Origin: a virus
Lineage: Duplodnaviria; Caudoviricetes
Direction: 5' to 3' (one strand)
Length of the DNA stretch: 59,580 nucleotides
IMG/VR virus record: IMGVR_UViG_3300046167_000203
Span: 1 to 59,580 of that record
The position numbers and the translations under genes were made by a program. Positions 1 through 59,580 of the stretch are shown piece after piece; within the stretch, counting starts at the first letter, position 1; each line of letters starts with the position of its first letter. The notes below the pieces were generated by a model, which had not been told where the DNA came from, did no database searches, and saw only the letters and a program-made list of their open reading frames with translations.

Positions 1-3000
1 CCTTGGATCTGACATCCAAGAAGGTTTTGCTCCTGGGTTAGGGGCAATGATTATAGAACCAACTATATCATTGAAAGCCGCTCTAATCTTTGGATTAGAT
101 GTTTCAAATGGATTTGATGGATCAAAGAAATCTAAATCTTCTGGTACAAGACCTACTTCCTGTAGGTATCTTTTATATGTCTCACTACCTTTCTTAGCTT
201 TTCTTGCCCAATGTGGTAACGTGATCATAGCAGCTTTTAATGCTGATACTCTTGTGGCATCAGTTACTGGTTGTAATAAATTTAATTTAAATGTTACAGA
301 ATTAAATTTTTCCCAAGGAATGCTAGCATTGACTTCTGCTGCATTTTGATAAGCATATTGAAAACCTTGATATATAGTACCTATGTCTTTTGCAAATATT
401 TGTAAATCTGTATCATCTGCATCATAGGCTTTCTGAAACGCACGATATTTGTCTCCAATGGTGCCTTTTGTAAAAGCTGCTTTCCCCGTAGTTTTTGCCA
501 TTCTATATGGCATCTTTAGGGTATTCTTCATAAGCTCATGTAGATTGACTAGACCACCCATCACACCTAATCTTTGAAATGCAAATAAAGGTTCCGCAAC
601 GGCAAGTATGGCAGATGCATTTAAAAGAATTAAGTTTCCAAAAGCTCTTGTACCACTTTGAACGCTATAAAAAAAATCACTGTCTGTTGCTCCAAAGAAT
701 GATTTGGTTGGAAGCGTACCTAAATTGGCTTTGATTGCATAAATAATCTTTGCTCTATCAGTTTTATTTAATTTTTTCTCTTTTCTAGCCATAAGTTCTT
801 GATCAATTAAACCGCCTTCATCAACAGCCTCTGAAATCTTTTCGCCTCTGACACCAAACCTATTGACAAAAGCCATACGTCTTACAGTAGTGGTAATATA
901 TTTTTGAATAACACCATAAGTATCATTATCAAGAAAATCTTCTAATTTCATTTTCTTAGTTATGCCCCCACCTATAGGAACATCAAACACTTGATATGGA
1001 TTCATATTAATAATTCTTTTCAGTTCCTGTGGGGTATAGCTGTAAACCTTTTCCTCTTGAAGAACACTTAGGTCAAACCCCCATATAGGTGCATTGCCCT
1101 CATTATTTATTTTTGTAACTATACCATCCGCCTTTTCTCTAGCAGCTTCTGGTGTAGCACCATCATCTATAAAAACTTTTGTAAAGAAATCAGTAAGAGC
1201 ATTAGTTTTATCCATACCTTTTAATGGACCAGTTTTAAATTTACCATCACCTAAAGTATAAACTTGTGGAAAATACATAAGAATCTTTGGTGGAGGAGGG
1301 GCACCATATTTTCCGTAAGTCTGTTCTATTAACCCATATAAATCATTCATTAACTTTCTAAGGTCTCTTGCCTTATCAATAGTCAAGCCAACTTGTCTCA
1401 TCTCAGGTGTAATTTGTATGTTGCCTGTAGTTGGATTTACAAATTTACCTCTTAACAAATCAGGTACCAATTTAATTTGAGCAGTTGTCATATCATTTAA
1501 AATAGATTGAAATTGTCTAGTGTACTGACCGAGACCTTGATTGATCTCTTCATGTACATCCATTTCAATAATACCAGTTTCAGTTCTACTTGTTCTGGCA
1601 TACTGATCTCTATCTAAGATGTTAGCTAGTTTATAAGCGGTTGGTGTACCTCTTCCTAAACCAACAATTCTCCTAGCACTTCTAGTATAGTAACCTGTAT
1701 TTGCAGATATTTTTTCTAATCTGATTTGATTTTTTTCAGTATCAAGAAAAGAAGATTTAGGATTTTGTGATCTTGCGAAGACGGGTGTTACATCTTCCTC
1801 TGTGTTTACAGTATCAGGAACAAGGGTATCTTGTGTATATGCCTTTTCCATTTTGGGAGCATATTTTTTAATAAAAGATTTTTGATTAGCTTTGTATTTA
1901 TTAAATAAAAAACTGCCTCTATCTAAGACTTCATTGAGATTATTAATTCCATCCCTTGATCCAATCCTAATTCTTTCTGCTCTTTTTTGGACAGCACTCG
2001 GTATGTCTGGGATTTGTTCAATGTTTCCGATGAGGTAGGCTCTGGCTTGACCTTTCCCGATCCTAGGGTGGAGGTCTGAGATTTTTTGGACTGCTTCATT
2101 TATTATTCCTTTTTTAAAATCACCTATAGTTTTATTGTAACCTTGACTGTCGGGTGTTGCAACTTTTTCAAGAGATCTTAATTTATAATCTTTTGGTATT
2201 ATAGATATAGATCCATACTTAGATAAATCAGTTTTACTAATAGCATTCGATACAGATGTCTCATCCATTAAAGCAGGACCACCATCTAAATGAATGTCAA
2301 AAACAATTCCATTTGCTCTAGGTGTTACGGATACTGTCCTGCCGATAGTGTTACTTAACTGTCCCATAACATTGTCTGGAATACTTTTAATTTCAGTAGT
2401 CTCAAGAAACACACTGAAAGTTCTTTCAAAACCTTCGGGAGCAGGTTCATTTAAATTAGCATTAGAGAAAATACCTGCGGTTGTTTTTTCTTGTCTAAGT
2501 GACATACCTAATAAAGTCATAAAAGTATCGATATCTTTTGCATCAAAGTTACCGTAACCTCTTGAATCTTTATATCGCATTGGAACACGAATATTAGGCT
2601 TAGTAAAACCATTAGAAGTAGCCATACCATCCGTAGTTACTCTGACCATAGTGGTTTTTCTATTTCGCATAACACTTGCAATCATGTCCACAAAGGATGG
2701 TTGTTTCTTTCCCTCGTCTCTACTTCGTGCAGTAATTTTGGAAATGTAGGAAGCATCAATTTTATCTGCCTCTTTATTAAGACCAACAAAACCTTCTTTA
2801 TCTTTTGCAAAAGATTTAATTTCTTCAAACTGATTACTTACAACATTAGATTGATTGTCAACTCCAACCGTTCCTACAAAGGCTTCTTGATAACCAAGTA
2901 AGTTATCTCTCAATGCATATGGAACCTTTGGATCTCTAAGAACTTGCTTAGTTAATTTATCGTTAGGTATTGAAACACCCGCTTCTTTTAACTTTGGTAG

Positions 3001-6000
3001 AACTCTATTTTGTAAAACAAGTGCGTAATCATCATAGTTTTGTACTTCGTTCTTTTCTACTTTTGATAAGCCTCTTTCATGTACCCAAGCAGGTGCTTGT
3101 ATCTGCCATGTCTCATAAGGCTGAACACCCGCAGGTAAATTTGCATTCTGTTCATTTCTTATTTTAATGTAGAACTCACTAAGGATATGATACATGACAT
3201 AATTATTTGCTATGTCATCACCTGTAATACCGAATGAGGATGCCACTTGTCTGTCATTAGTAGATAAAGGTACTTCATTTCTTATTCCGCCTAGATATAA
3301 AAAGGTACCACTAAAAGATCTAGTTTTTGGTGCTCCTAAAAATTCATCGGATAGGGCAGTTGTCACAGCAGTTGGACTTACTAAATCTGTTGTGATTGGT
3401 TTACCTTGATAATGCTCAGACAATAAAGCAATTGTTCTATACATATTGTCTATTGGATCTGCCATTGGACTAGTGGCTGCAACTACATCCCAAAATGTTT
3501 CTATCTCTGTAGAGGTCATATCTGGAAAATAATTACCAACAACTTCAGAACTTACTTCATACCAATATCGTGCTCTGTCTGGTAATTTTAAAGCATCGTT
3601 CCAAAATTCTTGTTCTCTTGGAACCATCTTATTAGTAAGACCTAATTTCTCTAATTCTGCTTTAGCACCTGGAACTTTATCTAAAGTCTCTGCCCATATA
3701 TCTGCTACAGATTTCTTACCAACATAGCCTATGCCTCTTTGAGTTAAGTCTAAGTCTGTAAATCTCTCACCATTTATAGTTTTGGCTACAGTGTTAGGTG
3801 CTTTTTGTACCGTTGCTCTTTGATACTCTGGTATTGCTTTTTGTATATCTTCTATGTTCTTAGATGGTGTGTCTGTACCATCTGTTCCATCTGTCTTACG
3901 GGCAAATAAAGGTGTGGTGTCTTGTGCACTATCACTTAGAGTTATGTACTCATAGACAGGTTTCTTTTCTGTACTATTCCCATAAAAAATTTCACCTACA
4001 ACAGGTCCTAACTCAACATTAGGTGCATACATTACTGGTCTTAAACGTGGTTGATCTTTACTGTCGGGAAAAGTAGCTAACTTAGTTGCACCATTCATAT
4101 TGACTTTTAGTGTATATTGATGAGGACCACTTGGAGATTTTGCTTTTTGGTTACCACCATTTTCTATACTAAGATTATTTGTAGATGTTACAGAAACTAA
4201 AGTGTGTATTGGGTCTGTATCATTGTCACGATCTGCCCACTTCCATTTAGTTCTTTTCTTTGCTTTTTTACTTGGGTTTACTAAGTTTACAGCCTTACCA
4301 ATTTGACCTGTAACCACTTCTGGTGGTGATAGTTTAGCTTCAACATCACTAGTAACCATTGATGGTATGCCTCTTTCGTTGATAGCAATCTCAACACCAG
4401 TATATGTTTTGCCTGTTACATCTCTGTCTGCATTGTTGTCTATGTCTAGATCAATGTAGTTACCTCCTGCTAAAGGGTTCTCTATATTCATCTGTTCTTG
4501 TACGTCTGGTCTGTTGTCTGGAACAGGGCGAACTCTGCCATAGACAGCAGTCTGATCCTCGAATGGATTATTTGCTTCTGTATCCATTCCGTATTTAGTT
4601 TTGATATTGTTTAGGTAATCATCAACTAAGTTCTTGCCTGTTAATCTTTCAAAGAATTCTCTAACGGCTCTGATGATCTGTCTGATGAAGTACTGAACTT
4701 TGTTTTCATACTCACCACTACGTCTAGTGATTGGACCTCTATATCTGTTCTCAACCATCTCACCTAAAGTAAAAGCAATATATTCTTCTGCTCTGTCTGC
4801 TATATTTAGGTCTTTATAATACGGATCGTTCTCAATAAATTGTTTATTGAAGTCTGTGTCTGGGATACTATTGTACATATCCACCATCATTTCTGGTGTT
4901 ATGTTTTTCATCTTGATACCAAAATGAACTAGCTCGTGTGCTAAAGACTCAACCCTTACAGATGGTTGTTGATTAAGTCTGATTGCAATGGCACCTCTTT
5001 GTAAGTTGCCTTCTGTCTGTTTAATCCAACCACGGATATAAGCACCAATCATTCCGTCTGCAATGTCTGGGTCTATATCCATTTTATTCAAGTAACTAGC
5101 TAGGTTTACAACGTCTACTTTCTCTAGGTCTTTATCTAAAGTTTTAGCAAACATATTTATAATCTGTCTGACAGCAGGTTTATCTTTCCCTGGGACATTA
5201 GTTAGTAAGCCTTCAATGCCTTCACCTAATGGAAGTTCACCTGCTCTTTGGACAGCATCATTAGTTTTTATATTCTGAGTTCGAGCAAACTTAACTGTCT
5301 GATTACTAGACATCTCAGCAAGTTTGTTTTTAAGAGTTTCGATTGCTTCTGCTTTATTACTACCAATTGGAGTATTTATACTATAAGCAGGTGAATCTGG
5401 TTGAAATCCTCTTTCATTAGTTTGATACCAAGCAATTGATGAGTCAATGCCTCCTACAAATCTAGATGTATATAAAGTGTTCTTACCATCTGATAAAGAT
5501 GTCACGGGAGATGCCATAGTATCAATACTACCATCAGGTAATCGTGGCTTAGTTGTCTTTTGAGTGTACTCAACTTCTGTTTCAGCTTCTGCCTGATCTA
5601 TAACCTGATCTTGTTCTGGTGTTTTGTTAAACTCAAAACCTTGGTTCATATCATACTGACCAGTTTCAGGATCAGCAAAGTATTGTGTGCCTGTCTGAGT
5701 TTCTGTTGTCTGTGTCTGGTTGAAAGGTAAGTTTGGTTGTACAGCATTGTCTTGTGTGACAGGTATCACATCGCTTGATGTCTGACCTTCAGCAGCAGTT
5801 TCAATTTTTTCTTGTGCTTCGGCTTGTCTCGCTGTTGGTTCTTTTGGTGTCTGCTCTGTCTGAGTTAATTGATCTTGAGGTCTGTTAGCTGCATCAAAAG
5901 CATCTGCCTCATCCATTTCAGCTAACATTCTGTTTCGTGCATTAATTAAACGGCTATAGACATCAGCAGTCAGCAAGATATTCTTTGGAACAGGTACTCC

Positions 6001-7731
6001 ACTAGAAGACAATGTACCACTAGACTTAGCAATGGATCGAGTTCCAGTTTTACTGGAAGGATCAAAAACCGTAATGTGGGTCTTCTGGGGTTTACCAGAT
6101 TTTTGAAATGGACTTAATGGGTTGCCATTCTTACTAAGAACAACTCTAAAGACTTGACCATTAGCTGTCTGAAACACATAACGTGGCACAACAACATTCT
6201 TCATTGGATCCATCATGATTTTTGTTATCATGACTCTCTCTTGTGCATCTCCTAATTTTCTTTGGTTATCAGCATTATTCCTAACAGCAACATCTTTAAT
6301 TGAATTAATTTCTGCAATAATTCGATCACCTTGTCCCAACCATTTAAAAAAGTTAACGGTGTTAGAAACTCTGACATCTCCCTTATAATCATCATCCTGT
6401 CTCTTGCTAATATCATATTCTTCCATACGATTAATTTGTTTAGATAGAAAAGAGGATCTATTTGCTGCATTTTCTGGATCGGTAATATCTTTAAATTCAC
6501 TTGGGTCGAGATCAACAATAGTCCCAGTATTTGTAGTATCACCTTCAAATATAGAAAGCTCACCACCTTCTGGATCTAAAACCTCTCCATCAACTGCATC
6601 ATTAATTACTGGTGTAGAATTATCTGGACTAAATGGTGCTTTTAGTTTGCCACTTTTTGCATAGTTATAAGCAAGACCTGCGGATGTTGTTGGAAAGTCA
6701 AAAAAGATAGAGCCGATTGCCGCATCTACCGCACCTTCAGTAATATCTCTATCTCTATCAAAACTATTTCTGGCAAGAATATTAGAAGAAATAACGTCAG
6801 CAACTTCTAAAGATGGTTGTAATATTAAAGTTTGTTGTACTGCCTGACTAGCAAGTTGACCTGTAGTTAAACGACTAGTTAGCTTTTTAGCTCCTCCAAC
6901 ACCAAAAGTTGTAGCACCATAACCAATTGGTTGTGCAAGAGATCCTGTAACTCTAAGAGGTGTTAATAATACAGCAGCCGATGCAAGAGCACCAGATTTT
7001 AAAGCATCTACTTTTGCAACATCATAAGCTAAACTATAAGACTCTTTTACACTTTTGCCTTGGTTTCTATAAGAAGCGAAGGCATCTTTAAACGTACCTC
7101 CGAGTTGTTGAAGACCTACTGCTCCACCAGAACCACCTGCTGCACCAGTTAAACCTGCTACCGCTGTACCAAAACCAGGTACAACTGAACCTGTAGCCGC
7201 ACCCACACCACCTCCCGCAACTAATCCTGCAATCGAAGGCATAGTACCACCTGCTAGGTTACCCCACCAATCAGCATCAATAAGTTTTGACCAACTGTCT
7301 TTATCATAACCAAGTCTCTTTGGTGGTTCACCTAAACTCTTTTGATATTTTTGTTCTGCGGCTAACATATTAGTGTCTGTGTCATTTGAAATAAGTGACA
7401 TACCAAAACCCACATCAGCAAAACCTTTATCGGCTGCGGCATAAGTAGCATCAATAAAACCACCAATACCACCATCATCACCTGCACTTGGCTCTGAATA
7501 ATCAGTTGCACCAAACTCTGATAAGATATTACTAAGATCAATATCATTTGTTTGAGGTGTCGCACTTTTACGAGTGGTAAAGTCAGATATAACTTTCTTT
7601 AGTTCTTCTGTCTGGTTACCCATTTGAGGTGCTAGATTTTTAAAAGCTCGTTGACTGTCTTTTAATTTAGTTGCACCAAAATCGCTTTCACCTGTTGTTG
7701 GGTTAGCAAATAAGTCATTCTCTAAAGCCAT
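1..7731 (-). CDS. Giant internal virion/ejection (polyvalent-like) protein, N-terminal 2577 codons; runs off the window start and continues at 59580
   Basis: ATG at 7731 lies just after the stop of 7733..8434 (MALENDLFANPTTGES...). Spot translation is open throughout, and the track lists no stop-terminated ORF in this frame. Contains a Gly/Ala hydrophobic segment, a HELVH zincin motif and a glycosylase-like domain. Confidence 0.9.
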   Translation of the reverse strand, partial: MALENDLFANPTTGESDFGATKLKDSQRAFKNLAPQMGNQTEELKKVISDFTTRKSATPQTNDIDLSNILSEFGATDYSEPSAGDDGGIGGFIDATYAAADKGFADVGFGMSLISNDTDTNMLAAEQKYQKSLGEPPKRLGYDKDSWSKLIDADWWGNLAGGTMPSIAGLVAGGGVGAATGSVVPGFGTAVAGLTGAAGGSGGAVGLQQLGGTFKDAFASYRNQGKSVKESYSLAYDVAKVDALKSGALASAAVLLTPLRVTGSLAQPIGYGATTFGVGGAKKLTSRLTTGQLASQAVQQTLILQPSLEVADVISSNILARNSFDRDRDITEGAVDAAIGSIFFDFPTTSAGLAYNYAKSGKLKAPFSPDNSTPVINDAVDGEVLDPEGGELSIFEGDTTNTGTIVDLDPSEFKDITDPENAANRSSFLSKQINRMEEYDISKRQDDDYKGDVRVSNTVNFFKWLGQGDRIIAEINSIKDVAVRNNADNQRKLGDAQERVMITKIMMDPMKNVVVPRYVFQTANGQVFRVVLSKNGNPLSPFQKSGKPQKTHITVFDPSSKTGTRSIAKSSGTLSSSGVPVPKNILLTADVYSRLINARNRMLAEMDEADAFDAANRPQDQLTQTEQTPKEPTARQAEAQEKIETAAEGQTSSDVIPVTQDNAVQPNLPFNQTQTTETQTGTQYFADPETGQYDMNQGFEFNKTPEQDQVIDQAEAETEVEYTQKTTKPRLPDGSIDTMASPVTSLSDGKNTLYTSRFVGGIDSSIAWYQTNERGFQPDSPAYSINTPIGSNKAEAIETLKNKLAEMSSNQTVKFARTQNIKTNDAVQRAGELPLGEGIEGLLTNVPGKDKPAVRQIINMFAKTLDKDLEKVDVVNLASYLNKMDIDPDIADGMIGAYIRGWIKQTEGNLQRGAIAIRLNQQPSVRVESLAHELVHFGIKMKNITPEMMVDMYNSIPDTDFNKQFIENDPYYKDLNIADRAEEYIAFTLGEMVENRYRGPITRRSGEYENKVQYFIRQIIRAVREFFERLTGKNLVDDYLNNIKTKYGMDTEANNPFEDQTAVYGRVRPVPDNRPDVQEQMNIENPLAGGNYIDLDIDNNADRDVTGKTYTGVEIAINERGIPSMVTSDVEAKLSPPEVVTGQIGKAVNLVNPSKKAKKRTKWKWADRDNDTDPIHTLVSVTSTNNLSIENGGNQKAKSPSGPHQYTLKVNMNGATKLATFPDSKDQPRLRPVMYAPNVELGPVVGEIFYGNSTEKKPVYEYITLSDSAQDTTPLFARKTDGTDGTDTPSKNIEDIQKAIPEYQRATVQKAPNTVAKTINGERFTDLDLTQRGIGYVGKKSVADIWAETLDKVPGAKAELEKLGLTNKMVPREQEFWNDALKLPDRARYWYEVSSEVVGNYFPDMTSTEIETFWDVVAATSPMADPIDNMYRTIALLSEHYQGKPITTDLVSPTAVTTALSDEFLGAPKTRSFSGTFLYLGGIRNEVPLSTNDRQVASSFGITGDDIANNYVMYHILSEFYIKIRNEQNANLPAGVQPYETWQIQAPAWVHERGLSKVEKNEVQNYDDYALVLQNRVLPKLKEAGVSIPNDKLTKQVLRDPKVPYALRDNLLGYQEAFVGTVGVDNQSNVVSNQFEEIKSFAKDKEGFVGLNKEADKIDASYISKITARSRDEGKKQPSFVDMIASVMRNRKTTMVRVTTDGMATSNGFTKPNIRVPMRYKDSRGYGNFDAKDIDTFMTLLGMSLRQEKTTAGIFSNANLNEPAPEGFERTFSVFLETTEIKSIPDNVMGQLSNTIGRTVSVTPRANGIVFDIHLDGGPALMDETSVSNAISKTDLSKYGSISIIPKDYKLRSLEKVATPDSQGYNKTIGDFKKGIINEAVQKISDLHPRIGKGQARAYLIGNIEQIPDIPSAVQKRAERIRIGSRDGINNLNEVLDRGSFLFNKYKANQKSFIKKYAPKMEKAYTQDTLVPDTVNTEEDVTPVFARSQNPKSSFLDTEKNQIRLEKISANTGYYTRSARRIVGLGRGTPTAYKLANILDRDQYARTSRTETGIIEMDVHEEINQGLGQYTRQFQSILNDMTTAQIKLVPDLLRGKFVNPTTGNIQITPEMRQVGLTIDKARDLRKLMNDLYGLIEQTYGKYGAPPPPKILMYFPQVYTLGDGKFKTGPLKGMDKTNALTDFFTKVFIDDGATPEAAREKADGIVTKINNEGNAPIWGFDLSVLQEEKVYSYTPQELKRIINMNPYQVFDVPIGGGITKKMKLEDFLDNDTYGVIQKYITTTVRRMAFVNRFGVRGEKISEAVDEGGLIDQELMARKEKKLNKTDRAKIIYAIKANLGTLPTKSFFGATDSDFFYSVQSGTRAFGNLILLNASAILAVAEPLFAFQRLGVMGGLVNLHELMKNTLKMPYRMAKTTGKAAFTKGTIGDKYRAFQKAYDADDTDLQIFAKDIGTIYQGFQYAYQNAAEVNASIPWEKFNSVTFKLNLLQPVTDATRVSALKAAMITLPHWARKAKKGSETYKRYLQEVGLVPEDLDFFDPSNPFETSNPKIRAAFNDIVGSIIIAPNPGAKPSWMSDPR

Positions 7732-7732
7732 A

Positions 7733-8434
7733 TTAGTTTCCTGCTATAATCATATTTATTATTTGATTTACGAGTGGTGCGGATTTATACTCTTGCATTA
7801 ATCTCTGACGTAGATTTTTTATAAAAGTAGGTTGGTCAGTTTCTGGTTTTTTATATTGGTTTTGAAGTGCTCTTATCTGGTCACCAACCTGACCACCAAA
7901 ACTAAGTTCACCACCCGTATTCTCAGTAAATAGATTTTTATCAATTTTACTTACACTTGGTCCTAACTGACTAACAGTATCGGTAATGATACCTTGGATG
8001 GCACCCATATCGTTCTGAACACCACTATTAATAATTTTATCTCTTATTATATTCTGAAGTGTTCCTAATGATGCCCCATAACCAGATTTAATATTACCAT
8101 CACTATCAAAATAGTCTGCATCAAGTACGCCTAATCCCATAATGTTACTGGTTATGACATCATTTAAATTATCAAAATCATTTAACTTTAAACTACCTTT
8201 ACCACCTGCTCTTATTTTAGCTGAACCTAATGTAGTCAGATTTGTATTAAGATTTCTTTGGTTTTTACCCGCTAAATCCATCTTGGCAATGTCATAATCT
8301 TTTGTAAGACCCAGATTAAACTGTCTGATCTGCTCATTCTTAGCTGCTATTTCTTTTTCTTTTGTCTTCTGAGCTACGTCTAAGCCACCTGCTAATTGAC
8401 CTATCCTAGAAACGGTTGTGTAAAAACTTGCCAT
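7733..8434 (-). CDS. Putative internal virion/ejection protein
   Basis: 233-aa ORF with RBS (AGGAG), in the ejection-protein position just before the giant gene. Confidence 0.6.
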   Translation of the reverse strand: MASFYTTVSRIGQLAGGLDVAQKTKEKEIAAKNEQIRQFNLGLTKDYDIAKMDLAGKNQRNLNTNLTTLGSAKIRAGGKGSLKLNDFDNLNDVITSNIMGLGVLDADYFDSDGNIKSGYGASLGTLQNIIRDKIINSGVQNDMGAIQGIITDTVSQLGPSVSKIDKNLFTENTGGELSFGGQVGDQIRALQNQYKKPETDQPTFIKNLRQRLMQEYKSAPLVNQIINMIIAGN

Positions 8435-8444
8435 TTAATTCTCC

Positions 8445-9860
8445 TTATGACTTGGTACTTGCAACAGATGCTTTGAATGCATTTGTAAATGGGTTAGTTA
8501 CACCTGCTGTTAGTGCACCACCACGATATGCGGCTTGAGATCCAAGATTAAGATTTGTCAATTGAGCTTTCTGATAATCTTGTAAGGCTATCTGTGAATC
8601 CATTGGGATCTTTGCTTTCAATTCTGCAAATCTCTGATCAAGGGAGGCTTTACCTTCTGTGAATATAGTACTGTCCATCATGCCTCTCTTAGACATAGTG
8701 GCTACAAAATCAGACGTTGCTTTTGTGTATGCATCATCTAGTTCCTTAGTTCTTCTATCTGAGAAACTTTGAATATAGTTTTGTCCGAAGTCACTGTTTG
8801 GATCTGTCTGTGCTCTAACTCTAGCCATCTCTGCTGCATATTGTTTTGCAGCTTCTTCAGCAGGGTCATCAGCAAAGGCAGTCACAAGTGCGGATCCAAC
8901 GGCTACGGCTTGTAATGGATCTTTCATTGCTTTGTTTACAATGTTATCCATGACTTTTTCAAAACTAAAATTTTTAAATGTAGTTGAACCATCATTACCA
9001 CTACCAGTGTTTGGATAAAAACCTGAGGCAGATACATTACCACTTGGATAATCAGCACTTACATTATTTCTCAAGGCATCTATAGTATTGTTGGTTTGGG
9101 TTGTTGTTGGACCAGTATTAAAACCATAACCTTGACTATTATTGTTAGCTCTCTGACCACCATTAAAAGTTTTTTCAAAAGCTAAATCAGAATCAAAATC
9201 TGCACCACTTGTTCCAGGGGCACCTAACATATTATAATTTCTTCCATCTGGAATATTAGGATTTGTTCCAACATTCGCCTCATAATTAGGTCCAACTGGC
9301 ATATTTGTATTTGGTGGTGCCATCTGTCCCGCAGTATTACGATATAACTGATCTGTTCTTCCAGATCCCATTGTCATACCACCTGTATTTCTAAAACTCA
9401 TATCATCATCTTGAATATTACCCATAATGTTCATTTGAGTTTGACCATCTACACCTTGCAGATAAGGTGCGTTCATCTTATACCCACCCTGACTAAATGA
9501 AGGTAGAGCTTGAACTTGTACTTTAGCTGCTGAATTATTTCTTGGGGGACCCATATTTGTATACATAGGTTTTGCCTGTTGGTTACCCATAAGACGGTCA
9601 TATGTATTTCCGAATGTTCCGACTTTACCAAAACCTTGTGCAAGACCATATCCACCAAGACCTGCTTGCAGGGCACCACTTGCACCACCTGCTTTAAAAC
9701 CAGAAGCTAGATTAAGACCACCTAATGTCTTGTTAATTGTGTCCCCATATTTCATACCATCGAAAGCTCCGAAGCCTCCGAGTGTTGAACCTAAAGCCAG
9801 ACCTGCTCTGACTTCATCTTTATTGAGGAAATTTCCTATTTTTTTAAATATACTTGCCAT
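8445..9860 (-). CDS. Putative DNA ejection (pilot) protein
   Basis: Amphipathic Gly-rich N-terminus, low-complexity middle, helical C-terminus; podovirus synteny. Confidence 0.6.
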   Translation of the reverse strand: MASIFKKIGNFLNKDEVRAGLALGSTLGGFGAFDGMKYGDTINKTLGGLNLASGFKAGGASGALQAGLGGYGLAQGFGKVGTFGNTYDRLMGNQQAKPMYTNMGPPRNNSAAKVQVQALPSFSQGGYKMNAPYLQGVDGQTQMNIMGNIQDDDMSFRNTGGMTMGSGRTDQLYRNTAGQMAPPNTNMPVGPNYEANVGTNPNIPDGRNYNMLGAPGTSGADFDSDLAFEKTFNGGQRANNNSQGYGFNTGPTTTQTNNTIDALRNNVSADYPSGNVSASGFYPNTGSGNDGSTTFKNFSFEKVMDNIVNKAMKDPLQAVAVGSALVTAFADDPAEEAAKQYAAEMARVRAQTDPNSDFGQNYIQSFSDRRTKELDDAYTKATSDFVATMSKRGMMDSTIFTEGKASLDQRFAELKAKIPMDSQIALQDYQKAQLTNLNLGSQAAYRGGALTAGVTNPFTNAFKASVASTKS

Positions 9861-9864
9861 TGTT

Positions 9865-11634
9865 TTATCTTCCTGTTGGTGCTGATTTAAATTGTCCTGA
9901 TCTTGATTTACCTGCGTAACTACCCATACCAGAGGTATCTATGTCGTCACTGTAATTTAGAAATGGTGATGAGCCAGACACGCCATAGACATCTTGACCT
10001 GCTCTACGTTTACGTCGTCTTAGTAAATCAGTAGGCATCGTGTCTGGTCTATCTATCTGTCTCATATCATTTGTAGATGATTCAATTTTAGGTGCTGAAC
10101 TGACAGGTGCATTAATACTATTGTCATCACCACCAGAAAAACTAGATGAAGGTGATGTCTGAGACATGTAACCTTGATTGGCTCCAAGACCCATCATAGA
10201 GTCTAAGTCTAAACCCTTAAAAGTTGCATAAGCATTAATAGGTGCTGTAATTGCTGCCGCAGTTGGACTAACTAAACCTACCATATTACTGATTGTAGAA
10301 AAGGCACCTTTTCGGGATGCGTTAGCAAGACTGCCTGCTGTGTTTAAAGCTGATAGGGCGGGCATACCTGAGATCGCACTAAAAACACCACCTATATCAG
10401 AACCAAAAAAACCTTCGTTCTGTCCACTAAAACGACCTGTAACGGTACCATCTTTATTGAAACTATAATCGGCTAATGACACACCATATGTTGGTGACTG
10501 ACCACCTGCTTTTGTACTAATGTTTGAATAGGGTGCATAATTACTAAAACCGAAACTTTTAGCTGTAGACATAGCCTGAGTAGGGGTTACACCTGCCATG
10601 TTAGGAGTATTCATAAAACTACCAAGGTTCATACCAAAGTCTCTGCCATATCCTGGAGCTATAGTTGCTATATCTAAATCTTTTTTATCTGTCTCAACAA
10701 CGGAACCACCAAAAAGACTACCACCTAAACCTGCTGATTGTGGACCCGTAGAAAAACCTGTATTGTCTATATCAGTTAGTGACTGTACAGAAGGACCTAT
10801 ACTACCAAATGCATCTAAATCAGGTGGACCAAATCCATTAGGTCCCCAAGACATATCTCTATCATCCATCTTACTTGAATTATCATACCCAGATACACCT
10901 GTGACATCACCTCTGGAAGACATCATTCCAAAGTCTTCGTCAGTAAGTGCATCAGTAACTGCACTAAAGCCACTTCCTGCACCAACAGTGTTACCTGATG
11001 TGGAAGAAATTGTACTTGTAAGACTATCAGGTACACTTGCAGTTCTACCAGAACTATAAACAGGTGAACCCGTAACGTCATAACCTACAACAGTCCTGCC
11101 AGTATTTGCAATACTACCTGCTGTTGACCCTGCAACTGAATCAGAACCCGCAGAACCTGATAACATGTCACCTATTTGAGATACAGAAAAACCTCTGTTT
11201 GCCATATCAATAGCTTCATTAACGTCAGATTCAGAAGCATTATCTAAAGAACTAAAGTTATTACCAATTTCACCAGTTCCGATACCATTAGTATAACCAA
11301 TAGCAGCATCCATTGCAGTACTACCCGTTTTAGAAGTACCACCTATACCAAAAGTATTACCACTTGGCGAATTTGTAGATCCATCTCCTGGACCATCATT
11401 TGGTCCTACTCCATCATCTCCTGCACCCGATGGGTCATCGCCTACTATACTTTCGTCACTGTTAGAACCAGTGTTACCACCAGTGCCTACATTACCAGTA
11501 GATCCGTCTGTATTTCCAGTAGGATCGTTACCACCACCAGTGTTACTATCATTGCCTACATTGCCAGTAGATCCGTCTGTATTTCCAGTAGGATCGTTAC
11601 CTGCATCACCGCCATCGCCGCCGCCACCGCACAT
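9865..11634 (-). CDS. Gly/Ser/Asp-rich putative internal virion protein
   Basis: MCGGGGDGG start directly after the GNAT gene, low complexity, basic RRRKRR near the C-terminus. Confidence 0.6.
   Translation of the reverse strand: MCGGGGDGGDAGNDPTGNTDGSTGNVGNDSNTGGGNDPTGNTDGSTGNVGTGGNTGSNSDESIVGDDPSGAGDDGVGPNDGPGDGSTNSPSGNTFGIGGTSKTGSTAMDAAIGYTNGIGTGEIGNNFSSLDNASESDVNEAIDMANRGFSVSQIGDMLSGSAGSDSVAGSTAGSIANTGRTVVGYDVTGSPVYSSGRTASVPDSLTSTISSTSGNTVGAGSGFSAVTDALTDEDFGMMSSRGDVTGVSGYDNSSKMDDRDMSWGPNGFGPPDLDAFGSIGPSVQSLTDIDNTGFSTGPQSAGLGGSLFGGSVVETDKKDLDIATIAPGYGRDFGMNLGSFMNTPNMAGVTPTQAMSTAKSFGFSNYAPYSNISTKAGGQSPTYGVSLADYSFNKDGTVTGRFSGQNEGFFGSDIGGVFSAISGMPALSALNTAGSLANASRKGAFSTISNMVGLVSPTAAAITAPINAYATFKGLDLDSMMGLGANQGYMSQTSPSSSFSGGDDNSINAPVSSAPKIESSTNDMRQIDRPDTMPTDLLRRRKRRAGQDVYGVSGSSPFLNYSDDIDTSGMGSYAGKSRSGQFKSAPTGR
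11484..11601. repeat. 49-bp direct repeat (69-bp period) encoding GNDPTGNTDGSTGNVG twice
   Basis: 11484-11532 vs 11553-11601, one mismatch. Confidence 0.9.
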
Positions 11635-11637
11635 AGC

Positions 11638-12093
11638 TTATCCTTTCAACATAAGTTTGTAAGTGCCACCATGCATTTCAAAGTCAAACTTTTTTAAGAG
11701 CTTGTCTGTTCTGTCTAGTAACACTTGGGTTGAAACACCAATACAGACTTCAGCGACATTCCAAAGTCTGCCAAAATCTATGAATAATTTTAATAATCTT
11801 ATAGAAGCTAATGTGCCTCTATGTGCCTGATCAATGAACCAGACAAAGTCTGACAAAATGTAATCATGTCCAAAGAAGTATTCACTTACTCTACCTGCAA
11901 TCATACCATTTAAGACACCGTCTTTTTCTGATACATAACAACAATGATTGTCCTGAGTTACACAGGTACTAAATAAGTTAGCTGCTTTATTATCAGACCA
12001 ATCAAGACTAGCAAAAGCACTTTCATTGTGCATCTGTCTACCTAATACTAATATCTGGTCTGTGTCTGCTAGAACACCTTCTCTATAAATCAT
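11638..12093 (-). CDS. GNAT-family acetyltransferase (virion-module associated)
   Basis: WFIDQAHRGTLASIRLL acetyl-CoA-binding-like motif and typical GNAT length. Confidence 0.75.
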   Translation of the reverse strand: MIYREGVLADTDQILVLGRQMHNESAFASLDWSDNKAANLFSTCVTQDNHCCYVSEKDGVLNGMIAGRVSEYFFGHDYILSDFVWFIDQAHRGTLASIRLLKLFIDFGRLWNVAEVCIGVSTQVLLDRTDKLLKKFDFEMHGGTYKLMLKG

Positions 12094-12120
12094 AAATAAA
12101 AGACCCTTATAATCTTTCTA

Positions 12121-12171
12121 TGTGTCTGACTATAGCAGACTTAGACACAAAAGAATACTATTTTGTGTCTA
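12121..12171 (-). promoter_or_regulatory. Promoter with tandem RTGTCT boxes upstream of the GNAT/ejection genes
   Basis: Minus strand reads TAGTattcttTTGTGTCTAAGTCTgcTATAGT, aligning with the elements upstream of the capsid and portal genes. Confidence 0.55.
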
Positions 12172-13999
12172 CAACCAAAGCAAAATCTAGAATTTTTAAT
12201 TCATGATTTGTATTAGTAGAAAATTGTATACTAATACTTTTAGCTCTATGTGGAATCGGAATATCAATTGGTCTTATTGAAGTTGGAGGAATAAAAGAAC
12301 TGTTTGGATTGAGCACAGTAGTTTCCATTCCGTCATTCTCCACAACAACACTACTTATAAGTTGTAATTGATTATTTTCGCTATCAAATATTGTAACATC
12401 CATACTTGCAGGTGATGACGAACCTCCTGCTCTCAAGTTTGAAAGGTCAGAATTATTACTTACCGCACGAATAATCAGACGTTTATAATGTTTGTAAGTG
12501 TCTGGTGACCCCTGTGATAATAGGGGAGTTCTTATGACTGTACTATACGGATACTGTTGATGGTTAATACCAGTTCCAGGACTATAAGACGTTGAATCCA
12601 CATAATTTAATACAAATTTACCCCATCCTGTATGTGTGCCAACAAGTACAGGTCCAGTAAACGGTCTTTGTAAATTGCTACCATTAAGAGTACCAGTTCT
12701 AACTTCTTCTGGCACAGCAAAATATGAAGCACAAAATTCAGCCTTATCATCTTGATGAAAGCTATCCCAATCCAACCCATCACTTTTTCTATAGGAAAAC
12801 GATAGATGTCCTGATCTACCCGCTTCAGGATCATAAGTCATAGTCAGTCGTGCTGTGTAACTTTGATTAGGATCGTAAACATTAAACTCTAGTTGTGGAA
12901 AAAAAACATGATACTGACCTATTGATCCATCCCAAACAGCATGAGGTTCATGAAAGGGTTGACCATGAAGAGCCAAATTTGCTGTTGAGCCATAATTCCT
13001 ATATTGGTCAGTAAATGAAGGAGTTAGTCTAACCATTTGTTGGTATAAATCTTCAACTTCTCTTGTGAAAGTTTTAGTCTCAAGTGTCAAACCCGAAGCC
13101 GCACGTTTCAGACTGTGAATACCAAAACGACTACAAAAGAATACATCCGTTCCAACATTAACTGCGGTGTTTCTACCGAATAAACCAATGGGTACTCTAA
13201 AGTCTCTAGCTATTTCCCAAAGATTTATATTTGTATCTGCTAAATAAACTAAAGTTTCATTCTTTCCAAAGACAACTAACTTATCACCTTCTAATACGGC
13301 AAGACCTTGTATTGTATCCTTTGATGTAAACTGGTTCTTCACATCAATAATAGCACCGTCTGTTTGATTGGGTGTTGTACCACCACTAGAAGTGTTAGTT
13401 CTCCAATCTTCAAAACTGTCTTGAGCACTTATATGTATTTCTGTTTCTTTTCCTGGGATACCTGCTACTACTAATCTATTTAATATATTTACAGCCATTC
13501 CACCTTGTGGATAACTAAGATTCGTATTATATTGATTATTCGCTCCAGTTGCAGCATTAGTAAAAGCCGTACCATTATAATAGTAAGGGTCATGACCTGC
13601 CATAAAAGCAAATTGTTTTTGATCAAAGTTGACTATAGAAATAGGTGTAATAACTTTTGGTGGTGTCAAACTAGTATCTGCATCAAACATATTAGTTTGA
13701 ATTACTAAATCCTTATAACTTGCTGCGTGTATCACGCCACCAGTAGTGACTCTAAAATAATATGCAACAAAATCGTCATCCCCATAATGAGCTATTTGAA
13801 GAATTGGATACAGCTTATAGGTACTAAGACCATTAGTAGAAACGACAGGCTTTTCGATTGTTGGACCCTTAACAATCTGTCCTCTAAAATCCACATAAGC
13901 ATTCTCTAACTGAAATAAAAATCTCTCAGACATATTTGAGGGACTAGTAACAGTATCAAGTCCTATAAATCTATTGTATGAAAAGAGCTTTCTAGGCAT
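12158..13999 (-). CDS. Tail nozzle / packaged-DNA stabilisation protein (P22 gp10-like beta-propeller)
   Basis: 613 aa, beta-rich; FIGLDT N-terminus, NRLVVAG, LVVFG, VFFCSRFGIHSL; follows the adaptor gene. Confidence 0.7.
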   Translation of the reverse strand: MPRKLFSYNRFIGLDTVTSPSNMSERFLFQLENAYVDFRGQIVKGPTIEKPVVSTNGLSTYKLYPILQIAHYGDDDFVAYYFRVTTGGVIHAASYKDLVIQTNMFDADTSLTPPKVITPISIVNFDQKQFAFMAGHDPYYYNGTAFTNAATGANNQYNTNLSYPQGGMAVNILNRLVVAGIPGKETEIHISAQDSFEDWRTNTSSGGTTPNQTDGAIIDVKNQFTSKDTIQGLAVLEGDKLVVFGKNETLVYLADTNINLWEIARDFRVPIGLFGRNTAVNVGTDVFFCSRFGIHSLKRAASGLTLETKTFTREVEDLYQQMVRLTPSFTDQYRNYGSTANLALHGQPFHEPHAVWDGSIGQYHVFFPQLEFNVYDPNQSYTARLTMTYDPEAGRSGHLSFSYRKSDGLDWDSFHQDDKAEFCASYFAVPEEVRTGTLNGSNLQRPFTGPVLVGTHTGWGKFVLNYVDSTSYSPGTGINHQQYPYSTVIRTPLLSQGSPDTYKHYKRLIIRAVSNNSDLSNLRAGGSSSPASMDVTIFDSENNQLQLISSVVVENDGMETTVLNPNSSFIPPTSIRPIDIPIPHRAKSISIQFSTNTNHELKILDFALVVDTK

Positions 14000-14700
14000 T
14001 AAGTATACTCGTTTATTTCAACTGTAAGAGCACCTTGAATATTAGTTATTGAGCCAATCCAGTTGTTAAGAGTGTTTGTATATATACCACTTCTTAAACT
14101 TATCAAACCTGTATTATTTGTGTCTGTATCATCTATAGTATAATAACTTTTAAGTCCTTCTAACATAACTTCATCGTCTATTGCTCTATAATCAGTTATT
14201 GCCCTATATCTTTTAACTCTTGTTTTATATGGATTTGAAACAACTACATTACTAGCGGTTGTGTCTGCTGTATCCGCAATACGATATGTACCTGCAACTG
14301 TGCTACCACCAACAGTTTTAGCACCTAATACAAAACTATAAAGATCTGCGGTACTCGCAATTGAGCCATTAGCCGCATATATTATAGGTCCCGCACCTAC
14401 AATTTTAACTGGAGTATATGTACTAAAAGTAACAGATCCAGAAGATATAACTAAGTCATTACTACCACTTGTAATAGAGCCTGTCTGATCATCATAGGTA
14501 TTATCAAGGACATCTAAGAAAGAGGGGTGTCTGTTTATGTCTGCTACAACTCGGTTAGCATAATTTAAAAATCTTTCGCTTTCTAAATTCTTTAAAACAG
14601 TAGGACTTGCTTCACCCATTTCCCTCAAAGCATCATCAATTAACTCTGATAATGTAGAAAACTGACCTGACCCAGATCCGCCTGAGTTAAAGCTAACCAT
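13999..14700 (-). CDS. Head-tail adaptor-like protein
   Basis: TLSELIDDALREMGE N-terminal helix typical of adaptors; lies between capsid and nozzle genes. Confidence 0.6.
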   Translation of the reverse strand: MVSFNSGGSGSGQFSTLSELIDDALREMGEASPTVLKNLESERFLNYANRVVADINRHPSFLDVLDNTYDDQTGSITSGSNDLVISSGSVTFSTYTPVKIVGAGPIIYAANGSIASTADLYSFVLGAKTVGGSTVAGTYRIADTADTTASNVVVSNPYKTRVKRYRAITDYRAIDDEVMLEGLKSYYTIDDTDTNNTGLISLRSGIYTNTLNNWIGSITNIQGALTVEINEYT

Positions 14701-15127
14701 TCTGTACCTCTAATTCTACAATCTTTCCCTGTCTAAAAAATACATGTTTCCTCAGACAATTAGCTTCATCTTCTTCTAAAGCTACTTTGTTATCGTGAAA
14801 TATTATTTTATGAGGACCTGCATCAACAGTGACACTTGGTCTAGAGGGAAATGAAAATATAGTTAAGTTTTTATTCACCTTTGCTTTAGCAGCAAGTTCT
14901 TTCATAGTAGGATCATCTCTAAGAGCTTGTACTTTTCCGTTGACAACAATAGCATCTTCTTCAGAAAAAATATGAGACTTCCTATATAAAAGGTGACCTT
15001 TGATTTGTTCGGCTAATTTTAAATCAACCTCTAATACTCCACCATGAAACGGGTATATCTTTTCACCTATGGTTATTTCCATGTTGGGTCTTTTAGCAAA
15101 AAATTTAATTGTTTTTTTAGGTGTCAA
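14693..15127 (-). CDS. Hypothetical protein with internal duplication
   Basis: 144 aa; two similar halves (FFAKRPNMEI...FHGG / FSFPSRPSVT...FHDN); RBS AGGAG. Confidence 0.6.
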   Translation of the reverse strand: MTPKKTIKFFAKRPNMEITIGEKIYPFHGGVLEVDLKLAEQIKGHLLYRKSHIFSEEDAIVVNGKVQALRDDPTMKELAAKAKVNKNLTIFSFPSRPSVTVDAGPHKIIFHDNKVALEEDEANCLRKHVFFRQGKIVELEVQNG

Positions 15128-15147
15128 TCTAATCTCCTATAAGTTAA

Positions 15148-15175
15148 AGAGAACCACCTGTTAAGATGGTTCTCT
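15148..15175 (-). terminator. Hairpin after the major capsid gene (weak intrinsic terminator or mRNA stabiliser)
   Basis: AGAGAACCA/TGGTTCTCT 9-bp stem. Confidence 0.5.
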
Positions 15176-15191
15176 ATATACATAGATTATT

Positions 15192-16361
15192 CTATGTTAA
15201 TGACTGCCAACTTGAGATAACAGCATGTGTCTTTTCTTGAAGAATTTCTAAACCTGCTTCTGTTAGATATTCATCTGTGACACCGTCAACACCGTTACCC
15301 TGACGATCTTTCAATAATGAAGTATCATCAATGTATCTATATCTTAAATCCTTAGTATCTAAGATAATAGCATCAAACTGAGCACCTGGGATCTGTCTAA
15401 ACATAGGGTGTGTCTTAACTTGTAATGTACCCGCAAAAGTATTGTAGGTAGTAAAGTTAACACCATATGAATCACCAGTACCAGTACTGTTAATTTGATA
15501 TCTTGACTTAGCTAGTGTCTGAAGGTGTTCTGCAACCTTCCATCCACATAACATTAACTTTTCGGATGAACCGAAAGCGAATGCTTTTTCTGCTAAGAAA
15601 GTATCAAAACCTGCTTCAGTTAAGGTATTACTTGTTGATCCTGCATCCTGTACGTTAGTAGTAATGGAGTTAAATATACCATCAGTATATCTTTCTGGCA
15701 TACCTGCGGAACCTGCTACAATGTCCTTTTTACCAAACAACATTGCTCTTTCCATTCCCACCATGTGCTCTTTTAAAGCATCACGAGACTTCTCTAAATA
15801 CTGATCTCCAGTTCTGAAGTTAGTATGCATAGCAGTTCTTGTGATTGAGTAAGGTGTTCTGAAAATTTGGCAAAAGTTCTCGGTGCTTGCAGCATCGTAA
15901 CTTACTGATGTTGGAGTATCTCCACCTTCAGCATTACCATTTCCAACCATGAACCATGTGTCACCCGCAGCAACAGCTACACCTGTTCCACCATTACCAA
16001 TACCTCTAGTAATTGTGAAAGTTGTAGTTGATGGTAGGGCAGTAATCTTAGCAACTTCACCAGTTCTGAAGTTTCTAATTAACATTCCTACACGGAAAAA
16101 CGCAGCATCACCCGCAGCAGAGGCGGTTAAAGTGGTTGCATTGTTAGCAGCTGTACCTGAGTGAGTAAAGGTAAAGCTAGGTAGATCCTTCCTAAAGTTA
16201 TGGAATTCTGGATCATCGGTTGCTTCCGATGGAAGCATTGAGAGAATAGCCGTAAGCGGAGCCGAACCATTCGGCTCTAACATTAGGTATTTCTCTCTGT
16301 AGTTTTCGGGGCGGTGATCGGCTGCAAAAGAGCCAGTTCCCCTCATACCAAGAGTAGTCAT
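15192..16361 (-). CDS. Major capsid protein (SU10/DUF5309-like)
   Basis: 389 aa; ENFCQIFRTPYSITRT, ERAMLFG, EYLTEAGLEILQEKTHA motifs; follows the scaffold gene. Confidence 0.85.
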   Translation of the reverse strand: MTTLGMRGTGSFAADHRPENYREKYLMLEPNGSAPLTAILSMLPSEATDDPEFHNFRKDLPSFTFTHSGTAANNATTLTASAAGDAAFFRVGMLIRNFRTGEVAKITALPSTTTFTITRGIGNGGTGVAVAAGDTWFMVGNGNAEGGDTPTSVSYDAASTENFCQIFRTPYSITRTAMHTNFRTGDQYLEKSRDALKEHMVGMERAMLFGKKDIVAGSAGMPERYTDGIFNSITTNVQDAGSTSNTLTEAGFDTFLAEKAFAFGSSEKLMLCGWKVAEHLQTLAKSRYQINSTGTGDSYGVNFTTYNTFAGTLQVKTHPMFRQIPGAQFDAIILDTKDLRYRYIDDTSLLKDRQGNGVDGVTDEYLTEAGLEILQEKTHAVISSWQSLT

Positions 16362-16504
16362 AGTAGTACCTCATTAGGTTAGAGTTAAATTAAGTTCGTC
16401 TGTTCGATTGCTCCTTGGGTTAATAGTAAATAAACTTAGTTTCCCTAATGGTCTTTAGTTTAAAATACTGCCGTCTGGTAGGCATTCATAATTAGACACT
16501 TATA

Positions 16505-16551
16505 AAGTACATCAGACACAGACATAAATCAACACTATTGTCTATGTCTGA
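16505..16551 (-). promoter_or_regulatory. Capsid promoter with RTGTCT tandem boxes in an inverted repeat
   Basis: Minus ATAGTGTTGATTTATGTCTGTGTCT is near-identical to the element at 20387-20411; inverted repeat 16512-16524/16539-16551. Confidence 0.6.
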
Positions 16552-16560
16552 GTCGTTTTT

Positions 16561-17703
16561 TTATAATAAATCCAACATTTGAGTACTAAAATCCTGTTGA
16601 GGACCCTTTCCAGTAGGTACATCTGAGCCTCTTGAAGCTACAGTTTCACCACCTGCACGGGATATATTCTTCTCAACATTCATTTTCATAGCATTTTGTT
16701 CAGCAACACTTTTGTTTCCAGAGGTAATAGCATGATAATCTCTGATAGCTTTATCCATTGCTGCGGGATTATTTCCAATGGCTGCTTTATAATTACCAAA
16801 GGTTTGATCCTGCATATCTACCCAAGAAATAAAGTCATTGAAATCTGCTTCAGTATCAATTCCTAATTCAGAAGCAGTTGCCGCTGCTTGAGAGTCAACT
16901 AAAGTTTGATTAGCTCTAGTAGCACTCAATTGTTGAGCTTGTTTGAAATTATTTACATCTTCCATAAGGGTAGGGAGTATAGTTGCAGCTTCCTCTACAG
17001 CCTTAGAATACTTAAACATATTTTGCATAGCCAAGAATGCATCATCCGTAGGTTGTAATCCATTTTCATCAAAGAAGTTTTTAGCCAATTTAACAGCATT
17101 CTCATCAGACATGACATTCTTTGCTAGAACTCTTGGATCATTAGCTAATTCAGCAGGTGTTTCTGTAGGGTTACCTGTTGGATTTTCCGCTGCTTTTTGA
17201 TTATTCATACTATTAAGCATACTGGTACCAATCATATTAGCTAATTGATTGGGATCTGTTACACCTGTTTGCTCACTAATTCTTCTTGAGAGTTCCATAA
17301 GTGGACCATACTTACTTTCAACAGATTTAAACTGTTGAAGCATAGTGACCGCTTTATCTTCTGGTATCTCTTCTTCTTCACCACGATACTTGATCTTAAT
17401 CATTCTCGATATAGCATCTGCTTCAGCAGGGGATATATCTTGAGCGTTAGCATCACCTACTTCTGTATCACCTCTAGGGTCAGGATTATTAGTAACTTCA
17501 AAATCGAAGTCAACAGGCATCCTGTCGTTTGACTTTAATCTTGATGCTGCATCAAAACCTGATTTATCAGGATTAGCCTCTGCATCTGTCTGGGGAGTAG
17601 GTGCATTAGCGGGTGGGTTTACTGCTTGGTTTGGATCTGTAATTGCCCCAGATCCTGGGTTTCTCATAGCAGTTACGTCTGCTTCACTTGGATTAATCGC
17701 CAT
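16561..17703 (-). CDS. Capsid scaffolding protein
   Basis: Acidic Pro-rich N-terminus, IKIKYRGEEEEI motif, helical; immediately upstream of the capsid gene. Confidence 0.7.
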   Translation of the reverse strand: MAINPSEADVTAMRNPGSGAITDPNQAVNPPANAPTPQTDAEANPDKSGFDAASRLKSNDRMPVDFDFEVTNNPDPRGDTEVGDANAQDISPAEADAISRMIKIKYRGEEEEIPEDKAVTMLQQFKSVESKYGPLMELSRRISEQTGVTDPNQLANMIGTSMLNSMNNQKAAENPTGNPTETPAELANDPRVLAKNVMSDENAVKLAKNFFDENGLQPTDDAFLAMQNMFKYSKAVEEAATILPTLMEDVNNFKQAQQLSATRANQTLVDSQAAATASELGIDTEADFNDFISWVDMQDQTFGNYKAAIGNNPAAMDKAIRDYHAITSGNKSVAEQNAMKMNVEKNISRAGGETVASRGSDVPTGKGPQQDFSTQMLDLL

Positions 17704-17965
17704 TTTTATTGAGCCTTTCTAGTTCCTCTTCCGCTTGAGCATCGCCTACCATCTTGGTAGGTAAATCAAGCACAGTGCGGAATGCCGACATTAAAGCCGC
17801 ACAAACTCGTAATTGATCTGCATCAGCAGAGGCATTACTAATTAATGCGGTTTCCACCCTATTAAATTCTGTCAGAATTCTTTCTTGGTATATTTTCCAA
17901 AAATAATTATCTTTGAGTTTCTCCAAACCCTTAGATAGTTCAGTACTTTTTAGTTGTTTAGCCAA
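17693..17965 (-). CDS. Small helical head-module protein
   Basis: 90-aa ORF between portal and scaffold, with RBS. Confidence 0.6.
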   Translation of the reverse strand: MAKQLKSTELSKGLEKLKDNYFWKIYQERILTEFNRVETALISNASADADQLRVCAALMSAFRTVLDLPTKMVGDAQAEEELERLNKNGD

Positions 17966-18011
17966 TGTATTTCCTCAGTCTATTGTAAATACTTTATGTA
18001 TGTCATCAAGT

Positions 18012-20213
18012 TCATGTGAGCGGGGTTTGTCCCGCCATTGCTGCCATTTGTTCTGGATCCATTTGTGTGGGTCCTCCAACTTCTTGTGCTGCTTGTGACA
18101 TAGGCACGATGTTTCCTGCCTGTAATTCTTGCTGAATTTGTTCATCAGGAACAACCTCGCTCGGACTTTTCTTCCAATTTTCTACATCCTCAAAACCAAA
18201 ACTTTCAATTAATCTTTCTACGAATTTATCCATATCCCATGATTGTCCAAGACCTGTCTCAGCTAAAGTTCTTATAGCTTTAGTTATATTCTCGGAGTTT
18301 TCTTCGGGTGAGGTGGGTAAAGTTCCGTCTACTACAACATAATCAAAATCACCCATGATTTCTGATCTGTTATATTTGACATCTCCACTAGGATTCTCTG
18401 CTGAAATTTCTTCGGGCATATTGACCATTCCGCCATCTACCTCAAAGAATTGTAAGTTTGCTATCATCTGTCTAACGAGAGGTCGTATAGTAGTTGATGA
18501 AAGTAATCGTGCTTGCATTCCCAATCTTTGTTGACCTAGAGTTGTCATTCTGGCTATCTCAGTAGCGGTTCTCTGTGTCTCGGATTGTATACCTTGAGCA
18601 GTGTCATTGGCTGCTGCAAGTCTTTGCATTAATTGTCCTGTGGTATCTAAGTCATTAAAATAATTTCTAGTTGCATCAGGTACTGTTAAAGGAAGAATGG
18701 CATCAGATGGATTAGCACCTGGAAGAGTTCTAATAAGTCTAGCTGCATTCGGATCTAATATGTCCCTTATGTTAACTCGGTTAGGATCTACAACTAATCT
18801 GTTCTGTACAATACTCTGTACGTTTTCAACCCTAGTACGAAGTAACCAATCTTGGTACCTCTGTAATGGCATCATTAAGTCGTAGAGTGAAGATGAAAAA
18901 GTTTTATGTGCATCATACTGCCCTTCTCCGTGGATAAGAGGGATATCTTGATGCGGATATGGCGAAGGATCAAACTGTATAACCACACTCTCATCTGCCA
19001 CCACAATACGATATAAACCGAACGGTGCGGATATGCCCAAACGATTTGGGTCCATAAAAACATAAAGAGTGTTGAGTACATGAGCGTGACCTAGTCCGAA
19101 GTGATTTTTATAGTCACTAGTATAACTCCCTGAGAGCGTTGGGTCTATGCTCTGATCACGAATGGTGTCTTTCAAAAATTGATTGGAATTCCATGAAACA
19201 TTAGGTCTGTGGTTCTCTATTCTATCAAGATTCTGATAATGACCACGTCTGTATAATGCAGTTAAACTTGCCCAAGTTCTATAGCCTACAAAGTCTGCCT
19301 CGTGTCTATTCTGAGCCGTAACTCTTGGATCTGGAAAATATGCCCACGGGTCTATGTTTACTGGTGCATTACCATCTTTCCCATAGAAGTTAGCTACAGG
19401 TGCCATGCCATATCTGTTATTGTCTAAAAAGATTTGATATAGCTTCTGCTCATATCCAACCTTTCTCATATTATGATGTAATCTTCTTTCTAATAATCTA
19501 CCTGCTCGTCTATCAGAGTCTAAACTTGTTCTTTCTATTCTGAAAGGGGGAGCTCCCCCAAATATGGCTAGATTATAGGTGCAAATAGTATCTGATATTG
19601 ATCTACTATAAGGTGTCTTTATCTGATCGATTAACCTATATTTCTTAGAGTTACGAGAGTTAGTACTAGAATTACTACCTGCGGAAGCAGTTCGGGCAGA
19701 TCTAACATCATCTACAACTCTACTTGGAACATATATATCATGAGTAACCTCGGCATCTGACCAATAGTCATATCGTTTAGATATGCGGTCATAACTTAAA
19801 TCAAAGTGTGAATGGACAAAGTCAACTAACTTTTTTTCCGTTTCTTTATCCAAATTTTGAGCTGCGTTTTCAGAGTTGTCCAATGCACGAGCAACTTGAT
19901 CCAACCCAGTCTGCACTTCTGCCCTAACGATTTCCATACGGTTTCTAACAGATCCCATAGATTCAGCATCAGGTTCTGGATCATCTGCATCAGACAATCT
20001 ATTATATTCTTGAACCACCTGACTATCGTTAATAATATCTCTCTTAACGTCATCTCTAGCATTTTTAATTGACTCCATTGGGTTAACTTGTGGACCCATG
20101 ACATCGGGACCCACAACTTCGTTCATTCTTTCTCCTGCTGCATTGTCAGATATGGTGTCTGTGTTAAATACAATAGACTCTAAACCTGATTGATCGCCTC
20201 TTTTATCTGCCAT
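18012..20213 (-). CDS. Portal protein
   Basis: 733 aa after TerL; NIDPWAYFPDP and QRTATEI motifs typical of P22-like podovirus portals. Confidence 0.85.
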   Translation of the reverse strand: MADKRGDQSGLESIVFNTDTISDNAAGERMNEVVGPDVMGPQVNPMESIKNARDDVKRDIINDSQVVQEYNRLSDADDPEPDAESMGSVRNRMEIVRAEVQTGLDQVARALDNSENAAQNLDKETEKKLVDFVHSHFDLSYDRISKRYDYWSDAEVTHDIYVPSRVVDDVRSARTASAGSNSSTNSRNSKKYRLIDQIKTPYSRSISDTICTYNLAIFGGAPPFRIERTSLDSDRRAGRLLERRLHHNMRKVGYEQKLYQIFLDNNRYGMAPVANFYGKDGNAPVNIDPWAYFPDPRVTAQNRHEADFVGYRTWASLTALYRRGHYQNLDRIENHRPNVSWNSNQFLKDTIRDQSIDPTLSGSYTSDYKNHFGLGHAHVLNTLYVFMDPNRLGISAPFGLYRIVVADESVVIQFDPSPYPHQDIPLIHGEGQYDAHKTFSSSLYDLMMPLQRYQDWLLRTRVENVQSIVQNRLVVDPNRVNIRDILDPNAARLIRTLPGANPSDAILPLTVPDATRNYFNDLDTTGQLMQRLAAANDTAQGIQSETQRTATEIARMTTLGQQRLGMQARLLSSTTIRPLVRQMIANLQFFEVDGGMVNMPEEISAENPSGDVKYNRSEIMGDFDYVVVDGTLPTSPEENSENITKAIRTLAETGLGQSWDMDKFVERLIESFGFEDVENWKKSPSEVVPDEQIQQELQAGNIVPMSQAAQEVGGPTQMDPEQMAAMAGQTPLT

Positions 20214-20221
20214 GTTAATCC

Positions 20222-20359
20222 TTATGTTTTCTTTCTACGAGGTGCAAAGTGAATGTCGTCACTCTTTTCCATAATCTTGCAGCCATTCTTCATGTGACCC
20301 TTTGTTTTAACTCGTGGTCTCTTAGCTTTTTTTATATTTATTTGTTTAGGTTGCATCAT
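20222..20359 (-). CDS. Small basic hypothetical protein
   Basis: 45-aa ORF MMQPKQINIKKAKRPRVK... between the promoter and the portal gene; not in the track. Confidence 0.4.
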   Translation of the reverse strand: MMQPKQINIKKAKRPRVKTKGHMKNGCKIMEKSDDIHFAPRRKKT

Positions 20360-20375
20360 TGTCACCCATTCCATT

Positions 20376-20411
20376 ACTATACCCCAAGACATAGACATAA
20401 ATCTACACTAT
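20376..20411 (-). promoter_or_regulatory. Portal-operon promoter with RTGTCT tandem boxes
   Basis: Minus ATAGTGTAGATTTATGTCTATGTCTtggggTATAGT. Confidence 0.6.
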
Positions 20412-20425
20412 ATTCTAGGAAAAAG

Positions 20426-21742
20426 CTAGTAAGAGTTTTCTAATTCTCCAACTCCTCTAACATTGTCCAGATCAATATTATTCATAGTAGCATTCATCAT
20501 TAGGGGCATTGATGAAGCTGCAAGGAATAAAGCGGTAACACAATCATCATGAAAACCTCGTGGAGCTTCATATCTTATTCTACCTGTAGCGGTAATATTA
20601 TAAGAGTAAGCCTCTAATTCTCTCCACAAATGTGTAGTGTCGTGACTTGGATCAGCTATTGTTCCTGGTTGTGGTATCTTCAAAACGCCTTCTTCTATAA
20701 GAAGCATTAAGTTCTGTACCATCTGTGCTTTCTTTTCATTTGTAAACTTTATAGGCTCTATTGCTAAACCTTTACGAGATAGGTTTTCAAATATAGGATC
20801 ACCAACTCCCGTGGCATCCATAATTACTTTACCTCTAAACCTTGAACAGAAATATTCTATCCTCTGACTAATGACAGACCAATCTAATTGATTAAACCTG
20901 TCAAACCCAATTACATTTGAGTTTGAATCTAGTGCAACTAGACAAGTAAAGTCAGTATGTTTAGCTAAGTCAACTCCAACACGACATCCATCAGCTTGCG
21001 GAACAAGTGCGGTGTTTGCACTACGTTCCATCATTTGATCTAAGCCACGAAATACGGCACCACCAGAATCCATAAACTCTGCCATGAATTCTTGTTTAAA
21101 CATATCAGAAGGTAGTTCATCTCTTAATCTATCTAATTCTTCATCGCTAATAAAAGGATTGGTTTTAGTAGGAAATCTAAAAGTCTTCCAAGGATTTGGT
21201 TTACCATTCTCTAATTCTTTATCCAAACCTCGTAAATAAAATTTATGAAAAGCATTTTTACCTTTAGGTGTGCCCATAACCCATGCCCATCCAGTTCTAT
21301 CTAGTAACATCGCAGCAACTGGACCTGACCAAAGTTCATCTAAGTCAGATATAAAACCTGCTTCATTTAGAATAACGCCATCATACTGACCACCACGAAG
21401 GTTATCTGGTTGATCAGCGGAGAAAAAAGTAATTCTATCACCATTTACTAAACGAACTTCCATAGGAGGTGTCTCAATACACTTTTCAACAAGTCCACCA
21501 CTTTCAGCAAAGGCTCTAAAAACTCTAAAACTTTCTTTTCCTTGCGGGTTATAGACGGGATTAAGCCATGCATATAACTTTTTACCTCTAGGACTTTTAT
21601 GAGTAAGGCTATGAGATAAAATTTTAATAGCAGCCATGTGATCTTTGCCCCATCGTCTACCACAAACTAAAGTAATAAACCTATGTGGGTCTTCTAATAC
21701 TAATTGTTGGGCGTGATGAGCCTCAAATGTTACATCAGTCAT
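20426..21742 (-). CDS. terL: Terminase large subunit
   Basis: CGRRWGKD Walker A, LRG..YDGVILNEAG Walker B, GTPKG, RNase H-like GVDLA...D...HDDCV. Confidence 0.95.
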   Translation of the reverse strand: MTDVTFEAHHAQQLVLEDPHRFITLVCGRRWGKDHMAAIKILSHSLTHKSPRGKKLYAWLNPVYNPQGKESFRVFRAFAESGGLVEKCIETPPMEVRLVNGDRITFFSADQPDNLRGGQYDGVILNEAGFISDLDELWSGPVAAMLLDRTGWAWVMGTPKGKNAFHKFYLRGLDKELENGKPNPWKTFRFPTKTNPFISDEELDRLRDELPSDMFKQEFMAEFMDSGGAVFRGLDQMMERSANTALVPQADGCRVGVDLAKHTDFTCLVALDSNSNVIGFDRFNQLDWSVISQRIEYFCSRFRGKVIMDATGVGDPIFENLSRKGLAIEPIKFTNEKKAQMVQNLMLLIEEGVLKIPQPGTIADPSHDTTHLWRELEAYSYNITATGRIRYEAPRGFHDDCVTALFLAASSMPLMMNATMNNIDLDNVRGVGELENSY

Positions 21743-22235
21743 CTTTAGAAGGTCTCTTAAATGATAAAGTATTTACCTTTTCTGCTCTACCTTGGATAAC
21801 ACCGTCAACAGGAGCGGTTAATGTATCAAAATCTACGCTAGGTCCTGTTTGATTTATAGTAATGTTAACCTTACCTGTCTCCATTGGGTTCTGTTTACCT
21901 TGCATACTAATAGGAGCTTGGTTTGGTAGACCTTTTTGAAGTACCATTTTGAATAATTGTAGTTGACCATCAGTCAAAGCTCTGTCTTCTGGTACCATTA
22001 ACTGTACTGTACCGTTATTTCCGTAAACTCTCTCTGGTTGAGCGGACATATAACCTACTAGTTTATCTGCCATATCAGGTAAATACTGATATATGCGGTC
22101 AATAAACTGTCTTTGGTTACCTAAGAACGAAGGATGCTGCATAAGCATATCTTCTTGTTCTACTTTTGCTAATTCCTGTTCCAATGCAACCGCATTTTGC
22201 AGCCTTTTTGGGACCTTACTTATTCTTCTTGCCAA
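21735..22235 (-). CDS. Putative terminase small subunit
   Basis: Overlaps the TerL start; TTG start with GGAG RBS; first gene of the packaging operon. Confidence 0.55.
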   Translation of the reverse strand: MARRISKVPKRLQNAVALEQELAKVEQEDMLMQHPSFLGNQRQFIDRIYQYLPDMADKLVGYMSAQPERVYGNNGTVQLMVPEDRALTDGQLQLFKMVLQKGLPNQAPISMQGKQNPMETGKVNITINQTGPSVDFDTLTAPVDGVIQGRAEKVNTLSFKRPSKDD

Positions 22236-22712
22236 TATCAGACACTCCAGACACCTATCAATTTTATAATATAATAAAAAAAAAATAAAAATTTGTAAAG
22301 TTAATACTCAAAAACTAAGGGAGTAGGTTCCCCACACACACGCAGTTGCGATGGAACCAAATCGGGGGTCGATTTTTCTAGGCGGGGTGGGTCAATTTTT
22401 TATTTGTAAATTTAAGCGGGAATAGTGGCAAATAGGACTAGCTATCCTATGTGTGGCGGGCGGTATCACACAGTCAGCAACAGTTACAGAGGATTAAATA
22501 TTAGTTGTGTCCTAATTTGTGACATTATTGGTGTCTGACTGTGTCTAATGTCTGAATGTCTGACATTATTTAAACTTTTCCTGAAATTTTTTTATTCAGC
22601 CTGAAATTTTTTTAATGATCAGACTTTGGCTATAACATTAGGTTTATAATAATGATATGTGCAAGATTAGATTAAAAAGTTAGATAATTGCACATAACAC
22701 CAATTTAATCTC

Positions 22713-22742
22713 TTGACAAAAATAGGGTTTTCAAATTACACT
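22713..22742 (+). promoter_or_regulatory. Sigma70-type early promoter
   Basis: TTGACA-N18-TACACT. Confidence 0.55.
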
Positions 22743-22983
22743 CTACGAGTGTTTGACAGACAGAGGAGAAATAAAGGTTTTTAAGGACTGACCATCCAAC
22801 CCGCAGAATGAGGTAACTGCTTTGATAACCGCCACTTTAGGTTTATGTACGATCCAAAAATTCTGACTACTAGCATGGGTAAATAGCTAGCCACCGCAGA
22901 TTAAGAAATTCAAGTTAAGTTGGTGCAAAACACGATCCACTCCTAAGACTTGAAATTGTTTTTAATCACTCCAAACAAATTAA

Positions 22984-23013
22984 TTAGGGGGCAATTCTTT
23001 TATTGCCCCTTAA
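22984..23013 (+). other. GGGGCA hairpin 1 (cassette element)
   Basis: 12-bp stem TTAGGGGGCAAT/ATTGCCCCTTAA directly 5' of the hammerhead. Confidence 0.75.
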
Positions 23014-23015
23014 AA

Positions 23016-23067
23016 AACTGTAGTTGAATGTAATTCAGCCTGATGATCTCAAAAGAGTGAAACAGTT
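23016..23067 (+). ncRNA. Hammerhead ribozyme HH1, type III
   Basis: Stem III AACUG/CAGUU, GUA cleavage triplet (after 23022), stem I GUUGAA/UUCAGC, CUGAUGA core, stem II u-CUC aaaa GAG-u, GAAA. Confidence 0.9.
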
Positions 23068-23093
23068 AACTGACAGATTGAGGAGTTTCAATA

Positions 23094-23402
23094 ATGTACA
23101 AGAAATTAAATCAAGACGAAATCAAGTTACTTAGGCTTTTATCTGATGCTTATAACTTTGGAAATATTGCGGATGTAGATAGCAAAACAGATAAGGAGTT
23201 TGGTGGTAAATTTGTTGGCAACTATGAAACAATGAATTTAGTAAATGAATTAGATCATTATCTAGTTGCTCGAATTTGTAATCCAATATCTAAAATTATA
23301 ATCTCAATACTTGGTCAAGAGTTACATGATGATTGGATCAATGGATCAAACTATGATGTAGATCAGCTAATAAAATTAACAGATAGTGAGGGAGCAATAT
23401 AA
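23094..23402 (+). CDS. Early hypothetical protein
   Basis: 102 aa, GAGGAG RBS. Confidence 0.75.
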   Translation: MYKKLNQDEIKLLRLLSDAYNFGNIADVDSKTDKEFGGKFVGNYETMNLVNELDHYLVARICNPISKIIISILGQELHDDWINGSNYDVDQLIKLTDSEGAI

Positions 23403-23764
23403 TGAAATTAAATAAAATATATGACCATAGAAATATGGGACAATTAGATGATGGTTATCCATTGAGTATATGGATTGAATGTACTGCTAAAGATGGTGCT
23501 GAATATAAAGGTTGGTATCATCCAACAGATGAATGGAAAACTTTTATTCCTAAAAGTTTAAGTGGGAGAAAAAGACCACTTTATGACAAAGGTTTTTATT
23601 TTCACCAATCTAAATTGGCATCAGGGAAAACTTGCTCAAGAAAAGTTTCAGTTAAGATACAAAAAACTTTAATAGATTTAATTCATCAAAATCTAGCATC
23701 AGTAACTGATTATGGAATAATGTGGAATAAAATTCAAAGTGATAAAATCAATACAAACAATTAA
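23402..23764 (+). CDS. Early hypothetical protein
   Basis: 120 aa, TAATG translational coupling, GGAG RBS. Confidence 0.75.
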   Translation: MKLNKIYDHRNMGQLDDGYPLSIWIECTAKDGAEYKGWYHPTDEWKTFIPKSLSGRKRPLYDKGFYFHQSKLASGKTCSRKVSVKIQKTLIDLIHQNLASVTDYGIMWNKIQSDKINTNN

Positions 23765-23774
23765 AACTAGACAT

Positions 23775-23810
23775 GGGGCAGTATTTTTTTATTGCCCCTT
23801 TTCAATTTTT
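23775..23810 (+). terminator. GGGGCA hairpin 2, terminator-like
   Basis: GGGGCAGTA/TATTGCCCC stem followed by a U-rich tract. Confidence 0.6.
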
Positions 23811-23868
23811 TACTGATAATCGAATGTGTTATTCGATCTGATGATTGCGAAAGCATGAAATCAGTAAA
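23809..23868 (+). ncRNA. Hammerhead ribozyme HH2, type III
   Basis: Stem III UUUACUGA/UCAGUAAA, AUA triplet (cleavage after 23818), stem I AUCGAAU/AUUCGAU, CUGAUGA, stem II u-UGC gaaa GCA-u, GAAA. Confidence 0.9.
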
Positions 23869-23890
23869 CTGACAGACATGGAGAAAGTAA

Positions 23891-25360
23891 ATGCTTAAAT
23901 TTACAAATGAACAAAGGACTATGGTTCTAGGTGCAATTAGATCAGAATTGATCAATCAGCCACATTTAAAGCCGTCTAAAGGTGTTAACCTTTTGACCAA
24001 AGCGGAATGGATACAATTAGCGGAAGATTTGGGAATTGATTTAAATAACTTTGGGACTGTAGTTTCACAAAATATTGGTCAACAAGTTAGACAAGCTAAC
24101 CCGCCCAAGGTTGTAGCTAATCCAATTGGTCAGCCTGATTTAAAAGTGTCAGGCATAGACAAACAGTTAAATAATATTATGGGTTTGCCCGTTAAAGATT
24201 TAAGGGATCAAATTAATGATCTATTAATTTTTAAAAATAATCCGCCCATAACTGAGAAGATTGTAAAAGTTTCTGATGGTTCAGTTTCAGAAATTGGATT
24301 TCCTGAGACAGAGATTTTGCCAATCAATAAGGTTAGGTCTGAAACGGGTTCTAAACTATTTGGTTTTAGATCATTCGCAGATAAAAGTTTTGATATCTAC
24401 AATGATCCAAGGTCTCCCGTAGTTGATGAAAATTACACACCTCAAAAAGAAGTTTTAGAAATGTTCCTGAGTTGTGCATCTAATAAAGATGGAAGAATAC
24501 CTGATAATATATTTTTGTATGGAAAGGCGGGTACGGGAAAAACATCACTACCTAGATGGTTTTGTGCTAAGACGGGTAGGCAGTTCATTGCCATTACGGG
24601 AAATGCTGATCTAAGTATTGATCAGTTTTTTGGGAGTTTTGGTGCTAAGAATGGATCAACATATTGGCAAGATGGACTTTTATTAAAAGCAGTTAAACAA
24701 CCTTATACAGTTTTATTAATTGATGAAATTGCAAGAATTCCACAAAATATTTTAATTGCTTTAAATGGTGTTCTTCAAGATCGTGAATATATAATACCTG
24801 AGACGGGCGAAAGGATACCTTTTGCGGAGGGTGTTGTTATTGTAGGTGCTGATAATACAAATGGTCAGGGCGATCTGACGGGTCAATTCTCATCAGCGGT
24901 TCAAATGGATAGTTCTACACTTAGTAGATTTGCGGTATCTCTTGAGGTCTCATATCCTAAACCATCTGTGGAAAGTAAAATCTTGCAGAATAAAACGGGT
25001 ACGGGTCAAAGGCTTTGCGACAAAATTGTAGAGTTTATTAACCTTTGTAGAGATGCAAATACTAGAGGAGATGCTCCAACACTTGCTCCAAATTTTAGAA
25101 ATACAGTTTCATGGATTAACAGATTAGTTGATGGAATTGATCCTAAGATTTCTTTAATGGCTTGTATGGGCAATTCACTTGATCCATCTGATAGGGAATT
25201 GTTATCTCAATTATTTAATACTCATATTGATCCTAAGATTATGAAAATATTAGTAGTTGATGGAGAATTGCCCGCTGAAGAAATTCAGACAGAACAAGAT
25301 CAGACAGTAGACACAGAAGAAGACACGTCTGAAGATACTGAAAAGAAAATGCCGTATTAA
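23891..25360 (+). CDS. MoxR/CbbQ/CobS-like AAA+ ATPase
   Basis: GKAGTGKT Walker A, LLIDE Walker B, ADNTNGQGD, STLSRF. Confidence 0.9.
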   Translation: MLKFTNEQRTMVLGAIRSELINQPHLKPSKGVNLLTKAEWIQLAEDLGIDLNNFGTVVSQNIGQQVRQANPPKVVANPIGQPDLKVSGIDKQLNNIMGLPVKDLRDQINDLLIFKNNPPITEKIVKVSDGSVSEIGFPETEILPINKVRSETGSKLFGFRSFADKSFDIYNDPRSPVVDENYTPQKEVLEMFLSCASNKDGRIPDNIFLYGKAGTGKTSLPRWFCAKTGRQFIAITGNADLSIDQFFGSFGAKNGSTYWQDGLLLKAVKQPYTVLLIDEIARIPQNILIALNGVLQDREYIIPETGERIPFAEGVVIVGADNTNGQGDLTGQFSSAVQMDSSTLSRFAVSLEVSYPKPSVESKILQNKTGTGQRLCDKIVEFINLCRDANTRGDAPTLAPNFRNTVSWINRLVDGIDPKISLMACMGNSLDPSDRELLSQLFNTHIDPKIMKILVVDGELPAEEIQTEQDQTVDTEEDTSEDTEKKMPY

Positions 25361-25368
25361 AATTTTTT

Positions 25369-25403
25369 AACTGCTCCAATATTTTTTTATTGGGGCAGTT
25401 TTT
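25369..25403 (+). terminator. GGGGCA hairpin 3 (inverted orientation), terminator-like
   Basis: AACTGCTCCAATA/TATTGGGGCAGTT followed by TTT. Confidence 0.6.
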
Positions 25404-25407
25404 ACTT

Positions 25408-25459
25408 CCACCTGATGAGACCTTTTGCATGGTCGAAACATAATTTTTTTATGTCGTGG
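25408..25459 (+). ncRNA. Hammerhead ribozyme HH3, type I
   Basis: Stem I CCAC/GUGG, CUGAUGA, stem II GACC/GGUC, GAAA, stem III CAUAA/UUAUG, canonical GUC triplet (cleavage after 25455). Confidence 0.92.
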
Positions 25460-25513
25460 TAGCTACCTTAGACAGACTGACTATCATAACACACAAACAA
25501 GAGGAGCATTTTT

Positions 25514-27550
25514 ATGCATAATATTATTGCATGTGAATTAGTTTCAGCGGTTGAGAAAAATACTTTATCAGCTTTGAAATATGTAACTGATTTAAAACTC
25601 AAGAAATTAAATATTAAGTGGGGCGGTTATACTGCATCCACTAGTTGGGAATATAATGACAAGAATGAATTAATTTCTAATATTAATTTTCCACCAATCA
25701 AAGCTGATGCCAAGATTACTAATTATATGGCTGAGGTTTATACGGGTTTTGCCTTACATGAGATAGGGCATAATCTCTGCACTCAAAAAGATGTTTGGAA
25801 TAAAGCAGTAGCCTTGGAGAGAAGAGGTCAGGTTGGAATTACAAGACTTTTAAATGCCTTGGAAGACCCTAGACAAGAAAAAGAATTATTGTCTAGATGT
25901 CATTTTGAGGGTGCTAAAAATGTTCTTGAAAAGTTAACCGCTTGGGCAGTTGATGAAAGTATCAAGAATGGTTTTAAAGCTGATGATCCTAGAAATTTTT
26001 CATACTGCTTAAACATCTTGGCTTATATCGATATGTGCGGGTATAGTGTCCCGTCAATAGGTTCTGCTGAAGATTTGTTAGTATCTAGCGGTAAACTTAG
26101 ACATGACCTAGAAACGGCTTTAATCAAGTTAAAAGCATGTAAAAATACTCAAGATGTTTTAGACTTATGCATTGAGTTGATGGGGCAGTATTCAAACCAA
26201 AACCAAAATCAAAGCAATCAGGGTATGGGTGTTCCTGAGAAATCTGAAGATGGGTCTGAAAGTTCTGAAGATAAATCTGAAGATGGTTCTGAAAGTTCTG
26301 AAGATGGTTCTGAAAGTTCTGAAGATAAATCTGAAGATGGTTCTGAAAGTTCTGAAGATGGTTCTGAAAGTTCTAAAGATAAATCTGAAGATGGTTCTGA
26401 AAGTTCTGAAGATGGTTCTGAAAGTTCTGAAGATAGTTCTGAAAGTTCTTCATCATCTCAAAATACTGTCAATGTTGATCGATCAGGAGAAGAAGAGCAG
26501 TCAGGTGGTTCTATATCTATAGATTTATCTGATCAGTCTTTTAAGAATAAAGAAGATTATCTACAAGAAGATGCTAAAAATAATCCTGATAAAAATGTTG
26601 ATGGAGATAGACATTCTAGAAATGAAGATTTAAAAGCAGAAACTTACAATGTTAATCAGATGGTCGATTGTGATGATGAACATTTATCTAGACGTTTAGA
26701 TAATAAACTCAAATCAGTTGATAGAGCATTAAAATTAGTTAATGTTTCTGATTGCTCTCAAACTTTATCTAGAATTCTTAAAAATCCTGATAGACGTGGG
26801 TCTAAAAGACATAGAGACAGAGGTAAATTAGATGTTAGGAAATTAGGGAAATTATGTACTAATACTCCTAATATGTTTTATCAGCCTTGGAAACAAAAAG
26901 GCACTAAAACTGCCGTATCATTGTTGATTGATACATCATCATCTATGAGAGATAGAGATTGGGGCAACATAAGAGTTAACAATGCTAAGGAAAGTATAAA
27001 CTTAGCAATGATTTTGGGTAATGCTTTGCATAAAGTTCAAGTAAAATATGCAGTAGGTTGTTATCCTTATGCGGAGACACAAAGAGGTCAGGTTGTTTCA
27101 CTATCTGAGGGTACTGAGTATTATGATGACCCTTACACTTTACTGAAAGATCATGACCATAATTGGATCAAGTCTAAAAAGTTTATTGCATCTCAACACG
27201 GTAAGGCGGGCGGTGGAACACCTACCCATCAAGCTATGATGGCTGAGGGTCTTAGGCTTAGGAAAAGGTCTGAAGATCGTAAGGTTATGATTATTATAAC
27301 TGATGGAGCACCTAACTCAATTAAGCGAACCCAACAAGCCAAAAAGATTATGGCTAAATGGGGAATTGAGGTTATTGGTCTGATCTTATGTCTTTACAAA
27401 ATCTATGCTCACATAGACCCACAACAACAAAAAAGACTAGATGAGTTTGTAAAAGATTTTGATGGTTGCTTTGATCATTTCGTAGTTGAGGGATCAGCTA
27501 AAGACATGATTAAAAAAGGTCTTCACGATCTAAACAAAATACTTCGATAA
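25514..27550 (+). CDS. CobT-like protein: N-terminal zincin-like domain, acidic repeat linker, C-terminal vWA domain
   Basis: ALHEIGH...LLNALED.R.E; MIDAS LLIDTSSSM, GGTPT, IITDG; partner of the upstream AAA+ gene. Confidence 0.9.
   Translation: MHNIIACELVSAVEKNTLSALKYVTDLKLKKLNIKWGGYTASTSWEYNDKNELISNINFPPIKADAKITNYMAEVYTGFALHEIGHNLCTQKDVWNKAVALERRGQVGITRLLNALEDPRQEKELLSRCHFEGAKNVLEKLTAWAVDESIKNGFKADDPRNFSYCLNILAYIDMCGYSVPSIGSAEDLLVSSGKLRHDLETALIKLKACKNTQDVLDLCIELMGQYSNQNQNQSNQGMGVPEKSEDGSESSEDKSEDGSESSEDGSESSEDKSEDGSESSEDGSESSKDKSEDGSESSEDGSESSEDSSESSSSSQNTVNVDRSGEEEQSGGSISIDLSDQSFKNKEDYLQEDAKNNPDKNVDGDRHSRNEDLKAETYNVNQMVDCDDEHLSRRLDNKLKSVDRALKLVNVSDCSQTLSRILKNPDRRGSKRHRDRGKLDVRKLGKLCTNTPNMFYQPWKQKGTKTAVSLLIDTSSSMRDRDWGNIRVNNAKESINLAMILGNALHKVQVKYAVGCYPYAETQRGQVVSLSEGTEYYDDPYTLLKDHDHNWIKSKKFIASQHGKAGGGTPTHQAMMAEGLRLRKRSEDRKVMIIITDGAPNSIKRTQQAKKIMAKWGIEVIGLILCLYKIYAHIDPQQQKRLDEFVKDFDGCFDHFVVEGSAKDMIKKGLHDLNKILR
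26240..26449 (+). repeat. Coding tandem repeat (21-nt SEDGSES unit; 54-nt higher-order unit, about three copies)
   Basis: TCTGAAGATGGTTCTGAAAGT reiterated almost perfectly. Confidence 0.95.
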
Positions 27551-27557
27551 AATTTTA

Positions 27558-27587
27558 TAGTGGGGCAGTTTTAGAATTGCCCTACTA
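27558..27587 (+). other. GGGGCA hairpin 4 (cassette element)
   Basis: TAGTGGGGCAGTT/AATTGCCCTACTA stem abutting the hammerhead. Confidence 0.75.
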
Positions 27588-27641
27588 ACCACCTGATGAG
27601 ACCCTTTAGCAAGGTCGAAACATTTATGTCGTGGTAGCTAA
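27588..27641 (+). ncRNA. Hammerhead ribozyme HH4, type I with possible loop II pseudoknot
   Basis: Stem I ACCAC/GUGGU, CUGAUGA, GACC/GGUC, GAAA, short stem III, GUC (cleavage after 27630); loop II UUAGC complements the 3' tail GCUAA. Confidence 0.9.
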
Positions 27642-27695
27642 TTAATATCACAAGTTGACAGACTTAACACACAATCAAACTAATGGAGTTTCATT

Positions 27696-28265
27696 ATGAA
27701 TAATGAAAATAATTTAAATCTTTATGAGGTCACTACTAATAGACTTCAAAAAGTTAAAGCGGGTCGTTTTGTCCTTTCAGTATGGAGAGGAAAGACTGCT
27801 TATAAAGATGATGTAATCAAATGTTTTTTACCTGATGACGATCCTAGTTATGAGGACAGATTTGCTATAATTGACGTTAAACCTCTTTGGATTGAAAAGA
27901 AAAATCTTAAATATGTAAGGTCATTATCTGAAAAAGAAATAAAGCTATTAAATGATCACAATTTAATTAAAAGTGACAAAGCAGATGACATCTTTATTTA
28001 TGGTAAATTTATAAAAGAAAGTGAAAAGGCTCTCTTGATTAAGTTTGCTAATAAAATTGATGTTTGGATTGCTAAATCCCTAATCATTAATGATAGAATA
28101 TATAATCTAAAAAATCGTGAAGATATTTGTTTTGAATTTCCTAGATGGCTAGTTAATGACAAGTTAGGGAAAGACATAGCTGACAAGTTTGCTGATGCTA
28201 AAACTATTATCTGTGAAAACTTATTGTACAACCATCCTAAATTATGGGGAGGTGCTAATGAGTAA
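27696..28265 (+). CDS. Early hypothetical protein
   Basis: 189 aa, GGAG RBS. Confidence 0.75.
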   Translation: MNNENNLNLYEVTTNRLQKVKAGRFVLSVWRGKTAYKDDVIKCFLPDDDPSYEDRFAIIDVKPLWIEKKNLKYVRSLSEKEIKLLNDHNLIKSDKADDIFIYGKFIKESEKALLIKFANKIDVWIAKSLIINDRIYNLKNREDICFEFPRWLVNDKLGKDIADKFADAKTIICENLLYNHPKLWGGANE

Positions 28266-28482
28266 GATTAAAAAATTTCTAATCTTTATGTCTGTGATCT
28301 ATTTCTTTTTTGGGTTCGCAATTCTGGATCTGGTTGAGACAAATATTGCTTTATCCCAACCTACTGATTGGATCATGTGGGCAATATCAACTATGTTTAT
28401 TCTAGTTGGCATTGTCTTGCCCATCATCGTAATTGAAAGTGAATATTCTTTTAAGAGGTGGAGCAATGGGAACAGAAAATAA
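28258..28482 (+). CDS. Small two-TM membrane protein
   Basis: MSKIKKFLIFMSVIYFFFG..., two hydrophobic segments; GGAGG RBS gives the start at 28258. Confidence 0.65.
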   Translation: MSKIKKFLIFMSVIYFFFGFAILDLVETNIALSQPTDWIMWAISTMFILVGIVLPIIVIESEYSFKRWSNGNRK

Positions 28483-28915
28483 AATACCATCTGTGCCTGA
28501 TGAACTTTTAAGAAAAAGATTTTCTAAAAAATCTAGCCACGCAGGTAATACAAAAGCATTTCCAATTGAGGACATTAGACAGACACAGACAACGATCACG
28601 TCTGATCAACTTCGTGTCTGTCTTTTAGCCTTGGATATGTCTAGTAAAGAACTCTGCGGATTGTTCAAAGTTAATGACCAAGTTGTTAGAAATTGGTTGA
28701 ACAGTCGAACAAGTATACCAAAAGGTATTTCAGATTATCTAAGATTAAAAGTATCCATGAGGATCAGAGCCTTATCTATATCAACGGGTACTCCCGTCAG
28801 TTTAGATGAGGATTTACCATCTAGGATTCCAAGTGTTCGCAGTCTATCTGCGATCGAGACAATTCTACAAAACTTAAAACATTACTTACTTTATGAAAGG
28901 AACGACAATGAATAA
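28466..28915 (+). CDS. XRE-type HTH DNA-binding protein
   Basis: LRVCLLALDMSSKELCGLFKVNDQVVRNWLNSRTSIP HTH pattern. Confidence 0.7.
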   Translation: MGTENKIPSVPDELLRKRFSKKSSHAGNTKAFPIEDIRQTQTTITSDQLRVCLLALDMSSKELCGLFKVNDQVVRNWLNSRTSIPKGISDYLRLKVSMRIRALSISTGTPVSLDEDLPSRIPSVRSLSAIETILQNLKHYLLYERNDNE

Positions 28916-29321
28916 TCAAAACTATTCAAAAATGGAAACCAATGTAGTTCAATCTCTTGATCCACAATTTCCACATTTAAAACTAACCCATACCATGTGG
29001 GATAAAAATAATATTGATGCGGGAGTATTTGAAAGGTTCGCATCTTTGTACGGTGTTGACTTTAAGACTATGACAAATGGAGATAAGCAGACTTTGTCCG
29101 CAGTCTTTAGGTTTAATGGAGTTGATACTCCAACCAAGGTTAACTTCTATAAGACTAAGGCTCGTGGAGATAAAAGATTTAGTATCCAATCCATCAAGCA
29201 AAAGTCTAAAGCGGGAGACATCATTGCTTTAACTTATGAGCATGATCCTCAGACAAATAAAAATATTATTATTTTAAACTTATCTGCACAGGCAGAAAAC
29301 AGGGAGAAAATTTATGGATAA
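28908..29321 (+). CDS. Stand-alone domain resembling the N-terminal region of MvaI/BcnI-family nucleases
   Basis: LTHTMWDKNNIDA...VNFYKTKARGDKRFSI...GDII pattern; no nuclease domain follows. Confidence 0.5.
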   Translation: MNNQNYSKMETNVVQSLDPQFPHLKLTHTMWDKNNIDAGVFERFASLYGVDFKTMTNGDKQTLSAVFRFNGVDTPTKVNFYKTKARGDKRFSIQSIKQKSKAGDIIALTYEHDPQTNKNIIILNLSAQAENREKIYG

Positions 29322-29547
29322 GATAAAAGCACTACATACAGAGAGAGACAATCTCATGTCTGCAATAGATCAGAAAGATGATTTGATTAACAAGATTAAA
29401 TCATGGTTGATAGATGAGGTTAAATATCAGCAACCTATCATTGATGGAGAAGAAATTCTTACTGATGGTACTGATGATATCTGCGAGGGCAGACACGAAT
29501 GTGCTGAGGGTTTACTTAATCAAATAGAAGAATGGGAGAATAAATAA
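29314..29547 (+). CDS. Small hypothetical protein
   Basis: 77 aa, GGGAG RBS, coupled. Confidence 0.7.
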   Translation: MDKIKALHTERDNLMSAIDQKDDLINKIKSWLIDEVKYQQPIIDGEEILTDGTDDICEGRHECAEGLLNQIEEWENK

Positions 29548-29744
29548 TGGGTAATCAATCTTACTTTAAAATAGATGTGTTTGACTACGTTGATGAAGAA
29601 GAAAATGTAGAAGAAAATGGAAAACGTCTTTACATAGACATACAAAGATTAGCCTCTGATATTGAGAATGATTTTGAAAAACACCCCGCCTATAAAGACC
29701 ATATAGTTGAAATTGTTGGTGTAGAAAGATGGGAGAATGCATAA
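29547..29744 (+). CDS. Small hypothetical protein
   Basis: 65 aa, TAATG coupling. Confidence 0.7.
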   Translation: MGNQSYFKIDVFDYVDEEENVEENGKRLYIDIQRLASDIENDFEKHPAYKDHIVEIVGVERWENA

Positions 29745-29902
29745 TGAAAACTTTTGAAATAGAAGTATGGAAAGAAGTTACTGAAGTATGGGTAGTTAGA
29801 GCAGACAACAAAGAAGATGCAAAAGCAAACTATACTGACGGACATGAAAAAATATCTCAAACTGAATCAATAGATTTTAAAAGAATAGAGGAGTTAAAAT
29901 AA
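29744..29902 (+). CDS. Small hypothetical protein
   Basis: 52 aa MKTFEIEVWKEVTEVWVVRADNKEDA..., coupled on both sides; below the track cutoff. Confidence 0.7.
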   Translation: MKTFEIEVWKEVTEVWVVRADNKEDAKANYTDGHEKISQTESIDFKRIEELK

Positions 29903-30066
29903 TGGCTAAAGAAAAAATGGGATGTGATTACTGCGATCACATCGAATATTACGAGGATGAAAATAGTTTTTTCCAAGGCGAAATGTTTGGTTTGAAAGAC
30001 GATAGTGTTTCGTGTCCTGATTGTTTAGAAAAGCAACCAACCTCAAATCTTGTATGGGAGAATTAA
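29902..30066 (+). CDS. Small Zn-finger-like protein
   Basis: 54 aa with CDYC and CPDC; GAGGAG RBS. Confidence 0.65.
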   Translation: MAKEKMGCDYCDHIEYYEDENSFFQGEMFGLKDDSVSCPDCLEKQPTSNLVWEN

Positions 30067-30068
30067 TA

Positions 30069-30377
30069 ATGGGTTTACATTATGATACTAGAAAATGTGA
30101 TCTAGAAAATGTTGGTAAGGATATTATTGAAACTATGATCCATATGACAATGTTAATAGAGGTTGGACATTTTACAGAAAAAAATATCCAAGAAATCTAT
30201 TATAGAATTTGTATGATGGAAATGTTTCATGGCAGTCCATTCTTATTTGATGGTAAAACTAATAAATCTATATTAGCAGACTTAGAATTAGTTAAAAAAT
30301 TTATTGGATTAAAAACCAATGTAACTAATGTCTCAATTAAAAAATGGTTTGCTAAAAGGTTGAAAAATCATGGATGA
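30069..30377 (+). CDS. Small hypothetical protein
   Basis: MGLHYDTRKCD..., GGGAG RBS. Confidence 0.7.
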   Translation: MGLHYDTRKCDLENVGKDIIETMIHMTMLIEVGHFTEKNIQEIYYRICMMEMFHGSPFLFDGKTNKSILADLELVKKFIGLKTNVTNVSIKKWFAKRLKNHG

Positions 30378-30528
30378 ACTTCTTATCCTTGCCTATGATC
30401 TCAAGCATCAATTAGATTGCTATGAGTATAAAGCAGATACATATGTGGATGGTGTGGAGACACACCTTTCCGCTTATGAACGTATTCAAAAAATCATTCA
30501 CCTGCTTGAAAAAAATAATAAATCGTAA
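30370..30528 (+). CDS. Small hypothetical protein
   Basis: 52 aa MDELLILAYDLKHQ..., overlaps the previous stop; ends just before HH5. Confidence 0.55.
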   Translation: MDELLILAYDLKHQLDCYEYKADTYVDGVETHLSAYERIQKIIHLLEKNNKS

Positions 30529-30529
30529 A

Positions 30530-30595
30530 TGTTGAAACATCCAAGTTTACTTGGGTGTCTGTGTCTTGTGACTGAGACATACTGACGAGGCAGTT
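30530..30595 (+). ncRNA. Hammerhead ribozyme HH5, type II
   Basis: GAAA, stem III CAUCCAAG/CUUGGGUG, GUC (cleavage after 30559), stem I UGUGUCU/AGACAUA, CUGACGA, weak open stem II UGUU/GGCA; loop I GACUG can pair with the tail CAGUU. Confidence 0.75.
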
Positions 30596-30632
30596 CCTCG
30601 ATTTATTAGTTGACAGACTATGGAGAAACACA

Positions 30633-30947
30633 ATGGCTAATTACAGAATGGAAATGTATTACAATTCCAATCCGCAATTTGTAAGCATGATCAAAACATT
30701 TGTCCAAGATATTATAGACAAGGATGAAAACTTTGATAATGCATATGAATACTTTGAATATGATGGGAAGTTTTTTGACGTTCATATATTCAAAGATCAA
30801 TCACACATAAAGGCATATGTCTATTGGACTATCTTTAAGTTTATAGATCAGCAAGACCTTTTCATAACTCAAGAACATGACGTTATGCCACTTGGTTACT
30901 TCCAGGGAAGAGAAGAGGGGGCAGACTATGTACAAGCACAAGCCTAA
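30633..30947 (+). CDS. Hypothetical protein
   Basis: 104 aa, GGAG RBS. Confidence 0.7.
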   Translation: MANYRMEMYYNSNPQFVSMIKTFVQDIIDKDENFDNAYEYFEYDGKFFDVHIFKDQSHIKAYVYWTIFKFIDQQDLFITQEHDVMPLGYFQGREEGADYVQAQA

Positions 30948-31149
30948 AGAAAAGTCTTGGTCTACTGCACAACTATTCCATGTCTACTTAAATGAAATGA
31001 GATTTCCAATTTGTGGACTCAGACATGTCTTTGCAGTTGTAGGTTATAAATGGGTAAGAATATTTGTCCCATTTCATAACATCAAATTTAAAGTTAATCG
31101 ATCCATTTGGAACAAAATGGATGTCAAACAATTAGAGGGAGAAAGCTGA
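30928..31149 (+). CDS. Small hypothetical protein
   Basis: MYKHKPKEKSWSTAQLF...; likely start after the GAGGGG RBS. Confidence 0.6.
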   Translation: MYKHKPKEKSWSTAQLFHVYLNEMRFPICGLRHVFAVVGYKWVRIFVPFHNIKFKVNRSIWNKMDVKQLEGES

Positions 31150-31373
31150 TGGCTAGATATCATGGGGATGCCTTTGACGAGGCATGTGAAGAAAACTTAG
31201 GTCATACCAATTGGGGATATGCGACACTCAAAGACCTTGAAAGAATTGTAGCTAAAGAAAAAGCTAGAATACTTAGAACGGGTAAGGGAAGTGAGGGCAT
31301 TGGCTTTGGCGATGACATCGAATGTTTAGTTATTTTCTATAATGAACCTTTAGAGGAGGATGAAGATGAGTAA
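31149..31373 (+). CDS. Small hypothetical protein
   Basis: MARYHGDAFDEACEENLGHTNWGY, TGATG coupling. Confidence 0.65.
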   Translation: MARYHGDAFDEACEENLGHTNWGYATLKDLERIVAKEKARILRTGKGSEGIGFGDDIECLVIFYNEPLEEDEDE

Positions 31374-31626
31374 AAAAGATTACACAGTCAAGTTTGACGT
31401 TAACATTTGGTTTGATAATAATTTTTCTATTGAGGCTAGTTCTCAAGAAGAGGCTGAAGAAAAAGCTAAACTGTTAATGAAAGAAATTCAAGATGACTTT
31501 AATAATACAAAGCCTACAAACGGAAGTGTATTTCACACATCTAAATCTAAAAAATTTCTTGGGGAATTAGATCAATGGTTCTTTGGGGATTGTCAATTAG
31601 ATACTGTTTATGTTGAGGAGGATTAA
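31360..31626 (+). CDS. Small hypothetical protein
   Basis: 88 aa with IEASSQEEAEEKA motif common in phage small proteins. Confidence 0.7.
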   Translation: MKMSKKDYTVKFDVNIWFDNNFSIEASSQEEAEEKAKLLMKEIQDDFNNTKPTNGSVFHTSKSKKFLGELDQWFFGDCQLDTVYVEED

Positions 31627-31863
31627 ATGACTACACAATTTGTGACGAAAGCAGACTATGTTTATAAAAGAAAAAATGGTGGCACAACTTTATGCTATGG
31701 CACTCTAGAAGAGGACAGTAATTTTGTTCTCGCATGTGACAATGAAAATCTAGATGGTACTTGGGCAGAAAGAGACCCCGAAAAGCAGAAATCTTGGAAA
31801 GATGTTTGCGAACATTTAGAAAAGGTTTATGACGAAAACATCGAGCAAATAGAGACTTGCTGA
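31627..31863 (+). CDS. Small hypothetical protein
   Basis: 78 aa, GAGGAGG RBS. Confidence 0.7.
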   Translation: MTTQFVTKADYVYKRKNGGTTLCYGTLEEDSNFVLACDNENLDGTWAERDPEKQKSWKDVCEHLEKVYDENIEQIETC

Positions 31864-31885
31864 AAAAACAAGCCTTTTTAAGAGC

Positions 31886-31918
31886 CATACAGACGGGTTA
31901 ACAATACTCGTCTGTATG
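31886..31918. terminator. Hairpin between convergent transcription units
   Basis: CATACAGACGGGT/ACTCGTCTGTATG 13-bp stem. Confidence 0.6.
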
Positions 31919-31928
31919 ATTGTACCCC

Positions 31929-32150
31929 TTAATTATGGGGCATTCCTCTCATTTGGATAGTGTATCCACACTCCAAACATTCCACCGCAGTACATTCAAA
32001 ATCGAGATCATCATAATTAGGAGACCGCTCCACAATTGCTTGACCTATATCAGGGTCTAAATGAATACTCCAATTAATAGAGTTACATTCATTACAAGCT
32101 AGATGATACTTCTTTGCTCTTTTGAATTTAGGTCGAATAACTTTTCCCAT
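31929..32150 (-). CDS. Small Zn-ribbon protein
   Basis: CNEC...CLECG; coupled to the resolvase stop. Confidence 0.65.
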   Translation of the reverse strand: MGKVIRPKFKRAKKYHLACNECNSINWSIHLDPDIGQAIVERSPNYDDLDFECTAVECLECGYTIQMRGMPHN

Positions 32151-32611
32151 TAAAAAACTCCATCCATTACACATTGTAATATACTAATCGCATCAGCCTC
32201 GTCTTCTGTCTGAGGGTCTAGATCAGGATACTTCTCGACAACTGCTTGTCTGACAATATCCTTTGATGCAATTCCAATCCCGCACATATGTTTCTTGATA
32301 GTGGTAACGCCAATTGATCTGTACGGGATAGACATCTCTTCACAGACAGACATCAAGACACCTCGCAACTCTCCATAAATCTGTCCCGCATATGTCCCGC
32401 TATGTCTTTGGACTAATTCAAAACCTAATTCTTCGATGGGTTCTATCTCATCAAACAATTCCATTAAATGTCTTCTCATCATAAGAGGTCTCATCCCGCC
32501 CCCGCTAATTCTAGCTTTAGACGTGTCAAATCTGATGTGTCTGATGACTGAATCTTTCCTCCAAGCAACCCCGCAAAGAGTTCCTATATCAACACCAACT
32601 AATGTTCCCAT
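32150..32611 (-). CDS. RuvC-like Holliday junction resolvase
   Basis: LVGVDIG, FE, TIKK...G.ASK, DEADA catalytic pattern. Confidence 0.85.
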   Translation of the reverse strand: MGTLVGVDIGTLCGVAWRKDSVIRHIRFDTSKARISGGGMRPLMMRRHLMELFDEIEPIEELGFELVQRHSGTYAGQIYGELRGVLMSVCEEMSIPYRSIGVTTIKKHMCGIGIASKDIVRQAVVEKYPDLDPQTEDEADAISILQCVMDGVF

Positions 32612-32771
32612 TTATACCTACAATTCCAAGTGTTTTTTTGTCCGCAGCGAACTCAGTAAAAGTTTTTTTCTTAAAACATTATAGACACCAACATAGTCTG
32701 TCAACGTGTCTGTGTCTACCACTATAATCTAACAAACCTTCACAGGGGCTAGCGTCAGACTTTGTGATCCA

Positions 32772-33085
32772 TGACAGTATGACAGTAAAGTACAGTAAAA
32801 CAGTAAACATATACCTATTATTATTATTATATATTACTACTTAATAAGAGATTTACTGTACTTTACTGTCATACTGTCAGTAAAATAGAATTTATCCCGT
32901 AAAAACAAACACTTATTCTCCCGCTTTTACCGACAGTAAAACTTTTTAATGACAGTAAAAACCCGTTTACTGTCATTAATCTAGTATTCCAAGTGCAAAA
33001 CCTCAACCAAACACCACCCAAAGTCTGATTTACTGACAGTAAAACCACAATTAATGACAGTAAAAATATCTTACTGTCATTAATT
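32772..33085. repeat. Probable replication origin: (G)ACAGTA(AA) iterons in inverted arrays around an AT-rich core
   Basis: Perfect 28-bp inverted repeat 32772-32799/32852-32879 flanking an AT-rich spacer; further inverted repeats near 32946-32979 and 33049-33085. Confidence 0.75.
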
Positions 33086-33123
33086 TGCTTGTTAATTAAA
33101 TGCAAATAGTTCATCTTTAACTA

Positions 33124-33152
33124 TGGACTTTTAAATTAAAGGAGATTATAAT
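33124..33152 (+). promoter_or_regulatory. Sigma70-type promoter
   Basis: TGGACT-N17-TATAAT. Confidence 0.6.
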
Positions 33153-33183
33153 CTACAGATTGACAGAACTAAGGAGAGACGAA

Positions 33184-33834
33184 ATGTACAATACTAATAA
33201 GATACTAGATTTTAAAAAATCTGAAAGAAATCATAAGCAAAATTTAAAACCTCAAGCGGATGGGGATTACTGTGAAAAAGATTACATTGATATAATTGAC
33301 AATTTGACTACTAAAAAAACATCAGACTATAGGTTTGAACTTCCACCAAAGGATCAATCCAATACGTCTCAAGAAATTCAAGAACATTTACGAAGAGAAT
33401 ATGTCATAGCTTTATTGACTACAGAAATGAAGATGCACAAGGCTAGACAAACTAGAATGGATACTGATATTCAACGATACTTTAATTCGTCACCGCTACG
33501 AAATGCTTTTTCAAGGTGGATGGTCTATGGCTACTTAGTTAATAAGCCTTATAACATAACCACTTTATGTGATGAAATGGGTGCGGATCGAAAAACAATA
33601 AGCCTTATGATTAAAGAGTGTGAAGCTGAGGGTTGGATACAAACTATTAAATCTAATGGTCAGTTATTTTGCATAGCATCTCCGCCACTAGTATCTAAGA
33701 TGGAAGAATATGTATCGTGGCGAAGAAAATTAGCTAAAGATACAATCGGTGTAGCATTCTCTGCATTGAAAGCCTTTGAAGATTTAATGAGTATTGACAC
33801 CACATCAGATAGTAAATATTCAACTGATATCTAG
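33184..33834 (+). CDS. Winged-helix (MarR-like) DNA-binding protein
   Basis: ITTLCDEMGADRKTISLMIKECEAEGWIQ wHTH pattern; AAGGAG RBS. Confidence 0.6.
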   Translation: MYNTNKILDFKKSERNHKQNLKPQADGDYCEKDYIDIIDNLTTKKTSDYRFELPPKDQSNTSQEIQEHLRREYVIALLTTEMKMHKARQTRMDTDIQRYFNSSPLRNAFSRWMVYGYLVNKPYNITTLCDEMGADRKTISLMIKECEAEGWIQTIKSNGQLFCIASPPLVSKMEEYVSWRRKLAKDTIGVAFSALKAFEDLMSIDTTSDSKYSTDI

Positions 33835-33914
33835 GTAATTAAACACTATAGTATTCCATGTCGCTCCCTATATTATTAATCTTGACAGATTGAATTTTAT
33901 AGGGAGATTTTTTT

Positions 33915-34073
33915 ATGGAAAATCAACAAGAAATACATCCAACCTTTACTGACATTACATGTGAAAAGTGTGATGGCTTAGGCTTTATACTTCAAGAAGA
34001 TGCATGGAGACCTAAGCATTGTGAATGTATGGAAGATGCACCTGAGATAGTAGAACCTTTTCAAAAGAAATAA
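33915..34073 (+). CDS. Small Zn-ribbon protein
   Basis: 52 aa CEKCDGLG...CEC, GGGAG RBS; below the track cutoff. Confidence 0.6.
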   Translation: MENQQEIHPTFTDITCEKCDGLGFILQEDAWRPKHCECMEDAPEIVEPFQKK

Positions 34074-34343
34074 TTATTTTTTACAATTTTCTTTTGTTAA
34101 AGTTCCATCTAGGGTGGGATCACACCTTACAAATATAGGGGTCTTATCCCCCATCCAAGCACCACAAACATTAAAATCCATCCACTCAATGGCATCCTCA
34201 TATTCCATGTGTTGATCTTTAATTAATATATCTACACATTTATCATAGTCATAACAGACAATGTCTTCCATGTTGATACGAGACCCTATGCCAATGATCG
34301 CTTCATTGAAACCATCAGCTATTAAATAATCAAGGTCAGACAT
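34074..34343 (-). CDS. Conserved phage hypothetical protein
   Basis: ADGFNEAIIG...YDYDKC...FNVCGAWMGDKTPIF pattern, common in phages. Confidence 0.75.
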   Translation of the reverse strand: MSDLDYLIADGFNEAIIGIGSRINMEDIVCYDYDKCVDILIKDQHMEYEDAIEWMDFNVCGAWMGDKTPIFVRCDPTLDGTLTKENCKK

Positions 34344-34515
34344 TGTCTGTCAACCACTTGTCTATAGCATCTCTTATAATACTTGCGGCGGATATGTGAG
34401 TTTTGCCAGTTTTACGTTCCTGATGTGCGATATACTGCAACCTTTCTAACTGTGTCTTCTTTAGTAAGGCATTGTAGATTACTGTCGGTTCTCCAATTGT
34501 ATTCGGGCGGGGCAT
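34336..34515 (-). CDS. Ribbon-helix-helix-like DNA-binding protein
   Basis: 59 aa MPRPNTIGEPTVIYNALL...SAASIIRDAIDKWL; abuts the helicase stop. Confidence 0.6.
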   Translation of the reverse strand: MPRPNTIGEPTVIYNALLKKTQLERLQYIAHQERKTGKTHISAASIIRDAIDKWLTDNV

Positions 34516-36027
34516 CTATTTAACTCCTGTGTTTATATTAGCTTCTTTAAGTTTCTTTTGATCTGGTTTGTAAAATGTGTCTTCCATTCCCCATCCCGCA
34601 GACAACCATGCTTTTCCCTTGTCTGAAAAATGTAAACCAAATCTGGCTCTGACTGTTCCTTGATCAACTCTGCCCACAGTTGAGTTTGGAAAAGCCTCGG
34701 ATATTCTTCTGGACAACCAGACCGCTGAGACTTTTGAGTTCTTTGCTTGGTCGCCTCCGAATTGTTTTAATAAGTAACCACGATATGCAGACACGATGTC
34801 CCCATTTTTTATGGCACATAAACTATTAGTTGATGTGATTGCCTCATCCAGAAAACCACGAAGCGGATCCTGTTCTAGTTTTATTTCTTCCTGCTTAGAA
34901 ATCAGACACGTTGGAATCTGAAATTGTCCACGTCTTCTTATGTCTGAAAGTCTGTCTACCATTCTGTTTAAAATTGCAGGTAGCTCTGCTTCTAGCTCAT
35001 CTTTTAATTTTTGATTTTCTGCTGAGGCTCCAATCACAGTATCCATCGGGACAAAGATCATCCTATCATACACCGCATCTGACGTATCATCAATCTTAGG
35101 TAGTGAGTTTCCCGCAAGACCAACTGTTAAATTAAGTCTGCCCTCAAAAGGTTTTTCAAATTTAATCTTTATGGAAAGCGGTTCGTTTGTAATGACACGT
35201 TTAATAACACTATCATTCATGACTGTTCCTACCTTAATCTCATCAGAAAGCCATACCGCTTTATTCATTAATGCCTCTGCTCCAAACCCGCTTAGTTCTT
35301 GTAGGTCTATGGCAGTTGCTAATTTTTCTCCGAAGATTTGACGTGGTACATCCAGAATAGTTGACTTGCCTGTACGTCTTTCTCCATAAAGGAACAGACA
35401 TTTAGACAAGGCTCTAGGTCTATTGTGTCTATATAATGTAGTTCCCATCCATTCTTCAACAAGTGTGATAACCTGTGATCTCTCCACAGGATCAGTAAAA
35501 TGTGCAAATAGTTTTTCTAATGACGAGTCCCAGACAGGACACTTGCCACCACTAACCCAATCAACATTCAACAGGTTGTCTTCTCTGAGATACCATTCCT
35601 TTTTCACAGTCACAGTCTGACCTTTATCCAAGTCGTAAGCTATCAGGTTCTTACATATAATAATGTTTCTGACATTACCCCACGGAACTTCAGCCATGTG
35701 AACCCTCATCATCAAGCCTTCCAAAACTTCTGATCTGAATTGTTTGGTTGGTACTAAATTAATTGCAGACCTAAACCATTCGTCTATGTCTGTCTTTATG
35801 TCCACAATGTCTGCTATTTTCCAGATACCTTCCTTCGCTGCGTAACAAAAAAACGCATCGTTGTTGTGTAAAATATCAGACCCGTTCTGTCTGAAGTTTA
35901 TAAGTAAAGCATCTATACAATGTCCGAGAATGTCTCGAATGTTAGGTCGTCTACCAAGTGCCTGTGCAGTTTGTACCTGTTGTATAATATGAGTCGTTGG
36001 ATCAGCGGGGTTTGGTGCTAATGTCAT
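34516..36027 (-). CDS. P4/D5-like SF3 helicase
   Basis: LFLYGERRTGKST Walker A, WLSDE Walker B, AGNSLPKIDDTSDAVYDR; start could be 36051. Confidence 0.9.
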   Translation of the reverse strand: MTLAPNPADPTTHIIQQVQTAQALGRRPNIRDILGHCIDALLINFRQNGSDILHNNDAFFCYAAKEGIWKIADIVDIKTDIDEWFRSAINLVPTKQFRSEVLEGLMMRVHMAEVPWGNVRNIIICKNLIAYDLDKGQTVTVKKEWYLREDNLLNVDWVSGGKCPVWDSSLEKLFAHFTDPVERSQVITLVEEWMGTTLYRHNRPRALSKCLFLYGERRTGKSTILDVPRQIFGEKLATAIDLQELSGFGAEALMNKAVWLSDEIKVGTVMNDSVIKRVITNEPLSIKIKFEKPFEGRLNLTVGLAGNSLPKIDDTSDAVYDRMIFVPMDTVIGASAENQKLKDELEAELPAILNRMVDRLSDIRRRGQFQIPTCLISKQEEIKLEQDPLRGFLDEAITSTNSLCAIKNGDIVSAYRGYLLKQFGGDQAKNSKVSAVWLSRRISEAFPNSTVGRVDQGTVRARFGLHFSDKGKAWLSAGWGMEDTFYKPDQKKLKEANINTGVK

Positions 36028-36896
36028 TGTGTATGTTTCTCCCATGCCCAATTAATTATATTTCTGCACTCATATTCATTTAAGGTGCAACCATATTGAG
36101 CTAATGTTTTGAGTTGTACTTCTGGGTTAACAGACTGTCTTGTCCAGTAACCCGCTAATTTTGTGACACAGTTATGTCTACCACCAAATTCATTGTCTGA
36201 ACCTGAGATAGAAAGATTGTCTATTATTCTCTGCCAATCGGATGCAGACTTAGATATGCCCATACCCTCGGTAATGTTTTCAATTAATCTTTCATAGGGA
36301 TCCATGTGTTGTTCAATAAAATCTTCAAAGTCTGACAGGTTGTAATCTTTCAATTGATCACATTGTATTGCTTTGACTTTGTCTGTCTGAACAGGTGGCT
36401 CATATTTGAAATTTGTACTGCCTGGAATTCTAAGTGTTGAAGCTGAGTGAGTAGGGGCGGGATCAGCACCTAACATAGTACATAATTTTCTCATTATGTT
36501 TTCACATTTTGAAATGCCAACATGATCTTCTATAGGTTTAGCAAGTCTCCAATATAAATGAATGCCTCTGCCTGAGTTGATACAAAAGGTCGGTCTTAAC
36601 TCTTTGCCCTGTAGTAAAGCCTTTGGAACAACACCTGTGTCTATGTCTATCCATAAATGATTGATGGCTACAACGTCTGCCTTGGTGCAAGTTCTGCTTT
36701 CACCATCCATACTTGATTGTCTTAGATGAACACCTCTTTGTGCCTGTTCCATTTTGTCAATCCATATTAAAAGATCATTTAAGTTATCTGATCTAAACAT
36801 CTCTCTGCCTTTGTCCTGTGTTTCAAAACTCAAGACACCAGACGTTTTGTGTTTATAAATTATCTTCAGAAATTCTGCGATAAGCTGTCGATTCAT
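36024..36896 (-). CDS. AEP/RepB-like DNA primase with PriCT-like tail
   Basis: LWIDID, SGRGIHLYW, LRIPG, GGRHNCVTKLAGYW. Confidence 0.85.
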   Translation of the reverse strand: MNRQLIAEFLKIIYKHKTSGVLSFETQDKGREMFRSDNLNDLLIWIDKMEQAQRGVHLRQSSMDGESRTCTKADVVAINHLWIDIDTGVVPKALLQGKELRPTFCINSGRGIHLYWRLAKPIEDHVGISKCENIMRKLCTMLGADPAPTHSASTLRIPGSTNFKYEPPVQTDKVKAIQCDQLKDYNLSDFEDFIEQHMDPYERLIENITEGMGISKSASDWQRIIDNLSISGSDNEFGGRHNCVTKLAGYWTRQSVNPEVQLKTLAQYGCTLNEYECRNIINWAWEKHTQ

Positions 36897-37020
36897 GAGG
36901 TTCCTCTCTAGACGTGTGTCTATAATATATTATTGTCTGTCGTCTGACCATTAATATTTTTTAATAAACTTGTCAACTATGCCATAGTAAAAAAAATTCG
37001 TTCGTGCGAGAAATATTGAA

Positions 37021-37096
37021 GAGTGTCTCTCCTTCCTCCCTTGGCACTCCTGTCAGTCTAAAGAATCCCTAGTATTAATTTACTAGGGATTTTTTA
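37021..37096 (+). ncRNA. Candidate small RNA: CU-rich loop hairpin plus intrinsic terminator
   Basis: GAGTGTC/GGCACTC stem with loop UCUCCUUCCUCCCUU, then AATCCCTAGTA/TACTAGGGATT and a U tract; no plus-strand gene upstream. Confidence 0.45.
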
Positions 37097-37102
37097 TTTT
37101 AT

Positions 37103-37139
37103 TATCCTGTTGACAACAGACAGGATATAATATTATAAA
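37103..37139 (+). promoter_or_regulatory. Replication-operon promoter with overlapping palindromic operator
   Basis: TTGACA at 37110 and a TATAA-type -10; CTGTTG-A-CAACAG palindrome and TATCCTGT/ACAGGATA inverted repeat. Confidence 0.65.
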
Positions 37140-37187
37140 GGTTATATTGACAGACTGAAAAATACACAAACGAACAAAGGGAGTAAC

Positions 37188-38819
37188 ATGCAAAACAAGA
37201 TACACTTAGCTCTTGAACCCAACATGCGATTGCATATATCTGGTTCAAAAGATCCAAAGATCACTCAACTATTTAGTAAAATACCGTTCTGTAATTTCCT
37301 GCTGCAAGAAAAAAAGTGGGTAATTAAAATGGAACGTATGAGTAATGAACAATGTCTAACTGTCTATACTCATATAACTAAAACTTTTCATGATGACATA
37401 AAGAACATTGGTCTTATCATGGATGTTAACCAACCAATGCTTGATCACATGAACCAATGTTCAATGTATTATAAAGCAAAGAACTTAGAACTTAAAAAAA
37501 GAGTTACTAATGATTGGTCTGAGAGCCTCGATAAGTTTGGAGTTAAACCATATGACCATCAGATAGATGCCGTTTGTCATTGGATTGATAACAACGGCAG
37601 ATCATTACTTGGACATGAGATGGGTACGGGTAAAACTATTTCCGCAATCCTTTCTATTAATGCAATCAAAGCTAAGAGAGTTGTAATCTTCACACCCGCT
37701 AGTGTGATGATGCAATGGGAAAAAGAAATTAAAAGATTGTTGCCTGATTACACACTTTATATATACCCTAACATCAAAGGAGTTGGAGATGACGGAAGAG
37801 AGATATTACTCGTATCATATGCGAGAGCCGAGCCTTACAAAAAGTCGCAAAGCAAAGCCACTTGGAAAGCTGAGTACATTATCTGTGACGAATGCCATTA
37901 CATTAAAAACCCCAAGGCAAAGCGGACTAAAGCGATTGTACAATTGGCTAAGACTTCTGATTACTTCATAGGTTTATCAGGCACACCAATAATAAATAGA
38001 CCCGTAGATTTATATTCCCCCTTAAACATAATTTCACCTAGTGAGTTCAATAATTGGTATCAGTTTACCAAGGCTTATTGCAATGGTCACATGGGTAAAT
38101 TTGGATATGTTGCAGACGGATTGTCTAGGAAAGTTGAATTACATTCTAAACTATCCCGTCATATGCACAGAGTTACAAAGGATGACTGCCTCGACCTGCC
38201 CCCTAAAGTGAGGTCGGTCATCCCTTGTAAGTTAAACTTTAATCAGGACTATTATGAAACATTCCAAGAGGCTTATGCGGAACTTGGTGTACATAAATCC
38301 GTTGAGGCATTGTCTTGGATTAAGGACTTCATGGAATCTAATAACGAGAAGTTAGTTGTCTTCACTCAACATGTAAGACCCGCCGAGTTAATTTTTTATA
38401 ACTTAGCAACCGAGGGCAAGAAACATAAACAAGTTGACTTACTTACGGGTCAGACAACCAAGCAAGATAGAGATGCTTACATATCTCGTTTCCTAGATCC
38501 AAAGTCTGACAAGAGGATACTTATACTTACGTTAGGTGTTGGATCAACAGGTTTAAATTTACAGAAAGCTAACAATGTCTTGATGGTTGAGACATCATTT
38601 TCTCCGATGGAGATGATGCAAGCTGAAGATAGGGTACACAGAAATGGTCAGACTAAATCATGTTCTATAAATTACTTGGTTGCTCAAGATACCTTTGATG
38701 AAAAACTTTATAAACTTTTAGAAAAGAAAATGGGTATGAGTAATGCCGTAGTTGATGGCGATTTCAAAAATGATCTCAATGTTTTTGAGGAACTTAAAAA
38801 GGAGATAGCAAATGGCTAG
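37188..38819 (+). CDS. SNF2/HARP-like SF2 helicase
   Basis: HEMGTGKT, DECH, LSGTP, GLNLQ, QAEDRVHRNGQ. Confidence 0.92.
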   Translation: MQNKIHLALEPNMRLHISGSKDPKITQLFSKIPFCNFLLQEKKWVIKMERMSNEQCLTVYTHITKTFHDDIKNIGLIMDVNQPMLDHMNQCSMYYKAKNLELKKRVTNDWSESLDKFGVKPYDHQIDAVCHWIDNNGRSLLGHEMGTGKTISAILSINAIKAKRVVIFTPASVMMQWEKEIKRLLPDYTLYIYPNIKGVGDDGREILLVSYARAEPYKKSQSKATWKAEYIICDECHYIKNPKAKRTKAIVQLAKTSDYFIGLSGTPIINRPVDLYSPLNIISPSEFNNWYQFTKAYCNGHMGKFGYVADGLSRKVELHSKLSRHMHRVTKDDCLDLPPKVRSVIPCKLNFNQDYYETFQEAYAELGVHKSVEALSWIKDFMESNNEKLVVFTQHVRPAELIFYNLATEGKKHKQVDLLTGQTTKQDRDAYISRFLDPKSDKRILILTLGVGSTGLNLQKANNVLMVETSFSPMEMMQAEDRVHRNGQTKSCSINYLVAQDTFDEKLYKLLEKKMGMSNAVVDGDFKNDLNVFEELKKEIANG

Positions 38820-39105
38820 AGCCTTACCATCAATGCAAGCCTCTGAGGTTATGATCTTCGATACACTTGCAATTAATAACCACACCAATGGTCAAAAGGT
38901 AGTGATTAAAGGTTACGACATACATGATCGTGATTTAAAAGGCGATCTTATGGAGTGGTGGTTTGAATCAAAGACTGTCCCACTTAAAAATTTAGAGACT
39001 TTAAAGTCAGGCGATCTTTTATTTTGGAATGACGGAGAACTTACACCCGTACCATTCGATACCGCACAAGAGAATGTAAGAGTTTTTAGTAAGGTTTTTA
39101 AATAG
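38812..39105 (+). CDS. Hypothetical protein
   Basis: 97 aa, AAGGAG RBS. Confidence 0.7.
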   Translation: MARALPSMQASEVMIFDTLAINNHTNGQKVVIKGYDIHDRDLKGDLMEWWFESKTVPLKNLETLKSGDLLFWNDGELTPVPFDTAQENVRVFSKVFK

Positions 39106-40182
39106 ATGATTTTAAATACAGAACAATTAATATTAAATAACATTAGCAAGAACTCAGACAATAAAACTTGGGGCGGACACGACAGAAAGAAAACTGTCGG
39201 TGCCTCTGCCGTAGGTGGATGTCTGAGATCAATTGTCTATGACAAACATAATGCACCAACCGATAAAGGTTTTGTCCAAGACTTAGGAGCCGCAGAACGT
39301 GGCAACATGGTTGAGGATTGGGCAGTACCATCTATGCAACACAGTCTGAAAGACAGTCAGGTTGAATTAATATGGGCAACTGATGATGGTCAAGAGACAT
39401 TGGTTGACATAACTAATTATCAAAGTGCTACACCTGATGGCTTATTTATTTCTAAAGAGGTCTTCGAGGTTGAAGAAGAAGATGGATCAAAGAGATTTAC
39501 TAAATGTTTATACAATGAATTAAAGTCAATTGATCCAAGAGCCTTTGATCATTTAAGAGAACCAAAGTTTCAACATAGAATGCAAGTGCAACAAGGTATG
39601 GATTTGGTTAGAAGAACGACAGACTATTTTCCTACACATGCAGTAATTACATATATCAATGCGAGTTTTGTAAATCAGATTAAGTCTTGGGTTATTCCCT
39701 TTGATGAGATGGTGGCAACAGGTTTAAGAGTTAGATCGTCATCTGTATTTACTAAGTACTCCCTGGATAATTTACCAGAACCAGAAGGAAAATTAGAAGG
39801 TGGCAAGGAGTGTGACTACTGTCCATATAAGAATGCATGTCTAGACACAGAGGTGTCTAGTATTCCAAGTGCTGAAGGATCTAATTTTTCTGAGGCAATC
39901 ACCAACAGATTACAAGAGAAAGTTATTGCTAGGCATAATCTTAATAATGAAGCCAAGGCAAAGACAAGAGAAGTTAAACAATTAGAACAGGATATAAAAG
40001 AAATTCTTAAAGAGGCAGATAGTAAAAAGATTTCTGCTGATTGGGGATCGGTGTCTATGTATTCGCAAAAGGCACCAATGAGGTATGATAGGGATAAATT
40101 TGAAAAGGCGGGGTTGGATCATCGTGACTTCCAAACTCAAGGAGATTATTCGCCACGTCTTTCGATTACCTACCGTACTTAG
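39106..40182 (+). CDS. PD-(D/E)xK / Cas4-like exonuclease
   Basis: GAS.VGGC.R, ATPDG, ELKS, QVQQGM, CDYCPYKNAC. Confidence 0.8.
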   Translation: MILNTEQLILNNISKNSDNKTWGGHDRKKTVGASAVGGCLRSIVYDKHNAPTDKGFVQDLGAAERGNMVEDWAVPSMQHSLKDSQVELIWATDDGQETLVDITNYQSATPDGLFISKEVFEVEEEDGSKRFTKCLYNELKSIDPRAFDHLREPKFQHRMQVQQGMDLVRRTTDYFPTHAVITYINASFVNQIKSWVIPFDEMVATGLRVRSSSVFTKYSLDNLPEPEGKLEGGKECDYCPYKNACLDTEVSSIPSAEGSNFSEAITNRLQEKVIARHNLNNEAKAKTREVKQLEQDIKEILKEADSKKISADWGSVSMYSQKAPMRYDRDKFEKAGLDHRDFQTQGDYSPRLSITYRT

Positions 40183-40227
40183 TTGACAGACTGAAGAAAC
40201 ACACAAACAAACGAAAGGAACATTCAA

Positions 40228-40893
40228 ATGAATGAAATCACAACCCCTATCTTTGATGTATCAAATATTGATAACATTGTAAACCAATTGTCTGAGGTAG
40301 CAGACGAACTTAGTGTTGGTGGTGTCCAATATATTAAATTTAAAAAGGGCGAGTGGGTCATCGGTAAAGCCGAAGATACATTTGCTGATAATAAATTTGA
40401 GGCATTGGTAAACCTAGCTATGGTACAGAATGGTTGGGTCTGTTGGAAAGATGGACAATTAGTTGATGAGCAATGGAGTAATCTTGGAGACCCCAAGACA
40501 GACAAAGCTGATCTACCTGATCATGGTCCATACACACAACAGAATGATGGATGGTCTTACAACGTAAGATTTGAAATGCAAATTCAACCAACACTTGGAA
40601 CAGAGAATCATATCCTCGCACAATTCACAGGCTCTTCTAAAGGTGCCATGAAAGCAGTAGGGGAAATGGTTAGAGAAGTTGTCCAACAAAAGAAGACAGG
40701 GCAATTTGAAGGTCAGGTTCCAATTATAATGTTTCACTCTGACAGTTATAAACATAGTCAATATGGTAAAGTTCATATTCCTAAGTTGTCAGTTTCAAGA
40801 TGGATGGATCAGGCAGATACTGTTCCTGTTCAAGGTTCTAAACAAGAGCCTGAGACAAAGCCAAATCCAAGCACAAACATTCCTTTAGAATAA
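40228..40893 (+). CDS. Putative single-stranded DNA-binding protein
   Basis: IKFKKGEW...GWVCW...SKGA...DSYKHSQYGKVHIP pattern; lies between nuclease and polymerase. Confidence 0.55.
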   Translation: MNEITTPIFDVSNIDNIVNQLSEVADELSVGGVQYIKFKKGEWVIGKAEDTFADNKFEALVNLAMVQNGWVCWKDGQLVDEQWSNLGDPKTDKADLPDHGPYTQQNDGWSYNVRFEMQIQPTLGTENHILAQFTGSSKGAMKAVGEMVREVVQQKKTGQFEGQVPIIMFHSDSYKHSQYGKVHIPKLSVSRWMDQADTVPVQGSKQEPETKPNPSTNIPLE

Positions 40894-43034
40894 TGGATGA
40901 TCTGAAATCGGTATTGGGTGGGGGCAAGTCTCCTACCCCATTCCATGATTTTATGTCTGGGGTGCAACTGAATTATATTACTGATGATGCAGGTGTTAAG
41001 AAGTTAACAAAGTATTATAAAAAATTATTAGAAAAAAATCACAGTTGGGAGAACCCTCTACTCATTTCAGTAGACGTGGAGACAACCGCTGATGAAAGTC
41101 TCATTAAAACTTACGAAGATAAACAGAAAGAATTTGTAGATGTCTCTGAAAAATTTCATTCGTTCCCAATTATATCCAAGTGTACAGAGGATCAGAAGAA
41201 GGCTCGTAAGGAAACCCAACAAGAGATGGCGATATGTAGATCAGACCTCAATGCCCAAGCAAAGCATGTCAAAAGAGCAGGTCTCAACGTCTATACAGGA
41301 CAAGTCCGACTACTCCAAATCTACAACGGGGAAGAAGTTCACGTCATAGACAGATGGCATGTCTCAGTACCTGTGTTTCGTGAGTTAGGTGATGTTGTTT
41401 TAAGTACAGACAAATGTATTTGGCTCGCACATAATGCACAGTTTGATGTGAAGATGTTGACACAACACGGGATCACACCCGCACGACATCCTCATTGTAC
41501 TCTATTACAAGCACAAGCACTTATAAGTCTCACACAAATTAGAAAAGGTTTGGCTTACAGATGTGCAGATGTCTTAGGTAAAGAACCTAGTAAGACACAA
41601 CAAGCATCTGATTGGTCTAAAGATCCTCTTGATGATGAGCAAATTCGATATGCAGCGGGAGATGTGGTAGCCACATGGCAATTACATTTTGAGCAAATGA
41701 AACTCATACAACAAAGTAAGAGAATACCTAGTGAACAATGTGAATGGATCTATGATTTATTAAGGTCAAGTATTAGAGCCGTGAATGAAGTTATGGTTAA
41801 TGGTATTGGCTTTGACAAACAATCACATACAGAGTTAGCCAATGATTTACAGACAAGAGATTTAGAGGGCAGACATAAAGCACTTGAAATGTTCAAGCAA
41901 TATTCTAGTGAAGGTGCTCCTGTCGTAGACAATCCCGCTTCAACAATACAAGTAGCTAATTGGTTAAGGTTTCATTTAAATAAATATCCACCATACACCA
42001 CAGACAATTGGGTCAAGACAGACACAGGTCAGTTGAAGTGTGGCAAGATTGATTTATTAGAAAACATATCTCAATTACCAACTGAGTATCACCCACCTTT
42101 ATTAGCAGTTGCTGAGTGGGCAGATGCCAAAAAGAATAACTCTACTTTAGGCACAGACTTTAATAGGTTTATTAATCCAATGTCTGAAAGGATCCATGCA
42201 AACTTTAGAATAGGTGGCACGGAGACAGGTAGATTTAGTGTAACAGAACCTGCATTACAAACTATCAATGCAACTGAAGAGTTCAGACATCTATTTAAAA
42301 GTAAAGACCGCCATAGTCTGGTTGTCTGTGACTATGGTCAAATAGAAGTTCGTGTTCCTGCCGCTTTGTCAAATGATAAAGTTCTATTGGGAGCCATTGA
42401 AGACGGTCTAGATATTCACACACTAACCGCACGACATTGTTTCAAGGGAGATTATCCCGCTGATTGTAGTGATGATCACTTTAAAACAGGGTCGGGTAAG
42501 TGGATGAGACAAGCGGCTAAGGCTTGTATATTTGGACTTTTATTTGGTCAGGGACCGAGAGGCTTGTCACAAGTGCTGACAACCAATGGGCACCCAACCA
42601 CATTACATGAGGCTAGTAGAATTCAGCATGAAGTTCTGGATCTTTACGTTGGACTAAAGGAGTGGATCACACAAACAAGAAAGCTATCAGACAACACAGG
42701 TTATTTATGGACACCCCAAGGCAGAGTGTATTCACCTTTGAGATCAAATCAATTGTTCACAAAGTCTATTAACACACCATGTCAAGGTGGAGCCGCAGAA
42801 ATTATGTTGTTGTGTCTGAGTAGGTTTCCCAAAGTCTGGGGCAATATACCTGCAAAGTTAGTACACGTTGTACATGACGAACTAATTGCAGAAGTTCCAG
42901 ATGAGTTTGCCACCCAAGCGAAAGACATAATGATCCAAACTATGATGTGGGCGGCTACTAAATTATTTGAAAACATACCTCAAACGGGACTTGTTGAAGG
43001 CGACATAGGCAAGACTTGGGGCGAGGCAAAATAA
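40893..43034 (+). CDS. polA: Family A DNA polymerase (3'-5' exonuclease plus polymerase)
   Basis: DVET, AHNAQFD, YAAGD, TGRFS, DYGQIEVR, R..AK..IFG, VHDE. Confidence 0.95.
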   Translation: MDDLKSVLGGGKSPTPFHDFMSGVQLNYITDDAGVKKLTKYYKKLLEKNHSWENPLLISVDVETTADESLIKTYEDKQKEFVDVSEKFHSFPIISKCTEDQKKARKETQQEMAICRSDLNAQAKHVKRAGLNVYTGQVRLLQIYNGEEVHVIDRWHVSVPVFRELGDVVLSTDKCIWLAHNAQFDVKMLTQHGITPARHPHCTLLQAQALISLTQIRKGLAYRCADVLGKEPSKTQQASDWSKDPLDDEQIRYAAGDVVATWQLHFEQMKLIQQSKRIPSEQCEWIYDLLRSSIRAVNEVMVNGIGFDKQSHTELANDLQTRDLEGRHKALEMFKQYSSEGAPVVDNPASTIQVANWLRFHLNKYPPYTTDNWVKTDTGQLKCGKIDLLENISQLPTEYHPPLLAVAEWADAKKNNSTLGTDFNRFINPMSERIHANFRIGGTETGRFSVTEPALQTINATEEFRHLFKSKDRHSLVVCDYGQIEVRVPAALSNDKVLLGAIEDGLDIHTLTARHCFKGDYPADCSDDHFKTGSGKWMRQAAKACIFGLLFGQGPRGLSQVLTTNGHPTTLHEASRIQHEVLDLYVGLKEWITQTRKLSDNTGYLWTPQGRVYSPLRSNQLFTKSINTPCQGGAAEIMLLCLSRFPKVWGNIPAKLVHVVHDELIAEVPDEFATQAKDIMIQTMMWAATKLFENIPQTGLVEGDIGKTWGEAK

Positions 43035-43050
43035 GATTGGAATAAGACTA

Positions 43051-44745
43051 ATGAATGAGATGAAGAAGATGTATACCGACAACCAGAATATTTTTCGCAA
43101 TAGCTTTGCTGAGAGTATATTTAATTTAAAGTACAAACATGAGGGTGCCGAGACATGGGAAGAATTGTCTAGCACATTAGTTGATGATGTCTGTGGTGGA
43201 CTGTTACCAAAGTCTGACATCGATCAATTAAAATGGATGATAAGTACTATGAGATTTATCCCTGGGGGTAGATACTTATACTATGCAGGAAGAAAAGCTA
43301 AGTTCTTTAACAACTGTTATTTGTTAAGAGGCGAAGAAGATACACGAGAAGAGTGGGGTCATTTAGCTAACAGAGCAATGTCTTGTCTTTCTAGTGGTGG
43401 TGGTATTGGTATAGATTATTCTAAGTTTCGTGGTAAAGGTTCGCTATTATCAAGAACAGGTGGCGAAGCTAGTGGTCCTATAAGTCTTATGTTAGCCGTC
43501 AATGAAATAGGTAGACAAGTTATGCAAGGTGGTAGCAGACGTTCTGCTATTTATGCCTCATTGAATTGGCAACATTCTGATGCTGAAGCATTCTTACACT
43601 CAAAGGATTGGAAGAGTATGCCTGTCGCAGGAACTGATAAGACAATGGCAGACATGAAAGAAGCAGACTTTAACTTTGCTTGTCCGCTAGACATGACAAA
43701 CATCTCTCTCAATTGGGACACCAAGTTTATTGAAGATTATTGGAAGACAGGCGAGCTACCAGAACTTTGGTATAAAAATACTAGACAGGCATTGTCTTCA
43801 GCAGAACCTGGATTTTCATTTAACTTCTTTGAGAACGAGAATGAGACACTAAGGAATGCATGTACTGAAGTAACATCTGAAGATGATAGTGATGTCTGTA
43901 ATCTTGGATCACTTAACATGTCTAGGATAGAAGACATAAAAGACTTTGCACAATGTACAGAACTAGCAACTAAGTTCCTTGTCTGTGGAACAATGAAAGC
44001 TGAGTTACCTTTTGATAAAGTTTATAAAGTTCGTGAGAAGAATAGAAGACTTGGTCTTGGTTTAATGGGTATGCATGAATGGTTACTACAAAGAAAGCAA
44101 CCATACAAAGTCACAGAAGAGATGCATCGTTGGTTATACATTTATAAATCTGTTTCAGATAAAGTGGCTAAAGAAAGTGCTGATGCATTAGGTGTAAGTA
44201 GACCTGTCAAGGTAAGAGCGATTGCACCAACAGGTTCAATTGGAATCTTAGCCGCCACTACTACAGGTGTTGAGCCATTATTTGCCGTTGCATATAAGAG
44301 AAGATATCTGAAAGACGGAAAGAAATGGATGTATCAGATGGTTGTGGATAGTGCGGCACAAGAAGTGATTGATCGTTATGGTACAGACCCAGACACAATT
44401 GAGAGTGCTCTTGATCTGTCTAGTGATTATGAAAGAAGAATGCAGTTTCAAGCAGATGTACAAGACTACGTTGATATGTCTATATCTAGTACTATCAATC
44501 TACCTGCTTGGGGATCTGAGTTAAATAACGAAGACACAGTCAGACCTTTTGCTCAGACATTAGCAAAGTATGCTCATCGTCTCAGAGGTTTCACTTGTTA
44601 TCCTGACGGAAGTAGAGGTGGTCAACCTTTGGTTTCTGTTCCTTACAAAGAAGCTCGTAAAAATTTAGGAGAAGAATTTGAAGAGGCAGTTGAGACACAC
44701 GACATATGCGACATATCTGGTCATGGAGGATCATGCGGTGTCTGA
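43051..44745 (+). CDS. nrdJ: Class II (B12-dependent) ribonucleotide reductase
   Basis: FIPGGR, NNC, NACTE, CNLGSLN, IAPTG, C-terminal Cys pair; no beta-subunit gene in the genome. Confidence 0.85.
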   Translation: MNEMKKMYTDNQNIFRNSFAESIFNLKYKHEGAETWEELSSTLVDDVCGGLLPKSDIDQLKWMISTMRFIPGGRYLYYAGRKAKFFNNCYLLRGEEDTREEWGHLANRAMSCLSSGGGIGIDYSKFRGKGSLLSRTGGEASGPISLMLAVNEIGRQVMQGGSRRSAIYASLNWQHSDAEAFLHSKDWKSMPVAGTDKTMADMKEADFNFACPLDMTNISLNWDTKFIEDYWKTGELPELWYKNTRQALSSAEPGFSFNFFENENETLRNACTEVTSEDDSDVCNLGSLNMSRIEDIKDFAQCTELATKFLVCGTMKAELPFDKVYKVREKNRRLGLGLMGMHEWLLQRKQPYKVTEEMHRWLYIYKSVSDKVAKESADALGVSRPVKVRAIAPTGSIGILAATTTGVEPLFAVAYKRRYLKDGKKWMYQMVVDSAAQEVIDRYGTDPDTIESALDLSSDYERRMQFQADVQDYVDMSISSTINLPAWGSELNNEDTVRPFAQTLAKYAHRLRGFTCYPDGSRGGQPLVSVPYKEARKNLGEEFEEAVETHDICDISGHGGSCGV

Positions 44746-45043
44746 TGAAGAATATGGAGATCAAGCAGAGTTTCCTTTTGAAAGTCATCACAACTACATG
44801 GTGCGAAGACTAAAGGAAGAAGAAACTAAAACTGAAATGGTAGATCATCCCCCTCATTACAAAGAGGGGGAGATTGAATGCATAGATTATCTGGAAGATA
44901 GTTTAGGTAAAGAGGGATTTGCTTTTTATATAGAGGGAAATATTAAGAAGTATATTCATAGATGGAGACACAAAGGTGGTCTACAAGATTTAAAAAAGGC
45001 ACAATGGTACCTAGATAGATTGATTAGCAGAGAAGAAATGTAA
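44738..45043 (+). CDS. DUF3310 / T7 gp1.7-like nucleotide kinase family protein
   Basis: VDHPPHY...IECID...GNIKKY..R...KGG.QDLKKAQWYL; start uncertain. Confidence 0.8.
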   Translation: MSDEEYGDQAEFPFESHHNYMVRRLKEEETKTEMVDHPPHYKEGEIECIDYLEDSLGKEGFAFYIEGNIKKYIHRWRHKGGLQDLKKAQWYLDRLISREEM

Positions 45044-45047
45044 TGAT

Positions 45048-45281
45048 CTACTTCTTTCCTCTGCTGACTCTTATGTCATATCTTAACATGAAGTCTTCTA
45101 GTTCCCGTAATGTGGATACTCGTGGGTTCCATTTAGGTGTGTACATATCTGCAAAGGTTCCTGGTCCAAAGCTAGCGGCTTTAGCTAATCCGTGTGGTGT
45201 GAAACCTCTTGAGGTAACCCATCCACGGATCTTATGTAAGTATATATCTACTCCATATACCTGTTCATTTTCTTCTGCCAT
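45048..45281 (-). CDS. Cro/XRE-like HTH regulator
   Basis: TPHGLAKAASFGPGTFADM...WNPRVSTLRELE; GGAGG RBS; divergent from xis-int. Confidence 0.7.
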   Translation of the reverse strand: MAEENEQVYGVDIYLHKIRGWVTSRGFTPHGLAKAASFGPGTFADMYTPKWNPRVSTLRELEDFMLRYDIRVSRGKK

Positions 45282-45341
45282 ATTATTCCTCCAATTAATA
45301 TATTTAAATCTTGCATTAATCACATATAAGAGATTATAATC

Positions 45342-45632
45342 ATGTCGTCAAGTTTTTATACTGTTAAAAATGTAGCTAACAAATTGAACCTTGCAATTCC
45401 TACAGTTTACCTGTGGATTAATCAAGGAAAATTTGATGGTTGTGTTTACCGCTTTAATAAATCTTGGCGATTTAAGACTGACAGACTTAATCAATGGATA
45501 AAGAGAGGAGAACAAGAATGGGAAGTAACTATAGAAACGGACAATGGTATGCCGACTTTAGGATCAATGGTAAGAGATACCGACCTCCAATTAATGCAAG
45601 TTCTAAAAGGCAAGCTAATGAGAAGTCAATAA
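45342..45632 (+). CDS. xis: Excisionase (MerR-like HTH)
   Basis: FYTVKNVANKLNLAIPTVYLWINQGKF...RFNKSWRF; overlaps the integrase. Confidence 0.8.
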   Translation: MSSSFYTVKNVANKLNLAIPTVYLWINQGKFDGCVYRFNKSWRFKTDRLNQWIKRGEQEWEVTIETDNGMPTLGSMVRDTDLQLMQVLKGKLMRSQ

Positions 45633-46642
45633 TTGAACGAAAGAAAAAGATAACAGAACTTGCTAAGACACAGTCTGACATTCCTTTTTCTGAGGCAATG
45701 TTAAAGTTCCTTAATAACTACTGTGGTTTAACATACACTACTAATGGTGAACTTAAATTTCAAAGAAGAGCAATGAAAGAAAGTTCAGCTAAAAGATACC
45801 TTCAAAGTATCAAGATGGTTACCCCACACTTTCAAGGCAGAATGTTGAAAGATATAACCAGACAGGACATTGCAGCTTATGTTGAATGTCGAAGAGTAGG
45901 TACAAAAGATATTAAGCCTTGTAATGATCCCACTATTATAAGAGACCTAAGTATGCTTGGTAAAATGTATGAATATATAATAAAGAATAGTACATGGGAT
46001 GGGCATAACATAGTCAGATCTTTTGATAGAAAGACACTACAAGAAAGTAAAGACAGGATAAGAAGTCTTGATGATTATGAGAAAAAGTCTGTGTTAGATA
46101 CTGCAAAGAAAAGTAAGAACCCAGATCTATATCATCAAATTCAAATTGCCTTACTTACAGGTATGAGATGGAACGAGCAGTTCTCTTTATTAAGAACAGA
46201 CTTTGAACGTACTAACTATGGACCTCAATTTGTATTGAGAGATACTGTAACGAAGAATGGTAAAATTAGGGTAGTGCCTTTGTGTGATGAAGCACTAGAC
46301 ATAGTAGAAATATTATTAAAAAAACCTGCTAGTTTTAGTGGTCATCTATTTTATAACCCAGACACAGGACATAGGGTAAATTCTAATCGCTCGTCTTGGG
46401 AAACATGTCTGAAAAATAGTGGTGTTACAGACTTTAGTTGGCACGATTTAAGACACACTTATGCCACGGATGAGATAAGAAAAGGTATGCCTATTTATAC
46501 TTTATCTAAGTTGTTGGGACACTCAAATGTAACCATCACAGAGAAGTATGCTCATCTATTTACGGAAGACTTACATGAGGCAAAAAGAAAAGTTGCCACC
46601 AAAAGTGCCACACACAGTGGAGAATATGGTGTAAGTGCTTGA
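45518..46642 (+). CDS. int: Tyrosine integrase
   Basis: TGMR, TKNGKIR.VPL, HDLRHTYA, LLGH, Y; GAGGAG RBS before the ATG at 45518. Confidence 0.95.
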   Translation: MGSNYRNGQWYADFRINGKRYRPPINASSKRQANEKSIIERKKKITELAKTQSDIPFSEAMLKFLNNYCGLTYTTNGELKFQRRAMKESSAKRYLQSIKMVTPHFQGRMLKDITRQDIAAYVECRRVGTKDIKPCNDPTIIRDLSMLGKMYEYIIKNSTWDGHNIVRSFDRKTLQESKDRIRSLDDYEKKSVLDTAKKSKNPDLYHQIQIALLTGMRWNEQFSLLRTDFERTNYGPQFVLRDTVTKNGKIRVVPLCDEALDIVEILLKKPASFSGHLFYNPDTGHRVNSNRSSWETCLKNSGVTDFSWHDLRHTYATDEIRKGMPIYTLSKLLGHSNVTITEKYAHLFTEDLHEAKRKVATKSATHSGEYGVSA

Positions 46643-46853
46643 TATGTATAGGTTTTCTTATATGTATCAGTGGTTTTTAAGTCCAGTGCGTCTACCATTC
46701 CGCCACGCTCGCAAAACCATATATCTGTTGTGTAGCCTAGGTTTGCGAGCTTTGCAAGTTATTTCTAAATTATTTTTTTGGGCGATAATTTTATATATTT
46801 TCTATATTTTATATATTTTATATGAAAAAATGGACACCAAAACGGACACCAAA
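46594..46853. mobile_element. attP region: 38-bp core resembling the 5' half of tRNA-Leu(UAA), flanked by arm-type repeats
   Basis: Minus 46712-46675 GCGAGCGTGGCGGAATGGTAGACGCACTGGACTTAAAA; arm repeats TGCCACCAAAAGTGCCACAC (46594) and GGACACCAAA twice (46832-46853). Confidence 0.85.
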
Positions 46854-46902
46854 TTTTACAACTATTTAAATCAAGAAACTATAACAAGGGAGAGAAACTA
46901 AA

Positions 46903-47085
46903 ATGACTTACATGGAACTAATGGATAAGACTTTTGATTGGTGTGTGTGGTTCTTAATTGAATTAGCCAAGCCACTTGGTATGACTTATAACGAAATAAA
47001 CATCTGGATATTCGTCATCATTGAACCGTTGATCTTTGTCTGTATGTTAGCTTATATAATTCACCTAAAGCGAAGGCTTTCGTAG
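46903..47085 (+). CDS. Small membrane protein
   Basis: 60 aa, GMTYNEINIWIFVIIEP plus TM segment; GGGAG RBS. Confidence 0.7.
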   Translation: MTYMELMDKTFDWCVWFLIELAKPLGMTYNEINIWIFVIIEPLIFVCMLAYIIHLKRRLS

Positions 47086-47712
47086 AGATCCAAACCCAAC
47101 TTGGTTATCATCAAAACTAGCAAGAGTATTGTCACTCATTACAGGTTTCGCCATTGGAAGAGGTGGCATTACTTTCTTGTTAGATGGGAAATTTATATTA
47201 ATGGGAATAGCATTAGGAGAACCTTCTGGTATTCTCATCCCACCATACATCCTTGCCGCACCATATAAACTAGTACCTAAACCTTTATCGATTATATTAG
47301 ATGGAGACAACCTAGACATTACATCACCAAATGTAGGTTGTTTATTCATCGGTCTGCCATACTCATCTTGTAAATTAAAATCATAAGTATCATTCACAGA
47401 GAAGCTACCATCAGGTAATACATCAACATTGAATTGACCTAGTATAGTTTTTAAAGCACCAACGTCTGAAAATTTGCTACCTGATCCACTGACAACATTA
47501 CCTTCTTTAAAGTAATTATTTAAATCCTTATATGTTACTGGATAATTCCCAGGTTCTTTATTAGAATAATTAGCCTGTAAGAATTCTAAAAGTTTAGCTT
47601 TGACACCCTCATTGAAGTCCTCATTAGTATACTGTTTTGTTTGCATACTCTCTGGTAAATAAGAGTTACCCATTGCATTTAAGTAAGTGGATAGTTGTCC
47701 AAAGTTTGCCAT
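47065..47712 (-). CDS. Hypothetical protein
   Basis: 215-aa ORF at the end of the late operon. Confidence 0.7.
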   Translation of the reverse strand: MANFGQLSTYLNAMGNSYLPESMQTKQYTNEDFNEGVKAKLLEFLQANYSNKEPGNYPVTYKDLNNYFKEGNVVSGSGSKFSDVGALKTILGQFNVDVLPDGSFSVNDTYDFNLQDEYGRPMNKQPTFGDVMSRLSPSNIIDKGLGTSLYGAARMYGGMRIPEGSPNAIPININFPSNKKVMPPLPMAKPVMSDNTLASFDDNQVGFGSLRKPSL

Positions 47713-48113
47713 TATTTCTTTTTCCTTTTAGCAAATGTTTTTACGTTTGTGGGTTTACCGCCTACTCCTTGAGTCTTAGATCTTTTTCTTTTAACTGCAC
47801 TTTTCTTTTGTGCCGTGGTCATTCTCTTGGCTTTGGCTAGGGGAACACACTTTGGATAAGCTCTACCATCTCCCTTTTTTCTACCACAAGGTTGGAACTT
47901 TCCATTCTTTTTAGGGGCACCAATGTCCACCCATTTTTCTTTAACCCACTTACGAAGACCACTCATCTTTTTCTTAGCTTTCTTTTTTTTCTTGCCCCCG
48001 ACTTTGATTCTGCCAGAGCAGACTCCTGCACCATACATATTTCCATACGCTGATGGATATACCTTGAACTTTCTCTTTGCCGCAGCCTTACCTTTCGCAC
48101 ATAACTTTGCCAT
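47712..48113 (-). CDS. Lys-rich, Cys-containing hypothetical protein
   Basis: KVYPSAY...CSG / GLRKWVKEKWVDIG...CGR...YPKCVP motifs common in marine phages. Confidence 0.75.
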   Translation of the reverse strand: MAKLCAKGKAAAKRKFKVYPSAYGNMYGAGVCSGRIKVGGKKKKKAKKKMSGLRKWVKEKWVDIGAPKKNGKFQPCGRKKGDGRAYPKCVPLAKAKRMTTAQKKSAVKRKRSKTQGVGGKPTNVKTFAKRKKK

Positions 48114-48514
48114 TATTTTTTACCTTTCAACATTTTTGCTGCTTGACCAACACCCTTAATTCCGAACGATGCAGAGATTGCTATATATAAAAGGTATTGA
48201 TACCAATCGGGTAGGGTGGCTAGTATCTGAAAACCTTCTCTTACATATTCTCTCATTCCTGGAATGAAGACTAAAATTGCGGGAGCTAGTAGGACACATA
48301 ATGCGAACTCGTCTTTCCAAGAATCCACTGTAGCATCAGCCATCTTGCCTTCCCATTCGACTTGACCTGTTGCGACTTTCTCTGCAACAGAAGCACGAGC
48401 TCTTGCCTCTGCCACTTTAGCTTCTCCATCTGCTTTTGTTTTAGCAACTTTGTTTTCAAACCAAGTACCTGCTAAATTAGCTAAAGGACCTATTATCGCT
48501 GTGAGCATTTGCAT
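48113..48514 (-). CDS. Putative holin (3TM/GTA-like)
   Basis: SWKDEF...TM...LPDWYQYLLYIAISASFGIK, basic C-terminus; possible dual start MQM. Confidence 0.65.
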   Translation of the reverse strand: MQMLTAIIGPLANLAGTWFENKVAKTKADGEAKVAEARARASVAEKVATGQVEWEGKMADATVDSWKDEFALCVLLAPAILVFIPGMREYVREGFQILATLPDWYQYLLYIAISASFGIKGVGQAAKMLKGKK

Positions 48515-48639
48515 TCCTTTCTTTTAAACTTGCTGTCTATCCAAACTTTTCCGTAGTAAAGAACAAACAACCAGACTGTAAATAGGGTGCCTTCTAAATA
48601 ACTAAGTTCATGCCATGCATCTAATACTGTACTATCCAT
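48493..48639 (-). CDS. Small single-TM protein
   Basis: 48 aa MDSTVLDAWHELSYLEGTLFTVWLFVLYYG; below the track cutoff. Confidence 0.55.
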   Translation of the reverse strand: MDSTVLDAWHELSYLEGTLFTVWLFVLYYGKVWIDSKFKRKECKCSQR

Positions 48640-48794
48640 TATCTACCTACTTTCTTCATTGCTATCTTGTGGGCTTGGGTGAAAGTTTTACCTTGCAGCA
48701 TTAACTTCTTCATCTCAGACATATGTCTAGGTGTATGATGTCTGGAATGTGTCTGCATAGTCTGCTCTTGTCTCTTTGTTAATTGTTTCTTCAT
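48639..48794 (-). CDS. Small basic His/Met-rich protein
   Basis: MKKQLTKRQ...HSRHHTPRHM...GKTFTQAHKIAMKKVGR. Confidence 0.7.
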   Translation of the reverse strand: MKKQLTKRQEQTMQTHSRHHTPRHMSEMKKLMLQGKTFTQAHKIAMKKVGR

Positions 48795-49000
48795 GTTAAT
48801 TTTCCTTCTGCTATACGAGTACATCTCCACTTAACTGCTCTGTAACCTCTAAGATATAGTGGAACTTCTGAAGCTATTTCTAATGCTCTATTTTTACAGG
48901 CATCTAAAGTTTGATATACAACTGGATACTGTATATTTTCTAATATCTGACAGTTGTTTGGGTTGCCTATGAGACAGGCGATGACTAGACATTTAAACAT
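48791..49000 (-). CDS. Small secreted Cys-containing protein
   Basis: 69 aa, hydrophobic N-terminus with spaced Cys. Confidence 0.65.
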   Translation of the reverse strand: MFKCLVIACLIGNPNNCQILENIQYPVVYQTLDACKNRALEIASEVPLYLRGYRAVKWRCTRIAEGKLT

Positions 49001-49001
49001 T

Positions 49002-49760
49002 CTATTTTGCTATGCTCCTCAAACTCTCCATCACTTTATCTATTGATGGTTCTTTATCGTTTAATCTTCTATATTGACAACGGAATTGCTTAGGACATCC
49101 CACTCTTATGTCTGCAAAATCTAAAGTAAATTTTCTGTTAGCACCCTCATAGATACAGGCTAATTTACCTTTATAGACTTTTTGTTTTTTCAATCGGCAG
49201 GTTGTTAGGACAGGGGGTTTTACAGTACCATTATTAATCTGTTGATTTCTGGTATAGTCTTTAGGTGCATTATACATTTTTCCTTTTGCATATGCCTTTA
49301 CAGTTACAACTAATGCACCAAAGATTAAGCCAACGGCTATACATGAGTAACCAACCCATTTAAGTATTTCCATTATTTCTTCTTGTTGTTTTCTAGCTTG
49401 AATTCTTTGCTGACGTTGTGCTTCTTTAGCTTGATTAATTCTGTCTGCTCTTTCAGAAATAATCTGATCCCATGTAGTAGGTCCAAATCTCATATTAATC
49501 ATGAACTTTAGCTCTTCACGGGACTCGTTTAACAAAGCTCTGTCAATAAAATCTGAAGCACTTGAATCAACTGAACCAAACTGTTCGGCTATAGACATGC
49601 CTCGACCAGACTTTTTATTCATTTCAGTCTCGCCTTGGAAAAACCCATCGATCTGTTTAGCTATGTCTTTAATATCGTTGCAAGTCCCAATGTTTTCCTT
49701 AATAAAGGAAACGCTTGCTTTAACTAAACTAATACCTGTGAGAATTTCTGCGACAACCAT
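49002..49760 (-). CDS. Membrane protein with coiled coil, TM segment and Cys-rich C-terminus
   Basis: 252 aa; TM WVGYSCIAVGLIFGALVV; four Cys in the C-terminus. Confidence 0.7.
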   Translation of the reverse strand: MVVAEILTGISLVKASVSFIKENIGTCNDIKDIAKQIDGFFQGETEMNKKSGRGMSIAEQFGSVDSSASDFIDRALLNESREELKFMINMRFGPTTWDQIISERADRINQAKEAQRQQRIQARKQQEEIMEILKWVGYSCIAVGLIFGALVVTVKAYAKGKMYNAPKDYTRNQQINNGTVKPPVLTTCRLKKQKVYKGKLACIYEGANRKFTLDFADIRVGCPKQFRCQYRRLNDKEPSIDKVMESLRSIAK

Positions 49761-49764
49761 AACA

Positions 49765-49878
49765 CTATCTCGATCTGGTTGCCGCTTGTTTTGTTCTGAC
49801 AGATTTGATGTAACGTCTCCAACACCAGTTACCTATTTTTAAAATAACTTTAGCTATGTTAAACCAAACTGTACCCAT
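49765..49878 (-). CDS. Small amphipathic basic peptide
   Basis: 37 aa MGTVWFNIAKVILKIGNWCWRRYIKSVR... Confidence 0.45.
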   Translation of the reverse strand: MGTVWFNIAKVILKIGNWCWRRYIKSVRTKQAATRSR

Positions 49879-49941
49879 GATTAGTAACCCTTTTTCTTTA
49901 TAGGCTTCTTAATTTTTTTAGTGCCTTTCATCTTCATCATT

Positions 49942-50403
49942 TTAAGTCTCCGATTTTACAAAGTTAGGTGAGTTGTCTTCTGCCCCATGCCACCATTCAA
50001 GTACATTAAATGACGGACATTCTTTAGTTACATTAGGTAAATCTTTATGACCCATTGGTTGTGCCCATTCGTATTGAGCCATGAGATCCTCAACTACTTC
50101 TTTTAGTGAAGACATCTGAGCATCTGTGAAATTGTTTTCAGCTTTGTTATCTTTGCCTTTACCACCAACCAGACAGACACCAACACTAACGCTGTTGAAA
50201 CCTGCTGCATGTGCTCCAGACACGTTCAAGTCTCTGCCATCTTCAACAGTTCCGTCACGTCTGATAACTTTATGATAGCCAATGTCTGACCATCCTCTTT
50301 CTTCAACGTGCCATTTTCTAATGTCTTCGGCACCTATATCCATGTCCTCATATGTGTCTGCACAATGTATGACAATGTGAGTGGTTGAAGTTCTCATCTT
50401 CAT
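49942..50403 (-). CDS. N-acetylmuramoyl-L-alanine amidase endolysin (T7 lysozyme-like)
   Basis: IVIHC, WSDIGYH, GAHAAG.N..SVGVCLVGG, GH.D...KECP. Confidence 0.93.
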   Translation of the reverse strand: MKMRTSTTHIVIHCADTYEDMDIGAEDIRKWHVEERGWSDIGYHKVIRRDGTVEDGRDLNVSGAHAAGFNSVSVGVCLVGGKGKDNKAENNFTDAQMSSLKEVVEDLMAQYEWAQPMGHKDLPNVTKECPSFNVLEWWHGAEDNSPNFVKSET

Positions 50404-50694
50404 TTAACATCTCCATCTTTTTCTTGCTTGTCGTAAACGACTGTTAGGGTTCTTCGCTGCTTTAGGGAACTTCTTCATTTGTCCCGCACTTCTTGCACAG
50501 TATGACTTTCTTCTCTTAGCGGCTGTGCTTCCTTTTTTAACTTTGCCTGTAACGGCAGTCTTTAACTTAGACCCAGGATTATCCCTGCGGTATTTAGCCA
50601 CACCCTTTTTTGTCATACCCGCACCATCTTTGGTCTTACGTTTATGACCACCACCAATAGTGTGACCTTTCATTGTTCCTTTTTTCTTAGCCAT
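50404..50694 (-). CDS. Highly basic conserved phage protein (DUF6321-like)
   Basis: GMTKKGVAKYRRDNPGSKLK...RRKSYCARS...RKRWRC. Confidence 0.75.
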   Translation of the reverse strand: MAKKKGTMKGHTIGGGHKRKTKDGAGMTKKGVAKYRRDNPGSKLKTAVTGKVKKGSTAAKRRKSYCARSAGQMKKFPKAAKNPNSRLRQARKRWRC

Positions 50695-50920
50695 GCTTTG
50701 ATATCAAGTTGTCTAACTTGTCCTCTAATCTATGCAAGGTCTCAAAGATACGAGTTGATTGATCTCTTAAATCATCTTTGGTTGCATAGGTTTCTCGTGT
50801 CTGATTTAAAAGTATTTGGACACGATTTAATTCATTAACAGTTTTGTTAAAGATCCAACCAAATGGAACTAGAACCATTGTTAAAATTACATTCCAAAAT
50901 AACATTGCATCTATTTCCAT
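50687..50920 (-). CDS. Small N-terminal TM plus coiled-coil protein
   Basis: 77 aa, TM then TRETYATKDDL...RLEDKLD. Confidence 0.7.
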   Translation of the reverse strand: MEIDAMLFWNVILTMVLVPFGWIFNKTVNELNRVQILLNQTRETYATKDDLRDQSTRIFETLHRLEDKLDNLISKHG

Positions 50921-50993
50921 TATCTACCTTCTTATTTGTTGTCTTATTGTAACATAAAAGTCTATGTCTGTGTCTGGCTTTAGTTAAATTTTT

Positions 50994-51509
50994 TTAACCT
51001 TTTATTTCCATTAAAGTCATCATTGCATTTCGTATTGTCATTCCATTTCCAAATTGATATCTTGATTGTAAATTATATGTAACTGCTGACGTTGAGTTAG
51101 GTGAATCTAAAAAAGATATATTGTGGTCGATTGCTTGATATTTAGTAGAGCTGACATTATCTCTTTGATAAAAAAAGTTATTTCCTGCTATGTGAGTAGA
51201 ACCTCTTAATAATCTACTTGAACTTTGTGGTCCATCATATGATGTTCCAGAAGTTATATAACAATTTATAGAAGCAATAATTAATATATTAGATGAAGTG
51301 CTTGATGGTGTAATTGCTTGCGAAACAAATGTTGTAAAAGCAGTTGAGCCACTAGTAGATCCGCTTGTAATGTTATTGTTATTGTGAATTGTTTGTAAGA
51401 CCATACCATCAGAAAACAAATTTGAAGGCATTTTACCCATTGGTATTGTAGGTAAATTAGCACTTGGAAGAGTTGGCTGACCAGTAAAATTCAATTTCGT
51501 TAATGCCAT
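50994..51509 (-). CDS. Tail-fibre-associated beta-domain protein (paralogue 1)
   Basis: GMVLQ...ITPSSTSSNILI...DSPNSTSAVTY...MEIKG. Confidence 0.7.
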   Translation of the reverse strand: MALTKLNFTGQPTLPSANLPTIPMGKMPSNLFSDGMVLQTIHNNNNITSGSTSGSTAFTTFVSQAITPSSTSSNILIIASINCYITSGTSYDGPQSSSRLLRGSTHIAGNNFFYQRDNVSSTKYQAIDHNISFLDSPNSTSAVTYNLQSRYQFGNGMTIRNAMMTLMEIKG

Positions 51510-51520
51510 ATTATGGTTCC

Positions 51521-51925
51521 TTAGCTTGGTTTAGTTGGAAAAGTCACATTCCCTAATACACCATCAGTTAAAGTTGGACTTGCACCTGAAGGTAAATCTC
51601 TTAACGATTGTCTGTACGATGCCATATCATCTGCCATTGTGACATCAGATAAAGCATAAAAATCAGTGTCAGCTAATAAAGCATCTCTCTGTTTTCTTAA
51701 CTCAACCATTGGCTCTGCATTTGTCAATTCAGTAACCTTTGCGGAAACTGCACTCCATGTAGTACCAAAGTCTGATGGATTGGAACTGAGAATACCTGAG
51801 CCATTCTCATCTGTCCCAGTGACTTTTTTAAATTGAGCATTGAATTCTGCTTCAGACGTTGGGTTGCCTGACAGTGACCATTCATCAATATTCAATGCCA
51901 TCAAAGCATCTGTTACATTTGCCAT
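51521..51925 (-). CDS. Tail fibre assembly chaperone-like protein
   Basis: LRKQRDALLADTDF...YRQSLRDLP...FPTKP. Confidence 0.75.
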   Translation of the reverse strand: MANVTDALMALNIDEWSLSGNPTSEAEFNAQFKKVTGTDENGSGILSSNPSDFGTTWSAVSAKVTELTNAEPMVELRKQRDALLADTDFYALSDVTMADDMASYRQSLRDLPSGASPTLTDGVLGNVTFPTKPS

Positions 51926-51962
51926 TTTATTTTCCTTTCTAAAAAATGTTTATGACTTAAAA

Positions 51963-52460
51963 TTATCCTGCTATCTCTGTTGCTGTAAAAAATAACCCAG
52001 TTTCAGGTCTATTCAATTGAACTTGATTACTGTTTCCAGTTCTAAAATAAATAGTGTAAGTGACTTGACTTGTTGTGCTAGGACTATCTAAAATCTCCAT
52101 TGAACCATTACCATATCTATTTTGTCCATTATCATTATGAACGTAAAATAGAGTACTTGCATTTCCAACACCTAAATTAGTGCTTCCTCTATAAATAGTT
52201 GCATAAATATCATCATTTCGTATCATATAAAATCCACCTATATTTGCTCTTAAAAGAACTTTAGATGAAGTAGCTACTGGAGTTATATTTATAGCAATAC
52301 CAGAGGTTACATAAGATGTACTTGTAGTTGCTACTGATACAGCAGAATTAGTTTGTATTACTTGCAATACACTTCCAGTAACATTTAAACCTAAATCGGA
52401 TGCTTTTGGGACAGAATCATTTACTTTTTTTATTGTATCTACTTTAAGAATTGATGCCAT
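51963..52460 (-). CDS. Tail-fibre-associated beta-domain protein (paralogue 2)
   Basis: GSVLQV...ITPVATSSKVL...DSPSTTSQVTY...EIAG. Confidence 0.7.
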   Translation of the reverse strand: MASILKVDTIKKVNDSVPKASDLGLNVTGSVLQVIQTNSAVSVATTSTSYVTSGIAINITPVATSSKVLLRANIGGFYMIRNDDIYATIYRGSTNLGVGNASTLFYVHNDNGQNRYGNGSMEILDSPSTTSQVTYTIYFRTGNSNQVQLNRPETGLFFTATEIAG

Positions 52461-52461
52461 A

Positions 52462-53007
52462 TTAACCTCCTATCTCTGTGGCTGATATGAAGCTAATACC
52501 TCTTTCATGTGAAGTATTGTCTATATCATCTCGTGTCCTATTAACATAAATCTGATAAGAACCAATTGTAAGAACCCCAACCTTGTAAGTAATTTGACTA
52601 GTTGTTGCAGGTGAATCAAAATAACTATAACTAGCTTTCTCAGCAGTACTACCATTATTAGCAACATCAATACTAATTGTTGATATTGAAATACCACATG
52701 TTCTGTTTCCTGATTGTACATGGGCTAATTTAGTAGAATCTCTATAAAAAAACCAAACAGCATTATAAGCTGCTGCTTGATTACTCCACTCGTGAAATAT
52801 ATGAGTGTCTAATTTAATTATAGATGATGTGCTTTTAGGTGTTATATTTACTGTTAAAACATCTATAACTGTATCTGTATTGGAAGATAAACTATAATTA
52901 GTTGTGTCAACATATTGTGTGAAAGGCATTTGCAACACAGCACCAGTAATATAAGGAGTGTCAGTACCTGCGGCATTTGTTATTGTGTCTACAGCTAAAG
53001 TGCTCAT
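52462..53007 (-). CDS. Tail-fibre-associated beta-domain protein (paralogue 3)
   Basis: GAVLQ...ITPKSTSSIIK...DSPATTSQITY...EIGG. Confidence 0.7.
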   Translation of the reverse strand: MSTLAVDTITNAAGTDTPYITGAVLQMPFTQYVDTTNYSLSSNTDTVIDVLTVNITPKSTSSIIKLDTHIFHEWSNQAAAYNAVWFFYRDSTKLAHVQSGNRTCGISISTISIDVANNGSTAEKASYSYFDSPATTSQITYKVGVLTIGSYQIYVNRTRDDIDNTSHERGISFISATEIGG

Positions 53008-53543
53008 TGTGCTATCTCCATTGCGGTAAAAGTACTAAGTCTAGTATAATTTAAAAAATATGCGGGGTCAGTACCAGTACTTTTTCCCCACAAAGAATAA
53101 GTTCTTGAAGTGGTAGAACCAACAACATCAGTTAAAAAATTTATACTTTGTATGGATTCAAAACTACTTCCACCTGCATTATACATCCCACCAAATCCAT
53201 TAGATAAAGAGGTTACAAAGGCTGAATCAGCACTACTATAAATATTTAAAGCTACTTGACCTCCATTAACAATCGTAAGAAACACATTTAATGTTAATAA
53301 TATTTTACTAGTAGATGATGTAGGAGTTATACTTACTGAAAATCCAGTATTAAGAAAATTGTTAGAACTAGTATTGACCAGACTGTTTGACGTGTTTTGA
53401 ATAACTTGCATCACCATTCCTGGAGCAACTAAAGAACCTTGATCTGTTGCTATAATTTTTTGACCAGATCCTAATAAAACTTGATTTGTATTTGCACCAG
53501 AGGTTGGACCTTGTAAATTTTGTACTTGTAAAGTTGATGTCAT
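53004..53543 (-). CDS. Tail-fibre-associated beta-domain protein (paralogue 4)
   Basis: GMVMQV...ITPTSSTSKILL...STTSRTY...MEIAQ. Confidence 0.7.
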   Translation of the reverse strand: MTSTLQVQNLQGPTSGANTNQVLLGSGQKIIATDQGSLVAPGMVMQVIQNTSNSLVNTSSNNFLNTGFSVSITPTSSTSKILLTLNVFLTIVNGGQVALNIYSSADSAFVTSLSNGFGGMYNAGGSSFESIQSINFLTDVVGSTTSRTYSLWGKSTGTDPAYFLNYTRLSTFTAMEIAQ

Positions 53544-54017
53544 TTAAACCACCGTAAATGTTCCATTAACAACAATTGTCACGGAGTTGCTAATTGTGAT
53601 AGGACCCGCCACGAAAGCATTAGATCCAGAAGCTATTGTATGTGAACTCGATATTGTATTTGTATTTACTCTTATAGGAGTAGAACTTAATGCTACACTG
53701 TCTGCCAATTTGTTAGCATTTATTGTGCCGTCAGACACAGTCTGAGCAATACCAGTTTCTCCCATTGATATAATGTAATCTATTACATCTGTGCCATTCA
53801 CAAGTGCAGAAGTAAATGTGATTGTTGCATTGTTGAGATTGTAACTTGTGTTCGGACTTTGAGTAACACCATTGACAGAAACTATTAATGCCTCTGGTTG
53901 TGGCGGTATAAAGTCAGTACCATTAAACTGAAGAGTATAAGAAGCACTACCATTTGGTGTGATAGAATCTAACTTTCTAAATTGTCCTGATAAAGGTTGT
54001 GTTCCAAGTATTGCCAT
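53544..54017 (-). CDS. Tail-fibre-module structural protein
   Basis: LIVSVNGVTQSP...ITFTSA; similar to the N-terminus of 56027..56995. Confidence 0.65.
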   Translation of the reverse strand: MAILGTQPLSGQFRKLDSITPNGSASYTLQFNGTDFIPPQPEALIVSVNGVTQSPNTSYNLNNATITFTSALVNGTDVIDYIISMGETGIAQTVSDGTINANKLADSVALSSTPIRVNTNTISSSHTIASGSNAFVAGPITISNSVTIVVNGTFTVV

Positions 54018-54020
54018 CTC

Positions 54021-54428
54021 TTAATCTCCATCACTAGGTGGGTTACTAAGGTCTGCTTCTTTTGTAACCTCAACCCATGACTTTGTATCTTCATCCCAAC
54101 AAGCTACTTTACCTTCGGGGTATGCAACAGGTGGTCTCCATTGATATGTCGCCTTATCTAATATCCAACTCTCATATGGACTTTCGCAATAAAAAGCATC
54201 TGCCTCACTATCATAATTATAGCCAACTGCTGCATAATTCATTCTTAGTGCTTTTGTTTGATCGTCAGAAAGAATACCACCCTGATTGGGAGCAAGGTGC
54301 TTACCACCAACGGTGTTGTAAGATGTTTTAATCCATTCATCTTTATCTTCTAATGTTTGTATGTAATCATACTTTGCAACAATAACGTCTGTTACAATTC
54401 CATCTTTTACTTTTGCATAATGACCCAT
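54021..54428 (-). CDS. Conserved protein accompanying Gly-rich fibres
   Basis: MGHYAKV...WIKTSYNT...RMNYAAVGYNYD...W..PVAYP. Confidence 0.7.
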   Translation of the reverse strand: MGHYAKVKDGIVTDVIVAKYDYIQTLEDKDEWIKTSYNTVGGKHLAPNQGGILSDDQTKALRMNYAAVGYNYDSEADAFYCESPYESWILDKATYQWRPPVAYPEGKVACWDEDTKSWVEVTKEADLSNPPSDGD

Positions 54429-54436
54429 TTTAAAAC

Positions 54437-55681
54437 CTATAATTCATATCTAAAAATTACGACACCACTTCCACCTGCATAACCTGCAATACCTGCTTTT
54501 GGTCCCCAACCACCTTCGCCAATATGAGCAGTTCCATTTCTACCTGTGTTACCATGATATGTTCCGTTACCACCTTTTCCACCTGCTGAGTAAGTTACAT
54601 TTGTTGATCCGTCGACTATATTAGATGTAAGACCTGCACCTCCACCTGCTCCAGAATTTGTCCAAGCTGCATTACCACCTGCTGCTGAAAATCCACCACC
54701 ACCTGCTGCACCATTATCGTTTTGGTTCAAATTACCAACATAACCACCTATGTTTCCTTGACCTACAATTAATCTACCACCTGCGGATCCGTTTCGTGGG
54801 TTTCCCCCACCACCATTACCACCTGTTAAACCTCCTGCGTGTGATCCATAGCCACCTCTATTACCACCTTTTAAAGTTCCACCATTAAAATGTGTAGTAC
54901 CTAAGTCACCTTGAAAAGTAGATGGTAAAACTGTATCTCCACCAGTTCCGTGTTGAGCAGCACCTGCACCAACAGTTATTGTATAAGAACCTGCTGTAAT
55001 TGAAGATATAGTGTATGATCCAGTAGAGCCACCTCCACCTCCGCCACCTCCACCACCTCCGTAACCATAAGCACCAGATCCCGCTCCACCTGCACAAGCA
55101 ATACATGTAACATTTGATAGAGTTAGTCCTGATGGTACGGTGAGGGTACCTGATGAAGTAAATTTGTGTACTTTGTAGTTTGTTCCACCTGATGAATATG
55201 TTGTAACTGTTCCACCATTTGCAACCCCACCAACTGTAAGGCTTTGAGTAGTGGGTGATGCTGTATTACCAACATCATTATTTTCTATAGAAATAATTAC
55301 TGTTGTACCTATTGATTGACTTTGAACACCTGATGGTGCTGTTGTAGAGGCAGAACCACTAGATACTGAAACGCCATTAGTTCTAGCAATTTCTGTGGTG
55401 CCTACTTTATAAACCACATTAATTGTACTTGTAGTACTCGAAACTGTAAGAGTTAATGTTGTTGCAGTTCCTGTTGTAAGATTACCAGACACAGCACTTA
55501 AAACTGGAATCAAATGAGTCTGCAACCAAGCTGAACCATTCCAAAATTCTATGGATGATAAGGTAGTATTAAATCTAAAATTTCCTGCAATTGGATTACT
55601 TGGTCTTTCAGCGGTTGTCCCTTGAGGTAGTGTAATTCCTTGATCAGGTAGTGACCCATGTACTATTTTTGATAAAGGCAT
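54437..55681 (-). CDS. Glycine-rich tail fibre/spike protein
   Basis: GTTAERP...RFNTT head, HKFTSSGTL, poly-Gly domain ending GGSGVVIFRY. Confidence 0.8.
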   Translation of the reverse strand: MPLSKIVHGSLPDQGITLPQGTTAERPSNPIAGNFRFNTTLSSIEFWNGSAWLQTHLIPVLSAVSGNLTTGTATTLTLTVSSTTSTINVVYKVGTTEIARTNGVSVSSGSASTTAPSGVQSQSIGTTVIISIENNDVGNTASPTTQSLTVGGVANGGTVTTYSSGGTNYKVHKFTSSGTLTVPSGLTLSNVTCIACAGGAGSGAYGYGGGGGGGGGGGSTGSYTISSITAGSYTITVGAGAAQHGTGGDTVLPSTFQGDLGTTHFNGGTLKGGNRGGYGSHAGGLTGGNGGGGNPRNGSAGGRLIVGQGNIGGYVGNLNQNDNGAAGGGGFSAAGGNAAWTNSGAGGGAGLTSNIVDGSTNVTYSAGGKGGNGTYHGNTGRNGTAHIGEGGWGPKAGIAGYAGGSGVVIFRYEL

Positions 55682-55684
55682 AAC

Positions 55685-56017
55685 TTACTCCGTTTCTTTT
55701 GGATTGTCTGTTTTAACTTGAGCAATTCTTGCTTTCCAAGTGTCCAATCCATTTTCATATATTTCATCTAATTGACTCTCCCAAGAACCATATTCAGATT
55801 TTCTTGTTTCAATTATTACTTCATTAGCTTCAGCAAGGTTGGCTACTGTTTCATAAGAAGTTATTTGGTCATCAGTAGGTTTAGTTATATCTAAATTCCA
55901 TTCAGCTATGTATGCACCTTGACCTATATCTTCTAAGATAACATCAGTTAAAAAATTAACTTCATTAACACCATTTGCTTTTGCATATTCTTTTATTTTT
56001 GAATATAATTCTGCCAT
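55685..56017 (-). CDS. XkdW-like / fibre chaperone protein
   Basis: GAYIAEWNL...KPT...RKSEYGSWESQLDEIY...VKTDNPK. Confidence 0.65.
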   Translation of the reverse strand: MAELYSKIKEYAKANGVNEVNFLTDVILEDIGQGAYIAEWNLDITKPTDDQITSYETVANLAEANEVIIETRKSEYGSWESQLDEIYENGLDTWKARIAQVKTDNPKETE

Positions 56018-56026
56018 TTTATTTTC

Positions 56027-56995
56027 CTATTCTAAAATCCTAAAGGCACCAAAGGTGTTATAATAATTTGCTCTTTGTACAGAAGTAGTTCCAGTTCCTG
56101 CATAAATCCAAGGCTCTACATAATCACTAGTGCCATTAAAATCTATTATGCCACCACAAAACCCTGAACCAGTTTGTGAGCCATCATGTACGTTCATAAC
56201 CCAAGTTGAATTATTTTTACGGATAGCAACATAAAAGTGTGTAGTGCCTGATGTACCTACTCCCTCAAAATAACAGTAATACTTACCTGCTACAGTTGGT
56301 GTAAATCTACTATTAGCAAACATATTGTCTGTATCAAGTAGCACAGTTCCCATAGTTACTTTAGTCCAAGTACTTGCACTTAGAGATTGATTACTAACAG
56401 CAGGGTCAGGAGTTGCTGCAAAAGCAGGAGTCATTGATGAACTAGGAGTATCAGCAAATGATAAATTACCAGAAGCATCTGTAATTAATATTTTATTTGC
56501 TTGAGGTGCAGTTGGCGGAAAAGTCAATGTATAAGATTGACCTGCACCATGATTAGGTGATTTTAATTTAATGCCATGACTATTTTGTGAACAATTTAAT
56601 TGTAGTGTACCGTCTGTAGTTCCATCACCTTTAATCTGTAATCCTGCAACGGAAGATGTGCTAACAAAATTTGTCTTTGCACTTGTGATAGAATCATTAG
56701 CAATTTGTGATGTGCCTACAGATCCATCTGGGGGATTAGACGTTTGAATAGCTTGACCAAGAAATATGACATAAAAATTATCACTGGATTGTATTGCACC
56801 TGTCATTGATAATGTTGTACCACTAGCAGTATATGCTTCTGTGGGCTCTTGTCTTACATTATTTAAAAAGACTGCAAGGTCATTGGCATTAGTTACTGCA
56901 TTACTAAGTGTATAATCTGTACCGCCATTACCTGTAATATCTTGTTTAGCTAGACTAGTAAATGAGGCACTAGGTACGCTTCCTATGTATGGCAT
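56027..56995 (-). CDS. Tail fibre protein with C1q-like C-terminal head
   Basis: MPYIG start, VFLNNVRQEP, TPAFAA...RFTPTVAGKY...FNGTSDYVE. Confidence 0.75.
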   Translation of the reverse strand: MPYIGSVPSASFTSLAKQDITGNGGTDYTLSNAVTNANDLAVFLNNVRQEPTEAYTASGTTLSMTGAIQSSDNFYVIFLGQAIQTSNPPDGSVGTSQIANDSITSAKTNFVSTSSVAGLQIKGDGTTDGTLQLNCSQNSHGIKLKSPNHGAGQSYTLTFPPTAPQANKILITDASGNLSFADTPSSSMTPAFAATPDPAVSNQSLSASTWTKVTMGTVLLDTDNMFANSRFTPTVAGKYYCYFEGVGTSGTTHFYVAIRKNNSTWVMNVHDGSQTGSGFCGGIIDFNGTSDYVEPWIYAGTGTTSVQRANYYNTFGAFRILE

Positions 56996-57004
56996 ATTAT
57001 CTCC

Positions 57005-57331
57005 TTACGCACTAATTGCATCTACGGCAGACACCCAGACATCTAATCCTGCTGTTACTGAACAAGTAACTTTAAGAGCATCACCTGATTGCATGACTTG
57101 TTTAGCACCACCATCTAAAACCTGGAGTGATGATCCAACTGGAATAGGGGCACTAGACACAATCGTAATATCACTCGTTCCGTCATTTATAACTACAGTT
57201 GCTGTGACTTGAGTAGATGCTACATTAGCAACGGATATACCTATAAGAGTGTCATTACTATTTGCCGTTACAACAGTAACTGGACTTGTACCCACTGCGT
57301 TTGCTGTATATCTTCTAAAATCTTGAGCCAT
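57005..57331 (-). CDS. Small beta-rich virion protein
   Basis: 108 aa, PIPVGSSLQVLDGGAKQVMQSGDALKV. Confidence 0.65.
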   Translation of the reverse strand: MAQDFRRYTANAVGTSPVTVVTANSNDTLIGISVANVASTQVTATVVINDGTSDITIVSSAPIPVGSSLQVLDGGAKQVMQSGDALKVTCSVTAGLDVWVSAVDAISA

Positions 57332-57347
57332 AATTTTATTCCTTTAA

Positions 57348-58910
57348 TTAAAGAGCAATTCCCATTGCTATTACAAACCCTGCACTGATTGAGGAGGCAG
57401 GTGTTGTGTTGACAAAAGCCGAACCATTATATTCAAGTATCTGACCATTCTGTGGACTGCTAACAGTTACATCCGATAAGTCATTAGCTTCTGTTGTATC
57501 TACGCTGACAAATGCAGAACCGTTGTAAACTTTCAACTTTGAATCACTTGTGTTGAAGTATAAATCTCCAGAAGTTACATTTGAACTTGGATCAGAACTT
57601 AACGCACCATGATAGAGTTGATTAAAAGCATTGACGTTAGTCAAAGCCGATGTCACGGAAGTCATATTATTGCTGACATTTATTACCTCAGCACTATTAT
57701 TTGCCACGTTATTTACAGCATTTATATTTGTCGCAACCTGACCTATATTAGTAACCTCTGGAGCAACTATACCTATATTACTAACCGCAGGAGCAACCAA
57801 ATTAACATTGGCTATATCGTTTCCAACATTGTCTATATTTGTTATGGCATTTGCCACGGTGTCTATTTCAGACGTGGTTTCATTTAAATCGTCAGCCGCT
57901 GTCTGCACTTTTGCAATATTAGTTGCTACTGTCTGAAGTGCGTTATTACTAACAACACCTGCCACGGCATCTATGTTTGTTTGATTAGTTGCAACCGCAT
58001 CTATATTAGTTTGATTATTATTTACGTTTGTAATTTCAGTAAGTTTTGCAGCAACTGCGGCTACATTACCTTGAGTTGCATAATATTTTGCAGAGTAGTT
58101 TGAGCCTTCAACTGTATTAGCAACATTACCAGATCCACCAATTGCCCATTCTTTTGCGGATCCACCTGTCTGGTTGTCACCAATAGCATAGGCTTTAGCA
58201 GAATATTCATTACTGTCTGTGCCTGTCTGAACATCAATTACTGAAGTATTAGCCGCATTAGATGCCCATCTCTGTGCAGTTGTGTTGTGATTACTTGCTG
58301 TCGTTGCGGAACCAGATGCAGCAGTTGTGGCATTATTTAATTGTGTTGTATCTGAGATTGATGCAAAAACAAACATAGAAACAATGTCACCTGCTGCGGC
58401 AGCATTAGGTGCAGACAGTTCCACTTCATTATTTGGTAAATCTAAAGTATAGTCTGTTTCATCTAAAAAGTTATCATTCTTAAATACTTGTATACTACTG
58501 TCTTGTATAGACAGGGCAGTACCATTAGCATCGTTGCCTGAGAACACAGTCTGCCCTGATATCGCCACGAATTTTAGTCGTGTTATCCCTGATGTAGGTT
58601 TAGCAAATGCATTGAAGACAAAGACCACATCGTCTACGTCTGCGAGTGATGATGTACGACTGTGCCATGTAATGTTTATATGAGTACTACTGAATGCTAC
58701 GGTGAAGGTGTCTGTGTCATCTGTTAAAATTAAATTACCACCATTGACCAGACATAAATGTACACCAGTTGTTGTACTGAATGTTGTTTGATTGTCACCT
58801 GTCTTATAAGGAATTGACAGACTGTTCTCACCACTTAAATGGTTGAGACTTGTTGTAAGAGGATCAAAGAAACCGTCACCAGTTTTATATTTTGTTATAA
58901 GTATTGTCAT
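57348..58910 (-). CDS. Tail fibre protein
   Basis: YSAKAYA/YSAKYYA repeats, heptad NINAV-like shaft, GDLYFNTS..LKVYNGS, C-terminal IAMGIAL. Confidence 0.8.
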   Translation of the reverse strand: MTILITKYKTGDGFFDPLTTSLNHLSGENSLSIPYKTGDNQTTFSTTTGVHLCLVNGGNLILTDDTDTFTVAFSSTHINITWHSRTSSLADVDDVVFVFNAFAKPTSGITRLKFVAISGQTVFSGNDANGTALSIQDSSIQVFKNDNFLDETDYTLDLPNNEVELSAPNAAAAGDIVSMFVFASISDTTQLNNATTAASGSATTASNHNTTAQRWASNAANTSVIDVQTGTDSNEYSAKAYAIGDNQTGGSAKEWAIGGSGNVANTVEGSNYSAKYYATQGNVAAVAAKLTEITNVNNNQTNIDAVATNQTNIDAVAGVVSNNALQTVATNIAKVQTAADDLNETTSEIDTVANAITNIDNVGNDIANVNLVAPAVSNIGIVAPEVTNIGQVATNINAVNNVANNSAEVINVSNNMTSVTSALTNVNAFNQLYHGALSSDPSSNVTSGDLYFNTSDSKLKVYNGSAFVSVDTTEANDLSDVTVSSPQNGQILEYNGSAFVNTTPASSISAGFVIAMGIAL

Positions 58911-58956
58911 ATTATCCCTACTATACTATTTGTTGGTGTCTGTGTCTACGTCTGAT

Positions 58957-59580
58957 TTATTTTCCAAACGCCTTAAAGTTGTTGCCGCCAAACGCTTTAG
59001 TATTAAAATTAAAGTTAAAACTTTTGTTCTTTTTCTTTCTTCCCACGGAAGGAGCCACACTATCTAATAAGTCTTTTCTGTATTGACCAGATGTATTTAG
59101 AAGAGGCACTAATCTAGTTAACTGATCAATTGCTCTTCTGAATCCTTTGGCTCGTTCTCTATCATCGGTAGTAGATGCTTGAGTTAGACCTGATGCTATA
59201 GTTAATATTTTTCTTATGATATTGTATGTTGGAAGCAGACTATCGATAGGGTCAGGGTCTTGTCTTCCGTATTTTGATCCAACTACAAAATCTGCTATTG
59301 GTTGAAAAATACCGAAGAGTCCGCCTCTTTCAAACATGTTATAAATAAATCTTTCAACGTCTTCGTCTTCGCCAAAGGTTTGATTTAGATATGGATTACC
59401 TTCTTCTCCATAAGTTACCCACTCTCTAAATAAAGAAACTGCTGATATACCTGCGGCTGCTCCAATTAAAAGTAGTAACGGAGTTGGGTTCTTATTTACA
59501 AACAGTTCTTTTAAGTTTCTCTGTATGATTGTATTTGTAAATGTGTTTGTCCAAGTTTTAATATGAGACAATAAAGCAAA
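58957..59580 (-). CDS. C-terminal 207 codons of the giant ejection protein (continues from position 1)
   Basis: Frame is open to the window edge; the junction reads ...PSWMSDPR|FALLSHIKTWTN... Confidence 0.85.
   Translation of the reverse strand, partial: FALLSHIKTWTNTFTNTIIQRNLKELFVNKNPTPLLLLIGAAAGISAVSLFREWVTYGEEGNPYLNQTFGEDEDVERFIYNMFERGGLFGIFQPIADFVVGSKYGRQDPDPIDSLLPTYNIIRKILTIASGLTQASTTDDRERAKGFRRAIDQLTRLVPLLNTSGQYRKDLLDSVAPSVGRKKKNKSFNFNFNTKAFGGNNFKAFGK

What the first reader, a model, noticed from the sequence alone, without database searches (positions are those of the whole stretch)
22984..30632. Early operon punctuated by five hammerhead ribozymes in a repeated hairpin-ribozyme-motif-RBS cassette
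Seen: every large intergenic gap in the early region holds a sense-strand hammerhead with an intact CUGANGA/GAAA core and NUH site. HH1 23016-23067 and HH2 23809-23868 are type III, HH3 25408-25459 and HH4 27588-27635 are type I, and HH5 30530-30595 is type II. Four are preceded by a GGGGCA hairpin, and all are followed by GACAGA and a Shine-Dalgarno. Known: hammerheads leave 5'-OH and 2',3'-cyclic phosphate ends, 5'-OH RNAs resist 5'-monophosphate-dependent decay, and T7 cuts its early mRNA with host RNase III. Inference: a host-independent self-processing system that cuts the polycistronic early RNA into stabilised, insulated mRNAs. Three topologies in equivalent slots argue for selection on cleavage rather than simple duplication. 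Single hammerheads in phage DNA are known, but I do not know this cassette architecture as a described system.
Basis: partly seen in the sequence, partly recalled or inferred. Interest (0 to 1): 0.95.

Follow-up and report, generated by a model that had tools for sequence, protein, structure and literature searches.

The report
Five hammerhead ribozymes punctuating phage operon
An uncultured marine phage carries five well-conserved self-cutting hammerhead RNAs in the gaps of one operon, which probably chop its long message into separately protected pieces; this layout has been known in phages since 2011, so it is a clean new example and not a new system.

Summary
A strict hammerhead descriptor finds exactly five hits in the 59.6-kb phage genome. 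The same slots are occupied in 20 related marine loci. Stems show compensatory changes, and the HH4 slot shows the catalytic-core covariation C3-G8 to U3-A8. None reaches an Rfam gathering score.

The upstream GGGGCA hairpins are real and conserved. The GACAGA word is real, but it is a genome-wide leader motif, also found before genes without ribozymes, and one related clade lacks it.

The idea that clustered type I, II and III hammerheads cut phage polycistronic RNA into gene-length mRNAs is in print (Perreault 2011, PMC3088659, passages read), as is the U10.1-U11.1 variant. This scan has already noted such arrays on other DNA (413 notes).

No cleavage evidence could be obtained; RNA-library contigs were uninformative.

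Verdict: genuine, selected hammerheads; a new member of a known kind; the stabilisation and insulation role is inferred only.

The parts
22713..22742 (+). Best sigma-70-like promoter match upstream of the operon (TTGACA, 18 nt, TACACT). It is followed at 22754 by a sixth copy of TGACAGAC. The roughly 270 nt up to HH1 have no ORF of 40 aa or more.
   Evidence: consensus match only, no evidence of function
22984..23013 (+). Hairpin 1 (GGGGGCAAU/AUUGCCCC core, 12 pairs). It is followed by UUAAAAA, not by a U tract.
   Evidence: (I14); conserved in relatives
23016..23067 (+). HH1, type III hammerhead. Cleavage after A23022 (GUA). Stem II is 3 bp above a U10.1-U11.1 mismatch.
   Evidence: model R1, 53.8 bits; no Rfam Hammerhead_3 match
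23071..23093 (+). Leader of gene 1: TGACAGA at 23071-23077, GGAG at 23082, start codon at 23094.
23775..23798 (+). Hairpin 2 (GGGGCAGUA/UAUUGCCCC). Terminator-like here (UUUUCAAUUUUUU follows), but the U tract is not kept in relatives.
23809..23868 (+). HH2, type III hammerhead. Cleavage after A23818 (AUA). Has U10.1-U11.1. It is a paralogue of HH1.
   Evidence: R1, 92 bits; the predicted minimum-energy fold is the hammerhead fold
23870..23890 (+). Leader of the AAA ATPase gene: TGACAGAC at 23870-23877, GGAG at 23880, start codon at 23891.
25369..25400 (+). Hairpin 3 (13 pairs, GGGGCAG on the 3' arm). UUUUU follows here, but not in 5 of 11 relatives.
   Evidence: 100% of 117 cells paired, 2 pairs changed on both sides
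25405..25462 (+). HH3, type I hammerhead with a canonical core and G10.1-C11.1. Cleavage after C25455 (GUC).
   Evidence: R2, 78.2 bits; Rfam HH9 19.5 bits
25471..25513 (+). Leader of the vWA gene: GACAGAC at 25471, GGAG at 25503, start codon at 25514.
27558..27587 (+). Hairpin 4 (13 pairs, GGGGCAG on the 5' arm). No U tract. It abuts HH4.
27586..27637 (+). HH4, type I hammerhead and paralogue of HH3. Cleavage after C27630. The orthologous slot in four relatives has the U3-A8 core variant.
   Evidence: Rfam Hammerhead_1 26 bits
27656..27695 (+). Leader of the next gene: TGACAGAC at 27656-27663, GGAG at 27685, start codon at 27696.
30530..30592 (+). HH5, type II hammerhead. Stem II is open (4 pairs, two of them G-U), stem III has 9 bp, stem I has 7-9 bp. 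Cleavage after C30559. No GGGGCA hairpin lies upstream.
   Evidence: (Hammerhead_II 28 bits)
30586..30600 (+). Hairpin CGAGG-CAGUU-CCUCG. It overlaps core positions C7-G10.2 of HH5, so it cannot form together with the active fold.
   Evidence: 20 of 20 cells paired, 1 change on both sides, not significant: 141 of 500 shuffles reach it
30611..30632 (+). Leader of the gene at 30633: TGACAGAC at 30611-30618, GGAG at 30622.

Best explanation
The five elements are genuine cis-acting hammerhead ribozymes: two type III, two type I and one type II. They are encoded in the sense strand of a + strand operon of a temperate, uncultured marine phage.

As the operon is transcribed, each ribozyme folds and cuts itself. 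The long RNA would then be divided into:
- an ORF-less leader;
- genes 1-2;
- the AAA (CobS-like) ATPase gene;
- the vWA (CobT-like) gene;
- a block of about ten small genes;
- the distal genes.

Every downstream piece starts with a 5'-OH that is predicted to lie in or next to a helix. That helix is stem I for types III and II, and a fold-back of GUGGUA onto UAUCA for type I. Every upstream piece ends with a 2',3'-cyclic phosphate just after a hairpin. That hairpin is the GGGGCA hairpin for type III and stem III for types I and II.

The likely pay-off is independence from host RNases and from neighbouring sequence, so that each gene unit has its own stability and a uniformly open ribosome site.

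Shown here: the motifs, their non-random occurrence, their conservation and their covariation. Inferred: cleavage in vivo, protection of the ends, and insulation.
For: - The descriptor gave 5 hits, all sense and all in gaps, against 0.027 expected.
- 42 descriptor hits occur in 20 related loci, all on the gene strand; there are none in the one distant locus, L027.
- Covariance models add 6 more type I sites and no extra type III sites.
- Type III: 203 of 203 cells paired, and 6 of 17 pairs changed on both sides.
- Type I: 94.7% of 188 cells paired and 93.3% of 252.
- Type II: 97.5% of 80 cells paired, with 3 stem I pairs changed on both sides.
- In the HH4 slot of L002, L004, L019 and L006 the core reads UUGAUAA or UUGAGAA. 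This is C3 to U together with G8 to A, the pair-preserving core covariation that Perreault 2011 reports as natural and active.
- H17 is never G, and N7 varies freely.
- The upstream hairpins are conserved with compensatory changes.
- In thermodynamic predictions the first 5 nt of the cleaved downstream RNA are mostly paired in 4 of 5 cases. Unpaired probability of the ribosome site is 0.62-0.77 after cleavage and 0.10-0.65 before.
- The gene content between the HH1 and HH2 cassettes differs among relatives, as expected for portable, context-independent units.
- Published precedent: triple arrays cleave in vitro, and in vivo in E. coli (PMC3088659, passages).
Against: - No element reaches an Rfam gathering score, and HH1 and HH2 get no Hammerhead_3 match at all.
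- HH1 and HH2 have a U-U mismatch at 10.1-11.1 and only 3 further stem II pairs. HH5 has a weak open stem II and a competing hairpin.
- The predicted minimum-energy fold is the hammerhead fold only for HH2.
- In low-depth contigs from RNA libraries, two records run across the HH1 site (X1 22767-23316; X2 22986-23166). These may be DNA or uncleaved RNA.
- The 5' fold-back of the type I products is not better than shuffles (5-66% of shuffles do as well).
- Type I and II products already end in stem III, so the extra hairpins before HH3 and HH4 are not explained by 3' protection.
- The ribosome-site accessibility figures are predictions on five sequences.
- 'Early' timing and the promoter are unverified.
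Confidence: 0.7

Rival explanations
1. The ribozymes are conditional switches rather than constitutive processors. Slow or structure-gated cleavage (U-U stem II in HH1 and HH2; the competing hairpin over C7-G10.2 in HH5; the upstream hairpins) would tune or shut down expression of the flanking genes, depending on Mg2+, temperature, ribosome traffic or a bound factor.
For: The alternative hairpin at 30586-30600 is kept in 4 of 4 distinct sequences, with one compensatory change, and it forms in the predicted minimum-energy fold. U10.1-U11.1 is invariant in 22 of 22 type III copies. Perreault 2011 suggests that slower phage variants might be regulated.
Against: The covariation for the alternative hairpin is not significant (141 of 500 shuffles reach it). 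HH3 and HH4 are canonical, fast-looking cores. No ligand pocket or aptamer-like extension was seen. According to Perreault 2011, U-U supports more activity than any other mismatch.
Confidence: 0.15
2. The hairpin-hammerhead units are chiefly recombination joints or selfish, duplicating modules. On this reading they persist because they flank swappable accessory genes, and cleavage has little value for the phage.
For: HH1/HH2 and HH3/HH4 are paralogous pairs. The slot between HH1 and HH2 holds at least 4 different gene sets in 6 relatives, and other relatives have a single chimeric cassette (slot-1 upstream sequence joined to a slot-2 hairpin or ribozyme). In L005 and L026 only the 3' arm of hairpin 1 is left, at a rearrangement point.
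Against: The catalytic core is kept intact, or changed only in a pair-preserving way, in every slot. The stems covary and the strand is always the sense strand. A mere recombination site would not need any of this.
Confidence: 0.07
3. The two near-identical type I ribozymes HH3 and HH4 excise the 2,175-nt vWA mRNA and re-ligate it into a circular RNA. This was a separate first-reader note in this scan.
For: In the window both have the same stem I (CCAC/GUGG), so the excised RNA's ends could rebuild a hammerhead. Perreault 2011 raised circular or spliced products as a possibility.
Against: In L002, L004, L019 and L006 the two slots differ at the pair next to the cleavage site (CCAU/AUGG in the HH3 slot, CCAC/GUGG in the HH4 slot). 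A hybrid hammerhead would therefore carry a C-A mismatch, and the two slots do not co-vary. Perreault 2011 looked for such products and found none.
Confidence: 0.04
4. The motifs are non-catalytic structured spacers, such as terminators, attenuators or RNase entry sites, that merely resemble hammerheads.
For: No Rfam gathering-level match. Terminator-like hairpins sit in two of the gaps.
Against: Invariance of the single-stranded core residues, H17 never being G, and the C3-G8 to U3-A8 covariation have no reason in a plain spacer. Chance expectation is 0.027 per genome.
Confidence: 0.03

Closest known systems
Clustered hammerhead ribozymes flanking single genes or short gene blocks in prophages and phages (Perreault et al. 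2011, PLoS Comput Biol, PMC3088659; passages read)
   Same: Several sense-strand hammerheads of mixed types I, II and III sit between genes of a phage operon. The flanked genes vary. The proposed role is processing of long phage transcripts into gene-length mRNAs. The natural U10.1-U11.1 and U3-A8 variants are both reported there.
   Different: Here there are five ribozymes of all three topologies in one operon of an uncultured marine phage lineage that has no cultured relative above 30% protein identity. Each type I and III unit is preceded by a conserved GGGGCA hairpin. I could not see that paper's figures or supplements, so I cannot say whether such hairpins, or these marine sequences, are already in its dataset.
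RiboJ-type synthetic ribozyme insulators (a hammerhead plus a 23-nt hairpin in front of the ribosome site; described in PMC7536230, passages read; original paper Lou et al. 2012, recalled)
   Same: A hammerhead just upstream of a ribosome site cuts off whatever lies upstream. This gives a defined 5' UTR, and in that synthetic system a more stable mRNA.
   Different: RiboJ is man-made and sits directly after a promoter, with its hairpin downstream of the ribozyme. Here the units are natural, lie between genes, the conserved hairpin is upstream, and three ribozyme topologies are used.
RNase III processing of the phage T7 early polycistronic mRNA (recalled textbook knowledge, no call)
   Same: A phage operon RNA is cut in the intergenic gaps into gene-length mRNAs whose ends carry stabilising hairpins.
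   Different: T7 relies on a host protein enzyme and double-stranded RNA sites. Here the RNA would cut itself and leave 5'-OH and cyclic-phosphate ends.
HHphage of haloviruses HF1 and HF2 (Perreault 2011, passage read)
   Same: A hammerhead lies a few nucleotides upstream of the first gene of an early polycistronic transcript, like HH1. The mapped 5' end of that transcript lies within three nucleotides of the cleavage site.
   Different: It is a single ribozyme with an atypical core insertion, in an archaeal virus from a high-salt habitat.

Membership tests
Hammerhead ribozyme (Rfam clan CL00010) | Conserved catalytic core: C3 U4 G5 A6 N7 G8 A9, G12 A13 A14, the A15.1-U16.1 pair, and H17 not G at the cleavage site | tested here: met
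   5 of 5 in the window. Invariant in 22 of 22 type III copies. Of 20 type I copies, 15 are canonical, 4 have the paired change U3-A8, and 1 has a one-base insertion after A9.
Hammerhead ribozyme (Rfam clan CL00010) | Three helices (I, II, III) around the core, supported by covariation | tested here: met
   Type III: 100% of 203 cells paired, 6 pairs changed on both sides. Type I: 94.7% of 188 cells, 2 pairs. Type II: 97.5% of 80 cells, 3 pairs. Slid controls pair at 21-54%.
Hammerhead ribozyme (Rfam clan CL00010) | Score at or above the gathering threshold of an Rfam hammerhead model | tested here: not met
   0 matches at gathering thresholds. Best scores: 28 bits against 37 (HH5), 26 against 34 (HH4), 19.5 against 52 (HH3). 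HH1 and HH2 have no match at E<=10. This is a curators' operational cut-off, not a biochemical criterion.
Hammerhead ribozyme (Rfam clan CL00010) | Consensus feature, usual but not obligatory: a Watson-Crick 10.1-11.1 pair (mostly G-C) closing stem II | tested here: not met
   HH3 and HH4 have G-C, HH5 has G-U, and HH1 and HH2 have U-U. U-U is kept in all 22 type III copies. Perreault 2011 reports natural hammerheads with U10.1-U11.1, and says this mismatch supports more cleavage than any other.
Hammerhead ribozyme (Rfam clan CL00010) | Site-specific self-cleavage giving 2',3'-cyclic phosphate and 5'-OH ends | not testable with these tools
   Only low-depth contigs of RNA libraries were available. 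They cannot show RNA ends.
Hammerhead ribozyme (Rfam clan CL00010) | Tertiary contact between stems I and II (loop-loop or pseudoknot) needed for fast cleavage at low Mg2+ | tested here: inconclusive
   Loop I (GUGUU) and loop II (GAAA, AAAA or UAAA) of the type III copies are conserved. By my own reading of the aligned sequences, a possible 4-bp loop I to tail pairing in HH5 (ACUG with CAGU) is not kept in L002 or L006.
Clustered phage and prophage hammerhead arrays (Perreault 2011) | Several hammerheads in gene orientation flanking single genes or short gene blocks of a phage genome, with variable gene identity | tested here: met
   Five lie in one operon of a phage that has terminase, portal, capsid and integrase genes. 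The gene content between HH1 and HH2 differs among relatives.
RiboJ-type ribozyme insulator | A hammerhead followed by an added hairpin, placed between the promoter and the ribosome site | tested here: not met
   The conserved hairpin lies upstream of the ribozyme, and four of the five units lie between genes. The resemblance is functional only.

The most novel reading that the evidence does not exclude
The units form a natural, portable 'end-capping insulator'. Whatever the ribozyme topology, cleavage leaves a hairpin-capped 3' end on the upstream mRNA and a helix-buried 5'-OH plus a uniformly open ribosome site on the downstream mRNA. Because the roughly 100-nt units are repeated, they would also serve as joints at which accessory genes are swapped in and out, each new gene being expressed independently of its context. 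That would make this a natural counterpart of synthetic ribozyme insulators, doubling as a gene-cassette boundary.
Probability: 0.3. Interest if true: 0.55.

Novelty: new member of a known kind. Interest (0 to 1): 0.35.

Why it matters
The biological role of bacterial and phage hammerheads is still called largely elusive in the 2019 review I read (PMC6765202, passages). This lineage offers a compact test case:
- five ribozymes of all three topologies in equivalent slots;
- orthologous slots with natural core covariation;
- conserved flanking hairpins;
- a variable-gene slot between two cassettes.

It could be cloned into a laboratory host to ask directly whether cleavage changes mRNA half-life, translation or gene-to-gene insulation. 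It does not reveal a new mechanism, and this scan has already recorded many similar and larger arrays.

Tried and rejected
- **Rfam.** A whole-window run at E<=10 found no hammerhead at all, although the 7.7-kb run did. The difference comes from filters and search size, so the blank is not evidence of absence.
- **blastn against cultured phages.** No match. Protein searches with the DNA polymerase and the AAA ATPase found only relatives below 30% identity. The phage therefore has no named relative, and the host stays unknown.
- **Scan of 185,579 species genomes with the ATPase alignment.** No prophage relative.
- **DNA pattern for the type I family in viral contigs.** 0 hits. I wrote the pattern with a wrong fixed spacing, so this blank means nothing.
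- **DNA pattern for the type III family.** It returned only the six contigs already found.
- **RNA evidence.** There were four marine RNA-library runs, all kept as contigs at depth 2-5. Some records cross the HH1 site and no record spans HH3, HH4 or HH5. DNA carry-over cannot be excluded, so nothing can be said about cleavage, and uncovered parts are not evidence.
- **Giant protein as a virion RNA polymerase, with the hairpins as N4-type hairpin promoters.** Rejected. The 2,577-aa protein has only weak tail-type hits, and the hairpin loops are 4-6 nt.
- **GACAGA as a -35 box (TTGACA).** Rejected. By my own reading of the sequence, no -10 element follows at 16-18 nt, and the ribosome site comes 2-30 nt later.
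- **GACAGA as a small GACA-loop hairpin.** By my own reading of the contexts printed, it fits the HH4 and HH5 copies and the copy at 40185 but not the HH1, HH2, 33162 or 37149 copies, so it is not general.
- **5' fold-back hairpin of the type I products.** It is present in 12 of 14 predicted folds, but it is no better than shuffled sequence.
- **Pseudoknot of HH5 loop I with the 3' tail.** By my own reading of the aligned sequences, it is not conserved.
- **Upstream hairpins as intrinsic terminators.** Only 2 of 4 have a U tract in the window, and the tract is not conserved.
- **Supplements of Perreault 2011.** They are closed. Its Dataset S1 and Figures 3 and 5 may already contain marine metagenome copies or similar hairpins.

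Full report
**What the window is.** The window is a complete 59,580-base virus record; CheckV rates it 100% complete. It is a phage. The - strand left of position 22236 carries terminase, portal and major capsid genes. It also has a helicase, a family A DNA polymerase, a ribonucleotide reductase and a primase, and an integrase at 45494-46642. No RNA polymerase gene was seen. The 2,577-aa protein gives only weak tail-type hits.

The finding lies in a + strand operon that starts after an 858-nt divergent gap. It has two small genes, then an AAA_5 (CobS-like) ATPase at 23891-25360, a vWA (CobT-like) protein at 25514-27550, and then about fifteen tightly packed small genes running to about 31863.

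There is no cultured relative. blastn found nothing, and protein identities are below 30%. Relatives come from marine metagenomes.

The four gaps of 100 nt or more between + strand genes from 23094 to 31863 each hold one hammerhead, and the fifth sits in the leader before gene 1.

Rfam does not call them. There were no matches at gathering thresholds and only sub-threshold matches for HH3, HH4 and HH5. HH1 and HH2 got nothing with Hammerhead_3. The likely reason is that HH1 and HH2 carry a U-U mismatch at 10.1-11.1 with only three further stem II pairs, and that HH5 has a weak open stem II.

**Are they more than look-alikes?** I fetched relatives with the ATPase as an unbiased anchor. This gave six viral contigs and fifteen metagenome contigs, fourteen of them close. 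Some of these are duplicates of one another.
- All 20 close loci carry hammerheads at the same slots: 42 descriptor hits, all on the gene strand. The one distant locus, L027, has none.
- A covariance model of the type III family found the same 22 copies and nothing else.
- A model of the type I family found 20 copies, six of which my descriptor had missed.

Those six are instructive. In the HH4 slot of L002, L004, L019 and L006 the core reads UUGAUAA or UUGAGAA, that is C3 to U together with G8 to A. C3 and G8 pair in the active site, and Perreault et al. 2011 report exactly this U3-A8 covariation in natural hammerheads. In the HH3 slot of L002 there is a one-base insertion after A9, of unknown effect. 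The sixth copy, in the HH4 slot of L015, has a canonical core but a mismatch in stem II.

Pair counts:

| Family | Cells paired | Pairs changed on both sides |
|---|---|---|
| Type III | 203 of 203 | 6 of 17, including all three stem II pairs |
| Type I | 94.7% of 188; 93.3% of 252 on the larger model-fitted alignment | 2 |
| Type II | 97.5% of 80 | 3, in stem I |

Partners slid by 1-3 columns pair at only 21-54%. N7 varies (U, C, A) and H17 is A, C or U but never G. I conclude that these are genuine hammerheads kept by selection on the catalytic fold.

**The rest of the 'cassette'.** The GGGGCA hairpins before HH1-HH4 are real and conserved:
- Slot 3: 117 of 117 cells paired, with C-G changed to U-A in 4 of 9 distinct sequences.
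- Slots 1, 2 and 4: 97.3% of 150 cells paired.

They are not convincing terminators. Only two of the four have a U tract in the window, and the tract is lost in several relatives. In slot 3 the GGGGCAG word lies on the 3' arm and elsewhere on the 5' arm, so the linear word GGGGCAGU(U) is shared as well as the hairpin. I have no explanation for that.

- TGACAGAC occurs 12 times in the genome against 1.94 expected; 0 of 100 shuffles reach that.
- It also precedes the ribosome sites of the genes at 37188, 40228 and 45494. The shorter TGACAGA precedes those of the genes starting near 33185 and 33915. None of these five has a hammerhead.
- It follows the best promoter-like site at 22713-22742.
- The L006 clade lacks it after all three of its hammerheads found by the descriptor.

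It is a general leader word of this phage's + strand genes, and another note of this scan already treats it.

**How it most likely works.** The sequence shows what each cut would leave.
- Types III and II (HH1, HH2, HH5) cut just before stem I. The downstream mRNA therefore begins with a 5'-OH at the foot of a hairpin.
- Type I (HH3, HH4) cuts at the 3' edge. The downstream mRNA then begins with GUGGUAG, which can fold back on a UAUCA(C/U) word 15-30 nt further on. This is seen in 12 of 14 predicted folds but is no better than shuffled sequence.

On the other side, type I and II products end in stem III, and type III products end 9-20 nt after the GGGGCA hairpin. HH5, the type II unit, is the one without a GGGGCA hairpin. 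That fits a role in 3' protection, but the hairpins before HH3 and HH4 are then redundant.

Partition-function predictions put the first five nucleotides of the cleaved RNA mostly in pairs for 4 of 5 units. They give a narrow range of ribosome-site accessibility after cleavage (0.62-0.77) against a wide range before (0.10-0.65). These are predictions on five sequences and nothing more.

5'-OH ends are poor substrates for RNase E and RNase J entry, which depends on a 5'-monophosphate, and terminal hairpins block exonucleases (both recalled textbook knowledge). [quoted passage not shown] On these grounds, processing into separately stable and insulated units is the best reading. Cleavage itself, and any effect on stability, remain untested.

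**A further observation that fits portability.** The stretch between the HH1 and HH2 cassettes holds different genes in different relatives:
- two unrelated genes in the window;
- one 77-81-aa gene in L004 and L022;
- that gene plus a 57-aa gene in L005;
- a 136-aa gene plus the 77-aa gene in L026;
- an unrelated 69-aa gene in L023.

Other relatives (L002, L014, L016, L017) have a single chimeric cassette directly before the ATPase gene. In L005 and L026 only the 3' arm of hairpin 1 remains, at a rearrangement point. The repeated cassettes thus mark a gene-swapping spot.

**Evidence on cleavage in nature.** Four marine RNA-library runs hold parts of the region, but only as low-depth contigs. 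Two contigs cross the HH1 site. They may be DNA carry-over or uncleaved RNA. Contigs cannot show RNA ends, so this neither supports nor refutes cleavage.

**Comparison with what is known.** Perreault et al. [quoted passage not shown] From the passages I read:
- The legend of their Figure 3 says that the hammerhead type (I, II or III) is indicated for each ribozyme of the clusters shown.
- Three triple arrays cleaved during in vitro transcription, and one also cleaved in E. coli.
- U10.1-U11.1 and U3-A8 are reported as natural variants.

The 2019 review by Weinberg, Weinberg and Hammann repeats the idea that such processing could give transcripts of different stability or translation efficiency, and says that the roles remain largely elusive (PMC6765202).

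My four literature searches found no paper on an upstream-hairpin-plus-hammerhead unit in phages. That is a statement about those searches only.

Earlier notes of this scan list 413 hammerhead-array findings in at least 373 genomes, some with 10-33 ribozymes.

**Rivals.**
- Conditional cleavage is possible. The competing hairpin over C7-G10.2 of HH5 is kept in 4 of 4 sequences, but the covariation is not significant.
- A purely selfish or recombinational role is unlikely, given the selection on the core.
- Circularisation of the vWA mRNA by HH3 and HH4 is disfavoured, because the two stem I sequences do not co-vary between the slots in four relatives.
- A non-catalytic spacer role does not explain the conserved single-stranded core.

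**Verdict.** I put about 0.9 on these being genuine hammerheads, about 0.7 on processing of the operon RNA, and well below that on the stabilisation and insulation purpose. Interest is moderate to low: a tidy, testable example of an arrangement known since 2011.

Noticed in passing
window 22754, 33161, 33883, 37148, 40184, 45479 (+); 32703, 34352, 36941 (-): (T)TGACAGA(C) is strongly over-represented: the 8-mer occurs 12 times against 1.94 expected. It sits 2-35 nt before the ribosome sites of many genes that have no hammerhead, often just after a -10-like AT-rich hexamer. It looks like a general 5'-leader word of this phage. The L006 clade lacks it.
   Followed up: partly
window 22749-23015: Between the best promoter-like site (22713-22742) and HH1 lie about 270 nt with no ORF of 40 aa or more, ending in hairpin 1. 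HH1 cleavage would release this stretch as a free hairpin-ended RNA. Repeated words occur in it (CCGCAGA twice).
   Followed up: no
window 23094-23764 and the same slot in L004, L005, L022, L023, L026: The gene content between the HH1 and HH2 cassettes differs among relatives: at least four different gene sets, and none at all in L002, L014, L016 and L017, which have a single chimeric cassette. The repeated cassettes mark a gene-swapping spot.
   Followed up: partly
L005 about 1100-1130 and L026 about 2320-2350: Only the 3' arm (CTGCCCC) of hairpin 1 is present, joined to unrelated upstream sequence. A rearrangement breakpoint lies inside the hairpin.
   Followed up: no
L002 11512-11570 (also L003, L018): The HH3-slot ribozyme has a one-base U insertion between A9 and G10.1 (CUGACGA-U-GAUC). 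Whether it is still active is unknown.
   Followed up: no
window 30586-30600: The hairpin CGAGG-CAGUU-CCUCG overlaps the HH5 core (C7 to G10.2). It is kept in all four distinct relatives, with one compensatory G-C to A-U change. It could be a post-cleavage fold or an off-state.
   Followed up: partly
window 22500-22575: A cluster of GTCTGA, GTCTAA and TGTCTGACA words (the reverse complement of the AGACA-type words) lies in the divergent control region. They could be operator or iteron sites.
   Followed up: no
window 26229-26460: The vWA protein contains a tandem acidic, serine-rich repeat (units of the SEDGSESSEDK type). RNA-library contigs show small length differences at 26411-26413.
   Followed up: no
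window 22988-22995, 23775-23782, 25392-25399, 27562-27569, 30587-30594: The linear word GGGGCAGU (GGGGCAAU in the first gap, GAGGCAGU in the HH5 gap) occurs in all five gaps, on the 5' arm, on the 3' arm or after the ribozyme. Something beyond hairpin formation may select for it.
   Followed up: no
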